In this document: positions 1-64,000 of the stretch, one piece after another
Layout of the letters: every line of letters starts with the position of its first letter
How positions within the stretch are numbered: position 1 is the first letter of the stretch
Source: Fimbriosthenelais zetlandica
Lineage: Eukaryota
Reading direction: 5' to 3'
Length of the DNA stretch: 64,000 nucleotides
Assembly (NCBI GenBank): GCA_977030845.1
Contig: OZ365112.1
Location: 24,800,001 to 24,864,000, forward strand
The notes under the pieces: generated by a model
What the model was told of the DNA's origin: nothing
The model's input: only the letters and a program-made list of their open reading frames with translations
The model's database searches: none
Translations under genes and position numbers: made by a program

Positions 1-3000
1 ATGAACTCCTCTGAGATTGTCTGTCAAGCACATGGTCCTCACCTGACTCTATGTAGCCGCCATTCTGATGAATTATGTTATCAGATATTCCATTGGTGGC
101 CGAATAACTCGACCCTTCTTGGATAAGAGAGCCTGGCCGGCTTGACTTTCGGATCTCCTTTCCACTTGAGAGGCTGACAAGGCTCTCTCTTTTGGAGACA
201 GAGTCTCTTACTAGACTGCCTCCATTCACGTGGATATTTCCGTTCATCATTGTAGGTCGGTTACTTATGGCATCTATGGGTTCATCATAGGAATCGTCCA
301 TGTCCATGTGACTTTCAGACTGCTTAACAACGCTTCCCCTATCACTCAGATCATCGTACCTTCCTGCATTGTACACTACCGTCGAACCAGCCGTGCTTTC
401 AATATCTTCGCTGAAACCATGCTTCCCAATAGGAGCTTCTCTCTGAGCTCCGATATCCTCAAAGCCTGCTCTGACTGCCTTCAGGTTACTGGCTTGTACA
501 ATGTCTTTGTCTTCAGTATGACTTGAGATCACCTCACTTGCTGCATGCTCCGAATAATCATTGGCTCTATCCCTGATGGAACCGATACGACCAGTGCCAA
601 ACTCTTCAGTAGAATTAGTAAAACTAGTGTTCAGGTCAGATTTGGGTGGACTGGATGCCATCTTTAGGAAAGAATGATTGATGATAGACCCACCATACGT
701 TGGTATGACCTTCTCTCCTGTTTTCTTGGTTATTTGTTCAAAGATGGACAATCTCGCTTTGACATTGAAAGCCGAAATATCATACTCATCATCAAGGTGT
801 TCATTAGCTTGCTTGAGTTTCTCGCCATATTTGTCTTCATCAATGTTGTATTTGATTTCAGCAGATTCTCTTTCTTCTGTTTTCTTGGACCGTAGAACAT
901 TGTGAAGCTCATCAAAAAGTGTACCATCCTCACTGGATAGTTGTTCTTTGGGTTCCTCCCTCAACTGGGATGGTTTCAGGCCGCGTTTCTCTCGGATGTC
1001 TGCTAAAATGGCTTTGGATATAGACATATCCTCATCAGACTCATCCGCAGAATTTCCATTGGTTACAACAGTATGAGCTGCCAGGGCGCCTACAATATCA
1101 CCAGTTTCAGATTGTGGTTGTTCCTCGGCTGGAAGGTTGTTGGAATAACTCATCCTTGCTTCCTCAGGCGGTGGGGCTGATTCCAGGTGATCCACCTCAG
1201 TATGAGTGATGACATGATTTGTTTCTTCTGAGTGATATACAGAGTCTTCTCTGTTCCCTTCTGACTCTGCATATTCTCTCGTCTGCTCATACTGATTAGA
1301 ATGTTGTACATCATGATCATATACATTCTGCCCTTCTGTTTCTTCATGAGATCTTTCACCACCGTGACCATAGTCGTTCTGCTCTTCAATATGCTCAGAA
1401 TAACGATCAGAGTTTCTCACTTCATTATTATATTCATTCTTCTCTTCTACCTGTTCCTCATTTAGCGGTGAATACCTGTCAACTTCCTGTTGATATAACT
1501 CATTGTTATCTATGATTGCATGCTGTACGTCCTGGTCCATTTCTTGGAATGAGTGATTGTGTGTACTTGCTTCCTCAATGTCATTCCCTGTAATATTGTC
1601 ATGAACAGACTGGCGACTTTCCTCATGCGACTGGTTGAATCCAATATGCTCGGAATGAGTTGCTCCTTGGCTAATCTCATCCTGATGCCCCGACTCGTAT
1701 GATTCGTTCTCAATAAGGGCTCGGTGTTCCGTGCTGCTGTCCTTATCATACTGCGAAACTTCACCACCTTGAGCACTGGAGTCATGTGTTTGATATCCTT
1801 CGTCTTCTCTTGGAAGGCCATCTTCTATTTTCCTCACTTGAGAATCTCCGGTTGCCCCATCAAGACTCTCCCGTTCATCTTCATATAGAATGGGACTCGA
1901 CCTTGCTCTGGGGCCAGGGGACTCGGCCATGATTAGGGAATCAACATCACCAGAACCTTCAGGCTTTAACAACTGATTCTTGTATTCTGAAGTTTCGGAA
2001 ACAACAGCTACAGGAGCTGCGGAGTGGGCTTCTTGAACAAATTCTTCATTGACTCTCGTTTCTGATTCTTTATTCCATTCACCAGGGTGTTCATAGTCCT
2101 CATCTTCCAGCTCTTCTATTTTGGCATCATCATATCCAAGACTGGAATAAGACATCGCTCCAGCTGTGGCAATGACAGCAGCTCCAGCAGTTGCTGCACC
2201 TGCAGGTAGTAAAACATCTCTCGTCTTCGTTTCCTCATCTTCATTTCCTTTGCTATGGCCTTTGGATTTTCTGAAACCAAACCATGATCTTTTCTTTTCC
2301 TTTGTCTTCCTTTCTGCCTCTTCAACAAACATGGGTTCATCGTCTGATCTCACAACGTCATCGTCATACGTGATTTCCTTTTTGGAGCCTTTCTTCTGTT
2401 TCTTGACCTTTTTGCTCTTCTTTTCCTCAATATACTGTGGTTCTTCAATATACATTTGTTCTTCCTTTCGCTCTGAGTGAATAACAGACACATCTGAGGC
2501 TTCTACCACATGGGCTTCTTCCTTGACAAATTCTGTGTCTGTGGGTTCAATAATTGCCACTGAATCCTTTCCCTTTTTCTTCTTCTCTTTCATTTTGTAT
2601 TCTTTCTCAATCACTTTCTTCTCGTCTTTATTAACGACTAACGTCTCCTTCTTTTCTTTCTTTTTCTTCTTAGATTCCTTTACCACAGGAGCAGCTGCAG
2701 CCACCAGTGCCTCGTGTTCAACTATTTCATTATCAGTGTTATCCCTGACAACCTCTGTGTCTGTGGGATCCATAATTACCAGCGATTCCTTTTCCTTTTT
2801 CTTCTTCTCTTTCTTTTTGTATTCTTTCTCAATCACTTTCTTTTCATCCTTATTAAAGACTAACGTCTCCTTCTTTTCTTTTTTTTTCTTCTTAGATTCC
2901 TTTACCACAGGGGCGGCCGCAGCCACTAGTGCCTCCTGCTCAACTATTACGTTATCAGTGTCATCAATAACCTCTTCTTTCTTCTTCGATTTCTTTTCCT

Positions 3001-5582
3001 TCTTTTTGTATTCTTTTTCAACAACAAGCTTTTCATCTTTGTTTACAACAACTGTCTCCTTTTTCTCCTTCTTTTTCTTCTTTGAATCCTTCTCCTTATA
3101 TTCTTTTTCAACAAGTAGTATGCCTTCATGCTCAACAATTTCTTGTTTCTTTTTTGACTTCTTATCCTTTTTACTGAAGGTCTCCTGATCAAATTCCTCG
3201 GTCAGTTCCATTTCGTCATCAGACTTGTAACTCTTTTTCTTTTCCTTTTTGTCTTTTTTCTTCTTCTTACTTTCTGACAGGATTATAGCAGGGGCAGCGG
3301 ACTCTAATGTCTCGGCGTCTTCTGAAATGACTATTTGTTCAGCGGCATCAGTTTCATCCTTATCTGCACTCTTCCTTCCAAACAGAGAAGTTCTTGCCTT
3401 CTTCTTTTTCCTAATTTTATTTCCTGACATTGCAACTAAGGGGACACCGATTGCTGCCGCCTGAATCAATCCAGTATCATGATCATTCACCTCTTCATCG
3501 GGATCTGAAAATATTTCTTCTTTCACTTCCTCGAGGACGGGATTATTCTCTGACTGTTCTTCTGTCACATAGCTTTGCAACACAGTGTTGTCCATTTCCT
3601 CGAGGACAGGAATATTCTCTGAATGTTCTTCTGTCACATAGCTTTGCAACACAGTGTTGTCCATTTCCTCGAGGACGGGAATATTCTCTGACTGTTCTTC
3701 TGTCACATAGCTTTGCAACACAGTGTTGTCCATTTCCTCCAGGACAGGAATATTCTCTGAATGTTCTTCTGTCACATAACTTTGCAAGACAGTAGTATCA
3801 TCAGATATTGGTCTGTTTACAAAGGCTTCATCATCAGCAGTATATCTATCTCTACTAATGATAGTATCACTCTGATCAATCTCGTTTAACTCCTGCAATA
3901 ACCTCTGATCATCCTCCGGCATTGCCACCACATTGAAGTTGTCCTCTTCAATATTCTCCTGGTGATCACCCTGGTGGATCTCTATGATAGGATCTTCTCT
4001 GTTATCTCTATCTTCTAAAACAAAGCTTTCCCTTGCCATTGATCGTCTCTCACTGCCCCCATGACTGATTATTGAATTCCTATTGCTCTCTAAATGAGAC
4101 CCCCTGTAACTGCCTGTCTCTGAATTCGGCCTCATGATGTTTCTCCCGTCATCAACTTCCTCCTCAGGGTGAGCTGAATAGTGGCTTTCTTCTCTCTGGT
4201 TGTCGATAATTGAATCACGGTTGTATGCCATTTCTTCCACCACAAAGCTCTCCTGAGCCAGGGATCTCTGGTCACTGTCTTTCACTAGGTAACTACTTGG
4301 TCTTGCAACCTCATCTCTAAAAGAGGCGTTATCCATGTCAGAATGAGCCTTGCTATATTCTTGGTCCTGGTCCATGTTCAGACTCTCTCTGGCGGAGGAC
4401 AGATGCCTTGACTGTAGGAGACTTGAACTGTTACTGGCTACAACATGGTGAATGTCATGTTGACCATCGTCTCCTGACACTAAACTCATGGAGCGCCTCT
4501 CCATTTGCTGCTCTCCGTTAAACTCCTGCAAGCTGCTCCCTTCTTTGAAGGACTCCGCTTTTGATAATCTGCTTCTCACTGCTTCACTATGCAAAGAGTC
4601 TACATCATCCTTGAATGATGTCCTTTCAGCAAATGAGGATCTCTGGACTTCTGTATCATCTGCTCTGAACTCTGGTCTTTCTTCCACATGCACCATGTTC
4701 TCAGATATGGCGGTTTCTCCCACTTCTGACTCTCTGTCAATCAGTGAAGACTCCCTCCCTGTCTGTTCGAAGCCCTGCGTGTAAGACCTTCTCTCGTCGT
4801 TATAATCCTGTCCCTCATGTTCACTACCTTCGTCAATCATCCTGGGAGCTTGTGCCACTGCAGCAACTGTAGAACTTTGTACAAGTTCATGGTTGTAGTC
4901 AGATTCATATTGACCATCATTAAACACCTCACTGATCCTGTTTTCTTCTATGAGGCTAGGCTCGTGATCCACAACTTCATGGGCCTGGAATGCTTCATTA
5001 TCAAAAACTTCTCTGGGCATTTCATTCTCTGAGAAAGTATTTACATGAGGTTCCTCGCGAATAAGCTCATCATCGTAATGACTATGGGCATTTTCACTGT
5101 ACACTACATCCTCGTGGTCATCATTAGCCTCAGAAACAATAATGGTTGTTGCCCCAGCGGCTACAACCGCTGCAGTTGCTGCTGCTCCTGTGGCAACAAC
5201 AGCATCAGTACCAGAGAATCGCTGGCTGCTGCTATGAGAGTTATCGGAACTTATCTTTGAACCCCTTTTTTCTTTTCGCAGCAATTTCGATTTATCACTG
5301 ACACTGTTCACATTTGAGTTATCATATTCCTCTCTGATAGCTCGGCCATTAGCTGCTTGTTCATTTACCACATGCACTTCAGCTTCGTTTTTATGCTTGT
5401 CTCCGTCCTCTTCAGTAGCCACTTTTGGTAGGAATGTGTGGCCTTCGTAGTTTAGACTTTCAGTGTCCTCGTTCTGAGCTGGTGCAGTGCTTGTTCCAGA
5501 GATGGCTCTGTCCATGTACTTGGCATGACCAACTCCTCCCTCTCTGCCCTTCTGTTTGGACTTGCGGCCACAAGGTAAGCAT
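1..5582 (-). CDS. Giant coding exon (>=5.5 kb) of an uncharacterised single-pass membrane protein; encodes a long intrinsically disordered, E/D/S-rich and K-block cytoplasmic tail
   Basis: Acceptor ttccgtgatttcag|A at 5583/5582 (phase 2). My translation in the frame starting at 5581 (CLPCGRKSKQKGREGG...) found no stop through position 2 (...DRQSQRSS), i.e. 1860 codons; the frame is consistent at both ends. Missing from the ORF track because no stop lies in the window. A possible donor CAG|GTGAGG at 43/42 could end the exon just inside the window. Confidence 0.9.
2525..2962 (-). repeat. Two ~222-bp (74-aa) Lys-rich coding repeats, with degenerate partial copies up to ~3200
   Basis: Markers such as tagattcctttaccacagg (2671, 2893) and tctgtgtctgtggg (2532, 2754) are 222 bp apart. 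Unit approx. E(H/Q)EALVAAAAPVVKESKKKKKEKKETLV(V/F)NKDEKKVIEKEYK.KEKKKK..S..I..PTDTE.V. Confidence 0.9.
3527..3796 (-). repeat. Four 69-bp (23-aa) coding tandem repeats TVLQSYVTEE(H/Q)SENIPVLEEMDN
   Basis: ttcctc at 3527, 3596, 3665 and 3734 (period 69); copies are near-identical. Confidence 0.95.
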
Positions 5583-5872
5583 CTGAAATCACGGAATTAA
5601 TGCAATAAATATAACCTTACTAATTAGAAATACCATATTGACCTAATCCAACTTGTTCAGATATATTATTACCATGTTTAAAAATGATCATTTTGATAGT
5701 AATGCTAGTGATCCACTTAAAGAAAAGTCGGTCTGCGTCTTGCGTCTGGCGGGAGACGTGCGTCTGGGGAAACACAGAGCACACAACCGGACGTAACAGG
5801 ACGTAAGGCGGTTTTGCGTCTAAGTGGATCACTAGCATAAAATTCGTTCAATATGCCCCCCAGAAAACTTAC

Positions 5873-5954
5873 TTGTTGCAGAAGGCCCATAAAATAAGAT
5901 AAACACAGCCTCCGACCACAAGAACCCCTCCAATGGAAAAGCTGATGTAAGCAA
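5873..5954 (-). CDS. 82-nt coding exon encoding most of the transmembrane helix (AYISFSIGGVLVVGGCVYLILWAFCN)
   Basis: Acceptor tttaatttcttttcag| (phase 1) and donor CAA|GTAAGT (phase 2). Open and hydrophobic; AA+A gives Lys in frame with the giant exon. Confidence 0.88.
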
Positions 5955-6958
5955 CTGAAAAGAAATTAAAACGTAATTAATGCAAGGGAAACCAACTTAA
6001 AATTTTGAGGATTACCCACACCTAACCCCACCCACCCACCCCCTCACTACGCACGGTAAAGCTATATAGGATTTGACATCCGTATCGACACCCTTCGTCC
6101 AACTTTACAATACATGATCCAACTCTATTATTCCTGATTCATCTCTCCCCGAGCCTCCCTTTGTTAAAACCAACAAGACTGCTTTTTGATCAGTATTTAC
6201 TGTTGGAGGCAATGTGTACAAGTGTGGTTCATATTATTTAGCGCCCGGATCTGAAATGGGTCATTTCAAGCCAAGAGAGTGAGAGATCCACAAAAATGAT
6301 AACCGGTCTGTCTACTCGAGCACGTGAAGGAGAAAGAGAAAGACATTTCTGAAAAAGGGAGTCAGAAGGAGAACAGAGAGAGGAGCATGATTATTAGTCA
6401 GTTGAGTTGGGTGAGTGGGAGGAAGACAGTACTGTACTTGAGGCCACTTTCATAATTTATAGGTCTACCATTTAAGTGCCCGGAGCGGAAGACACAGAGG
6501 CACAAAACAAAATGATGACAATCAGGAACTGAATTTCACCTTTACTTAAATAACACATGTATAACTAATACAACTTTTCGTATATTGAATCTGCCAATCT
6601 TCAGTGCTATTATCCCAACCTACGCTTCCCGTGAGACATGCTCTGAAAGCATCTAAAATATAAAAGTCACCAAACATCTTTCTGGAGGTTTTTGGAAACA
6701 GAGATTGGCCCCACCCATAGAATTAAATTGAGCAATGGAGGAAAGGAACTAAACACGCTAGCTATATCAGAGGCAACGCCCATTCCAGGGAAAAGATCCA
6801 AGAAGGGATCTATAGAGTATTAACCCATTCTGATACAGAATTGCATCTCGTCCCTCCATATCCCCCACCCTCGATGCCTACGCCGAACATAGGCAATTCA
6901 TTTTCTGACATTGTATATACATTCAATAATAGATTAAGCAATAAATAAACACACATAC

Positions 6959-6995
6959 CAAGTATCATCCACGGATGCTCATCCGTAGCCCCCAT
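6959..6995 (-). CDS. Probable start-codon exon (MGATDEHPWMIL); full exon 7032-6959
   Basis: Acceptor tttttttcctctttttcag| at 7033/7032 and donor CTTG|GTATGT (phase 1; G+TT = Val, in frame with the next exon). ATG at 6995 is in strong context (AGGATGG). The frame is open to the acceptor (VVSLDIYQNNFR), so an upstream coding exon is not excluded. Confidence 0.75.
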
Positions 6996-9900
6996 CCTGA
7001 AATTATTTTGGTAAATATCCAAGGAAACAACCCTGAAAAAGAGGAAAAAAAACTTAAATACACCAAATTAATTCGTATCCAGAGCGTATGATCCAGAGAG
7101 TTTAATGGGAATAAGGGTCAAAATCAATCATAGTGAGAGGTGCATCTGATAAAGTATTTGACTATTTAAATGGCGCGTCAATTGAAAAGAATATCAATCA
7201 ACTGAAGTGAGGAAGGAACATTCTCGACTGCACCCTCTTTTGTAGGTTTTGTGTCCTCAGAGTGTATCCTAACTTCTTTAGAGTAAACTTGATTTCTTGG
7301 CAGGTACAATTTTTCAACAATTTTTTATCCGAAAAGCAGAGTTACTGCACGTGATGAGAATGTTTTTCAACGGACTTTTCCCCTTTATTTTTTTTCCTTT
7401 TATAAATTTCTAGATCCTAGGAACCGGACTTCTTGAGTTATCAGAGCAGAAAAGAAAGTATTTTTATGGAGAGAGAAAAGGGCATGCTTCTTGGCAGTGG
7501 TACATCTTACTGTCACTACATACATTACTCTGAGCAGAAGAGGCAGCTAGAAGAGTGGAACAAAAGTTAAATGTTAATATTGATTATGAAATAATATTAA
7601 TTCCAAAAGGAAATTCCAAAAGAGAAAAAAAGAAGATTAGAAGACATATTAGATCATCATTAGTAGAATTAGAATTAGAAGACAATGAAGTTGGAGAAGA
7701 ATTACATGAAAAAATCTAACCAAAATCAACTTAATATCTGCCTACTAAATTGCTCTATCACACAGTCCCCTGAATTGGAACAACCTCCGTTCTACTTGAT
7801 ATACTAAATATATATTCCCGGGTGATCCCAGGCAAAGACGAGATGGATTCATGCGGCCAAGAAATGTAAATAAGAAAATATAGTTTTTCTGCTAATGTTT
7901 GCTGCACACCACTGCTTCTTGTAAAACTAAACCACATTGCCATTCACCATGCATCCATAATTCCATACAGAATCATTTCAGAATTTACAAATTAAAGAAT
8001 AGAAATAATGCCAAAAATGAATGCCTCTCGTTCTAAAGATTGGCTAATTTACATTCCGAACCATATGTGTTTTTGCCTCAGTATAGAATTCGAAGAAAAA
8101 TTTGGCATTTGAAGATGATACCTATTCATGAATTGACATTCAGTCTATCTACTTCCGGTATACAGGTAATTAATTCAATTTACAGGGTATCACATTAAAG
8201 CTATAACTCCTGCCATATATTAAGAGTTAAATCCAGCCTATTTTTTCTTCTAATCTGTCCTTAAACTAAGCCTATTCTAAATACACAATAGGCGCCAAAT
8301 ATGTAAGTTTATATTAAGGAATTCCTCGATCTAATATTGGTACTGCCTATTTAATATCACTAGGAGATGTACATAAGTTTTGTAGACATACTTCACTTCC
8401 AAAAATGCAAAACCAAGGTATGTAAATATCTTCATCTTTCCCATCTCTACCCCTGTGCCAAAGAAGGGCCTTCCCAAAATGCCTGCCCGTTGTGTATTTG
8501 CCTTTGACTAGTTCTTTGCCATTATTTTTGTTATGTACATTCCCCCTAGCGATCGTGACATCTCCAGCACCGATGAGCATAAAAACAGGGACCGAGAAGC
8601 ACCATTGAAAATCCCCCACCGTGTAATATTGGCTGCAGTGTATGATATCTTAACCAAGGTAAATAGTCGTCTAAAATATGTTGGTTATAATCCAAAAAAA
8701 TAAAAATGTCCATTGGTGTGGTATCAATAATTATTCCTAGTCATTCTATGAAGAGATACATTTTAACTCAAAAGCAAATGCATTTAGACAGAATTGATTT
8801 TTCAACACCCATTTGATACAACCTAAGTGTTATGACATCTTTCTCACTCACAACAAGTGTATTGACAGGAATACATGCAAACACAGCACTTCCTGTGACT
8901 GTGCATATATATTTTTTGATGGTACGGGCATATAATGTCTATTCAACATCCTCCAGTAGCTTTCATGAATGAAATTCACCTTGGGAATTTGATCCACATC
9001 TTATAAGAGCCCCTCCCCTTTATACTACATTGTATGGGCGACATCCTAGCTTCCCGGATACAGTGCGCGTGAACATGGGATAAGCGCGACAAACGCTATA
9101 AATCTGCTTCAAAAAAGCTTGGATTAAGGCATTTTTGAATTGAATATCACTACATCAGTATAAGGCCCGAGTCATCGAGCATCTCTTTCTCATTATAGGC
9201 CAAAACCCTCAAATGCACTATGCCCTCCGGTGCTCTGGGGACATTGAATATTACATTGTACATATATCAGTATCAGGCATATGCTCTCAAATGCCCAGGC
9301 GCAATTACAGCCTCTCTCACAATCATATTAGGCATAGGCCTAGTATAACTCTCACGTATACAAACCAATACACTTATATATCTGTCATTTACTTGTTTAT
9401 TTATGACATAGGACTGTTAACGCCACCACCTGAACAGCTCAAAAAGACGTCAATGTGAAGATTCCATGCCAAGAAATCCTGAATAAATAGACACAGGAAA
9501 AGCCAGCTGAGGTTCAAAATCTAAAAGACATGGGCGTAAAATATAGCGTCCAGCATACAAAAACACAGAGACCTTGTAGAGTGCATGCAACCTACTCACT
9601 ATTGAAGGTCCCTATAGCTATTCATCCATTTCCCCATTAGATTCATGGGAATTGCACTCAAATATATATGGGAATCAACATCAACAGGTAAACGTGGATC
9701 ACTAAAATCTAACACGTGTGCAGTAATGGACCTTTGTGACTGATTATTGAATGCTTTAGATCTTTTCCACCAGTTTTACAGTATTTCATTCCACCGTAAA
9801 TTAAACCATTGTTGATCAGTTTCTTTCTGAATGTACAACTATCGCAACAGTGCATGCATACAGAAAGTGTCTGCTTTTGACTTAATCATCTGAAAGATGT

Positions 9901-11564
9901 ATACTCCATGCCAACTTAATAACCTGTCTACATTTCAGTGCAGTACAACATTTAACAGTCTCAACCTGCGGGTTTCCACTGAGAAAAGTGAGTGACACAG
10001 AGTATAGTATGGGATAATGCGAGCCTGACCGGAGGCAGGGAGATCTAGGCAAGCATCGTTTACATCATACAAAGCTGGATGACTGTCAGTGACAATCCTA
10101 CCTGATAGACAATGCCCAGAAGGTGGAGGATCAGATCACAGATAACCAGAGCCAACGCTAAATATGGCTGCCACATACACTCCTTTGGGTATTAACGTCT
10201 AATGGTAATTTCCACTAAAACGGTGTACAATCTAACAAATAAGACAATCATTGAAACCCCATATCTATTACGTAATATCTGAAAACGAAGGGAAAACAGT
10301 ACCTTTCAACCAGAAATAGTACCTTTCAACCTATACTACTGAAGAATCTAAAGAGACCATAAATAATCCAATTTTAATCCAAATAAATCAAATCTGAGGG
10401 TTTCAACCTAATTGACAATGCAAATTGCTCCGAGCATTTTCACACACTGCACATACCAATCTTCAATTCAGCAATACAATAATTATATATGTTCATGGTA
10501 TACATTTCAATAAATATATCGACCAATAAGGCCAGATAAAAAGGGAAATGTGTATAAGATTCATCATAAGGTTTTGTATTGGAGGGTGTGGCATTCTAGG
10601 AAAATCCCCAGTACTCTATAATACATCCAAAAGGATGCTAGGCATTTATTCCATCGATTTGTACTCAAGAGATCGAATTTATCCCTTCCAAAACAGAAAC
10701 AACAAAACGGTATTTTCATCCGGTCATTATATTCTAATAGATGCCGAGGGAATTATCGGCTTGTGAGAATGAGTTCTGGGATTGAACCTCTGCTATACAC
10801 TGTTTCAACTTACGTTGAAAGATTGTTTGCATAAAGTGAGAGAAGGTAAATATCACGATTCTCAATTTCTTATCACAGGTATATGGCATATGGAGTGAGG
10901 GGGCAGGGGGCAGTTCCTGTATTTACCATAAAAGGATATATGGTCGCCTACACTATAAAAAAGCTTTTCGAATATCTTTAAAGATTCCATTCAATGGGAC
11001 GCTGAATTTTCATTATAGTAATTATAAATCATGTAGGGGAGGCAAACTGTCATTTAAATATTTGTTATTTTCCAGTAGGGAAATGCTGTAAAAAGAAACT
11101 GGTTTGATGTAAAAGGGTCGAGTTAGCAGGGGCCGGGTCTACATAAAGTTGCAGCAAATGTACATGCATCAATGATTCCTTTGAATTGACAGGGACTCTC
11201 CGAAAGAAAAGACACTGATTCAAGCCAGATTCCAAGTGTGACTAGATGCACGGGATACATTAAAAGCACCACCCCAGACATATCAAACACAGTTGCGATC
11301 TTTTAAATATACCACAATGAGAAATAAATGTCCAATTTTAAATTTAAATATATGCATCTGAAAACTATATAGTGACCTAAATTACTGTCTCAAAAACAAA
11401 CGCAATACCCAAATTCCTAGAATAGGTATGGTGTGTTTTTATCAAAGTATATTGTAGTCTACACATAACATAAAAATAAATAATTATCTAAGACTTGATA
11501 ATATAATTGGTAAATACAATTAACTAACCACATGGCCTGTAACCTAGAAATTAACGGCACCTAC

Positions 11565-12048
11565 CTTGCAGGTTGGCAGATGGTACGACAAAAGGCCTCG
11601 GCTGGTATATGTTAAAGTCCCACACACCTTGCCTTGGATCCTCCGGGGTCTGCTTGTCCAATCTCCTGTCTGTTCACTTCATATTTTGTTGGATCTTACA
11701 CATGGCTGGTCACACACACACCCCACTCTGCAAATGGAACACCGCATGAGTGAGCCACCACCAAGTTTACCTTGACAAAAACCTCGATGTTGTCTCGTTT
11801 TTTTATCTCTGACTCATTGTGTATTAAAGTTCTACCGCGGAAATGTTTAGGAAGCAACCCACTCGGCAAGTCCTGCCGTGTACCTCTGCCACTGATCCTC
11901 GATCTCCTCCTATAGCTCTGTCTCCCCCTCCTCTTCCTACTTGTCCCCCTCCTCCGCCGTGGATCCAACTCATTTCCTCACCTTGCCAATGTACAGGTGT
12001 ATGGACACTGCATGCAGACGGTAGACTTGCTCCGAGGACACGCATGCA
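11565..12048 (-). other. Candidate non-coding (5'-UTR) exons of the membrane-protein gene: 12048-11982 and 11727-11565
   Basis: tgtgtttttttaaccag|67 nt|GTGAGG and ttccatttgcag|163 nt|GTAGGT. The second has stops in all three frames, which fits a UTR. No transcript evidence. Confidence 0.35.
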
Positions 12049-13819
12049 CTGGTTAAAAAAACACAGATTATATTAATGTATGGATCACATTTTCATTACA
12101 TTATTTATCGATGATGCTTTCGCAAAATCAGTATTTCTTTGATATGAGCTTTGCTTTGCACTTCCAATTAGAGCATGAAAGAAAAGACCCTTGACACTTA
12201 ATCAATAATTGAAATTTAACTGCTTCTGAAAAAAGAAGCTAACCTAGGTAATTTATAAGAAAGTGTGCCTTCTTTGTGATGTTCTTCTACGTTTAGCAAA
12301 AGGTTGCTGGAAGACACAAAAAAGATGTTAGGAGACTGAAACAAGTCTTCCTTGTTAGACTTCATTTGCCTGCATGGCAGCTAGGCTCCCCTGAGAGGAA
12401 TGCTTGAGTGACGGTCACATTTAATTAGTCTTCACCCTGCAAGGTGTCTAATTAAGCAGGAGAAATGAAGAGGAGGATCACAGGTTGACAATAAGGAATT
12501 CCTGTAAGTATACTTATGGTAACTTTGTATTACATATTGCATATCATACATATTACACAAATGCCTTTCTTCCTAGGGGCTCGAGCAACCTATTATTTGA
12601 CAAAGTTGATTTGGTATTTTTACCGTGATAATAAAAACTAAATAAAAACGGATAAAATAACTTAAAAAATTAATGTTATATTCACGGAGAAACATTTTGA
12701 ACTCCGGAAGCATACACTTGGATAACTCGCTATTCTTAATAATATCTGGTATGTTGGAACAGTTTCAATAATAACAATTTCACTCTAATTTCACATCACT
12801 GGAAAGTTCTGTCGGCCGATTAGTAATGTTTAGTTTCGCTGGCACATCATCAAAATTTTCAAACACGATTCATAATTTCAACAACATTCGATCTATGCAT
12901 AAAATGACTCATTCAATGGGGTTTTCGAAACATGCAGACAGGGGTACACCCACAGAAATCGTTTAAGCACATAAGGCCTAAAAAGTTTAATAATCCTAAC
13001 AGCGGTTCAATCATGAGAAAAACATGGCATAATAATTGTGCACAAAATTTCATTCATCCATGACATACCGCGGGGACATACCCCTCTAGATCTGGTTGAC
13101 CTACTATAGAGACAGTGCCAGCAGCTTTTGTCTTATGCCATTAAAATCAAATGTATATATTGCCAAATCAAAGGGCCTTTGAACATTTGAAATTAATTAT
13201 GTGGTCTCAGGTTTGTCAACTTGAATTCAGTTTATGACATATGGCAGGTCTTCAGAGGACCTATACCTGGAGTAACATTGCACCCTTGATTATACAACCC
13301 ACCCAGGTGTGTAACAGGGGCAATAATAAGTTATAACAACACAGTCATTACTGGGTGAACATCTACACAAGTAATATAAAGTAAACACCTGATAAAAATT
13401 TAATGGTGGAGATTAAAAAGTGAAACGCAATATAATGCAGCATTTGTAAGCACGAATTCAGAACTTTATCGTATTGGGCGATTGGGGTTCAAAACCTACT
13501 CCAGCACCCCTTACAACCCGCTTGGGACCCTTTAGGAAGTAAACAAAATTGTCATCATTTTGGGATAGAAAACGTATACAAAATAGAACGTATAGCTACC
13601 GGATATGACGAATAGAAAGAAAAGAGACGGATAATGATCGCGGACACACAACGTATATAACGGTCAGAAAACGGACTCAAAACTGACGCGCCGAAAAGAG
13701 CGTATACTATAGGAAATCAGACGCGTCTACCACAGGGAATCTATAGGGAATCAGACGCGTCTACCATAGGGAATCTATAGGGAATTAGACGCGTCTGCCA
13801 TAGGGAATCTATAGGGAAT

Positions 13820-14344
13820 TAGTCCCCTCTGACGCTCTGGGAGGTGAATATTTCAGTAAGTAGGTGGTCATTATGAGCGTATATATGACCGCTCGTGAAC
13901 CAATGAAATCGGCCCTGTTTGACCTAGATAAGCAGGAAGGGTGCTGCTTGTGTGTGTGCATATTAGAGGAGTGTATGTCTGTTTGACCTACATAAGCAGG
14001 AGGGGATGACTGGTCGTGTAGCGGTGGGTAGGGTGAAGTGGGTCATGACTGGAAACATAGCCAGTGAGCGCACAGCCACATACAGGCTTTTGAACAAGGT
14101 ATGACAATGTAAAGAGACACATGAAGGAAATCGTGAATAAAACATGATTTATGGCATTAAAAGTTCTGTATCGATGACAGGTAAGGGGGTTAAATGTGTG
14201 CCGGGGACTAAAGCAATTAGACCCTTTGTTGGTTTCGCGTTCGCCCCGTCTAGTGCGTATATACTCTCGCGCTCACGCGCTCGAGTATATATTTACGCAC
14301 TAGACGGGTCTCACGCTCAACCAACAAAGGGTCTATTTGTATAT
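13820..14344. mobile_element. HINE/Helentron-like non-autonomous insertion in the minisatellite
   Basis: Interrupts one unit at GGAAT^TAGACG (TT target, no clear TSD). Inverted repeat TTAGTCCCC (13819-13827) / GGGGACTAA (14203-14211), the latter subterminal. Contains an internal duplicated motif tgtttgaccta(g/c)ataagcagga. Confidence 0.5.
14220..14333. mobile_element. 114-bp MITE with 15-bp TIRs and TA target-site duplication
   Basis: GACCCTTTGTTGGTT (14220-14234) / AACCAACAAAGGGTC (14319-14333) are perfect TIRs, with TA at 14218-19 and 14334-35. Inner perfect arms are CCCGTCTAGTGCGTA (14245-59) / TACGCACTAGACGGG (14294-308). Confidence 0.8.
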
Positions 14345-15016
14345 TAGACGCGTCTGCCATAGGGAATCTATAGGGAATTAGACGCGTCTGCCATAGGGAA
14401 TCTATAGGAAATCAGACGCGTCTACCACAGGGAATCTATAGAAAATCAGACGCGTCTACCACAGGGAATCTATAGGGAATCAGACGCGTCTACCATAGGG
14501 AATCTATAGGGAATCAGACGCGTCTACCATAGGGAATCTATAGGGAATTAGACGCGTCTACCATAGGGAACCTAAAGGGAATCAGACGCGTCTACCACAG
14601 GGAATGTATATAGGAAATCAGACGCGTCTACCACAGGGAATCTATAGGGAATCAGACGCGTCAACCATAGAGAATCTATAGGCAATCAGATGCGTCTTCC
14701 ATAGGGAACCTATAGGGAATCAGATAAGTGTTAGTTCCCGCTTTTGCCGAGGGCGGCGGCGTAGTAGGTCTACGCGCCCGGGCGCGAGGAGTGAGAATCG
14801 TGCCGAGTAAAACACTAGGCTACCTGTGCCTCTTGCCAATGTATGTATTCCAAATGAAGATCACACTGAAAGCCGAAAGCTTGTAAACCATAAAATCCAT
14901 TGGCCAGTGCCTCCGAGCAATGGTAGTAACACAAGTATAAAATTATCCTAAGTGATACTTTTGCATATATGGGCGATGAGAATACCTGTAGGAATACATT
15001 TTTAAAAAGCACCTAC

Positions 15017-15100
15017 CTGTGGGTGCAAGAGTTGCCTTCCATCGTCGGTGAATAAGGACAAAATAATACTTGCTTGTACGGTTGATAACAATGTCCTATT
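15017..15100 (-). other. Candidate first exon of the membrane-protein gene
   Basis: Donor CAG|GTAGGT at 15017/15016. ATG at 15042 (GACGATGG; MEGNSCTH, phase 2) is compatible with the phase-2 acceptor at 7032. Two ATTGG (CCAAT) boxes lie upstream. The 5' limit is a guess. Confidence 0.3.
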
Positions 15101-15524
15101 TTAGTAGGCCTACCCTGTTGTCAAATGTCGATGTATTGAAGTGGCCAACTACAAAACAATCCTAATTGACACCTTTTTGCAGCCAATCTCGATCAACATC
15201 GCCGAACCTACCCACCCATTTCCAATCACTACCTCCTCCCCCATACAAAATGCATCGACCCAATTCTACCATTTACAAAGTCAGGAACTTTATAAAATAT
15301 CGGTTGTTTATTTTTGTGCTTTTCCAAATAAATAACATTATATCAAATTAAATATCAGTTTATCATTATATAATACATTTATAACATTATGATTATCCTA
15401 TACTAAACGCCACTCGTAAGATTACAACACTATTCTATCCCCAACTCCCTCCCGCTCATCATCCCAATGACTTCGTGACAAAATAAGAAACACCACATTT
15501 CGGTTTATAACAAAACAGAAGACA

Positions 15525-15530
15525 TTTATT
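15525..15530 (-). terminator. Distal polyadenylation signal (AATAAA) of the bZIP gene
   Basis: Minus strand AATAAA followed ~25 nt later by the GU/U-rich tgtggtgtttcttatttgt. A proximal AATAAA with a GU-rich downstream region is at 18653-18648. Confidence 0.5.
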
Positions 15531-18500
15531 GCCATGACTACAATGTAAACATACCCCTAAGACAAGCATTAGGGCTGCCCGGGACCAAAAGTGTTTTCAG
15601 CATTCTTGGTTTTACACAGTATCATTTATTCACTAATGTAATACAAGTGAACCTTCATAGATGAACAAAAGAGGCCTACCTTACAGCTTTAATAGTCAAG
15701 TTGGTATTTGAAAGGGGAAGGAAATAATCACCATATTTTTTTAAATTCATTTTTAACATAAATCAGACCACTTATGCAGGTATGTATAATAAACAGGCAA
15801 GCTATTACAAGCATGATAGTTTATACAGACTACCTTTTCCCTCTCATATCTCCATTCATCGACGTACACGGTCAACTATTCCCACTCTCTCTTTCTCCTT
15901 CATAACTCTTTCAGACTACATTAATTTATATGAGAACAAAAGAAATTGCTTGAGGTATTGGTGTTCTACACTGATTGAATTCTGATAAAGGAATACTTAT
16001 AAATAAACTCTTAAATATAGCAGTACCACTTTAGTGATTTGATTCGAAAGCAGAAGTAGAATCAAGGGACTCATTTCACAAGGAAGATGCGCAGTAAACA
16101 TTGGCTAATGTAGCGCAACTTAAGAACTTTATGAAACAGATCCCCCGTGTACATTATATAGACTGCTGCACAACACTATACAATACTGTGTTCAACACTT
16201 GAATATATAAACCTCATCAAGATGGACACTTTCTTTCCAAAAAGGAATGAAAAAGGTGGACTTGAGACTGTCTTATTACTGGGTCTGTCATTATAATGTG
16301 TAGCAGACGCGATAAACCCGACTTTTTTTCCAGTGAGTGGAGATATGTAATGGCATACACTTTCTTTAGGGGAAAAACTCTCGAAAAATAATCTGGATGT
16401 ACTTCTGAGACTGCCCAAGCAAAGGTCCTCCCCTAGTATTATAGTTTTACAATCAGCAGTGGAGCTATAGGTAAGGGCCTCCATCTTTCCGTTTTCAAGT
16501 GAGTCCATTAGAGGAAAAAATTCAAAATAGTGTTCAAGATGAAACTTCAGATACTGTCTTTTATGATTAGGCGCTTAAACTTGAAATCTTACATCTACAA
16601 GCGATATAATAGACTACAGTGGTCAAGGTTATAGGAGGCAACACAAAATTATTCATTATTTCTTAATACTTTGGATTGGACCCAGTCTATTTTAATCAAA
16701 ACAATAATCAGTTATTATCAGTCATCAGTTTGTAGATATGGAATCCATGGCTACAAATGCACTTGTTTTATACACATAATGCTTATACATATTAGGTAAT
16801 TAAAGTCATCCATTGAAGAGATTTTTAAGGGTTCATTCCAAGAAATCAATCGGACAGATTACATATCATTGGTACACCTGGTATTCCTGTCAATTTCTCA
16901 ATCCCTGAGGTCTGGTTACATGGTTGATTTCAGGATAAACATTCTATGCATCGTGAGATCTAAAATAATATCTGAGACTGTGTGAATAATATGATTTTCG
17001 GGCAGTTCGGCCGGTAAGGTTTGTCAAATAAATACATAAACGAGGTAGTACACACTCTGTTAGAGACAAAAGAAAAAATCCTTCTTTCCTCGGCATCATC
17101 AATCACAATCTATTCAACTCAAAAATGAACCTTGCTCTCATGGAAAATTTTTCAGAATTAAGCACAGAACCTTTCCTTATTAGGACTGTACAACCTCAAT
17201 GAATTAAAAGAAGAATGAATCCAACCCCACAAAAACAATCCTGTGGGTCCAAGTCTCCCAGTACATAAATAATAGCCAAGGAATGCCTTGGACTCCAACC
17301 AAATTTGAAAAGGTTCAATTAAGCAATAATCTGGTCAAAGATTTATATATAATTAACCGATAATGCACCAAAATTAGACAGAGAAGCATAGACAGCTACC
17401 TCCTAAAGTACGAACTACACGTAAATGCATTATCCTCACGTACATAGCACTAACAAAATGGTATGCCGAAAACAAAGGAAAACATCAATTGATGTCTTTG
17501 CCTACAATGAGCAGCCTTCCAATGATTCACTCGTAGAACATCTGAACATGGCGATGAGAGAATTATAACACAGAATAATGATATGAATACAGCATATTTC
17601 AACTGACAATCTCAGTCAACGGTTTGGTGGTCTCGAGAAAATAGAACAAGGAATTGCCTCTCATGAGAGAAGATGGCTCCTGATTTCAGAAAAATGAACA
17701 ATCGTACGTATGGCAAATTGAGTACACACTAAAATACATAGGATACACTTGACACTTCTACTACACAAAAATATGATTAATTAGGCCTTGTAAGGACAAA
17801 GCCTTTTGGTTCTTGAACCACTTGAGGTAGACGTGTATTTTTGGAACACTACACCAGAAGAAACTGTGTAGATGTTGACTGACAGACAAAATTTACAGGT
17901 GCAAAATATAGAGCTAGCAGGCGTGAAAACATTGAAACCCTGTTTGCCACTTCGTGTCTCTAAAGACCCATACAAAAGGTCATACATCATTGGTGAGATT
18001 GGATATGGTTTTTTTTGTAGTTACAGTTCGTGTTATTGGTTCTCAAGGTCTTTTTCATCGCAAAGATATGCCACATTAACCGATGGGTTACAGCAGTCCA
18101 TCTTTGTTCGGAAACATACCTCAGGTTAAGCAATTTTAATGGTTAGAAATGAAATAATCCAGTAGTCAGCAATAACGCATGAGTGAGCATGTACACAAAC
18201 CTTTCAGTATACCTATCATACCAACATAGTGTGAATCATAAGATCATATATTAAAAAAATTAAAGAAAATGTTTTCCATGAGCAGAGAAATCTATAAAGA
18301 AAACCAGTCAACACCTGACGTTAAAATGATAACCTGAAATAACCACGTCTGTAACGTATACATTCCAACTTTGAAAAGCACCCTGACGTGGAGGAATTCC
18401 CGATAGAAATATGGATGATAATTAATATGAAATACAAAGTGAAATAATGCAAAATTATCTCATGGAGGTATTGGACATTGGACACGACCAGTATACATTG

Positions 18501-20267
18501 ACGAGGTATATATTAATAAGGTTTATATGAGATCTTGAGACAGCATGTATACATACAAGCCCCCATCTTCATCACAAGATTAAACCTTTAAACAACCTTC
18601 ACAGGCAACACGATTAAAACCTATACTCATGTTGGCAAGATGGTATATTTATTTGTATAATACTGCGAACAATTCAACCGGTTCAATTCATCAACAGATT
18701 CTGATGATAGCAGTACAGGTTCAGTCAGCGAGATTTACAAGTGCTTCACCATTGAAGAATAAGTTCTTAAAGGAAATTATCTGTACAACGCTTCTGGGGG
18801 TAGGGGGATACGAGGCGAAGGAACGCCTTAAAGGCTTAAATCACCACATTAGCTTCTCAATGCTGAAGTATCAATGCAAAGAGCAACTAAAGAATCGGGA
18901 AATAATTATTATGTACACTTTTTGAAACTGCCTGCCTAACTAAGATAAAGTGAACATGAAGGTGAGATGATGAGGTCCTAATACTTAATTATAATTCTCC
19001 AGGCCACTGAAGGTGCACTGTTCCCTGATTTATATCATAAAATTCAATGATGAATCCTAATTGGGGCAAAGACTATGCAACAAAGTGAAGACAAAACACT
19101 CAGGTCATTACATCCCCTGTAGTCCCTTCACTTTCACGAGTCCAACGAGACTCGGGGGACAAATGCCGTAAACCTTCTTCCATCGTACCATATTTCCACC
19201 ATGCAATTCAAAAGGTGCTGTTTCATAGCAAAGATGAGCCAGCTTAATTAGCCAATCTAGAGTCAATGTATGAACTAATGTATCAAATCTCTGCTCTGAA
19301 ACAGTAACTTTACTTTGAAGGGGAATTTATACATCAGTTCACATAGCACTCTTATGAGAAGATTCACACTGTTTGCAACCAGTCAACCATGACAGCTTTT
19401 ATACCATTGTCTATAATACGCCGTAACTTGGCTGCTCTTCCATCTGTAGATGGATTGTAAACATACTACGTGTATACATACACGTAAGAATTACGTGCAA
19501 AGAATGAACACTAGGGTTCAGCACAATGTCGCGAAGCGTTCTAAGAGAAAGTCCTGTGCATTTTACATTACAGTTGAACGAGTTCTGAGGTATTTTGCCC
19601 ACATAAACACCAAACTCAGGCACTTCATTTGTGGATGAACTTCGAGTGCGTGTCTTTTGGAATGAAATAATGTGATGGATTTAAACCCATAGTGAATATA
19701 TGCTCGATAGTGGCGCCACGCGGTAGATGTGTTGAACACTAAAATACTTGGCCAGCAGTGGCTCCGCAGTCCTTTAAGACCACGTACTAGAGTCAGCTTT
19801 AACATTGCCTGCAATAAAGTGAAAGTTCTTGAAACGTTGGTGTCTCGAAACATATATATGTGTATCATTTGACACCAAATGTGACTGCCAAACACAATGT
19901 CAAAATATCCAGGCAGACGCCCTTACTGGTGAAGTGAAGAACCAAGTTGATTGCCATCATCATATCATCATTTAATCCATGTCTTCTCAATGTTGCACAA
20001 TAGCCAATGTAGCCTAAATCTATCAATGTAGCTCGGGATCGCAAAGATCCTACAACACCAACACACCAACACCCACATGATTGATGATCTATGTACAGAA
20101 TGATTTGGTGTGTGATTTGGGGGTGTGGGTGTGTGTGTTAAGGTGGGTGTGTTACACGACAGTTATGACATATGAGGGAACACACCAGGCACATCCTTAG
20201 GACAAAAAGTCTGCATGAAATGTAGGTTTTGTCTATCTTTCTGCTATATGACTTTGAAACCATCGCG

Positions 20268-20569
20268 TCAAGGTCGCGACCTCTTCTGCAACAAGAGTTG
20301 TCGTAGCGAGTTGGCTTCCTCTCTCAAAGTGGCTACTTGTGCTCGTAAGATGGCATTTTCTTTTTCTAAAAAGCTCGCCCTGATAGCGATCTCATCTTCT
20401 CTGGCTTTGCGAGCATCTCGCGACTTCTTCGCTGCTTGGTTGTTTCGTTTTCTTCGTTCGAAGTATTTGTTGTCTTTCAGGTCTTCTGGAATGGGTTTCT
20501 TTTCGCTCCGCGGACGGCGTTGCGACTGTTGTGTGAGAGCAATGGCATGAGCGACAGCGCTTGATGGAC
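20268..20569 (-). CDS. Last coding exon of a PAR-family bZIP transcription factor (CES-2 / Drosophila CG7786-like; HLF/TEF/DBP/giant-related)
   Basis: Acceptor ctttctacttcttctacttgcag|GT (phase 1). Encodes RRPRSEKKPIPEDLKDNKYFERRKRNNQAAKKSRDARKAREDEIAIRASFLEKENAILRAQVATLREEANSLRQLLLQKRSRP*: the PAR-type basic region (NNxAAKxSR, IAIRASFLEKEN) plus a leucine zipper. Stop TGA at 20270-20268. Confidence 0.95.
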
Positions 20570-20760
20570 CTGCAAGTAGAAGAAGTAGAAAGATAGTTAG
20601 CAAAGGTTGGGAGATTGTTTGATTTGACTTTTCAAAGTAAAGTGGTGTGACAGAAGCAATTAACTGTGTATAGTGGGTCCAAATATAGACAGGCCCACAG
20701 CCTGCTGTCTCCGAAGCTACCATGGGTGGAGAAGATGCGACAGGTTCAGACCAGCCTCAC

Positions 20761-20803
20761 CAGATGGCAGGCCTGGTGCTGGCCCGAGCAACGAGGCTGA
20801 CAT
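20761..20803 (-). CDS. Candidate alternative short 5' coding exon of the bZIP gene (MSASLLGPAPGLPS)
   Basis: ATG at 20803 and donor TCTG|GTGAGG (phase 1), giving a 191-nt intron to the bZIP acceptor. Could instead be a 36-nt symmetric cassette exon using gtcag| at 20797/20796. Confidence 0.4.
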
Positions 20804-21413
20804 ATTGCAGGAGATCACACAATGTGATTGTCAATCACACAATGTGATGGTCAGGTCTCAGCTCGGAATGATTGCTTTCTTTGTTGTTACTTCTTAGAGT
20901 AAAATGAGTTACTTAAACGAAAATCTTAGAAATACAAACATCCGAAACGAAGAAATTGAGGACTGGGATATTTATATGTTTGGTAATTGGTCGATATTTC
21001 TCAAAATGCATAGTGAATTGCATGCTTAAATATCGACCAAGCATACTCGTGTACATATTATTTTAAACGTCGTTTTAAACATTTTGGGGATATAGACCCA
21101 ATTTATCAGAATAAGCAGCACTGGGGATTCAGGTGACAGAATCACTTGAAACATACTTAGTTCGGTGAATACTTCAGACAGAAGGAATTTGCATGTTTTC
21201 AATACTTAGAAGATATATTAAGTTCCAGTGAGACTCAGGGGCAGAGGGCACACATAACAAAGTGATGCGTTTCCACTTAAGCTTGAGTAGGGCTATCATG
21301 AGCTTACAATGTTCATGTTTCTGACAACGTCAACTAATGGACAGGTCGCCCACCTGTCCCTTCATCTACACTGTCCACACCACCCCTCCCCCACCCCCAC
21401 CCCCTTACCTCAC

Positions 21414-21623
21414 CTGCCTCTCTCACAAAACCCCCGCCACACCTGCTAACACCTGATGACCAAAGCTTAGCCATTGTTCTGTCCTTCTCCCCTCCCCCTC
21501 TCCACCTCCTTCGTCCTCTCCTTCTCCCCCTAATTTCCTCCCAAGGCAAAGCCAAAGAGACATTTTAAGTTCCTTGGCAAAGCATAGAAATCTCAAATAT
21601 ATACTCAACAACGAAGATCGCGC
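21414..21623 (-). other. Candidate alternative or poison exon of the bZIP gene
   Basis: Acceptor ttttctatattacag|, donor CAG|GTGAGG, 210 nt, phase 1-1. In-frame TAA at 21567-65, then an in-frame ACAATGG at 21474 (MAKLWSSGVSRCGGGFVREA). Confidence 0.35.
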
Positions 21624-24600
21624 CTGTAATATAGAAAATAATAGGGAGGGAACCTGGTAGAGTGAATAATATGCGAAAGGAATTGTCACAGAAAAATGGA
21701 AAGTTAAACAAAGGAGGGAAGGTTTGAACAGCAGATATGAGGGCATGTTTTAGCTGCATTAACTGGGCTGTCTGGTGCTCGTTGGGGATCTGATAGGAAT
21801 GGCAGACCCAGCATGAGGGCTTCGTTAATTATCAGGCATAATTAATTATCTTGACCCCTCCACAGACAGGGGCTAACCGAGCGTTCACACACTCTAACGA
21901 ACATGCAAGTATCTATCAGCGTCCCTGGTCCAACCTACCAAACCAAATCTCAGCACCAAATTTTACTTTTCAGAAAGTGATCACACACAAACTGATAGAA
22001 AAACACCCAGGCTCAATATTCGAGACAAATTGTCACCAATAACATTTTACTAATTCAATTATAGAATCCAAACTACATACTCATATCATGCGAAAATATT
22101 CCGTTCATTTTAATTGGAATTAGTTTTTCGATTGGACGGGCATTTCTTAGGGCCATGCCCTTCTTTTGATCTCAGTCGGGGTCGGGTTTATCGTCTAATT
22201 AGCATACCAGACATCATAGGCGCTAGAGTTTAGTCATTATAGGGCCATATATGCACCCAGGGTATGTATGAGTGCGTGCGGAACCTTGCTATAAACAGAC
22301 ACACACATGTGTGGTATTCATAACCAATACAGTTCCCTCACCCACGTGGTGGTCATTACTTAGATTTAAGAAGGGAAAACGTGGAGAGGGCGGCCTCATA
22401 TAACGATTAAACGCTTCAAGCAGATTAAGCCTTATCTGACTCATCCCCCATTATCAGTTTAAACGAGGGGAGCCACAGGGAAGCCAACCGCCATCATATT
22501 AAACCAGATTTGTGGCCAAGAACAACGCCCGTCACAGTTTCCCGTCACTTTTGCATTGTTTGAAAAATGTCCGACTCTTTCCTAGTTTTCAAGCCAAATA
22601 TGGATCACATAAGACAGTTAAAATGTATGAATTCTCTATGGAGCAGTTGTTGCTGTTCAGGAGATTTGGTTTGCAAAGGAAAATACTTGCAGGGTGTCAT
22701 TGATTTTCATTGATATATTTGACGCGCCATCGCGTCAAGTTGAAGTTGACATGTCGCGTCACATTATTTCATAGAGCACAATATGATTATGTCATTTATC
22801 AATTCTAATCCAGTTTCCACAAACATATTTCATTTCAGATTTCAAAATATTTTGGGTACCATCGGAAGCGGAAATCAATGATTACAGTGATGTTATCCAC
22901 GACCTGCATGCCGACGCGCATGCCCATACGCAGCACCGGGGGTCGCCCAGCGTCCGACGCTCACCTATCCGTTTCCTGTCCAATTACTGAGAATTACCGA
23001 GAGCGTCCAAGCGTCATAATTAATAACCCAAGCCGGAGCAAGAGCTGCACCTGTCGGCGACGACAAACATGGCCATCTATTGTGTGTATCTGCCTCTCTC
23101 TTCTTCCCTTCATCCCCGACTCATCCCTCTGACCCCTGACCCGCCCAGCACCCCGCCTGACCCTCGGCACCCCTCCATATGCTCTGTTGCGCCTGGGTTC
23201 AAAAGCCAGCGGCATTGAGAGGCTGGGCCCACGACTTTGTTTCCCTGGCCCCGTAATGTTATCCCTCACCTTTCTAACCTCGGCCCACGCTCCCGGCAAT
23301 TAGCCTTGTCAGAGGTTGTCAGTTTTACAAACTTACAAATCCTTACTGAAATGTGATGAAATCATACACCGTTATCTGCAAACTAGAGGGCAGTGTGATG
23401 GGGGTGGTGTCTGGGGTTAAACGGCCTCCTAACACGAAGGCTGTGAGAACAGGTGTGCTGTATTCTATTCAAAAAGAGGAAAATAGATTCTGATTGCAGC
23501 TTTAATTTGCATCGCTTGTTACCGACTATTTCCCCATCATTCATTTCCTTTAGAATTCAGTCCATCCCCTCTTCAAAACAGAGCATCTCCTTTGCGTCCA
23601 TCAATAAGGAATGAGCAGAAATAGTTACTCTGTAACAAGTTCAAAGACGACTTGAAATAATGGAGAATAAATATTTGTTAAATTCGAATTGTAACAAAAG
23701 GCTGAGGAGTAAGCTTCAGTAACTTCACTACCTTCCACTCCAGTGGAGCCATTTACAGGGGGCGAACATCAAGGACCAATAACTGGAGGGTAGACTCCAT
23801 CCTGGGAGTGTATAGATAAAATCAAGGGTCATCTTCATATTCTGGTAACCATCACAGGTCACCAAGCCTTTTACTCCGATCAAACTGACCGTAGTTGACC
23901 ACCAGGACGCTACCAGAGGCCCCCACTGGCAATGAGTGGACCTCCTGTCTTCCCTCCCTCAGGCAACCAACGGCCACACTTTTAAGTTACAATTTGTGAA
24001 GTGATTCGGTGATAAGGGAAAGCCAGTTGTTCTGATTTGGTCCTCTCTGTATTGATAACTCTTTTGGAGAGTTTGAAAGGCCTGCAAGATTTCGGCCATC
24101 CTTTCGCTGTTGCAAGATATGTGTGTGTATTCCCGAGTAAACGTATGTATGTAATGGAGAATCGGGGGAAATAATAAGCAGATAGTTCAAAATAGCTTTA
24201 TCTAGAGCATTACGTGAAATAATACATGTTACTAGTATTCCATATGAAAAGAATGTTTCCAAGGAAAGGCTCCAGCCACAATTATGGTGTAATTGATTAC
24301 AACGATACATAACAAAGTTTAAAATTTGAGAGTTAAAAAGTGGAATAGGAGAGATAGACCTATTAAAGAAAAATGTGCCAAAAATTCGATTTGTTTCACA
24401 TTTGTATCGAATCACAGATTTATCCCTCTAACACTCATCGTGATTTTGAGCCGTAACAAAGAACTTGAACGGTGAATCCATGCATGAAAAACTAATGAGA
24501 AAAACACACAAGGATGCTGCGTCCAAATGACAGAGTCCACAAGGGCTTGAGGCAGTCTTCAGGCCAACTGCAGCGCCTCAGCTCTGGTCAGCCTTCTTGC

Positions 24601-27600
24601 CCTTTGTTGGATTGGTCCACTCTAGCAAGCAAGGGGGCGCCACCACCACCATCATCATCATAATCCCACACCCATTATAATCCCCCAGCCCTTCCTAGAC
24701 GGCCCATCTGATTGGTCAATATTTGATGATGAATTAAGTGAATCGATATTCATGAAACGTTATGGGGGAAACCAAGGTTGTGAATTGTGACGTGTATGGA
24801 CTGCTCCCAGGTGCAATGTGCCTTCCCCGGGCCGCCAAGTCCGGTCAATATTTAACTAGTCATTATATCGATTTAAATTCACAAGAACCAATTTTTGTTC
24901 ACTGGACTCGAGGTAAACAAGAGGACCTCTGGTAATACATCATTCAAATCTGGCGCCTTCAAACGTGACCCCGTGCTCTGTTTGTTGGCGTTGCTTACAG
25001 AAACTGGATGATATAAATCAAAAGGCACTTGAAAATGTTCCTATCTGCGTGGATCACACATTCCTACTCTTAAATCAAAACTTCATTCAAATGCACACCT
25101 TCATAAATCAGGGGAGCAAAAGAAAATTAGGTGGCGAATAAATTCTAACCATTGGATACGTCTTTTCAATACGTAAGTGATATGCGAAGAGTCCCTTCAA
25201 CTTTCTATTAATAAAACAAAAGGAAATGTATCTCTGAAATCATCAAAATCTTCTGATACAGCTAAGGTAATCGCAACCATCAAGCGATTAGTATGAAAAA
25301 CCTCATAATCTCGGTACAAGAATCAGTGCATAGGAATAGCCTTATGAACCGAATTTGATGCGGGGATGGGCGTTGGGGGGATGCATGGGGATGGGAGCTA
25401 TTCCTGCCCTGATTTGCAGACCACTGGTCGTCATCTCATTCCTCATGTCCATTCAAACTGACCGCACTGACCCTTGCCTAACATTAAACTCAAACCTTGT
25501 GGGTTCACACGGAGATCATCCAGCCAAACTGTGTCCTTTTGGTACCAGGTTTTAAATTATACTTGACAGGCACCAGTGTACACAAATGTTAGTCTTATTT
25601 CTGGTGACCGCACGCTGGTCCCAAAGATAATTGTCTGAAAGATTGCCATCAATTTATCACCCCAAGAGACCCTTTAAGAAGGGAAATGGCAAAATATGAA
25701 TCCAACTGTGACTTGTGTTTGTAAGCACACTGAAAGCCTTTCAAAAACTTAAAGTTGGCAAGGGCTTCCTGAAGGACACAGGACTCCAATGGAGAATTGG
25801 ATATTCTTAAAAGTATTCCAGCATTTAGAATCTTAGTGTAACAATGCATTTCTTTGTTACAGATACCGCTACAGTGATCGGTACCAGCTTTAATGAAGGA
25901 CAGAAACTAACCATGTCCACATCACGACTTCTTAACGCAATAATTCATCCGATCAGCTCTTTATGGTGCGAGGAATGGCTGACAAAATAGTTGTCTAACC
26001 CAGCATGAAGTGACCACCCGTACTAGCTGTGCCAAGCACCATCTATTCCTTATCTAACCGATATCATTACACACATAAAATGTGCCCTCCCTGACCCCTG
26101 GAGGAAACCAGAGTCTCCTAGCGGTGGGCCATCAAGGTTTTGCCCCTGATTGCATGGCCACGTGGACCTGAAGGGGCACACACCTCCCCCTCTAATTGTT
26201 TCCAGGATTGCTGCCAAATTTCTTCCATCCACCACCAATAATTTGCACGGTCAGCTACTGGTCAAGAGGAACATTGTACCATATGCGGCTGGTTCACATT
26301 CAGGGGTATGTAAGAACGGCACCAACTAGAGGTGAAATATTGCCAGGGGCCAAATATTTTCACCATCTTAACCACAATCGTTTCATTACTCACGAACAGA
26401 AAAATTGTTAATTGTAACGCGATTAAAATTATCAGCATAGAAAGTGCGTATAACATATCGAGATATAAAGTGCGCACATGTCACAATAATAATTATGTTT
26501 GCGTCGCGTCCTAATTTCCATTCAGCGTTCTGCAATTCCTGGTATAAGTGTATTTTCAGCACTAAAAGTCACAGACAAAAACATGGGACTGTCTAGGCAG
26601 GATCAGCTCGGTTTTCATCAATGTCAACTCATGCCCGCTGGTCGGAAAATGTCAGTCTTTGTCAGTCGGGGAATCAGTGAGGAGACATGTTCTCAATGTA
26701 GCAGGTATTGGATTTACCACAAACTCTGGTGTCAGGCACACACACAGTTCTAAGCCAGGAGGAACGGTTGTCATCCGCGACACCAGTCATTAATTGTGTC
26801 CTTTTTAACCTCAACTATACCTAAGCAACAGGGTTCATTTAATTCCCTAGCAACCAATAATTGCCTTCCATCCAGAGCGATGAAAAAAAAACACAAAAAG
26901 GAAAGTCTTTTAAAAAGTATTGTGTTCAAATGGACTCTTTTTCGTCAGGAAAAGATCTTTGAGCAATTGAGATTAGATTGCAGGATGTAAACTCTTTTTG
27001 GAGAAAAACTTTTGTTTTTACAGATGTACAAATTCAAAATTCGCAGCTGGTAGAGTTCTCTTGTTGACCAGTGATTGATTCGCAGCTATAAAACTGTCGC
27101 TATGGAATCACCATGCCTACCCTACCATAGCAACCCATCTCTATGCCCTCCCAGCGTCGCCATCTGCAGAAAGTATCCATAGCAACTGGCACGGAGCTCA
27201 ACAGTTTTGGAATCTACACCCTGAAATGTCAGCGATACGATACACAGCACCTCAAAGCAATTTTATTTTTTATCCTAGGCACACTTTAAGTTAATCCACC
27301 ATCATCTTTGAACAAATCTTTTGCAGTCTCGAGGCAATGAGAGTATTATATTTCATTTTCTTAATGAGAAAGGAGCAAAGCAGTTTAAAACTGAAACAGT
27401 ATCTTTTTATCAAATTTAAGGATTAGGGCTAACATCTTAGTAAAAGAGGTAGGCCTAAAAGAACAGGAAATTTGATAATAGACTATATATGTAAGGATTA
27501 GAGTGAGAGATTTTCGTTGGGCTGTGGATGTATAGGGCTACATCTGCCATGGTCGTTGGTAATCCTCATAATTACCGACTGCGGGATTCTAAAGGGTGTC

Positions 27601-28536
27601 ATGTCAGGAAGCAGAAGGTGATTTCTTTCATTATCAGCCCAAAAGGCATCAGCGCTGGTTTCATGCACCATTTCGGTACGTCAGAGGACTTAATCTGTCG
27701 CCAACACAGTCGCCAACCGTCGCATCCTTCTCATGCTTTACTTGCTTTTATCACCGGCGGGTGGCGACAGTGAGGTCTCCCTCTCCATCCTCGCGTTCTC
27801 TCCCTTCTCGCGTTGCCAGATGTTGCCTTGACAACCGATCGAATTACGCTACACTGCGACCCCATGACCTCAGGGTCAAAACAGCGGCGTTAGGGTTGCG
27901 ACCCCAGCCCTAGGGCTGTGTAGGGCCTTTCATGGTCCAATATGACGCTTGACCCGTACAGGGAAAGATGCTGGAATGGCCAACTCCCTTCTCAACACAG
28001 TGCTGGCCGAGACAAGGGGCGCTCCTAGTCCCAACACAAGGTCTTGGCCTCTGACCTCGGCCTCTTAATGGCAACAAAATGGCTACAATATGACGTACAA
28101 AACACACGCGCCCCGCGTAATGGATAAAGCCAGGCCGGTGAAAAACCCGACCACTTTTCACACCTAAAGGCGCGGGGGATGAAGGACGGGGGGAAGAGGG
28201 GAAGGGCACAGAGGGCCTGCCGTGCGGGGTCAGAAAGGTCGAGGCGAGGTGTGGGGTGCGATTGAAAGGGGTGAGCTCATCTTCCACGGGTCAAGTTAAA
28301 CATGTCAATTTTGATAAAAACATAACTCACCAAGCAGACAAATTACATGGACTCAAGCAAGGCGAGGCAATGATTGAGACGAGGGGTGCAGCTTTAAGTG
28401 CTTCACTCCATACAGTCTAATGGGCGACTAAAGCCAGGCAATGAAGAGGACTTTGATTGCTCTTGATGTGGGAAAAGAGTGAATGGATGCAATGTGCGAC
28501 CATTGCCTGTCATTCCAATTCAACATAATTCGCCAT

Positions 28537-28800
28537 CCAAGGTTGTGAATTGGATGCGACGCGTAGAAATTGGACGCGACGCGTAGAAATTGGACGCGAC
28601 CTTTTGAAATGAAGCGTCAAAATGCAGATACACAGTTTTGAAATTTGGATGCGAAGTGCTAATAGTTCGAGGCAACCTTCTGAAATTTGGACGCGACAAT
28701 CTGAAATTGTTCACAGATTTGCATACATCAGATTTCGCGACAATCCTGCGTCAAAAGACACAAGTTCCTGGTGCATGAAAATTGAAATGACGCGAAAAGA
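28537..28800 (+). repeat. Fragment of an interspersed repeat or non-autonomous DNA element with 20-bp internal tandem units
   Basis: (TTGGA(C/T)GCGACGCGTAGAAA) x2.5 at 28550-28600 and further AAATTTGGA(C/T)GCGA copies at ~28641 and ~28683. The left end CCAAGGTTGTGAATTG recurs exactly at 24772-24787. Confidence 0.55.
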
Positions 28801-31800
28801 ATATCACTTTTTTGTGGCGTGAAGAACATCTTCCTAATGCAGTTTTGACATGAGACCCTGGGGGATATTTTTCCCTCAAAAATAACATTTGAGGGGCAGT
28901 TATTTATGCATCCACAGCCAGAGGCTAAAATGTAGCTGTTAGATATTGTGAGTGGGGTTAGAAAATTGGCCACCTGTCCCCACCGAAGCTGTACAAATTA
29001 CAGCAATAATAAGCGGCCGGGTAAAAGGCACACGACACTGGCTCACGAATATTCTGTTTGTGGTCAGGCGGAGAGAGACAAAAGTTACTCTTCTCCCTCT
29101 CCCGTGACTGACCAGTGGCAGGTTTAGTCATCATCATTTGACTGTCTCTCTCTTTCTCCCCCTCCCCCATCTCTGCATGTGCATGCTGATGAATCATTTC
29201 GGTCACTTATCTCCGGCCATGCCGAATCCAAAGATCCACCCCCTCCCCACCACCCCCAAGGAACAGGAACCGTGTACTAAATTAAATATTATTTAACAGA
29301 ATATTTAAATCAAACATCAAATGTGAATCATATCAAATGCTTAATGCCATGAAATAGTCCTACCGTCTGTTTCTAGGTCTGACAGTTCTAGTTTAACTTC
29401 TTCATATTCCAGGCCTGGATCAAGGCCACTGATGGGATTGAATAGCATGGTCCAATTTGTGAAATAACCTCCTTTGAATAACCACAATTTAAGATCTGAG
29501 TTGGTTGCAGCCAGAGTCAAGACTGAAGACTGACCCCTTTTAAATTTTATAAAGGCAGGCAAAATGTTGTGAGAGTGTTTTCTAAGTTATATTCCAAGCA
29601 TTGGTAAGCATTGTCAGTTAAAAGCCAACAACCCCCAAAACAACGCGACAAGCAAAGCTACAAACAATGACCAAGCCGTGAAGGGAGAAGTTCCAAGCTT
29701 CGGGGCCTAACATTATTTTCAGTTTTAATTGCTAAACATATCATGTGAAGGGTGAGATCATCAATTGAATTGAACAAGGGATATGCACCACCTCTCTCAC
29801 TGGTCCTAACTTGACACGAATCTAGTGAATCGTGATGCCTTGTCAGTTATGATTGTCCATTAGTGTGTTGTGTCCATCCCAGGCTGCTAGAACAGCACCC
29901 TCCCCCTGCTCTCCCCCTCCCCACAATCTTTTCCCCAATGCGCACCCACATTGCCCCCTCCCCTCCCACCACTTATCCCCCTCTCAGATAGACTGATGAA
30001 ACACCTGAGAGTAGGTCTATTGTTTTTCACCTGTAATTCAACACTCCATCCCTATCAGTGGTCCACTCTCCTCACCACACTGCACAGACAGACCACTGCA
30101 AAATGGACACGCAATGCTCTCCCGTATCCCTCTACAACGGTCATGCACAACCAAGGCCAAAGACAAAGGGAATGGCTGGACATTGATGAAATGCCCATAA
30201 TTTTTAGAAGGGTTTACAGGGAATGAGAAGCATTATTTAAACGGTAAATTAAAGGATGAAATCGCTAGATTTCACCTATCATTGAATCCATTTAATTAAC
30301 ATTCAGATATTAAAACCACAATGAAGAGAAATACCTAATCTATTAGGAGATGTATTTCACCGATTGGTGTCATTCACAACTAGCAATGTTATCACCTAGC
30401 GACGCATGCCTAGTTGGAATCTAATCGCAATGACCATACAAGTGGACTCATTCATTCCATCTCCATCTCCTTTAATTCACCATACTGTACTGTGGTGAAA
30501 TTCCAAACGATAACGTCGCTATCACAATACAGGTACTCTGCCACCTCCCCCTCCCCCCTTTCATTACCGACATGGTCCTCATATTACAAGCTACCAAATA
30601 CAATATTCAATCTGCAGGTCGCACGAACTGTCTCAAATATCGCTCGAGCTTCTAACTGACATTGGTCAAGCCTAATCTTTCTCAACTGTTCTCTCCCTCC
30701 CCTCTGACGCTTTTCATTAATCTCCCATAAGCAATGATGCCCCCTCTTATTATCCATTCTTTGTAGGGTACTTATTTGTCTGTGCTTTGCTTAGCGTCTC
30801 TGTTATTAAGCCATTCGTGTGGCATCAGCGCCAGCTGTCCATTAAAAGCATTATATATCCCCAGCGTCCAGAACTGGAAATAATTCAGACTAAAATAAAA
30901 GTATTCTTGAATAACACTTACATGAATGACCCATGTTATATGTAACTTTTTATTCTATTTTTCTTTTTTAAATTTATTACATTAATTGGAATGTTTTTAT
31001 TGACAGGGCTTGCCAGGTAGGTACAACAGAAGGAAGGTATATATTTATGGGGGAGTGTACACCTCATGACCATCTCACAGCATATTGCGGTGCCTGTAAT
31101 CTCTCAGTCGCTGCAGCACCTGTTGCAGAGACTCGCCACAGACTGCTTCTTAGGAATTCTAACCTAACAGGAGGCTTAAATCAACTGTGTATCTGATAAC
31201 GACACGAAAGGAATTTGGGGATTTGGAACTGAAACAGTTCCACTTGCACATATATGCCAACATAGTTCTGTCATATTCATTGAAAAGAAACCCAATGTTT
31301 CCTCACGTCATTTTTTTTGAAAATTGCAATTCAAAAGCCCTTCAGAGTCTGTGATAGAAACAAGGGCCATATTTCTTGACATGGTCAGGCAGGAATAAAG
31401 GGCAATGCATTTCCATTCAATGTCCAGTACTCATTCATTCATGATGAGTACCTTATGTGGGTGCAGTGGTCAGTAGAAGAGCTTCCCCCTTTCTCTCTTC
31501 AAACTTAAATGGTTTCCATAGAGACAGAGCAGCGAGGAAACACCTCTAGGTAATTATAGGAAAGAGGGAGTGACCGCAGTGACCATTGTTTCCCTGTATT
31601 GTGCCTACAACCGTAAGTAAAGGAAGGGGTTGCGTTGTCTGGTGCGGTACTGGTCCAACCCAGTGGTACATTACCGTGAGGCAAAAATCTCCCACAAGGG
31701 CTTCACTCTGGCACCCTAATTATGTCCAGCCCCTCTGAGTCTTTTCTTCAGAGGGGGGTTCAAAAGCCAGCACCCCTGCTGACCACTCCTCTTAGCCACT

Positions 31801-34800
31801 AACCCCAGCTGTCGGCAGGCTTGGCATTTTTTACACTACACTGCCCTACAGGTGCCCCAGTCATTCCCAACATGTTCCGCCATTACCGGTGTCGCAAGAA
31901 TATTCACACTTCCGGCGAAGGGCTAAGGTTCCATGCTGCACATTCTCTTGATGCTACTTTCAAACACCGACCCTTGGGTGGTGAAGGGGGGGGGGGGGGG
32001 TGGTATAGGAATACAACCAGATGCAAGTATCATAGGTTTGGGATTTAGATGGCTTATCCCCACCACCCAACCTCTCCTGTGGGTCCAGGGCCAGTTGCCC
32101 CTGGGGTTAAGAGCCCATCAATAGGGCCTCCCTCCCCGATTTACATGGGTCACTTTTTCCCTGTGACAGCCCCTGGGGTACAAGATGTGAACCCTACAGA
32201 GAAGGTTCATAAGTTGGCCAACGCGCACGCGCCTTTTATGTAGGACCAGTGACATCTGCCCTTTCGGACGTAGGGGGTCAAAATGCCCGATGGCGTCTGA
32301 CAAGGACCTTTTTTTACATCCTCTCCAATGGCAAACAGAAAGTGACAGTCTAACCGTCGGTGAGGCCATCCGAGAGCTTAGAATGTAAAGGTGGCGCAAT
32401 TACTCCACTTACCCTCTTGTCCACTGGCTTTGGACAAATCAAGTTGAAGACCTAGGTTTGAAGTGACAGGGGACCTTGGGTCTTTAACTATTGCACCGAA
32501 AAGTTATAATTAACATCAAAATTCAGTCCCAATTGAAATAGAAATCCTGAATGGCATAATGCGAGAACAAATTGTTTTAGAAGCCAATTGTTCAGGATCC
32601 AATTGCCTCATTTCATGCTGTTAACGCTTTACATTCATCGAAGGTCTAAGCTCAAATAAAAGGGACCTAAAGGTCTTCACAGATAATACCCATAAAGCCT
32701 GAAGCATTATGATTTTGACAAGTTACTCAAGCAACAATAAGAGAGATATTAAATACCCACCCTGTCATCATTGCCATTGACCCTGAGGATTTCTGGGTGT
32801 GTACATTTAATCAAAACCTGACCCAAGGGTTACGGGCCCATCCCAGGTCCAAGCCCTGTCCCTATTGAAAGCAATGAAAAGTCCCTTACGGCCCATTACC
32901 AGAGTAGAAAGTAACCAGACTTGATGTTGATGAAAGTGTGTGTAATCCTCTGCCTTCTGACCGACCCCTGACCCTTCCTTACTTCAACAGCTTGAGAGGG
33001 CAAGCCTCTGCTTGACCCCTCAAATCAACACTCACACCCCTTCTCTGAGAGGCGGACACCCCATCCTGTCTATATTCCCCTCGCATCTAAAAAGAGCTAA
33101 AGGCAGATGTCTTGACACTTGTCCAGGGGAATAGTAGTTCTATGGTCAACAGCATCTGTTCAGGTAAAGCCCCTTTGATGGGGATAGGACTGGCACTCGC
33201 CGCTCCCTAAGGTGTGATGGTATCATGTTTTCTTAACACTTCAGTATATGACAAATTGCCATAGTAAGTTTCTACCTTAACGCAAAATCCTTTACCTTAA
33301 GATTAGGTTTATTTCATAACAAAATTGTACTGATTCGAAGCCATTACGATTTTTTTTACAGTAACAATTATATAGGTCGTTCAGTTTTCTACTTGTGCTT
33401 TAAATGGGATGTGAATATCCCAGGTGTTGGTGTTGTATTTTTGGTGGCAATGGTCATCCTGGTACTGGGTGTAAGGGGGGATGTAGCCTGTATAGTGTAT
33501 AGGGGTACACCTGTAGAGTCCGAGGTGACCATCTGTAACAGCCATGAGGCATTATCAGAAATTACCTTTCTAACAATCGCCATGACGGGCGTCATGGAGT
33601 GAGAGATATTCCACCTGCAGTTATTTCCACTGTCCTCTCCTCACCTCCAAGTCTGTGTCCATCTGCTACAACTCTGACCACTGACCACTGGTCATTTCTC
33701 AGCAGGATTTACATCGTGCACCACTAACATCAGGTCATATAAATGTCCCTTAATTGACCGGATTTGCATACGCGTGCACTTCCTTGCTGACATTTTTACT
33801 ATGCCTTATTACCCGAAAAAGATGTCGCCATTGTGCTTTTAAAGCAGTTTTTGTGGTCGTAATGACAATTGTCTCTAACTAAGTGACCATTGCTGATGAG
33901 GGGGTGGACTCGAGCAATAAATCTGACATTATAGACAACAAATGTGAATTATTCCAACTCACATAATAACCCCCTTCATCAGTCAGTAAAATATATCTAG
34001 GGTAGCAGCCAATCTAGAATGCAAATTTAGCTAGATTCCAGATGCTAATTCTCACCCTCAACCACTAGAAATTAAAGCAATAGTTCCGCCCACCTAGACG
34101 TTTCTATGACAAGAATTTTGCTCTTTTTGAAACAGCTTTGAGTACAGGACTAAGCATTCTGAACAGCATCCTATCAAATTATAAGTTGTAACGGGGTGAC
34201 AACACCTACAATCTTCGCTTATTTTATGTCCAACTCCGGATGTAGTTCCAACTGTCGGAACCTGGCCACACTGAGACATCTTTGTCGGTCCATATTGCAC
34301 CTGATAGTTATCAAGTCTTGGTACATACCATTCAAAGCCTCTGGGCGCTGACCTATGTTATCCCTTTTCCCCTCAACCCCCCAAGTTACAGCCTCCTACC
34401 TGACATTATAATGCCCAAAGCCCCCCAAGCTCATTATAACGAATTGTCCAACGAAATGACAAATGACGCTCACTCGGACAACGCCCCGCCCCCTCCATTC
34501 ACTGACCTGTATTTAAAGGTTTCCCTTTCTATTTTTTTGGAAACTGGAGGGCGTCTATAGGTGTGCCGTCTCGAGAGCTAGTTCAAAGGTGGCTAGCCTC
34601 TTATGGTGTGAGTGGCACATCTGTTGCAATGAATGTATAAGAAATAGTGCCCTCAGGCTAGGATATAAGCACGCTAACTTTCTCTTATGAATGGCTTAGA
34701 GAGATAACTTGAGAAGGGAGCAATGAGGGTCAAACCAATTAAGCAATGGTCATCACTGATGTAAAGCGAAGTCTTTTAAAAAGGGCGAGTCCTTGATTTG

Positions 34801-37800
34801 GTCTCCAAATGTAATGATCAATGGGGAATACCTCTATTTTCGTCCATTGTTTGAATGCACGCAAACGTGAGAAAGAGGATGATAGGGCCTACAGGTGCTG
34901 AGGGAAGGGAAAGGCATAGGAAAAGGAGGACAAGAGAAAGAATTGGATAGTCTAATGTTCGAGAAGTGCTTATTTAAGAGAAATTATTCCACAATATTCA
35001 TTTGGCTCTCCGAAACGAAATTTCGGTCTGCTCGTTAATGCCTCACATTGTTTAAAGTTTTATTACATAGGATCTAAATTTAAAAATAATAAATTTTAAA
35101 AAGAAACTTTAATATTTTGAAGTGATAAGTAGTGAGAGTCGCCTTATGCTAAAACACGTTCACAGTGCTCCCCAACCTACAAATTTCGAAAAGAAAATCC
35201 AAATGGCTTCATTGCAGGGTGGGGTGTCCAGAAGGAACAGTTGGTCTTCATCCCGTTTATGGTGAAGACCACATGCAGCAGCAGAATGGTGGTGTGTATG
35301 TCACAGGGAGCCACTAATAACTAATAACGCCGACATCTCTGGCTAAAACCAAGGTGGCGGCCATGAGCCTGCTGCTAGACCTCCCATTGTCTGAAGCCAC
35401 TATGGCTGACATAAAGATGCAGTCGCCATGGTCACTGTTGCTAATGGCAACTCATTAGGTGGGATTAGTTAGGCTTCAATTTCTAAGCTTCTAACGACCT
35501 GTTGCACCTGTTTCCATCTCTCTGACCATCACCAGTCAGGCATCAGCCTGTATTTTGACTTCACAAACCTGTACCATCGAGGACCCAATTGCCTTACAAA
35601 CTTGAAGTCAAAGCTCCTTCCAATGAAATATAAATATAGAGATGCACTACTGCAAGTACCGTAACACCTTTTATCATGCAAAATAATGATGTAAAATCTG
35701 GTCAATAAAATATATTTATGACACCTTTTGGTGCTTGGGTGCGTGTGGTCACTTCTTCGCGTGGCCGGATGAACCCAAATGCGACACATGATATAGATGT
35801 CAGTAATCAATCAATACTGGTCTGGGTTCCCAGCATGTGAGTCTCATATGATTTATTCCCGCATTTCACCAAGACCCGCTGGCTATGTATATGCACATAC
35901 ATAACTAGCAGAAGCAAAGTGGTCAACAGTAGTGACAGGCCACCAACTCATCGCCTTTAAATCCATCCCTCATTGGCACCATCATCTGTCAATGCCAATT
36001 ATGGAAATGATCATGCAAGGTGTATTATAAATATTGTAATAATATTGAACTTTTCAACTAAGAATTATAGGTTTCTCAACATAATAGCCAGTTGGTCTCA
36101 GATAAGGTTAAGATACTTCCCGAAGCTATCTATCATGGTCCCCTCATAGCAGCATGTTTAAAATCATGAAACCTTTAATAAAATGCAACATTGTTTAGTA
36201 TTAAAATAACAATAACAATAACCACTGTGTCGCTTTCAAGAAAGATATATGGAAACATGATGACGAAACTCGTAGAAACGATTATTTTCTTTGTCGGGGA
36301 GAAAATGCTCGAGGCACTGAACGCTACCGCCCCCTGGTAACAAGTTATGGAAGTTGAGGAAACGAAAACACACTGAGTCAGCCACTGAATGAGGCCGTAG
36401 GTCATTATCTAAGGATAAATGCCATTCAGCATTGCTTTCTTATGGATGCCACCCGTTCCCCGGCCCCCTGATTTATAGCTTTGCACGCTGGGGGAAGTGG
36501 GGGATTTTTTGTTGTAGGAGTGAGCGACGAGAACGTGTCCTAAGGAATGTTCTGACCACTGCCCAGTGGTCATTTTACCATACAAAAGCTCTGCGGATGG
36601 CCGAAGGGCATTGGTGTATCTGTACTTGGTAACACTGGACATAACACAGGAAGCATTGACGGGCAAACAATGGTATCTGCACCCAGGAATAGGGACACGA
36701 TGGAAACAAGAGCAATATGTAGAGAATCATCCAATAAATCAAACATTGCATTCAAAGCTTTGATAACTCCATGACCAGATTCTTAAAGGGCCAAAACTTG
36801 ACTTAAGGAAGAATACCCTAATATTTAGACCATTCCAGGCCCCCAAAAGCATTTCATGATTCCCGACACCATTTCAGAAGAGAATAAATTGTATCCTTTC
36901 CCAGATTTGCTATCTCAAAGGGGGCAACCTAAGAACAACGATTCGAAGGTAATATTCTAACTGCTGGATGAAGCCAAGCTGTTGTCTTTTAACGTGCATG
37001 CTTCCTCAGTTTCCCTTTGTGCTAGTCATATTCTGTGTACTTTTCGGCAGCACATGTCTTAATGGCAGCAGCTTGACTTAGCCATTAAACACGAGAAATA
37101 TTATCCTCGATCATGACAACTTTTAAAACTATTTATAACACTTGAAACTCCAAATCCAGCCCACAACTGCAATCAAAGCAACTGCTCTTTGTTCAGCAAC
37201 AAATTTGATAAAAATTCGGCCAACATCCTGAATGCAATGTGTTCGCTTAATATTCAAAATCTCCCTATGTTAAATTTAAGAACTCTATGGCTAAACTGCC
37301 TGGTTATGTCTCATCAATCAATGACCATCTGGTCAAGCGCTGACCAGTGCACGATAAACCTGTATACCTTTATCATCTGACTCGTCGTCCGAACCATCTC
37401 AACTTGTGCGTTTGTACATAATGGCACATGTCGCGACAGCTTGTAATGGTATGTGTATACATTCACAAACATGTTTATAAACATTTCCATGTTGCTTATC
37501 TAGTACATAGACTGATCCTTACAATTTGGTAATACAGATAACAAGAATATTCTACTGAAAAATCAAGGATACCGTCATTGAAACTGACATGAAACAGAAC
37601 AAAGCATAGCGGTTGCTTTGCTTATAAATTTAAACCTTAAGGATCTATTGCATTATCAGTATTTGTACTGAAGTGTGCCCCCTTGGCTGGTGACAATACA
37701 TTGGATAATGAAAGATACCATCTTATCTAAACACTATCTGAATAAAGAACCACCCTGGGTGTCTTTGGAAGCGAGGTCTTTACTCGAACCTCCCCAATCG

Positions 37801-37914
37801 GCGCTCTTTTATACCAAGCCACCCGTGCACACAGTGGCAGCTTTTTAAAGCAAGCTAAATCGCATTGTAAAGCCGTATTTATGGAGGATAATGTCTTCAT
37901 GAAAAGCATACCAG

Positions 37915-38130
37915 GGGTGCCATGTTAAAAGACCCGGTGTATGGTTGCAGGGGTCAGGCCGTGACAATTGAAGGTCAAGCGGCAGGGGGAGCCGACGATT
38001 GGTGGCGCGCTCCAACGCGTAGTCAATGGCGCGGCAATATAGTGTCGCGCGGCGCACGTGGCGGCGCGCGGCGATTAGCGAAAACAAAACCCTACCGACT
38101 GGAGGCCGGGTATTGTTCAGGCCCCGAGAT
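37915..38130. repeat. CpG-dense block, probable transposon-derived fragment
   Basis: Dense GGCGCG/CGCG words against an AT-rich background; CAGGCCGT(GA)CAATTG recurs at ~37955 and ~38581. No coding potential seen. Confidence 0.3.
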
Positions 38131-41100
38131 GAGATTTCAGTTCAATACAGACACAATTCCAGGCAAAAATTACACATAACCAATGAGATTGGACATTGTC
38201 GTGCACCGAAATTGTACACGAAAGATATTGAAGTGGAGAACAGCAATTTAGAATATTTCATGGAATCGATATACACCATATGGTTTGTTTTGGGAGATGT
38301 TTTCAGGAGAATTGTGTAGTAACTCACAGATTTCATTGATGAAATTGATAAAACGAAATTTGGTGACTTGTTTGGTAATAAGAAACGAGAAAAAACATTA
38401 TGAAATAGATTGTTATGTGGAGAAAGGCTGGAAGCATTTGCAGAACAAATTATTCTCTAAGAGGAATGCAATTTGAAAGAGGAAGTCGCGAACAATTCTG
38501 GGATATGTAGACGGGTGTGGGTGGGAGGTTAAGGAGGGGGGGGGGGTGTATGAGGCGGAGCAGGGGCCTATACCCCATACCAGGCCGTCAATTGTAAAAC
38601 CTATTGTCCACTTAGAGACCGTTGATCGGTCTAAAATGAACTTAAATGAGAGACGGAGAACCTTTTGTATTTAAAGCAGGACGAGGAGGTGGGGAGCGGT
38701 AAACCGCCATCAAGAGTCGGTAATAAATGGGAAATTAAGTATGGAAGACCGGGAGATAAAATTAGACCTTGAAACCATGGCAACGCCAAATATAAAACAG
38801 AGATTAGGAGAGGACATCTGAGGTCTAATACAGAATATCCCGTGAATTTTATCTGACTGTTAAATTTCTTAAAGGTTGCAAAAGAAAGGTAAATTCAATT
38901 GTCAAAGGTTACACAAGCAATATTGATTTAGCATCTGGGTTATGGATATATAGGTGATTCCTATCTCAAACAGACCCTTTATCTAGTAGGTTTCCATCTA
39001 AAGCTGATATTAAGATCAATATATGCCACCTCTGCCCCGAATATTGCACAGGCTAAACTGTCCTGTCACACCGTGCCTTGCGGTTGACCCAGAACCTTTG
39101 GATCTTTTGTTCTACACGCCACAAACAGCTGAGGAATCAAAAGATCCAATTTTCTCTCCTAATCCCCGTCCCAGATACCTCCCTGTCCTGCCTACAGCCT
39201 CTAGCGCCCTCTAGGATTCAGCGCTCGCATTGAAACAGCATCTGATTGGCGAGGCAAAAATCCACAGCAGATGCCTCGCGAGGCGCCATTGGCCAGCGAC
39301 ACAAAGCCTCAAGAGACAAAGAAGCGTTTGGCTGTCACTGCTTTGCGAGGAAAGAGTAATATTCTGCATTTTTATCCAATCAGATTAACGAATCCCTTTC
39401 AATTCTGAGTCATAAGGTGTTTGGCACCACCCACTGCATGAAGACTGACCTCCCCTCAGCAGATGCTGGCAGGAGGAGAAAATTGCTCACAGCAGAGTGC
39501 TGTTTACAAAACATTGCCTCGCCGACAAGATGCTCTGCTTATCTTATCTGAGTACTCAGTACCATATGTAACCGGGTGTGTGGGGTCAATCTCAAGGTTC
39601 AAGGCGGGGTCAGCTTGCACCAGATGGACAGAGCATTGCCATGGCAACTTTGTCATATCAGGAGAAAGCATGACCTAGCCGGGTGTAAGCTCTATCGATT
39701 TACAAACGCTATCCATCAGAAGCGTCATCAGCGTCAATTATTCACAGCGCCTCGCAATTAAGGAATTATTCCAATCTTTCCAAGATCAGGCAACACGTTC
39801 ACGCAAAAGATGTGTATTGGCATATGGTGTTAGTTTTAGAGGCAGAGGCGTGAAGCCAATATAATATAACTGTACCTCCTTTGGCTTTGCATCTTCAAGG
39901 ATACGTCAGAACAATAAGCACATTATAAAATAATTCCCTTGACTTAATTTGTGGTCAAGGTAGAACCTAAGCAAATTAAATTTTATAGGAATTAAAATGG
40001 GAAATCTATTAGGGTTAAAAAGGAACGTCAAGGGCCACCGTGACTATATATTTCGTAAGGTTTACTAATATGTAGTATAGGAAAAGTAGTCCATGAAGCG
40101 GGCTACGTGAACCAGTTAGCCGAATTATGACCAACGATTTTTCAGTTTATTGTAAAAAATAAATCAATAATAATTGGTTTATTTAATGATTCATCATTAT
40201 TTACCAAGGACGGAATATTTCCAATACTATGTTTTAGAAATTCGATCCAAAACATATTCATAGTCATTAGAAAGAGCTTTGAAATCATTTTTCCATAGAT
40301 TTCAATTAAACTTCGCTGCAAAAAGAAACCAGATCGTTATCACCCAGAAAATAACCTTAATTGCTGGGTAATCAGCGGTGCTAATTAGCACGGGGGCGAA
40401 CACAACACTGGGTGAGTGGGAGGTTGAACAAGGATCGGATTTTCAACCATATTCCATTACTATTCCATTACTCTGGAATCTCAGTTACACAAAAATAATA
40501 GCAAAGGCTCAGAGCAAACAGAAAATCGTGTCTGCCCCTCCCACTGGCCGTCCACGCTGGAGCACAAATTGGCAAGTTCATATTTCATGGCCCGTGAAAT
40601 TATATATTGCTCAATGGTGACCACTTGTAGGTTGACTGTGAGGCCAGGCCTGGGCTCAGAGAGAATGGGTCCTATATCAAAGAAGGGACAATACCGTTGG
40701 TGCCTAATTATCATGGTGGGCATGGTTAATACGGGGAGAGAGGGCGTGCAGCATGACATGGAGGTGTTACTTATGACAGCGGTCAGCATGCAATGGTAGG
40801 GCTTTGTTGTGCTGCTGACCAGAACTGTTCCCTGTCCACCATGCACCCACCTCTCCCTTTCTTTCTCCTCCCTTCTGACCACTCATTTACTGTAACAGCT
40901 GGCACTGCGGCCATAAAAACATCACCACGCTAATCTTACTCATGAAAAAACATGACTGGTCAGCAAAGAATAGGTGGCAATATTGTCTTATTCATGAAGA
41001 GAATGAGAGACGGGCTTCTCATGTGCTTAACAATGACTGATGGGGAAGGCATGACATTGAAAATATGATGATTAAAAACTGGGGTTACGTTTATGTATTA

Positions 41101-44100
41101 TTTTCCAAATGATGGTTAGTCGCAAAGAAACTGGCGCGATTTTGTATAGTGCCGTTATCGCTTTTAGGGTATCATCGGCTATTGTTCCATTATGTCGACC
41201 CATGCCATGGCTGTTGCAACTATGTTAATCCTCAATCAAAATCAACAAAATAACATTCCCTTAACAATACATATTTCAACTCTAAATCTCAAAGGTAACT
41301 GAGGTAAATTGTTAGCAAAAATGCGTAAATATTGGGTGAATCTAATGAAATTAAACCCGTGCGTGCAGACTGCACCCTTAATTATAAGCGAAAAGTTAAA
41401 AGATGGCTTTCTAAGTAAGTCCCACTCAGGCTGGGGGCCTGAATATCAAGGGTCGTTAAAAGAAGGACAAAATAAGGCCTATTGGTGCTTGAAATCAACA
41501 CAGCTCTATTATTATGGCCATTGACGGTGCCAAACGGTCACTGCCTTACGTACTCCTACATCAATGGTCCTTGCGACCTTTCTACCCGACCTTAGGCCCT
41601 TAGGTCAGCACTGTCACGACCCCATGGTCCGGTGTCGTTCAGGGTTAACACACACAAGGTTGTTTGGAACAGAGGGTACTGTATCCTATAGCATGGTATA
41701 GCCCCTCGCTGCTTTCTTCCCCCGACCGCCCATTGAAGAATATCTCCAAAATAATGACCGCAAAGGGCCAGAGGCTATAGGCCCATCGGTTGAATGGATT
41801 GTTTAGCTAACAATAAAGTATTAAAAGATGGGCGATGTCAATACCTTGGGCGTGCATGTTTTGGTGTAGTTGAGCTATGGGCCATGTTAAAAGGGCAAGA
41901 ACATTGCCCTCATGCTTCCCTATTCATATGGTGTTGCCCCAAACACTGGCCACACCTATTAGGGTCGTTCATTATCCAAATATACCAAAAACGGTTCAAT
42001 ATAAAAAAGACTTGGTCGTGGCCCGGGGCTATATTGTCAGCCCCTACAGGTGCAAAAATATGCCCCCATGATTGGCATGGCAGGTAATATCTGATGGGGG
42101 TGATGAAGGGGGTAAGAGATGAAAGGTGGGCTATCAATAACGCTCACGACCCTCAGATGTTTATCTCACTTTATCTAAACCACCCTTATCGTTGCGTTTG
42201 GTAATATAATGTTGCCACTTCAAGTTAAGCTTACACTTTCTAAAATGCAACCTTTGTTGCCATTTTGTTCCAATGGCAAGAGAGGACTAAAGAACTGTAC
42301 TCTAAACGAATTCACTGATATATGACATAAAATGAGATGTAAGGACAGATTTTATTATCTTTTGATAAATTCCAATGGTCGTAAGAACCTGTTCTCCATG
42401 CACGTTTTTCTTGTTCATTTCGTCTGTTTTTACAACACTTTTACGACACTTGATGCTCTGTTTTCCTAACATTCCGAATGGTAGAGGAAATAGCCTTGGG
42501 TGATACACTTTTTTTTATTTCTTTAGATCACTGTATAAATGTATTTGTCCTGGTTTAAGTTCGCCCCATTACATCCTCACGTTCATGGGGGTGCATTTTA
42601 GAATTTAGACCTGCAGGGTCTGGCTTTTAATAGCTACTGGCGATCAGCCAGAGCAAGTCTGATTACTGAAGGGCCCTCCACCAACTCGTAACTGTCCCAT
42701 TGATTTGAATTATGGCCCGGGTCAATAGGTGCGCTTAACACGGTCAGCCCTCCACATTCCCCCATTACACAAATTTATCTAAAGAATTCTAATGGCCTCT
42801 ACCACCCAGGCTAGGGGGTGGAGAAGGGCGAGGGGGGAAGGGTTGGGGGGTAGGTTAGTTACCTCTACCTATAACGCTTCCACGCTCAGGTGTAACAAGT
42901 CAGGTATGAAAGGGAGCACCATGGAAGACTGGGATTTGACCTTTGCTGAACCCTGCTTACACCTACACCCAATGACTGATGGGGAGGAGGCGAGGAGGAG
43001 GAGGGGAAGAGGGAGGGGAAGTCAACCAGTGCACTAAAAACATACTCGTGTACATAGAGAATCAAGGGGTGAACTTGATGACCGAGTCAAAAGTTGTAAT
43101 CTTGCGGAGACATCCCCTCCCCCTCCTCTTTTATAGAGACCCATAATATGGAGTGATCGAATAGGTTGCTGGGGCGTGGGAGTGGACATAAACATCGAGA
43201 TGGTTTAACTGGAGAATTAACAGATTTCCCAATGTTTTCATTAACTTGGTGAAATTCCACATTATAAACCCACCAAAGTTAATACACATGAATGGAAATA
43301 ATATTGTAGAGAGTCCAAAGAAGGAATCCCTCCCAAAGGGAATCAAAAGAGACCCTTGATAATTGGGGGAATTGAGGAGATATTTGAAGGGGGAATAATT
43401 TACTCACACAGTGCTAACACCCTCTAACACATTACCTTAGATTTGTTAGTTACAATAAGTTTTGTGGGTGTTAAAATCCACACCTGGCCCCCGCACTTCT
43501 ATGCCCTTTGGGGGCCCTGCATCCCATCTGCTGAGTTTCCGCTGAGCCTCTGACCTTTGTATCTGTGGTCAGTGGTCAAGCCTTGTGGTCAAGCCTTGTA
43601 ATACCTGAGAAACGTGACATTTCACTATTAACAGGACTTCTGTCATACCCTTGTAAGTGCGATAATGACCTATAACCAGCCATCGAGCCACATGTCACAG
43701 AAAACTAGAATGAAACATGAGTCCACCGACTGGCTTGGCAAATAATTATGGGGTCCTCTTTTTTCCCTGAGTATGCCAGTCCTTCAAGGAACCCTATGTT
43801 CTTTAATATATTTCATTTTAAATCAAGATTGTGATTAAAATTGCATCTACCTTTCATGCCTAGTGGGGAACTTGCTGAGTCAAAGGGTTGCTTCACCGAC
43901 AGACCTGATGGAATAAACAAAAATAAGTCTCAGAAAAATAACATCTTCCTCAATATATAGCACAGTAAAACAATCATTTGTAAAGGCTATATATTATAAT
44001 ACAGGACTGTCCAACCATGAAAATCGGCCATGGATAGACTTAATGATTTGACTCTGAAAAAATGCATCTATTTTCTTTCGCATCAGAGCATTTGTACCTG

Positions 44101-47100
44101 AGTGCGTTGACAATGTATAGTGAGTGCACTGAGGATTGAGTAAGTGGCACTATGTTGACTTTTTATGCCACACTAGCATGGAGTTCTAGCTTTATCATGT
44201 CACTGAATACATGCCCCTTGTGACCCCCAGGGCTTGGGTTCTCCGAGTGCGAACACTTTTTCCATCGTGATTTAGAAAACATTAGGGACCATCAAATAAC
44301 AATTAAAATACATTCCATCCCTTAGATCCTTTATGTCTGCCATTGCATTAACATGTCTACCAGGGCTGTCTGAGCAAGATAGGGGTCAGGGAAAAGGCAC
44401 TATTTTGGGTGCGAAAAGGAGGGGTATATTTAGGTATTTAGTTCTCAATTAATGAGATATTTTCTAGGTTCATACCTCATGCCAGAGGTGGTAGGGTTCA
44501 TCATTAGAACCCGCTACTTTCACCACATCAAGGAGAACCACAACCACATCTCCCAGGGGTCAAGGTTAAACCACAAGGTCATGCCACCGAGAGGGAGCTC
44601 CCAAGCTGATCCAACAGGTGAACGCTGGGAAGGGGAATTCCCACTTCCGTTCTGTGGTTCTTGGTGGAATGGTATCGTCTAGCCTCGGCTAACCAACCTC
44701 CGGGCTGCGATACGCATGCATTGTGTCAATAAAACAACAACTGACATCTGTTTTCATGCGCCAAATTTCATTTTAGGTCTACCGTGTCATTTCTGGCAGG
44801 AATTAGCGCAGCAAATTCATTATTAACAGTTAAATACTAGAGCTGCTGTCCACAGCATACAGTCTTTTTATGACGGTAATGTAAAGTCTATAATAAGTAA
44901 AACATTTATAAAGAGCAGACTTAACTTTTCTCAAAAAGTAATATCAAAGACATTATATGATCCTTGAAGGATATAATTACATTTTGATAAGCATCACCCA
45001 ACTCTAATCTGTCCTAGATTTTGAAAATGGATCTCTGTATATTATGTTACAGATAGATTAGATGGGTTATTGCTGCTGCTGGGATGACTGTGGTTGGACC
45101 AACTGTCACTGATAGAAAGAGGAGAGTGAATCAGCAGCAGACCCCCAATAAAGTCCAGTCTGTGGTCAGTACATCTAAGGTTGGATAATAGATCCAGAAG
45201 CTGACAGACGGGCGCAAATACCTGTGGTTGGCCCGAGGCCTGGTAGGGTTTCTACCTTATCAAACGACAGCCTGGCAGGATAATGGAAACTTGGATATAA
45301 GCAGATGGGTCTTGGGGAGGCCAAACAACAGCAGAATAATAAAGATCTACCTTCTTATTGTAGAAAATGTGGTAAGAGAAACCACAGAATCTAAAATGTT
45401 CTTTGGTTTGTCTAAGGGGAGGCTGCAGGTGTTCTGATCTCATTTTTGTAAACAGTCTAACACGCGCTGTTATGAAAAGAGGATGTTCCCCTTTGTTGTC
45501 TATTTGAATAGGATGAGTAACCCATTTTTACTCATAAAGGATGTCCACAAACATTTTCCTGGCAAATGTTACGGTCCATACCGGTGTATGGAACTCCTGA
45601 TGGATGTAGATCCCCAGGTATCTAGTCAAATCTCAAGCCCATCAAGCCACACCCCGGCTGGGAACACATCAGCCCATCAATCCATCTGATAAATTCAATA
45701 TCGTGCATAAAGTATCCTTTCTGATACAATATTTGGGGGCGATAATGTAGCGATATCATTATGGGGGTCTCTGTAGGGGCCAGGTGTCATGGCCCAGCCG
45801 TCCCACCCCTCGCCTGACCCGTGCAGATACAGTGTATCTTTACCCCATAATTTCATCATTTTATCACTGATATTCTCCCTGCCCCAGCATCCCCTGGTCA
45901 GGACCTCTCGGCCCCCAGCCCTGCCCAGGTCGCCTGTTGGGTATCATTAGCCCATGGTCGACTACTGTGCATCACATTGTATGGTGACACAGGGGTCAAT
46001 CACCCAATATTACACGTGCTTATCCCCCGGCCACACCCACCCGGGGTCTCCAATGGTCAAGCTGGACAGGAGGTGGTTGGACTTGACCATCAGATGACCG
46101 ATAGGGTCAATGGTCAGCCTGGTTCACGTCGTGTCCACGCGGCCAAGGTCAAGTGACCAATATGGTGTCCTATCAACAGGAACCATCGATTGGTGGGTCA
46201 AGCTCTACTGATAGGTTATCAAACTTGTTACAATAAGCACTTTATCTAACTAGCTCCATAAATCCCATATGAAAAGGACATTTAGTTGGCCACTTGTATG
46301 TTAACCCAAATAACTATTTTTGCAGACTTTTTTCCTATTTAATCCAATGTCCAGTTATAAAGGTAATTGTATTAATAGGATTACTAACATAGCAACAACT
46401 TATAACAGCGCGACGGTCCAATTTTTCAATGGAAAATTTCTCCATACAAGTGAAAAGGACTACTTTTCCTCAACAATATATCAGTGACCTTTGGCATATA
46501 TCCTTGATCTCAACCCACAGCTTGCCGTTTAATTGCATGAAGCAGCCAGAGGGGCGATCCACCATTTCTCCCCTTCATTCTGCCTGGAGAGGGAGATGGA
46601 GGGAGGGGTCACTTTACTGTAGTTGGTCAGGCAATGGTCAGTGAGTGGTCAATCATGGCCAAAGCGTAATCATCCTCAGCCCTCCCGAGTACATGTTGTC
46701 CACTGCTCGCAGATGGCATGCCTGATAAGGTGGTGAGCTGTCATGACCAAGCAACCACCCTCCCTTACTGCCCCCCCCCCCCTCTACTGCCAACATTCCA
46801 CTCTCAAGTGTTTCTTCAAGGGGGAGAGAATGGTATTTATACTATTTACCCACCCAGGAGGTCAGGGACCTAGCTGTACCTTATATACTAATCCCCCGAA
46901 TCCTGACACTGACACTGACAGTTGACAGCTCTATATATGCGACTGAAACACGCACATGCACTGTCACTTGTGCAACAGTCCACCCTGGTCATCTGTTCTC
47001 AGCATATTTCACCATTCTTCCAACAGTCATTTTATGAGGTATTATTATCATAGCTAGGCTGTTCCTGTCATTTCATTTTGCCTGACATATAGCTGACTCC

Positions 47101-50100
47101 CCTGACCTCTGTCCACTGTGTTAGCTGCAGAACTCTTGGACCTAATGTGACATCTGCCAAGATCAATTTTTGTGAGTTCCAGCAGCTGAGTAATTCACAG
47201 GCAACAAACATGCAAGTTGAGACAAGAAAATAAAAGGTATAAAGAAGAACTGAGAAGTGGTGTTGGTCAGGGCTGGCCAGGGGGTCAGAACTCAGATCTC
47301 CATAAGTCAGGATAATTACAAAGAACATCCGATCCAATCACGATGGAATGTGAAAAATGGCCGTACATCATCTAGACTTGGCTTCTGTCCTTTACCTCTC
47401 ATAGATCTCTCCTGGCTGAAGACAGTTTGGATTTATAATTCATTAGGACATGATTGGCCAGGAGAGCTGCTTAGAAAACCATCAAGATTATATTAGTGAC
47501 TAGCCTGACTTCTGCCCATTTATGTTCCCTCAATGGCGAGGGTTTGTTGTGTGAATAATGTGTTAGTGGGTGTGGACGCAACACACCAGGGCTTTATACT
47601 TGGTAATTGAAATTCATTTTCATAAAAGCCTGGTGCCCCTTTTAGACAGTGACTTCCTGTCCACCCAAACTCGCTGTTTTACATAAATTCAGTTACTAAG
47701 GGGGACAATTTGCATTGAATGGGGAATGGTGGTTGGGGGAGTGGGGGTTGGGGGGCTTGTGGGTTTTCCTATAGAGAAATTGCTTGCATGAAAACCCAAA
47801 GTATTAGCCCACTTTGATATCATCAACCAGGTGCTGGAACCCGTATGTATGAGAGGCAAGGACACCGAAACTGACAAAGCTAATCTAATCAATCGACAAC
47901 ATGGCCTATTACCTCGATTCTAAACAGAGCTCTAATCGAGACCAAAGCCAGAAGACAACTGCTTTAGTGAGCTCAACATGCAATCATGGGCACTGCACTA
48001 CCTCACCCCTGAACTGTTCACAAAGATGTTCTAAAAATCCCAAATTCCTATTCATACGACTCACATTACTGCGAATTTTCACTTAATAAACTGACAGGAG
48101 AAAAGAAATAAACACAGGGACATATACAATGAGAGGTAGTCTAAATATTCAGCCCTTATCTTTGTGAAACAGGAGCTGGAACCTCCGGCGGGAGGGCAGT
48201 ATAAATATTTGGAATACTGAACTGATTTTGCATATAGAACCGTTAAGTTTTCACACCTGAGTTGAGAGCACCGAGGAAGAGGAGGTGACAGAAGAGGACA
48301 TAACCTCATCCATTCTTCACTGAGACATGGATCACTTCCCTTCAGGGATCAGCAAGGACGTTCACATAGTTTAATTCAGTTAAAATCAAATGAAACATAT
48401 TCCCACCATGTTGGACTGAATGGGGGAACGCAAATTGATGGGTTCGAAAATCCATTTCTGAACCATGTTTTGGATGTATAAAAACATGTGTCGCGCACAA
48501 TTTGTATTCCACAAAATGTTTGGCAACACTAAAGTATAGATTAATTAGTACTTTACTTCTGGATACTGATCACTGAAATTTGGCTTTTCATGGAAATGAG
48601 CAAAAGTCTATCAGATATCACAAACCATGAAACAAGCTGTTACCCTATCTGGAGATAATGAGACCTCGGGTCGTGCAGTAGTGTTTCTGCATTGCATACG
48701 GACAAGTTGATGGCCAGAGCTGGACATTAAAAGTCAGGGTTATGGCTCTTTCCTCCACGGCGTGTAGCCTACCACCAGCTTGTCCATCACCATCAGGTAT
48801 CACTATACACCCGAGAGGTCATCTGGTACCGAGGGGTCAGTCCGTACAAGCCCAATCTCTACCCTACCACTAGTCATTTTTCACCCCTGCGTCAGATGGT
48901 AGGCAGTGGGGTGTTTCTGACGGCTTGACCACCCACTAGATATACAGATCCCTGGTCAGTGGGGTAACAACAGAGGGAAGGAGAGGGGTCAGGGGTAAGG
49001 GATCAGGTAACATATAAGACACCCCCTGATCACATATTGGCTGGTATATAACAATGGCGGAGTTTCACATTCTTGTGGGCGTCAAGGAATGACCAATGTA
49101 TGCCTTCACTTTCTGCTAAGGGTGGGTTTCTAACCAAGACCACAAAGACACTGGTACTTGGGTATATATGATTAGTTCTTATGCACACACGCACTATGTA
49201 AGCCATGTATGATCGGACATATTGTTATTTGATCTTTGAGTGGTCCTTACACAAAGTGACCAGCTTTGAAATCGGAGAAGTATACACAGCAAGTCCAAAC
49301 TTAATTCAGGCTGAGAATTTCTGCTTGCATCAAGACAGTCCTTCATGCAATGTACCTTCCTTTCATACTTCTGAGAAAGGCACCGAAAGAGTTTACTTCT
49401 CCAATGGCTTCAGAAGACAAACAGGAGTGAGTTGGTTGTGTAAAGGTCAAATATTACTTGTACATTCGTTATGTAACGTGAAAGATGACCAGCATTGAAC
49501 AAATAACCTTGTGACCGTGAATAATGGCCACCAAATGACCGGTTACACATACAACATGCCTCTTCATCAAATAGATCATAAATCATGGTCCGATAACCCT
49601 CTAGCCACCAGAATAGTCCAACGGCCTCCGGCTAAATGCATTGTGAAATAATTCTGTAAACGAGCAGGCCCAATGACAGGTAGAGCCTCTCTGCTCTAGG
49701 GTAGCATTAGCCTAGAGATGACATTAGTTAATTTACATACAAAACACATGGGGACGGAAGGTGTGACAGGAAGTAGTTCCTCTTGCATTGTTTTCATCAC
49801 ACCTTACCCAACGTCCAAACACTCCCATCCGCCACCTCTTTTGATCGTTTAAACACATTAGTCAGTGTTTTCAGTGGTGTTTTTTTTCAAGTGAGACTCC
49901 TTTCAAGAGATTTGTCATGCTGTTCTTGAACAAAACATTTGTGGATTGAAATGGATAGAAAACTTAAAGGTTGCAGCTTATACATTTACACAATTATTCT
50001 TACAATGTATAGATACAATTCTAAGTTTATAGGAGGTTTCATTATAGTAAGGAGAATTAAAGTCAATAGAATCTGTGTCGCATATGTTCTGTCCAAAACT

Positions 50101-53100
50101 AAAACTAAAGGTCATGAAAATATATGTCAATCAGTGTGGATAACACGGACAGGTAAGCCTGAGGCAAAAATCTAAATGTAGCCCAAATGCAACCCATTTA
50201 TTGAAGGCCATAAAATCAACACATTCAGTATTTGACCTATACCTGGCCCTGGCAGTCAGTGTTTAGTGACCTAGGGGCAGGACGGCCTTGACGGCATTGG
50301 TTATGCACGATAACGCAAGCATGTGAGTGACCCCAATGTGTATGATGTCAATATGGCGAGCCTATGTCTTAAGGTGCCCACACACTGATCTGATTCTCTA
50401 TCTTGCTCTATCCCATAGCTTTCCGATATTATATTTCTGTTCACAACCATTGCTCGTAATTTTAACAGTCCCTAACACCTAGGTAAGGGACACAACTGAT
50501 ACAATCGTAATCATTGGATGTCATTAGAAATGGTGGATCGAATGGCGACGGATTTAATTGGAGAATCGGATTAGTGTGTGGGCACCATTATGGGTTTGGG
50601 TACGTTTCATTACTGAAGAATGCAAACCTTAAGTGAGGTATGTTATCCAACGATCGTTAATATGAGATGTCCTGGTGCAAGATGGTATTACGAGAAGAAA
50701 GCTAAACAGATCCTGTCACGCAAGAACACCAACAGACATTAAGTGTTTACTTGGGTTTATGGGTTCCCACCATTTTATTAAATTTTCATTTAGAATATTT
50801 TGACACAACTAGGTTGAATGTATCCCAAGGCTTTTCCTTGTGTAAGTATGAATAAATTCATGGCCCGGAAATTTGTAGGAGCTTAGAGGTAGAAACAAAT
50901 CTCAAAAAGAGAGGGAAGTCTACTGAGGGAGTACAACTTATTCATGGAAATAAATGCCTTCAACATGCTGCGGAAGAATTCAATATCATCATGAATTTGA
51001 AACTATGCATAATTGGCCTGGCAGTTGGCAGGCATCATTATATTACCATTGCCTTTGGTGACAGAGGTTTAAAACAGAGGTAAGTGACCTTCAGGCAGCA
51101 GGTCTGGGTCATCTCTGAACTGACCCTTGTAACTGACCAGTGAGTGACCACACGTTAGATGATGGCGACATGATGCTACTGGCCATTAAAGACGTGTCCC
51201 TCCATGGATGGTGGCAGAACCCATGAACCACATGTTTTCACAAAAAGGCTACATTACAAATGATTTGTGGGTGTGTGGCCAAGTGGATAGGCCAAGGTAA
51301 CTAACAGTTGCTTCTATAGTACTCTGAACCTACTCTTGTTGAAGTACGCCTTTCGATAAGTTGTACAAAATGTGGCATCATTCGCAGCTTCAAAGAAGTA
51401 TACTTCAATCTTCATAGAATCCAACCATTGCTTTTAAACTAAAACTTTAAAAACTGCTAAATACAAATATCAGAAACATTACATTTTCTTTTCGCCTTAA
51501 CTTGGGTGGTATACAGGCGATTATGGCGTCAATCACTGGAGACCTCCAGGGACTTATAAATGATGTTAGGGACGATAATCACTATGGCTTTAGATGATAT
51601 TATTTTTATGATAATCATACATCATATATAATATTTATGGCCATTTTGATATTTGAGTATATAAATAAATGGACATGGCGATGCCGACCAACCAGCAATG
51701 ATAGCTTGTAATTAGCGCAATTAAAAACAAGGTGTCATATTGAAGGAGTTCTCTATCACGAAATGTGTGTAATTAGGAGTGTTTCACTCGTTATTGTCAA
51801 ACAGAAATGGCGACACTTCAAAATAGCGACTTTCAAACGATGACAGGCGACGCAGACATCTTCACTAGAGAAAGGAAAGTGTATGCCGTTAAAATGTCAA
51901 GATAATTTCGCGTCTTATCATCTGTGATAAATCCATATATCACCAGAGTTTTATTGAATTAATGTGGGGCCTTGGAAGCCAGCTCCGTTTTCTTCAGAAG
52001 CACCGCGCCCCGAGCTGTTCCGAGGAGTAACTCAAAGAGAAAGGAGAAGGGGGCAGTGGGTCTAGTTATCACCTCGGCTTATCGTAAAGCCAGTGGGGCC
52101 TCATCAATGTCATCTCCTAACACTGATTATTCCCACAGACATCCCTGATTGGGACCACTTGTCACAGAGAGAAAGGCTTCTGTTCATTTCAACATGAGAA
52201 AACCTATAGAAAAATGAACTTTTTCCGTTTAACTATACGAAAATCAAAGGAGTACAATGCGCAAAGTTTTGTGACACACAATTTGTCTTCATGAATTTCC
52301 TTATCATCTACATATTCCTAAATCATTTAAAAAAATCTTTCCATGCGAGGGAATGTTTCTTCATCATGAAGGAACATTAAGATTATGTCATGCTAGAGGA
52401 ATTCCAAACCCCAATAGGAACAGATGCAAATCACACATATCCTGTTAGACTCATGAACGGGGCGAGCTTCCTCTTGCACCGAAAAGAAGTGCACTTACTT
52501 CTTCTACACCCCGACCAAGCATCTAAACACATGTAGAAGAGTATGAACACTTGAATAATTGCCCTCGGTTGAGCCATGGCAATAAAAGGGAATAATGTCC
52601 GGACCAGTCAAAACAGTGGTCAGAACATGTCAGAGAAGGGTCAGGGGGTACAGGCGAAGGTAGGGTAGTAACAAGAAGTGCACTGGGGGCTTCCATCCAT
52701 CTCCAATCATTCGCTAGGTAAAACAACAATTGTTGAGTGGACCACTGACCATATTTACTCCCGATGTTGGCCATGATAGCACGCTCTGGCGACTATGCAT
52801 TACACACAGCATTGGATTTCACTTTTTCCCAGCCTTGCAACTTTATTCACTGGACACAGAACCGCTACACAATGATTCCTTATATTGGCACTGTTCAGAG
52901 ATGCCAATGTCCAGTAAAAAGCCAACGTATTGAGGGAAGGTAATGGGTCAGAAGATACAAAAACTCAGTAGTATCAATGGGGAACAAACCCTGGTTTAGG
53001 TGTAAAACGCAACTGTACTTATACGGGAAGTATTATAAGTACTGGTACTATATCTTTACAGGCATATATTGTTTAAAGTGTTAACAGTAATTATACTTAA

Positions 53101-53601
53101 TTCATCGTCATGTTGCTCAAGCCCATGCTCTGCTACAATGCATCGTAACTGCTCCCTGAACGAGGGAATTACTTCCTAATCATTCGAGGAGTGAGATTAA
53201 AATTGAATCCAATCTTATGCAACACGAGTTGAATTTAATCTTTAAGCCAATACTTGAGCGATATTAGATGCGGTAACTAGTCTGGTAAGTACATCATGGA
53301 TTCACTCAGTGACATAATTCATAGTCATTAATCTACTCCAATCAGTTGGTGGGCAAATAAAGCTACTATCACATCACTGTAATTACATTACAACAGCCAT
53401 ACAACATTCTCATGCTGAGAAATAAAAAATTCTACTTTCAATTATGAAATGGTCACTTTTCTAGTGTAGCGGACTGCAATATTCAATGATACGTGCGGAT
53501 AATACACGAGAGATTAGCATTTACATATCATGCATAATCCATCATTTAATCTTGTCTCACATGACTAGGCTTGTTCTAATTTGATGTAAAGACTGATCCA
53601 T

Positions 53602-55857
53602 TTACGTAAGGGCATATTAAGCGCCGGCGTATTATGAGGTCAAGCGCCGGCGTATACTATGTCAATAGATTCGACTCTAAACATTTCACTCTGCAATTTT
53701 CAAGTCATTGTTGCGTGGCGGATCCATCCCCTTTAATTTCTTCGGATTTCTCTAATCTAATCTAATATAATTTAAAGAACGTAGTTTAGCGTTATTTGCT
53801 TAGCCTTCGTTTACTCCGCCTATACTCCTATTATTTTTTATATTGGGGTAATTCGGAATAGTTTTTGCATGATGACACGTAAGAGATATCACCTATTATT
53901 CTGCTTTACATACAGACATGAAGATGAAGCCAATGATCCTGACTTGGTCACCATAGTTACGCTTAGCTGCCATCTAATCAGGTCCCTCAAAGGTGGAACA
54001 ACTCTTACGTAACCTGGACAGCTCTAAACTAGACCGATACTTCCTCCTCCTTTATTCTCGTCCTTTAAGACCGTAAAGTTCAGTTAAAGCTTCCTTAGAA
54101 TGCTGTAATCTTGCCATAACTAATTCCATTGCTAAATTTTAAATTTGCGATAAATTAAATACACGCATATCTGATGCAAGACAGAAACTAGCTCTTTATC
54201 TTAGTACGCCCACGTTTATTGAAATAAAAGTAGACCCAACAGAAACGTCATTGTTTTTGTTAGATATACCTGTATCCATTAAGAATTTAGATATCATTAC
54301 TTTTAAAAGCTTTGGGAGGGATATGTCATGTGTAAGGACAACTAACCCACTTAGACGACAGGAGAGAATCCACATTTAGCCGTTGGTTTTAAAAGCGACC
54401 AGTGAATGCACCTGCAGCTCAGTTCGCCTACACAGATTGACCAGTGGCCACGTAACCTGTCCGACCATGGTGAGAGTTGAGAGTGACCACCAGAGTGGAT
54501 TCATCTACACTGGACAACAGGACAATCAAGTGGACAATATGGTTAGACAGTGAGTTACGAAGACCACGTAGAGGCTTACGTAAGGTCACTAAACATTATT
54601 GCAAGACCCCCTGGCGACCTTGTCTAGGGTACAGTATGGGAAATGTCTGGCGTTACATCATGGAGCAGATAATAGATTGGTCAATGCTTTGATATATTAG
54701 GGCTTAAGGGACGAGATGAGAATCTATAAGTGACCGCTAGAATATCCACCCAGACACATAGATGACTATAAAGGGACCTCCCTAAAAGTGATTTGCAAAT
54801 TAGCAGGTGTTTTAAATGCATATTAGGTCACAAATGGTCCAATGGGGATTAGAATCTTTAGCTCCTCGTCAAATGTTCTAAAAGTATCTTCTCCTTTTCA
54901 AGTCGTATTTCAATTGAATTCAAATCCAACTTTCATTGCTACGAGACTGAATTAATCATGTTTAAAATCAAATTTAAAAGTCCTTTTGACGGATTTCAAT
55001 TTTCCTCGCATATTTGCCCATTCCATCCTTCATCGCTACCCCCCAACATGGTGAACGTGGCACGGGTCGCCCGGGTGACTACACCCCGTTACCAAGGACC
55101 TGACCCCCGGCCCCCCGACACCCCACCACCACGCCCGGGGGTCACAGCCCTCACCCCACTCCACCACCAACATCACCTTCACTCCCTCTTCACTGATTGA
55201 GATATGTAGGGGTAAAAACCTTAACATTTGACACCTTAGGCTCTCTGATATCACCCGGAAAATAATGATTGCAGCAAGTCGACAGTCAAGGAGGGGCAAG
55301 AGGCTATAGGGAGGGGTAGGGTGAAGTGGGGGCATAGGGCAGGGGGTAAAAGTGAGGAGCCAAAGGATTACATAGATATATAGCCGTAAATATGATAATT
55401 GGCGTCACGTCTAAAATCCCATCAGAAAAACCTTTACAGGCAAAACGAATACATTCCCATAACTTTGAGGAGATGTGTATTGGAGGCCTGGACGTTCAGT
55501 TGAATGATATCCAAGAGGCTAAACATACAGTCCTCAATATTTCAATTCATCCAAAGTTCATCCCAAATTTCAATCGTTTTTAATCTAAGGCTCAGCTCAT
55601 TTCATGAGATAACATGATGACGTTAAGGTTATGCATGACCATACAAAGTCTGCGTAACAGTTACATAATCCAGAGCCTGCATTAAAGGACAAATTACCTA
55701 AACTACTTTCACAAAAGGGACGCGAGTTATAATATCTCAAATTGACAAAAAAGATTCGTTTTCAGAAAGCTTAAGGAAGGCTAGTTAAAGGCTTATTAAA
55801 CCTTACTTTGCCACCAAGTTGTAAAAATCAATTCAGAGATGAACTTATTTGCGTAAT
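53602..55857. promoter_or_regulatory. Cluster of PAR-bZIP/D-box sites in the bZIP gene's intron
   Basis: TTACGTAA at 53602, 54005 and 54576; GTTACATAAT at 55660; TTGCGTAAT at 55849; GTTACATCA at 54652. The established PAR/E4BP4 consensus is RTTAYGTAAY. Confidence 0.6.
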
Positions 55858-56512
55858 GCCTTTCAGACCTTAGTAGACATTTTTGAGGGGCACAAAGAGT
55901 CGGGACTGAATTGTCAATATGATTTCACAAAAAGTGGTTCAGGACTAATGAAATCTCACAAAATTGTCCTTAAGTCCTTAAGTGAATCCATGAAGACAGT
56001 TTAGAAGGAGGGGACATAGTAAGGGGCTCCCCAAAAGACCTGCATCTAACTTCCAAGACAAATCTAATGTACATGTCCATATATATATGCGCGAAGATGC
56101 GCGACGCGACGCGCTTATACTAGCCAGTGACGCGGCATGGCGGATGGACCGCGAAATTAGAACCATTCCCATTTGTCAGGTTCACTCAGATATATGCATA
56201 TTCATGAGGAAAAATGACCACATGACTGGGAGAGTAAAGCCCCCATACAAACCCCGTTCTAAACCTGACTTTTAAATGAAAGGAATTGCTATTGAAAATT
56301 CCTAATATGACATTCAAAAGTTAATAATTCTAGAGTAAGACAGTCCTGTATTAACTAAAGTTCTATCAACCTTTACAGAATTCTATACATTGATAATAAA
56401 AAAATAAGTTATTTTCTCATGAAAACACTTTTTGTTTGCCGGGAATGGGGACTTTTGGGGAATAGAGCAATTAAGCGTCAGCTTTAATGGAATTTTGAGA
56501 ATAAATACATAC

Positions 56513-56825
56513 CCCACATGGCATACATGGACATAGCGTCTGCTTGGGGAACTCCCATCATCATGTTAATGGCTGACAATCCTCCCGGTGTCAGACCTGG
56601 AAACTGAGCTTGGTTGTTGGGTGTGATTCCTCCTATCTCACCGGGCGAGGAGGCGAGGCCGGCCATGGGCGAGCCGAGCGCCGCCGACGATGGAGTGGGT
56701 ACGGTGACGGACACACTGGAGGGCATGGTGGGGCTGAGGTCGGCGGCTACTGCTCGCATAGCGCTGGCCGCATGCGCCAAGGAGCCGGGAGTCGTTCTCG
56801 GGTGAGGGCTCGGCGATTCCATCAT
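56513..56825 (-). CDS. N-terminal coding exon of the PAR-bZIP factor (Ser/Pro/Ala/Met-rich)
   Basis: ATG at 56825, GC-rich coding-like composition, donor TGGG|GTATGT (phase 1). G+GT = Gly joins in frame to 20569, giving a 204-aa protein (...MSMYAMWG|PSSAVAHAIALTQQSQRRPRSEKK...). No better internal exon was found in between. Confidence 0.75.
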
Positions 56826-57815
56826 TGATCCAATGGTGAAGCTGTCTAGTGGACAGCGTCCACTATACCGGAGATAGAGAGAGATGCAGGAGGAAGGGTG
56901 GCTGGAGGAGGGCGCAGCAGCAGTGGATGGACAGCAGAAAGCAAAGCTTGGACACTACTGGATCACTATAGTGGTCAGTGTCAATGATGAAAATCTGAGA
57001 TGGTCACTTAATAGTGGAAGGTCAATGTATTGTTTATCCAGATATTTCCTCAATCGCAGTATATTTGCCTCCTTGTTTTACTTGTTAGTAATTTGTCTGT
57101 CCTGTCTTCTATTGCTTTCTTATTCAATATGATGAGATCCTTTGATTTTCCTTGAAATATGTGTTAATGATGAGTGAACTGTTATTTTTATCTTGGAGTT
57201 GGAATCATCAGGAATGTTTTTCCTCTGTCAGCAGTTTTTTCTTCACAAACCCGTGTGTCCTAGAAATAGGAGAATGAGGTCAATAAATTGTCTTCCATTA
57301 AGCTAATCACTATAATGGACCTTTTACATAAGATCTTTTTCGACTGAATTTGGTCCAAACTAATTGTGGACAATCTTTTTTTCCTTTGGAAATACATCGA
57401 CATACCAAAATCAATTGATCGATCTAAATTACAAAATTAATGGCATATGAGTCATTAAAGCTGTCAAATAAAATAATTCAATTCCTTCCTGAAGTAAAAC
57501 TGGGTTTAAATTGAGGTTTTACTTACTTTTTATCTCTGATTCCTAGTTATCTTTAGTGGGGGTATCTGACCAGCTCCGTCCCACACTGACTCATACTCCG
57601 CGCCCTAGAGGTCACTTGTGGTTCCTCCTCGTGTCTCCACTCACTGGAGCAAATCCCATGAAATTCCTTTGTTGAAAAATCCAGGGAAAAGTCCCACAAA
57701 TTCTTCTAAAGATTCCTTTTCCTTGACTCAGTCGCTTTCCACTTTCTTCAAAGCAATGTAAGTGCGACGGTCAGTTTGGCTGGTCAACCTCCAAGAGCTG
57801 TTTCGTTGGAACTGC
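56826..57815 (-). other. 5' leader of the bZIP gene: non-coding exon ~57815-57527, 267-nt intron, UTR part 57259-56826
   Basis: Donor AAAAA|GTAAGT at 57527/57526 and acceptor ctcattctcctatttctag| at 57260/57259. Only one ATG in the 434-nt exon-2 UTR. The TSS position is a guess from an Inr-like GCAGTT near 57813. Confidence 0.55.
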
Positions 57816-58330
57816 AGTTGATAGCGTCACTTGGCGCAACGATGGTCAATCTTGATTTTTAAAGGAAATAAATAAATTTAAGCACCAAAAGTGAATGAAG
57901 CTCCGAGGTAGTTTTTTACATCCTGTGGGATGTGTGGTGTCTGTGAGTATCAAGTCCAAGATGACCCTTACTTATGAAGGGGGAGAGAGAGCGTTATCAG
58001 AAGTGAGCAGTACCTCTGACGGTGTTATGGACACTGATGCATATTGGCTTGGTCACTCCATAACCATTGTCCATCCCATGGTCAAGCCTAGGTGATGAGG
58101 ATGCAGCAGCAGGAGGAGGTGAAGGAAGGGGCCCAATACCATGTCTTGTAGAAATGAAGCTCAGGTCTTTAAATGCCAGTGGTTAAAGCATCTATGTAAG
58201 AAAGTCTTACAAGAGTGTGTGTATATGAGAGGGTAAGAAGGTGTGGGCACTCGGTCTGACTCAAGTGATGGTCATGCACGTGTGTGTGTGATTACCACTG
58301 GATACACACGGCCTATGTAAGCCCGTCCAC

Positions 58331-58388
58331 CAGCTGCTGCTAGCAGATGACCACAGCAGGTGGAGAGCAGCAATGCTTTCAGCAGATG
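58331..58388. promoter_or_regulatory. Cluster of four bHLH E-boxes upstream of the bZIP gene
   Basis: CAGCTG at 58331, CAGATG at 58344, CAGGTG at 58357, CAGATG at 58383. Confidence 0.45.
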
Positions 58389-61300
58389 GTCACTATAGCA
58401 GTGTTTAGGAGGCTGCTTCAACTGTCCGAAGCCCTATGGTCAGGCTCCCTCCTTTCCTCCACCACCCCAACACTCTACCTGGCTATCAATGAAGCTCCAT
58501 CTCTTTCTCCAAACCCTTATCTTTCCTTCTCTCCAAGTCAATAGAAATAGCTAGTAATCCGTTCTCACCCCATATCCTCTTATGATGCAGAAAAATCCAT
58601 TTGATGATGAAGAGGGAGAGTTGAGGGAAGGAGAGGGGGAGAGAGGGAGGTGTAGAAAGTGTGAGTGAGTGCAGGCAGTGGATGGTTGGGCAGTGATCGG
58701 TGTCAGTACATGGTGTCAGTGGGTACAGTTGGGGGTCACCTCGTCACATTAACCTACTGACAGTAGACCACAACACTCCTCTCAATAATAGAGGTATAGG
58801 ATCCAAGGTTCACTCCACAAAGTACACTCTAGACCAGCAAGTCTGGCCCACTTGTCGCAGTAGCAATGACCATTCTCTCGCACTCTCTACAATGCAAATA
58901 ATTCCCCTGAAATTCCCGGATCAAGAAGAAGTATATTGAATCCCAACTTCCTCTGTGGTTTGATCTTGATTGTGTTGAAGGTTGGGAGATGAGGGATGGA
59001 TGGAAGGAGGGGAGAATGTCCGAAGCAGCACTGACCAGTGTGACATGACATCACCTATAAACTGACCACTGCATTCCCTGAAATCACAACCATATCAACA
59101 CCCCAATCTATAAAGCGAATCTCCTTATTATAATCCACAGATTGCCTCCTATACCAGCTTCCCTGTTTCCTCCAATTTTTCAATATTTTTTATTATATAA
59201 TGGCCCACCAGATCCGTGTCATTTAGTTGAGTAATAGCTGAGCATTGGCTGATCGGCGCCCACCTGGACGCACAGAGAATGGATGATGTAAACACAACAC
59301 ACACCATTCCTCCAGTAGGACCCACAACCACGGCTACACTTCCTCATTCACCTCCTCTCTCCTTCCTCCAGGGTCCAATAAACGCTATACAATAAACTCT
59401 GTGAATATCCGAATCCTAGGCTCCTTGTGATAGGGATGAAAAGCAGGGCCAAGATGGACGCAGCAATGGAGAAACGAAAGATAGAGAAGGAGAGTATGTG
59501 GTAGATGTTGGCTAGTTGGTCAATAATGCGGTAATGGCGGATAACTGTGTAGTGTGGTCTTCACTCCGGACTAAGGTCCACTATTTTTGTTCTCAATAGC
59601 CGGTCGCTGTGACCAGTGCTGAGAAATATACACTTTGCCTATAGGTTCAGTGGTCACCACAGTTCTGGAAGCGTTCAAAAACTTCCCAATCGTATAGCAG
59701 TTAGATGTGTAATTTTATGTAATGAAATACCAATCAGTAGACTCCAATCCATATACTCTTAACCTTATACATATTCAGTATTCAACATTATTGTAATTTA
59801 ATACTGTCTCTTAAAGATGGATTCCGACGGTTAATGGTTATCTTAATTCTCCTCTTAAAGTGTGAAAATCGCGACGCAAATTTCACACGTTTTGAAAATG
59901 CATAGCAAGGTAGCTTTCGAAGAAACAGCTGGTATATATGTAAGCGCAAGTGATTGGAAAATCCAACCAAGGTTATAAAGGGAAATTATCCAGAAATAGT
60001 CATGTGTAGGGAGAGGTGTGTGATGTGTTATGTAGGTTGTGTGTATGCATGTGTCAACGTCCTGGTACACTATAGGAAGTTGTGGTCAGAGCGTCGTAAT
60101 CAGCGGTAAGAGGTCGTCACCACTGACAGACATTTGGTTGCGATTATAATCGGTAAGGCACGGTACTTGGTGCGTTATTACCAAAGTTGTCGGCACAGGA
60201 TATGCGCCATAAAAAGTTACGGCGATTTGCGCAAGCGATGCTTTCCTTTACAAGATTGGAAATGGACCTCAGATTTCACGAATCACATATCTGGGAAGGG
60301 ATTTCAACCGTTAAAAGGCGTCGAATTGCGCGTCAATTCTTTTCCTGTGTGACGCCAGGCGGATGGTTTCAGAAAGAAGCGCATTACTTTAGGTTAAAGT
60401 AAGAAGTTTGGGAAGGATGCATAATAGTGAAAGTGGCCAGGTGGATTATGCAACACACTCCGTAGAGCGCGGGAATTCGTAATAAATTAAGCAACTGAAC
60501 AAATCCTCTTTGAACAAGTGGGTGTTCCGTCGCGCAATGGTCATAACACGTTGTAATTTATGGCGCCTGTTCCATAAGTAAGATATGCAACATTAGTCAA
60601 ACGGTAGATGGACTATTCTTCAGAGAAGAACACTTGGTCGATCCAATAGTAACAGGCATAGTTTCTGGGCTTCAACCAAATATTAATTGGTCAAATTTAG
60701 ATTGTCATCATTGGACTAGAGAAAGGTGAATTTGCCGCAGGGCATGACACGTTCATGTTGTATCGTCGGTGAATTAGTCGTAACTTTATCATAATCACGG
60801 CATCAATATGTCATTTCATTTCCCCTTCATACCCATGTATCAGTGTTTAAAATGTATTTAAACAAACTTGTACAACAATTATACTTGAAAAACTGCAATT
60901 TAATGCTTTAGATATGTCCTTATCCTTTCTGTCATTTCAAATATTACGGGGTCAGGATAAATTTGAGAATCGATCTTAATATAAATTTTGGCAGGGGACA
61001 CAACTCTAGAGTTCTCAATATGGTTTAAACTGTGTTGGGACTAAGGATGATACTTGGCCTCATGATCTAATACCTGGGAAAGATGCATAATTTAAAGGGT
61101 ACTGGGATAGCAAACAAATGATGACAACTTTACAAACGGAAGACGCTGCCACGTTTGACAGGGTGTGTATAGAGAAGAATCACAGCGTGCATCACATTGC
61201 ATTTTATGTGGTAAGTGGTGGATGGACTTTGTATTGGCTGTCGTCCATTACCCGACCTAGCCTGGAGTATAGACTGGACGGTTATAGATAGACAAGCCTT

Positions 61301-62239
61301 TGGTAAATAGCACTGTACACATGGGATCGGGGGGGATTTAGCAAACTAGACTCTAATGTACATAGTGAAGACTAGCGCTCATCCGGCTCTAGAGTGGTCA
61401 GTGCCAGTGGTCAGTCTGGGGATTGTTTGGTCAGTTACCTAACCTCGGCGCTAGGTGTAGAGGTGGTGGTGGTATGGTCAGTTTACTGCCTGGTCAGCCT
61501 TATCTGATGGGTATATACCTGTGGAGATGGGGGTCAGATGGACATTATGAGGTGTGTTTAGGGTACAAGTGGGTGGGAGGGCGAGAGAGAAAGGGGTGGG
61601 GGATGGGGAGAAAGAGGTGGAGAATGGGAGGAGTTCGGGGTTGCTTAACTTAGGTAAGGTGTTATACATCGAGGTATAACCTACCAAAAAGAAAATAAAC
61701 TTTACTCTAAGAACGTGTACCGAGATTCAAAATTCCAGTGATATAAAGTGAACTCGCAAGTTTCTATTTTTGCTTCATCGTAAAACTATTGCCCGCCATC
61801 AGTTAATCTGTTATGTAGACCTATGGGAATATGCAAGAAATAGTCTCCATCAGTAAACTTAAGGTTGTATAAGCTGAGAGGACAGAGATGTCCGATTGCT
61901 GCGACCTTTAAGAGTGTTATGGCGCGTTTCATAAGAACACCTGGTATGACAAACTCGATTATAACACCGATTTAAATGCCCTGTGATCTTGGCTAAGAGT
62001 TCACGTAATATACCCCCAACATACGGAAACATTATACTGTGTTCATTGTTCAACACTTTTGTTGCATAATTTAGAATCACTTAATTGTGTTTCGGTTCAT
62101 TCTGGTTGGGAAAATTCAAGGAGTCAGTACTGTGTATAGTGGTCACTATATTCCTAAACGGTCTCATCAGTGTGGGTCAACACACTGGTCAGCAACCTGA
62201 GGTCCCCCCTCTACATCCTCTAGCTTGCATCCTCTTCCT

Positions 62240-62268
62240 ATTACCATAGCGACCGTTGCTATGGCAAT
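62240..62268. promoter_or_regulatory. Paired RFX X-boxes
   Basis: ATTACCATAGCGAC (62240-53) and GTTGCTATGGCAAT (62255-68) both fit the relaxed X-box consensus RTHNYYWTRRNRAC, in inverted orientation. Confidence 0.45.
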
Positions 62269-62392
62269 GAGGTCTTGTGATCGTAGAGTTGGTGGGGGTC
62301 TCAGGGTGTTAATCTAGAGTACCGTGGATGGACCTCCAAGGGTCAGCTGAATTAGATATGGAGGATAGGAAACCGTCCAGATGGAGAATAGC

Positions 62393-62403
62393 AGAGAGAG
62401 AGA

Positions 62404-62444
<41 letters not shown>

Positions 62445-62474
62445 AGGGGGGGGGGGGGAGGGAGAGAGAGAGAG
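62393..62474 (+). repeat. (GA)n microsatellite with an embedded G13 run
   Basis: Direct reading: uninterrupted purine tract. Confidence 0.95.
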
Positions 62475-64000
62475 CGAAATAAAAGAGAGAGAAAGAAAGA
62501 AAAATATGACAGAGAAGATAGAAGTTAAGGACAATAACTGAAATAATTTTTAGGTATTTTAGGTCGAATCATTTGCGATTTACCTAATATCAATATAAAT
62601 ACTTTAATCATTCGATTGTATATATAGGTCCTAGGTCATAAACTTATGACAAAATTGTGAGAATTACTCACAATATTACTATGAAAATGTAAATAGAAAA
62701 TGTCGATTTAGCGCGTGCTAAACCCACATATTAAAAGCAAAATATGACATCTGTTGAAGTATAGCATCTGTAGCTGTCAGTCCGAGTGACTAATTGCATA
62801 CACATGTGAATGGAATAAGAAGCATGTCGAGCAATAGAAAGGTAACATGTGTATTTGTAGCAATGCACCATAATCACTATAACGTCTACAACGTTACTAC
62901 AGTGGAGACACCGTGTGGAGGAGTTCTAATAACAGGCATAACATACATTTCATTAAAGGTCGATCAGTCACACGTTACTTCATTGATAATAATAGATTAT
63001 ATAGATGACATCGATATTAGACTATCGATGACGCAAAATTTTGCGCAATATCAAATTGCGACATTGATGATACATGTCGTTATTGGGGAAGGGGGGATCC
63101 TTTCACTAATCCAGAGGTTTATTTCATAAAAAGTTAGATATATCACAATAAAAGGTCCCAAAAATGAGACGTTAACTTGACCATGGTTGCAGGTCCAGCA
63201 TAGCAAGGTGACAGGAAAAGCAAAGTGGACGTATTTGCTTTTCCACGGCAACAAGCTATGATCTTTTATCTCAAACTCTCTGGCTGGAAAATCAGAGAGA
63301 AAGAGGCGTTCTTCGCCAACTTCAAAGGTAAATCTGGGATGGAGGCTTTTCTCTATGATGAATCATCAAAGAGTGTGCCGTGACATGTGAGACGATAATC
63401 TACAATCACCAAGACAACGCTGTGATAAACCAATCACAGAGAAGAACAGCAACGCCAGCCCACTGCTGCGCCCTGTCAGGTCTTGGAGGTACTAGCCTTT
63501 TTCAGTGGCAGCCGTATTCTTTCAGTTCAAGATAGGCAAAAGTGTGTATAGACAAAACATTGTAAATGTAGTCAATTAAGACAGAAAATTTCAGTACAGA
63601 ATAAGGAAATACTTTATATTTCGTTAGTAAAAGAATGGGCAAAATTTAGCTGATAATCCTTTTGTCGCGCGACCAACCAAGTTCAGCCAAGACATTATGT
63701 CAATTGATTTCTCTCCGCAATACTAATATTTTCTACCTGTTTTTCGAGTGTACTTATATAGGTATTTTGGGGCCCATTTGGCACATGATAATGGGACATA
63801 ATTAAAGTGCTATTGATGACTAAATATACAGTTTGTCTGCAATATAAGCCGTCATAAAGGACTTCTCCTATTTCAAGTCCCAATTGGAAAAGGGTTCCTA
63901 AATCTGATTCGCTCTAAGACGATGGTTATCTGAAAGGCGGTGACAAGTATTTTTAAAGTGAAGAAATGAAATTTCCGATTAAAATCTTGACCACTGAGGG

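Follow-up and report, generated by a model that had tools for sequence, protein, structure and literature searches.

A three-exon gene predicted to encode a giant single-pass membrane protein of a narrow, apparently undescribed invertebrate family

MARCKS, GAP-43, BASP1 and AKAP12 (gravin) are acidic, disordered, lipid-anchored proteins that attach to the acidic inner leaflet through basic-aromatic clusters. p180/RRBP1 and kinectin have an N-terminal signal-anchor and cytosolic Lys-rich tandem repeats, with a large repeat-bearing exon. The N-terminus of synaptotagmin consists of a short lumenal segment, a transmembrane (TM) helix, a Cys cluster and a polybasic stretch. Triadin and junctin cross the membrane once and carry a long KEKE-type tail of high charge; in their case the tail is lumenal and the N-terminus cytosolic. 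TRAPs are vertebrate immune-cell proteins. They combine a very short ectodomain with one TM helix, a CxxC-type Cys motif next to the membrane and a long cytoplasmic tail devoid of enzymatic activity (PMC3342071). AKAP motifs are ~31 aa long (PMC8851525).

We analyzed a window of 64,000 nucleotides from Fimbriosthenelais zetlandica (contig OZ365112.1, positions 24,800,001 to 24,864,000); positions are counted from the start of the window and all coding features lie on its minus strand. One frame on this strand is open from 5596 to base 2, with 1865 codons and 0 stops upon exact translation. The two other frames of the minus strand contain 84 and 212 stops, and the random expectation for the open frame, calculated from base composition, is 1e-50 to 1e-55. 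The list of open reading frames for the window omits it because the frame runs off the window start. The original prediction had joined 1860 stop-free codons missing from that list to two upstream exons, with canonical GT/AG sites and phases 1 and then 2. Exact translation bore out this model: the spliced product of the three exons has 1900 aa within the window, contains 0 stops and opens with exactly the 52 residues that had been predicted.

Coding exon 1 (6959..6995, 37 nt) begins with ATG, codes for MGATDEHPWMIL, contributes the first base of a Val codon and ends at the donor GTATGT. An AG acceptor-like site is located 1 nt upstream of the ATG and a TATTTAAG box ~55 nt upstream; the 5' end of exon 1 is therefore putative. 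Intron 1 (5955..6958, 1004 nt, GT...AG, phase 1) separates it from coding exon 2 (5873..5954, 82 nt, acceptor TTTCAG, donor GTAAGT), which holds most of the TM helix and the first juxtamembrane Cys. Intron 2 (5583..5872, 290 nt, GTAAGT...TTTCAG) is in phase 2. A perfect 18-nt inverted repeat (5702-5719 / 5821-5838) is present inside this intron. Coding exon 3 (2..5582, at least 5581 nt, acceptor GATTTCAG) has 1860 codons and is open to the window edge. The C-terminus lies past this edge, and the alignment with the orthologue P0001 predicts it to be tens of codons away.

Searches of 1.84 billion representatives (with HMMER) and of 5.8 billion clusters resulted in three related proteins only: P0002, and P0001 with its near-identical copy P0003. 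All three lack annotation, as do the ENA metagenome contigs they come from. The protein had no match in Pfam, PDB sequences or the ESM Atlas, which agrees with the earlier expectation that it has no recognisable folded domain and belongs to no characterised family. The orthologous ORFs have 8.5 kb (P0001, P0003) and 4.4 kb (P0002), and each is one ORF closed by a stop codon; tail length among the relatives ranges from 1465 to 2834 residues. C2 domains were not found in the orthologues through to the stop codon. Judged by these searches, the family is previously undescribed, outside every described protein family, and lineage-restricted; this range is a lower bound, since annotated invertebrate proteomes may be poorly covered by the databases searched.

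Support for the three-exon model comes from what a distant species has conserved. Its locus, L001, contains an 82-nt TM exon at 7893-7974 with the same splice sites and the same phases as exon 2. The two exons differ by 11 synonymous and 5 conservative codon changes, and in L001 the same acceptor precedes an 8.5-kb ORF. In a tblastx comparison the TM exon was the sole conserved block across 14 kb of the window and 10 kb of L001 upstream DNA; intron 1 showed no tblastx similarity to L001 and the introns were not alignable. Exon 1 is the reciprocal best match of the L001 mini-exon MANTGSDWMVL (L001 2099-2132, donor GTGAGT). The pair scored 23, compared with 8.2 +/- 3.7 (maximum 19) in 200 shuffles, and exon 1 was the top of 116 window candidates (next independent candidate, 7).

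The same data bear on the alternative that this is not one gene, i.e. that the TM micro-exons belong to a separate small transcript while the big ORF starts from an internal Met or is a non-functional remnant. Prokaryote-style gene calls on the relatives indeed begin within the big ORF. However, a stop codon is located 14-23 nt upstream of the exon 3 acceptor and V-G-H-A-K-Y is conserved 5' of the big exon's first Met; the big exon is therefore not self-standing. Island 1 (5426..5530, model aa 58-92, GHAKYMD...SGTSTAPAQ...ESLNYEGHTFLP) also begins 5' of that Met, and 26 of its residues are invariant in all three species. Exon length, phases and acceptor are furthermore kept in a species with saturated dS. 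The near-identical copies L001 and L002 give a dN/dS of 0.17 over 2809 codons, which also argues against a remnant, and we consider this alternative extremely unlikely. Within the C-terminal module described below, L001 and L002 differ by 8 synonymous and 0 non-synonymous changes, and in the TM exon by one synonymous change; between the window and L001, pN is ~0.29 in conserved islands versus ~0.5 elsewhere. Our reading of these sequence comparisons is that the locus is a protein-coding gene, presumably expressed and conserved in invertebrates, and that its whole tail is under purifying selection despite fast evolution.

The N-terminus ahead of the hydrophobic helix is acidic and has only 10 residues. 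The helix itself, ILVAYISFSIGGVLVVGGCVYLILWAF, comprises 27 residues (model aa 11-37) with a Kyte-Doolittle value of 2.26 and a summed Hessa free energy of -0.6 kcal/mol. It is followed by a juxtamembrane Cys cluster and polybasic patch (5543..5582 with 5873-5880), C-N-K-C-L-P-C-G-R-K-S-K-Q-K-G-R, for which the L001 equivalent is C-N-K-C-C-S-K-K-S-K-K-K. The Cys cluster is probably palmitoylated. In both species the helix has an N-side flank of charge -2 and a C-side flank of +6, and because the C-side flank is net positive the tail is predicted to be cytosolic. The best explanation, which we regard as probable, is a type III (N-out, C-in), single-pass protein of at least 1900 residues that would act as a membrane-pinned giant cytosolic scaffold or spacer and represent a new lineage-restricted family. 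The original prediction of a lineage-specific membrane-tethered scaffold hence stands with respect to the narrow family and the lack of a known relative; the scaffold role is what we infer.

The tail is a polyampholyte rich in Glu, Ser, Lys and Asp, with 35% charged residues and a net charge of -172. As anticipated it has no further Cys; the only Cys of the big exon are two in CLPCG. AlphaFold2 models of tail segments have low confidence (pLDDT 45-48) and are mostly coil with short helices only. This result, together with the Cys-free, highly charged composition, is consistent with the disorder that had been proposed. The composition is also relevant to the idea that the tail is lumenal or secreted, with the N-terminal segment serving as type II anchor or cleaved signal peptide and the tail having a high-capacity Ca2+-binding or matrix role comparable to triadin or junctin, or to acidic secreted matrix proteins. 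The net charge and the KEKE-like blocks would suit such a role, and the hydrophobic segment ends in a small-x-small triplet (A-F-C). However, the positive-inside rule predicts the opposite in both species, the 27-residue hydrophobic core exceeds what a signal peptide would have, and a Cys cluster against the helix is a typical context of cytosolic palmitoylation. Furthermore, the Cys-free tail has no mucin-like Ser/Thr/Pro bias, its numerous poly-Lys/Arg runs would expose it to convertases in the secretory pathway, and Pfam reveals no triadin/junctin-type match. A lumenal or secreted tail is thus very unlikely.

Conserved islands make up 12% of the tail and contain 54% of the invariant residues. 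The tail has about ten such short islands, and also basic-aromatic patches and Ala/Gly-rich hydrophobic stretches. Beyond island 1 we find the smaller conserved motifs SLAQESFVVEEMAYNRDSIIDNQ (4196-4264) and DDQRLLQELNEIDQSD (3866-3913), the islands DSLIMAESPGPRARSSPILYEDE (1874-1942) and EDEGYQTHDSS (1775-1807) and the conserved C-terminal motif DDSYDEPIDAI (266..298). The most conserved module (713..1024, ~115 aa, model aa 1560-1663) has an identity of 58% and 43%, compared with ~30-36% overall. Its predicted helices are SISKAILADIREKR, TLFDELHNVLRSKK, KLKQANEHLDDEY and FNVKARLSIFEQITKK; AlphaFold2 places helices at 13-29, 46-62, 78-95 and 103-117 (pLDDT 45). Nine Tyr, including those in NYEGH, LYEDE and GYQT, are invariant. 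They could serve as SH2 docking sites if the protein were a strict TRAP, phosphorylated on tyrosine as LAT or PAG are. With the TRAPs it shares their defining features: the short ectodomain, the lone TM helix, a CxxC next to the membrane and a tail devoid of enzymatic activity (PMC3342071). Yet Tyr is not clearly enriched among invariant residues (9/55 Tyr versus 11% overall), canonical YxN or YxxM motifs are not conserved, the tail is 5-10 times the length of any TRAP's, and Pfam gives no match to any TRAP family. Such an adaptor is unlikely.

Hydrophobic stretch 1 (5135..5203, model aa 167-189) is rich in Ala, Gly, Val and Thr and has equivalents in P0001 and P0002; its Kyte-Doolittle value is 1.71 and its Hessa sum of +2.3 is marginal for insertion. 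The Ala/Gly-rich stretch 2 (2153-2215) adjoins a basic-aromatic patch, KKRSWFGFRKSK (2261-2296), which occurs once in the window, once in P0002 and seven times in P0001, where five copies are spaced ~191 aa and are ~99% identical. In a polytopic protein these stretches would be extra TM helices of the glycine-zipper type with giant charged loops between them. Their length of 19-25 residues, Kyte-Doolittle values of 1.6-1.9 and conserved position relative to the basic-aromatic patch are compatible with this. In contrast to the N-terminal helix, though, their summed Hessa values are +2 to +4 kcal/mol, and stretch 2 is not helical in the AlphaFold2 model. The stretches number ~2-3 in the window and P0002 and 8 in P0001, so a polytopic topology would flip the side of the conserved C-terminal module between species; we hold this topology to be very unlikely.

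The tail also contains repeats. A recent, in-frame tandem array (3527..3793; 69 bp x 3.9 copies, 94% identical) has a unit of 23 aa, NTVLQSYVTEE.SEN.PVLEE.., and the hydrophobic-plus-polybasic motif AAAIGVPLVAMSGNKIRKKKKARTSLFGRKS (3368..3460) is found in all three species. The Lys/Glu-rich (KEKE-like) central region (2252..3304) has 27-33% K+R and ~25% D+E. Within it lies a 222-bp x 2 tandem repeat (2520-2965), and in each unit a poly-Lys/Glu block comes after a short patch of Ala, Val and Pro. AlphaFold2 predicts three ~20-residue helices in this region (pLDDT up to 88), the remainder being low-confidence coil. Tail length shifts through tandem duplication. By analogy with the KKEE repeats of MAP1B or the basic repeats of the ER proteins p180/RRBP1 and kinectin, Lys-rich repeats with Ala/Val/Pro patches, behind an N-terminal anchor and in one giant exon, might bind microtubules or ribosomes and make the protein a tether from an organelle to the cytoskeleton or ribosome. 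However, these repeats vary most in copy number and are conserved least, a long coiled coil is not predicted and Pfam gives no match to these families, which makes a tether of this type distinctly unlikely.

If the protein is a membrane-pinned scaffold or spacer, its Cys cluster would be S-palmitoylated, the positive flank would hold the tail in the cytosol and the tail would function as an intrinsically disordered tether. Small hydrophobic patches with polybasic/aromatic motifs (KKRSWFGFRKSK, KIRKKKKARTSLFGRK, AAAPVV-KESKKKKKEKKE) could then bind the acidic inner leaflet reversibly, an attachment resembling MARCKS-type effector domains. The acidic loops would point away from the membrane, and partners may be recruited by the conserved island next to the membrane and by the cluster of four helical motifs towards the C-terminus. 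Tail motifs resemble MARCKS, AKAP12 and WH2 by eye only; a Pfam search with isolated tail peptides (E <= 10) found no MARCKS, AKAP12 or WH2 motif.

Among known systems, TRAPs (LAT, NTAL, PAG/Cbp, LIME) have the same anchor plan, and their tails act through short motifs (PMC3342071). The tail here, in contrast, has at least 1850 residues instead of 200-400, is a polyampholyte that carries Lys/Glu repeats as well as hydrophobic-polybasic patches, and has neither conserved canonical SH2 motifs nor sequence homology to TRAPs. Viewed by eye, KKRSWFGFRKSK has the W-x-x-F-basic-basic look of MARCKS/AKAP12 polybasic or 'WSK/AKAP' motifs; unlike in MARCKS and AKAP12, however, the anchor is a TM helix and not myristate alone, and Pfam detects no such motif in the tail. 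p180/RRBP1 and kinectin share the N-terminal anchor, the Lys-rich repeats and the large exon; the protein described here differs from them in having a Cys cluster and no decapeptide repeat, long coiled coil or Pfam match. For triadin and junctin, to which Pfam also gives no match, the charge distribution here predicts the opposite orientation. Synaptotagmin has the same N-terminal anchor plan with C2 domains that are absent from the orthologues here. Giant ankyrins and MAP1B/futsch, with which the original prediction drew its analogy, and AHNAK have folded domains (ANK/ZU5/death, MAP1 domains and PDZ, respectively), no N-terminal TM anchor and no homology to the protein, but they likewise encode a long, repeat-prone disordered region in a single exon of >5 kb.

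The gene at the start of the window lies on the minus strand, and scripted splicing of the exact sequence yields three exons. Exon 1 (6995-6959, minus strand, 37 nt) carries the ATG and ends in the donor GTATGT. Exon 2 (5954-5873, minus strand, 82 nt) is bounded by the acceptor TTTCAG and the donor GTAAGT, and the giant exon 3 starts at 5582 on the same strand behind the acceptor GATTTCAG. The original prediction had proposed three spliced minus-strand exons in phases 1 and then 2, and both the canonical sites and the phases were found. The spliced product of 1900 residues reproduces the predicted 52 N-terminal residues exactly, and exact translation reveals zero stop codons in it. The long stop-free run is also borne out, since no stop interrupts the minus-strand frame between 5596 and base 2 (1865 codons); the other two minus-strand frames contain 84 and 212 stops. 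From the base composition the probability of such an open frame by chance is 1e-50 to 1e-55. The giant frame is absent from the ORF listing because it runs off the window. As predicted, the tail has no further Cys; the giant exon holds just two, both of them in CLPCG. We regard the gene model and its coding status as very probably correct.

When 5.8 billion protein clusters were searched by word index, a single relative emerged, P0001 (2814 aa, E 1.6e-78). HMMER with a profile of the C-terminus, run on 1.84 billion representatives, detected P0001 again and P0002 (1465 aa, E 1.9e-21), and no others. The N-terminal region, which had been proposed as a query for relatives, returned these two proteins again. 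A third protein, P0003 (2834 aa), comes from the same sample as P0001 and clusters with it at an identity of at least 90%. None of the three has a name; each is an ORF call on a large contig of an ENA metagenome assembly, evidently host DNA, and starts within the giant exon. JGI metagenomes scanned with profiles of the N-terminus and of the C-module, the most conserved part of the tail (window 713..1024, minus strand), gave no match. A search for short proteins of 55-175 aa as possible spliced transcript fragments found none.

In the contig that carries P0001 (L001), the 8.5-kb ORF directly follows a TTTCAG acceptor that is identical in sequence and phase to the one in the window; a stop codon lies just 5' of this acceptor. 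Some 2 kb upstream of the ORF is an exon that is again exactly 82 nt long and shares the splice sites of the window exon 2. It encodes AYISFALGGVLVVGGCIYVILWVFCN; of the codons that differ from the window exon, 11 are synonymous and 5 conservative. The introns on either side of this micro-exon are unalignable between the window and L001, and it was the sole conserved block when 14 kb of the window were compared by tblastx with 10 kb of L001 upstream DNA. A candidate first exon in L001 (34 nt, MANTGSDWMVL, donor GTGAGT, good Kozak context) is the counterpart of MGATDEHPWMIL in the window. This match is reciprocal-best with 116 window candidates compared, and it scores 23 versus 8.2 +/- 3.7 (maximum 19) in 200 shuffles. 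Furthermore, the residues V-G-H-A-K-Y are conserved although they are N-terminal to the first Met of the giant exon; hence this exon is not an independent coding unit.

Several other elements were seen around the gene. A TATTTAAG box occurs at 7040-7060 (minus strand), ~55 nt 5' of the ATG, and an acceptor-like TTTCAG at 6996-7001 (minus strand) lies 1 nt 5' of the exon 1 ATG. In L001, too, the first-exon ATG is preceded at a distance of 33 nt by an acceptor-like CCTTTCAG. A non-coding exon upstream of exon 1 is possible. Intron 2 contains a perfect 18-nt inverted repeat (window 5702-5838, ATGCTAGTGATCCACTTA / TAAGTGGATCACTAGCAT, 101 nt between the arms) that looks like a small MITE-type insertion. 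A 151-aa ORF at 20268-20723 (minus strand) has a basic leucine zipper at its end (Pfam bZIP_2, E 1.7e-16; Atlas score 0.94), and by eye the basic region resembles the PAR/NFIL3/giant class. This ORF probably represents the final exon of a transcription-factor gene that neighbours the giant-tail gene, ~13 kb upstream of it. In L001 an ORF with a caspase-type Peptidase_C14 match (28021-28416, minus strand) lies ~10 kb downstream of the orthologue.

Synonymous sites are saturated between the window and L001, and the non-synonymous divergence is ~0.29 in conserved blocks and ~0.5 elsewhere. L001 and L002, the contig that carries P0003, are collinear and come from one ENA metagenome assembly, with 38x and 36x coverage. 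Their non-coding DNA is ~96% identical. Because of this 4% divergence they represent haplotypes or sister taxa, probably separately assembled haplotypes of one very heterozygous host animal. Over 2809 codons the two contigs have a dN/dS of 0.17, and each segment falls within 0.14-0.26. In the C-module all 8 changes are synonymous (0 non-synonymous), as is the single change in the TM exon, and exon 1 is identical. These dN/dS values indicate that the whole tail is translated and constrained, at least in that lineage. Judged by its sequence, the gene is real, conserved and unannotated, and it belongs to a narrow new family.

The predicted TM helix comprises 27 residues after a 10-residue N-terminus, with a Kyte-Doolittle value of 2.26 and a summed Hessa free energy of -0.6. 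In the window and L001 alike the 10-residue N-terminus is acidic and the C-flank has a charge of +6. The positive-inside rule, when applied to these flanking charges, predicts a type III anchor with a cytosolic tail. A Cys cluster next to the helix reads C-N-K-C-L-P-C (C-x2-C-x2-C) in the window and C-N-K-C-C (C-x2-C-C) in L001. Such a cluster beside a TM helix is a classic context for palmitoylation, and we infer that these Cys are palmitoylated.

The tail is rich in Glu, Ser, Lys and Asp; with 415 acidic and 243 basic residues it is 35% charged and has a net charge of -172. In a three-way alignment 54% of all invariant residues fall in islands that cover 12% of the tail. These include a juxtamembrane island of 35 residues (GHAKYMD...YEGHTFLP), the islands DSL..A.SP.P.ARSSP..YE and DEGYQT, and the C-module of ~115 residues with four predicted helices. 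The motif DDSYDEP.DAI is common to the window and P0001 only and is below the threshold for three-way islands. A basic-aromatic patch, KK[RK]SWFGF[RG]K[ST]K (the WFGF patch), is followed by an acidic linker and then by an Ala/Gly/Val-rich stretch of ~20 residues. This unit of patch and hydrophobic stretch occurs once in the window, once in P0002 and seven times in P0001, where five of the seven units are spaced by ~191 residues and are ~99% identical. The giant exon in the window has recent in-frame arrays of its own (69 bp x 3.9 and 222 bp x 2). Given these arrays and the varying number of units, the length of the tail is free to vary, from 1465 to 2834 residues. At 12578-15478 in L001 and 12644-15538 in L002 there are ~5 tandem copies of a 573-bp (191-aa) unit with ~99% identical protein; this array is evolving quickly, since the two contigs, from the same sample, differ there by 20 residues.

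AlphaFold2 modelled the C-module as four isolated helices (pLDDT 45), and the part with the WFGF patch and the Lys/Glu-rich central (KEKE) region as three ~20-residue helices in otherwise coil (pLDDT 48.5). Both models are too poor for fold searches; they fit disorder with helical binding motifs and not a globular domain. With Hessa values of +2 to +4, insertion of the Ala/Gly-rich stretches into a membrane would be marginal, and the variation in their number speaks against genuine TM helices.

The proposed lack of a folded domain or known family agrees with searches of Pfam, PDB sequences and the ESM Atlas, all at noise level. Pfam gave only sub-threshold noise for the tail, P0001, P0002, the C-module, WH2-like peptides, WFGF peptides and the TM exon. 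No match was found among PDB sequences, nor in Rfam across the whole window, and the best ESM Atlas scores of 0.67-0.75 (HBT1 and Aim21 clusters) are noise. An actin regulator, hinted at by Atlas matches to Aim21, WH2 and DUF4592, was supported by no test. The WH2 profile is a helix followed by an LKK-type motif, and the first C-module helix, A-I-L-A-D-I-R-E-K-R-G-L-K, looks alike by eye. Isolated peptides of three species did not match WH2 in Pfam at E <= 10, and the Atlas WH2 cluster is at rank 74 with a score of 0.56. A capping-protein-interaction motif, an FFAT motif, a PKA RII-binding helix and 14-3-3 mode-1 sites in the conserved islands were judged by eye and fit poorly.

The original prediction of a membrane-tethered scaffold without a recognised family is supported, and a scaffold tethered on the cytosolic side is the reading that we favour, albeit with moderate confidence. 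The palmitoylated type III anchor would keep a very long disordered chain of net acidic charge on the cytosolic side of the membrane, and partners would bind to the juxtamembrane island and to the distal four-helix cluster. More tentatively, the repeated hydrophobic and polybasic/aromatic patches might contact acidic lipids in a multivalent and probably phosphorylation-sensitive manner. The gene illustrates how a large, selected gene can escape standard annotation when its sole membrane anchor is on exons of 37 and 82 nt; its database relatives are all unannotated prokaryote-style ORF calls that lack the anchor. A few short motifs of the tail are strongly constrained, whereas the length of the tail differs two-fold from species to species. 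If the mechanism is true, it would provide a natural system for how a membrane-tethered disordered chain of ~2000 residues works. The immediate impact is modest because this is an orphan gene in a non-model animal.

The original prediction also drew an analogy to giant-exon scaffolds (MAP1B, giant ankyrins), to which AHNAK can be added; it holds for single features and fails for the defining ones. The same is true of three further analogies, p180/kinectin, the synaptotagmin anchor and triadin. The p180/RRBP1-kinectin proteins are defined by a Lys/Pro-rich receptor region and a long C-terminal coiled coil, whereas the window protein has no Pfam match to them and its AlphaFold2 helices are only ~20 residues long. 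Synaptotagmins have tandem C2 domains after the anchor; Pfam found none in the orthologues, whose ORFs are full-length and end in stops. Triadin and junctin have a cytosolic N-terminus and a lumenal charged tail, whereas the charge flanks in the window predict a cytosolic tail; a Pfam match is also absent. Effector motifs of MARCKS and AKAP12 bind acidic lipids or calmodulin, and phosphorylation reverses this binding. The WFGF patch recalls these basic-aromatic motifs by eye only, and five isolated WFGF peptides did not match the MARCKS/AKAP12 profile in Pfam at E <= 10. Transmembrane adaptor proteins (TRAPs) have a single TM behind a short ectodomain, a CxxC next to the membrane, and a tail that lacks enzyme domains and acts through motifs, a published description that the anchor and tail layout of the window protein fits (PMC3342071). 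However, the window tail exceeds those of TRAPs 5-10 fold in length. It contains nine invariant Tyr as candidate SH2-binding sites; none of them is in a canonical YxN, YxxM or YxxV context, and conservation of canonical SH2 motifs was not seen. Pfam at E <= 1 on the tail, P0001 and P0002 revealed no homology to LAT, PAG or NTAL. It is conceivable, though we consider it rather unlikely as a whole, that the gene represents a new family of giant type III membrane proteins, palmitoylated and restricted to one lineage (probably annelids). Repeated patches would pin the disordered tail to the inner leaflet at numerous sites, so that the protein would be a multivalent and transmembrane equivalent of lipid-organising scaffolds of the MARCKS and AKAP12 type; partners from the cytoskeleton or from signalling would be recruited by the distal four-helix cluster, and tandem duplication would tune the tail length. 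The architecture, a membrane-anchored disordered adaptor, is of a known kind; its scale is unusual.

What the first reader, a model, noticed from the sequence alone, without database searches (positions are those of the whole stretch)
53215..57331. Autoregulatory D-box cluster next to the bZIP gene's own first coding exon
Seen: three exact TTACGTAA palindromes within 1 kb (53602, 54005, 54576), ATTATGTAAC on the minus strand (55669-60), TTACATAA (57324), and hybrids TTATGCAA (53215), TTGCGTAAT (55849) and GTTACATCA (54652). More lie at 49468 (GTTATGTAAC), 47679, 59715, 60446 and 62061. A rough expectation for TTACGTAA is ~0.03 per kb. Established: PAR-bZIPs, CES-2 and Vrille/E4BP4 bind RTTAYGTAAY. 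Inference: a feedback loop, or input from the Pdp1/Vrille clock loop. Combined with the 36-kb intron, this would be a delayed feedback circuit able to oscillate or switch.
Basis: partly seen in the sequence, partly recalled or inferred. Interest (0 to 1): 0.7.

Follow-up and report, generated by a model that had tools for sequence, protein, structure and literature searches.

The report
bZIP-site cluster inside a bZIP gene
Three exact binding-site palindromes for PAR/NFIL3-type bZIP factors sit within 1 kb of unique intronic DNA of a gene of that same family, far beyond chance, and the four sister genes carry the same sites, which suggests but does not prove that the family regulates itself.

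Summary
TTACGTAA occurs at 53602, 54005 and 54576. The genome-wide rate is 0.0095 per kb, and about 0.18 such triplets are expected in the whole 447-Mb genome. The stretch is single-copy and not a repeat.

Three corrections:
- None of the three sites has the R/Y flanks of the quoted 10-mer.
- The weaker and hybrid sites are at or near chance.
- The "first coding exon" (56513-56825, minus strand) is only a plausible alternative first exon. Nothing is homologous to it and no RNA runs were listed. The homology-supported first coding exon lies about 33 kb further upstream, outside the window.

The cluster belongs to a 34-kb landscape (window coordinates 53-87 kb) in the 5' half of a roughly 70-kb CES-2-like bZIP gene. 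The landscape holds 7 TTACGTAA and 6 TGACGTAA. The scan's neighbouring note s1-189696 ("twelve perfect bZIP sites in one intron") describes intron 1 of this same gene.

New here: the four other PAR-superfamily genes of this genome show the same enrichment, 11 TTACGTAA in 200 kb against 1.9 expected. The best reading is a cis-regulatory module read by PAR-superfamily bZIP dimers, giving auto- or cross-regulation within the family. Self-feedback and the intron-delay oscillator are untested. Visible parts of four orthologous loci show no such enrichment. This is a new member of a known kind, of moderate interest.

The parts
53602..53609 (.). TTACGTAA palindrome 1 (flanks T/G, neither fits R..Y)
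54005..54012 (.). TTACGTAA palindrome 2 (flanks C/C, one fits)
54576..54583 (.). TTACGTAA palindrome 3 (flanks C/G, neither fits); followed directly by GGTCA
55660..55669 (-). ATTATGTAAC, a full match to RTTAYGTAAY in its T-variant form. The C-to-T change lowers NFIL3 affinity about 12-fold.
   Evidence: PMC10941009
49468..49477 (+). GTTATGTAAC, a full match to RTTAYGTAAY (T-variant), 4 kb from the cluster
57324..57331 (-). TTACATAA (TTATGTAA on the minus strand), 0.5 kb upstream of the putative exon; alone it is at chance level
53215..53222 (+). TTATGCAA hybrid half-sites; not enriched
55849..55857 (+). TTGCGTAAT C/EBP-PAR hybrid; a single copy, no enrichment
56513..56825 (-). Putative alternative first coding exon: ATG at 56825, 104 codons plus 1 nt, GT donor at 56512, phase 1. 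Not confirmed.
   Evidence: ORF. The phase fits the bZIP exon. Codon-usage score is 0.49 bits per codon in frame against -0.08 and 0.09 in the other frames, and it ranks first of 85 open frames. It sits on a CpG-rich island. No homolog was found and no RNA run was listed.
20268..20569 (-). Last exon: extended basic region, leucine zipper and stop codon. Acceptor AG at 20571-20570, phase 1.
57448..58263 (.). Four AP-1 sites (TGASTCA) in 816 bp, 0.6-1.4 kb upstream of the putative exon; possible promoter-proximal module
53619..53655 (+). Two perfect copies of a 14-nt word starting 23 bp apart, 10 nt after palindrome 1; the only two copies in the genome
10267..10276 (.). ATTACGTAAT, a perfect 10-mer D-box 10 kb downstream of the gene's 3' end

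Best explanation
The three TTACGTAA palindromes are most likely a working homotypic cluster of PAR/NFIL3-type bZIP sites, that is, an intronic enhancer or silencer. They lie in unique DNA inside a roughly 70-kb CES-2-like (PAR-related) bZIP gene on the minus strand.

They form the 3'-most block of a 34-kb landscape (window coordinates 53-87 kb) that also holds four more TTACGTAA and six TGACGTAA hybrids. Three of those four TTACGTAA have perfect RTTACGTAAY flanks.

Dimers of PAR-superfamily bZIPs would bind these sites and set the gene's transcription. Candidate binders are the gene's own product, three Giant-like paralogs, the single PAR/Pdp1-type paralog and NFIL3-type factors. Because all five family genes carry the same sites, the family would be wired by auto- and cross-regulation.

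Shown: the sites exist, they are enriched and not repeats, the protein belongs to the family, its base-contacting residues are conserved, and the same enrichment occurs at the paralogs.
Inferred: occupancy of the sites, the sign of regulation, which family member binds, and that the target is this gene.
For: 1. Three sites in 983 bp against a genome rate of 0.0095 per kb: P = 1.3e-7, with 0.18 such triplets expected genome-wide.
2. The stretch is single-copy, has no repeats, and the site flanks are unrelated.
3. Across the gene span (window coordinates 20.3-89.5 kb) there are 7 TTACGTAA against 0.66 expected (P = 6e-6), and 6 TGACGTAA within 6.4 kb against 0.14 (P = 1e-8). There are none in the 30 kb downstream of 10268 or in the 14 kb upstream that belong to neighbouring genes.
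4. The four paralog loci (4 x 50 kb) hold 11 TTACGTAA against 1.9 expected (P = 5e-6) and 23 TGACGTAA against 4.5 (P = 5e-10), all with unique flanks.
5. Of the 136 words of the form NNACGTNN, TGACGTAA (29 copies) and TTACGTAA (19) rank first and second in the 324 kb held; the median word has 4. Composition-matched WWWCGWWW palindromes give 0-10 copies against 19. The plain CRE TGACGTCA is not enriched: 14 against 20.8 expected. The enriched feature is therefore the GTAA half-site.
7. As a control, the first 10 Mb of contig C1 has no three perfect D-boxes within 25 kb outside a 54-bp satellite.
8. All seven base-contacting residues of NFIL3 (R80, N83, N84, A86, A87, S90, R91) are identical in this protein (PMC10941009).
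9. Pairs of sites 15-27 bp apart recur at these loci.
Against: - There is no expression, accessibility or binding data, and no RNA run could be listed.
- The three sites lack the flanks that typify the other sites at family loci: 0 of 3 are perfect 10-mers.
- The visible parts of orthologous loci show no enrichment overall. Counts of TTACGTAA are Paralvinella 0, Saccostrea 0, Mytilus 0 and Tubulanus 3 against 0.72 expected; in total 3 against 2.05. Those loci cover only the 3' exon plus about 10 kb on each side and come from distant species.
- Several bZIP classes share the core site, so the binder is not identified.
Confidence: 0.55

Rival explanations
1. One reading: strict self-feedback. 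The gene's own product binds the cluster next to its first coding exon, and the long intron supplies a transcriptional delay, so the circuit oscillates or switches.
For: Cognate sites lie inside the gene. The base-contacting residues are conserved. A long intron does follow the putative exon.
Against: The exon is unverified. The supported first coding exon lies 33 kb upstream. At least four other family members share the specificity. The three sites have poor flanks. No clock-type E-box or RORE lies nearby. A delay of tens of minutes does not by itself make an oscillator (my own inference).
Confidence: 0.12
2. The landscape is an input from other bZIP classes, not from the PAR superfamily. C/EBP or CREB/ATF-type factors would make the gene a signal-responsive (cAMP, stress, immune) target.
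For: C/EBP alpha and beta bind TTACGTAA as well as or better than their textbook site in vitro (PMC10941009). TGACGTAA contains a CRE half-site. Four AP-1 sites lie upstream of the putative exon.
Against: The palindromic CRE TGACGTCA is not enriched at the five loci, and neither is the C/EBP palindrome. The enrichment follows the GTAA half-site and the R..Y flanks typical of PAR/NFIL3 sites. It recurs specifically at PAR-superfamily genes.
Confidence: 0.15
3. The cluster has no function. It is a chance or compositional accident, for example CpG-containing words surviving in an unmethylated domain.
For: The flanks do not fit the extended consensus. There is no conservation in the orthologous loci seen. 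No functional data exist.
Against: Only 0.18 such triplets are expected in the whole genome. CpG observed/expected in the region is only 0.64, so this is not a CpG island. Composition-matched CpG palindromes are not enriched. The same words are enriched at four unlinked paralog loci.
Confidence: 0.1
4. The sites work, but on another target, such as a neighbouring gene like the TMEM151-like gene upstream, or an unannotated transcript.
For: Enhancers can skip genes (general knowledge). Nothing here ties the module to a promoter.
Against: The whole landscape lies inside the bZIP gene's span and stops at its ends. The same arrangement recurs at paralogs that have different neighbours. No Rfam family was found in 50-60 kb.
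Confidence: 0.08

Closest known systems
Vertebrate D-box circuit: DBP/HLF/TEF activators competing with the repressor NFIL3/E4BP4 on RTTAYGTAAY
   Same: The core motif and the protein superfamily are the same. Activators and repressors share one site (PMC6627103; PMC10941009). The genome here also encodes one PAR-type gene and several relatives without a PAR domain.
   Different: In mammals, as far as I recall (Ueda et al. 2005, not read here), the PAR and NFIL3 genes are driven by E-boxes and ROREs, and D-boxes sit in Per, Rev-erb and Ror genes. Here the sites sit in the family's own genes. The window's gene lacks a PAR domain, and the three sites lack the R/Y flanks.
Drosophila VRI/PDP1 second clock loop
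   Same: A repressor and an activator bZIP of this superfamily act on one shared box within an interlocked loop (PMC10705542 abstract).
   Different: Their known target is Clock, not their own genes. No link to the clock is shown here.
C. elegans CES-2
   Same: This is the family name that databases give the closest relatives. It is a short PAR-related bZIP without a PAR domain that, from memory (Metzstein et al. 1996), binds RTTACGTAAY and represses ces-1.
   Different: Its target is a Snail-type gene. No self-regulation through clustered sites is known to me.
c-Jun positive autoregulation
   Same: A bZIP factor activates its own gene through its own site (PMC6627103).
   Different: The family and motif differ. 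c-Jun uses one or two promoter sites, not a multi-kb landscape.
Homotypic clusters of transcription-factor binding sites in developmental enhancers
   Same: Three or more identical sites lie within about 1 kb of unique non-coding DNA, far beyond chance.
   Different: That concept is statistical and names no mechanism. Here the factor family and the host gene coincide.

Membership tests
PAR bZIP family proper (DBP/HLF/TEF/Pdp1), for the gene | bZIP domain of the C/EBP-like (bZIP_2) type | tested here: met
   PF07716, E = 1.7e-16
PAR bZIP family proper (DBP/HLF/TEF/Pdp1), for the gene | Extended basic region (KD.KY[WF].RR..NN.AAK.SRD) | tested here: met
   Seen in the translation and aligned to NFIL3
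PAR bZIP family proper (DBP/HLF/TEF/Pdp1), for the gene | Proline- and acid-rich (PAR) domain just N-terminal of the basic region | tested here: not met
   The residues before the basic region are Ser/Ala/Gln-rich, and the upstream exons are Ser/Pro/Gly/Met-rich without an acidic block. A different gene (C37) carries the PAR-type basic region. There is no Pfam model for the PAR domain, so this was judged by eye.
CES-2-like / 'HLF-like' short protostome bZIPs, for the gene | Best matches are members of this group, with the same exon break before the basic region and about 200-235 aa in total | tested here: met
   81-97% identity over 92 aa to annelid and mollusc proteins with these names. Same acceptor position. 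Predicted isoforms of 230 and 204 aa. Exons A and B align with the oyster isoform.
D-box element (RTTAYGTAAY), for the three sites | 8-bp core TTAYGTAA | tested here: met
D-box element (RTTAYGTAAY), for the three sites | Purine at -1 and pyrimidine at +1 | tested here: not met
   0, 1 and 0 of two flanks fit. The 10-mer pattern does not hit them.
D-box element (RTTAYGTAAY), for the three sites | Bound by PAR/NFIL3-type proteins | not testable with these tools
   Needs EMSA, DAP-seq or ChIP
Autoregulatory loop | Cognate sites within the factor's own locus, beyond chance | tested here: met
Autoregulatory loop | The factor's DNA-reading residues fit the site | tested here: met
   7 of 7 base-contacting residues are identical to NFIL3 (PMC10941009)
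Autoregulatory loop | The factor occupies the sites and changes its own transcription | not testable with these tools
   No RNA or ChIP data; no runs were listed
Conserved cis-regulatory module | Sites or site density retained at the orthologous locus in other species | tested here: inconclusive
   No enrichment in the parts seen of Paralvinella, Tubulanus, Saccostrea and Mytilus. Those parts do not cover the far 5' half, and all four species are distant.

The most novel reading that the evidence does not exclude
All five PAR-superfamily genes of this annelid carry dense landscapes of their own family's sites: one CES-2-like, three Giant-like and one Pdp1-type. Together they could form a closed, mutually regulating D-box circuit that works without E-box or RORE input. 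That would be a self-contained bZIP network, such as a switch or timer, not described in any animal.
Probability: 0.2. Interest if true: 0.65.

Novelty: new member of a known kind. Interest (0 to 1): 0.4.

Why it matters
If the sites are used, the PAR/NFIL3/Giant/CES-2 group in a spiralian would be wired to itself. In flies and mammals these factors are described as outputs or side loops of the clock that act on other genes.

The finding gives a concrete set of about 50 sites at five loci. These can be tested by DAP-seq, ATAC-seq and reporters in an annelid, and used to ask whether self-wiring of this family is ancestral.

In its present state it is a statistical prediction. A transcription-factor gene holding its own sites is a common arrangement.

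Tried and rejected
- **Repeat or transposon origin.** Rejected. The stretch is single-copy in the genome, has no tandem or dispersed repeat, and the site flanks are unrelated.
- **Structured RNA.** None found in 50-60 kb.
- **Clock co-motifs.** No RORE lies nearer than 39 kb and there is no E-box cluster.
- **RNA evidence.** Two run searches listed nothing (one search was busy).
- **Homologs of the putative exon.** None were found by word-indexed search, by pairwise comparison with an oyster isoform, or by full HMMER over 1.84 billion representatives, where the one hit was low-complexity.
- **Closest relatives' DNA.** The ENA assemblies holding 97% and 96% identical bZIP exons could not be served. 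Owenia, Ostrea and Dimorphilus products were not on record.
- **Random and homeobox control loci.** The homeobox list was therefore unused.
- **Atlas search.** It gave only generic bZIP_2 clusters.
- A frame error for the bZIP exon in the codon-usage training set affects about 7% of the training codons and was left in. One search was a coordinate slip, corrected.
Full report
**Setting.** The window is G000:C13:24800001-24864000 of a 447-Mb animal genome. The best matches of its bZIP exon are annelid proteins: unnamed ENA assemblies at 96-97% identity, Owenia at 91% and Paralvinella at 87%. Mollusc proteins follow at 81-88%. I therefore treat the genome as an annelid or a close spiralian.

**The observation.**
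- TTACGTAA occurs four times in the window, at 10268, 53602, 54005 and 54576. Dinucleotide-preserving shuffles give a mean of 0.53, and none of 100 reached four.
- Genome-wide there are 4247 copies, or 0.0095 per kb. Part of these sit in a 54-bp satellite on C1, so this rate is an upper bound for unique DNA.
- Three copies in 983 bp has Poisson P = 1.3e-7. The expected number of such triplets is 2.6e-5 per 64-kb window and 0.18 for the whole genome.
- The stretch 53400-54800 matches only itself in the genome. Repeat finders show nothing relevant, and the flanks of the three sites are unrelated. The cluster is real and is not a repeat artefact.

**Three qualifications.**
Their flanks are T/G, C/C and C/G. 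The 10-mer pattern hits only 10267, 49468 and 55660 in the window.
- The T-variant TTATGTAA has a genome rate of 0.084 per kb. Five copies in 47.6-59.8 kb is a mild excess (P = 0.004).
- The hybrid words do not stand out.

**The gene: last exon.** The last exon (20268-20569, minus strand) encodes an extended basic region and leucine zipper (Pfam bZIP_2, E = 1.7e-16). Its acceptor is in phase 1.

- It runs 56513-56825 on the minus strand, with its own ATG and a GT donor in phase 1. It could therefore splice to the bZIP exon and give a 204-aa product.
- It sits on a CpG-rich, 67% G+C island. It has the best codon-usage score of the 85 open frames of at least 90 codons in the 124 kb held: 0.49 bits per codon in frame against -0.08 and 0.09 out of frame.
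- It has no homolog anywhere, and no RNA run could be listed.
- Bivalve orthologs do have an alternative first exon of similar make-up. In Saccostrea it lies inside the long isoform's intron.
- I rate it a plausible but unproven alternative first exon.

**The gene: homology-supported exons outside the window.**
- One exon lies at window coordinates 69452-69733 (C13:24869452-24869733). It aligns with oyster isoforms at pairwise E = 0.002 and tblastn E = 0.001.
- A first coding exon lies at 89353-89461. Its start resembles the oyster isoform's start, but only weakly (E = 3.8).
- All junctions are in phase 1, and the long isoform would be 230 aa, like its relatives.
- The gene therefore spans about 70 kb, with introns of about 20 and 49 kb.

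**The landscape.**
- In the 124 kb I could read, TTACGTAA also occurs at window coordinates 75380, 76297, 80412 and 86833. TGACGTAA occurs six times between 78667 and 84979, and TGACGTCA at 72486 and 87016.
- Those twelve sites are the "twelve perfect bZIP sites in one intron" of the scan's note s1-189696. That intron is intron 1 of the same gene.
- Over the gene span, 7 TTACGTAA are seen against 0.66 expected (P = 6e-6). Six TGACGTAA lie in 6.4 kb against 0.14 expected (P = 1e-8).
- Neither TTACGTAA nor TGACGTAA occurs in the neighbouring genes' DNA on either side.

**The family.** A search of the genome with the bZIP exon finds four clear relatives.
- Three have a C-terminal bZIP and a shared RPFK.YP motif. 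I take these to be Giant-like from memory; this was not tested.
- One (C37) has the PAR-type basic region. This matches the single Pdp1-type ortholog reported for Platynereis (PMC13012086).
- In 50 kb around each of the four there are in total 11 TTACGTAA against 1.9 expected (P = 5e-6) and 23 TGACGTAA against 4.5 (P = 5e-10). All have unique flanks.
- One paralog (C19) has its own triplet within 2 kb.

**Specificity of the enriched words.**
- Among the 136 words of the form NNACGTNN, TGACGTAA (29 copies) and TTACGTAA (19) are the two commonest in the five loci. The median word has 4 copies.
- The seven other A/T-flanked CpG palindromes of the same composition have 0-10 copies.
- TGACGTCA ranks third, but it is very common genome-wide (0.064 per kb, many copies in short arrays). 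It is not enriched here: 14 against 20.8 expected. The enriched element is therefore the GTAA half-site, not the CRE.
- Pairs of sites 15-27 bp apart recur.

**Control.** In the first 10 Mb of contig C1, perfect D-boxes outside the satellite never come three within 25 kb, and only once two within 1 kb.

**Can the gene's own product read these sites?** The closest solved structures are NFIL3 bZIP-DNA complexes. In the NFIL3-TTACGTAA complex the bases are read by R80, N83, N84, A86, A87, S90 and R91 (PMC10941009). In the alignment all seven are identical in this protein. The same paper reports three further points:
- TTATGTAA binds about 12-fold more weakly than TTACGTAA.
- CpG methylation weakens binding about 14-fold.
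- C/EBP alpha and beta also bind TTACGTAA well.

So the product very probably binds the core. So would its four relatives, and possibly C/EBPs.

**Conservation.** Only distant orthologous loci could be read, each covering the last exon plus about 10 kb on either side.
- Paralvinella, Saccostrea and Mytilus have no TTACGTAA.
- Tubulanus has three against 0.72 expected.
- Together they have 3 against 2.05 for TTACGTAA and 5 against 2.98 for TGACGTAA.

This does not support deep conservation. It also does not test the 5' half of the gene or close relatives.

**Reading.**
- The cluster is most likely a cis-regulatory module read by PAR-superfamily bZIP dimers. It is part of a family-wide habit of carrying the family's own sites (confidence 0.55).
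- Strict self-feedback with an intron delay is one special case. It has no evidence of its own (0.12).
- Other rivals are input from other bZIP classes (0.15), no function (0.10) and another target (0.08).
- No E-box or RORE accompanies the cluster, so a clock link is not indicated by sequence.

**Novelty.** A transcription-factor gene holding clustered sites for its own family is a known arrangement. What is new here is the particular gene, the scale (about 50 sites at five unlinked loci) and the family-wide pattern in a spiralian. I found no paper describing it, though the library is partial.

Noticed in passing
window 57448-58263: Four AP-1 sites (TGASTCA) lie within 816 bp, 0.6-1.4 kb upstream of the putative alternative first exon. 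The window total of 10 is at chance level, so only the clustering is unusual. It may mark a promoter-proximal module.
   Followed up: partly
window 53619-53655: A 14-nt word containing the palindrome CGCCGGCG occurs twice with starts 23 bp apart, right after the first TTACGTAA. These are the only two copies in the 447-Mb genome.
   Followed up: partly
G000:C13:24869452-24869733 and 24889353-24889461 (window coordinates 69452-69733 and 89353-89461, outside the window): Two upstream coding exons of the same bZIP gene, found by homology to oyster isoforms. They make the gene about 70 kb long and place the scan's neighbouring finding s1-189696 in its intron 1.
   Followed up: yes
G000:C1:622000-697100: A satellite with a 54-bp period carries GTTACGTAAC or TGACGTAA in each unit. 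It inflates the genome-wide counts of these words.
   Followed up: no
G000:C19:25774001-25824000 (L021-L025): A Giant-like paralog locus has five TTACGTAA, three of them within 2 kb and 3-5 kb upstream of the ORF. A second block 20-25 kb upstream holds six TGACGTAA and three TGACGTCA.
   Followed up: partly
G000:C11:11230001-11280000 (L011-L015): Another Giant-like paralog locus has 13 TGACGTAA in 50 kb against 1.1 expected, all with unique flanks.
   Followed up: partly
window 1-5596, minus strand: A very long open frame (about 1895 codons, running off the window start) encodes a Lys/Glu-rich repetitive protein. It is a separate gene downstream of the bZIP gene.
   Followed up: no
L001 9105-9170 (Paralvinella palmiformis): A 20-nt word ending in TTACGTCA is duplicated 42 bp apart, with CACGTG overlapping the first copy, about 8.5 kb upstream of the orthologous bZIP exon.
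   Followed up: no
genome-wide: 46% of all TTACGTAA in this genome have perfect R..Y flanks, against 25% expected from flanks at random. Part of the excess comes from the satellite and the rest is unexplained.
   Followed up: no
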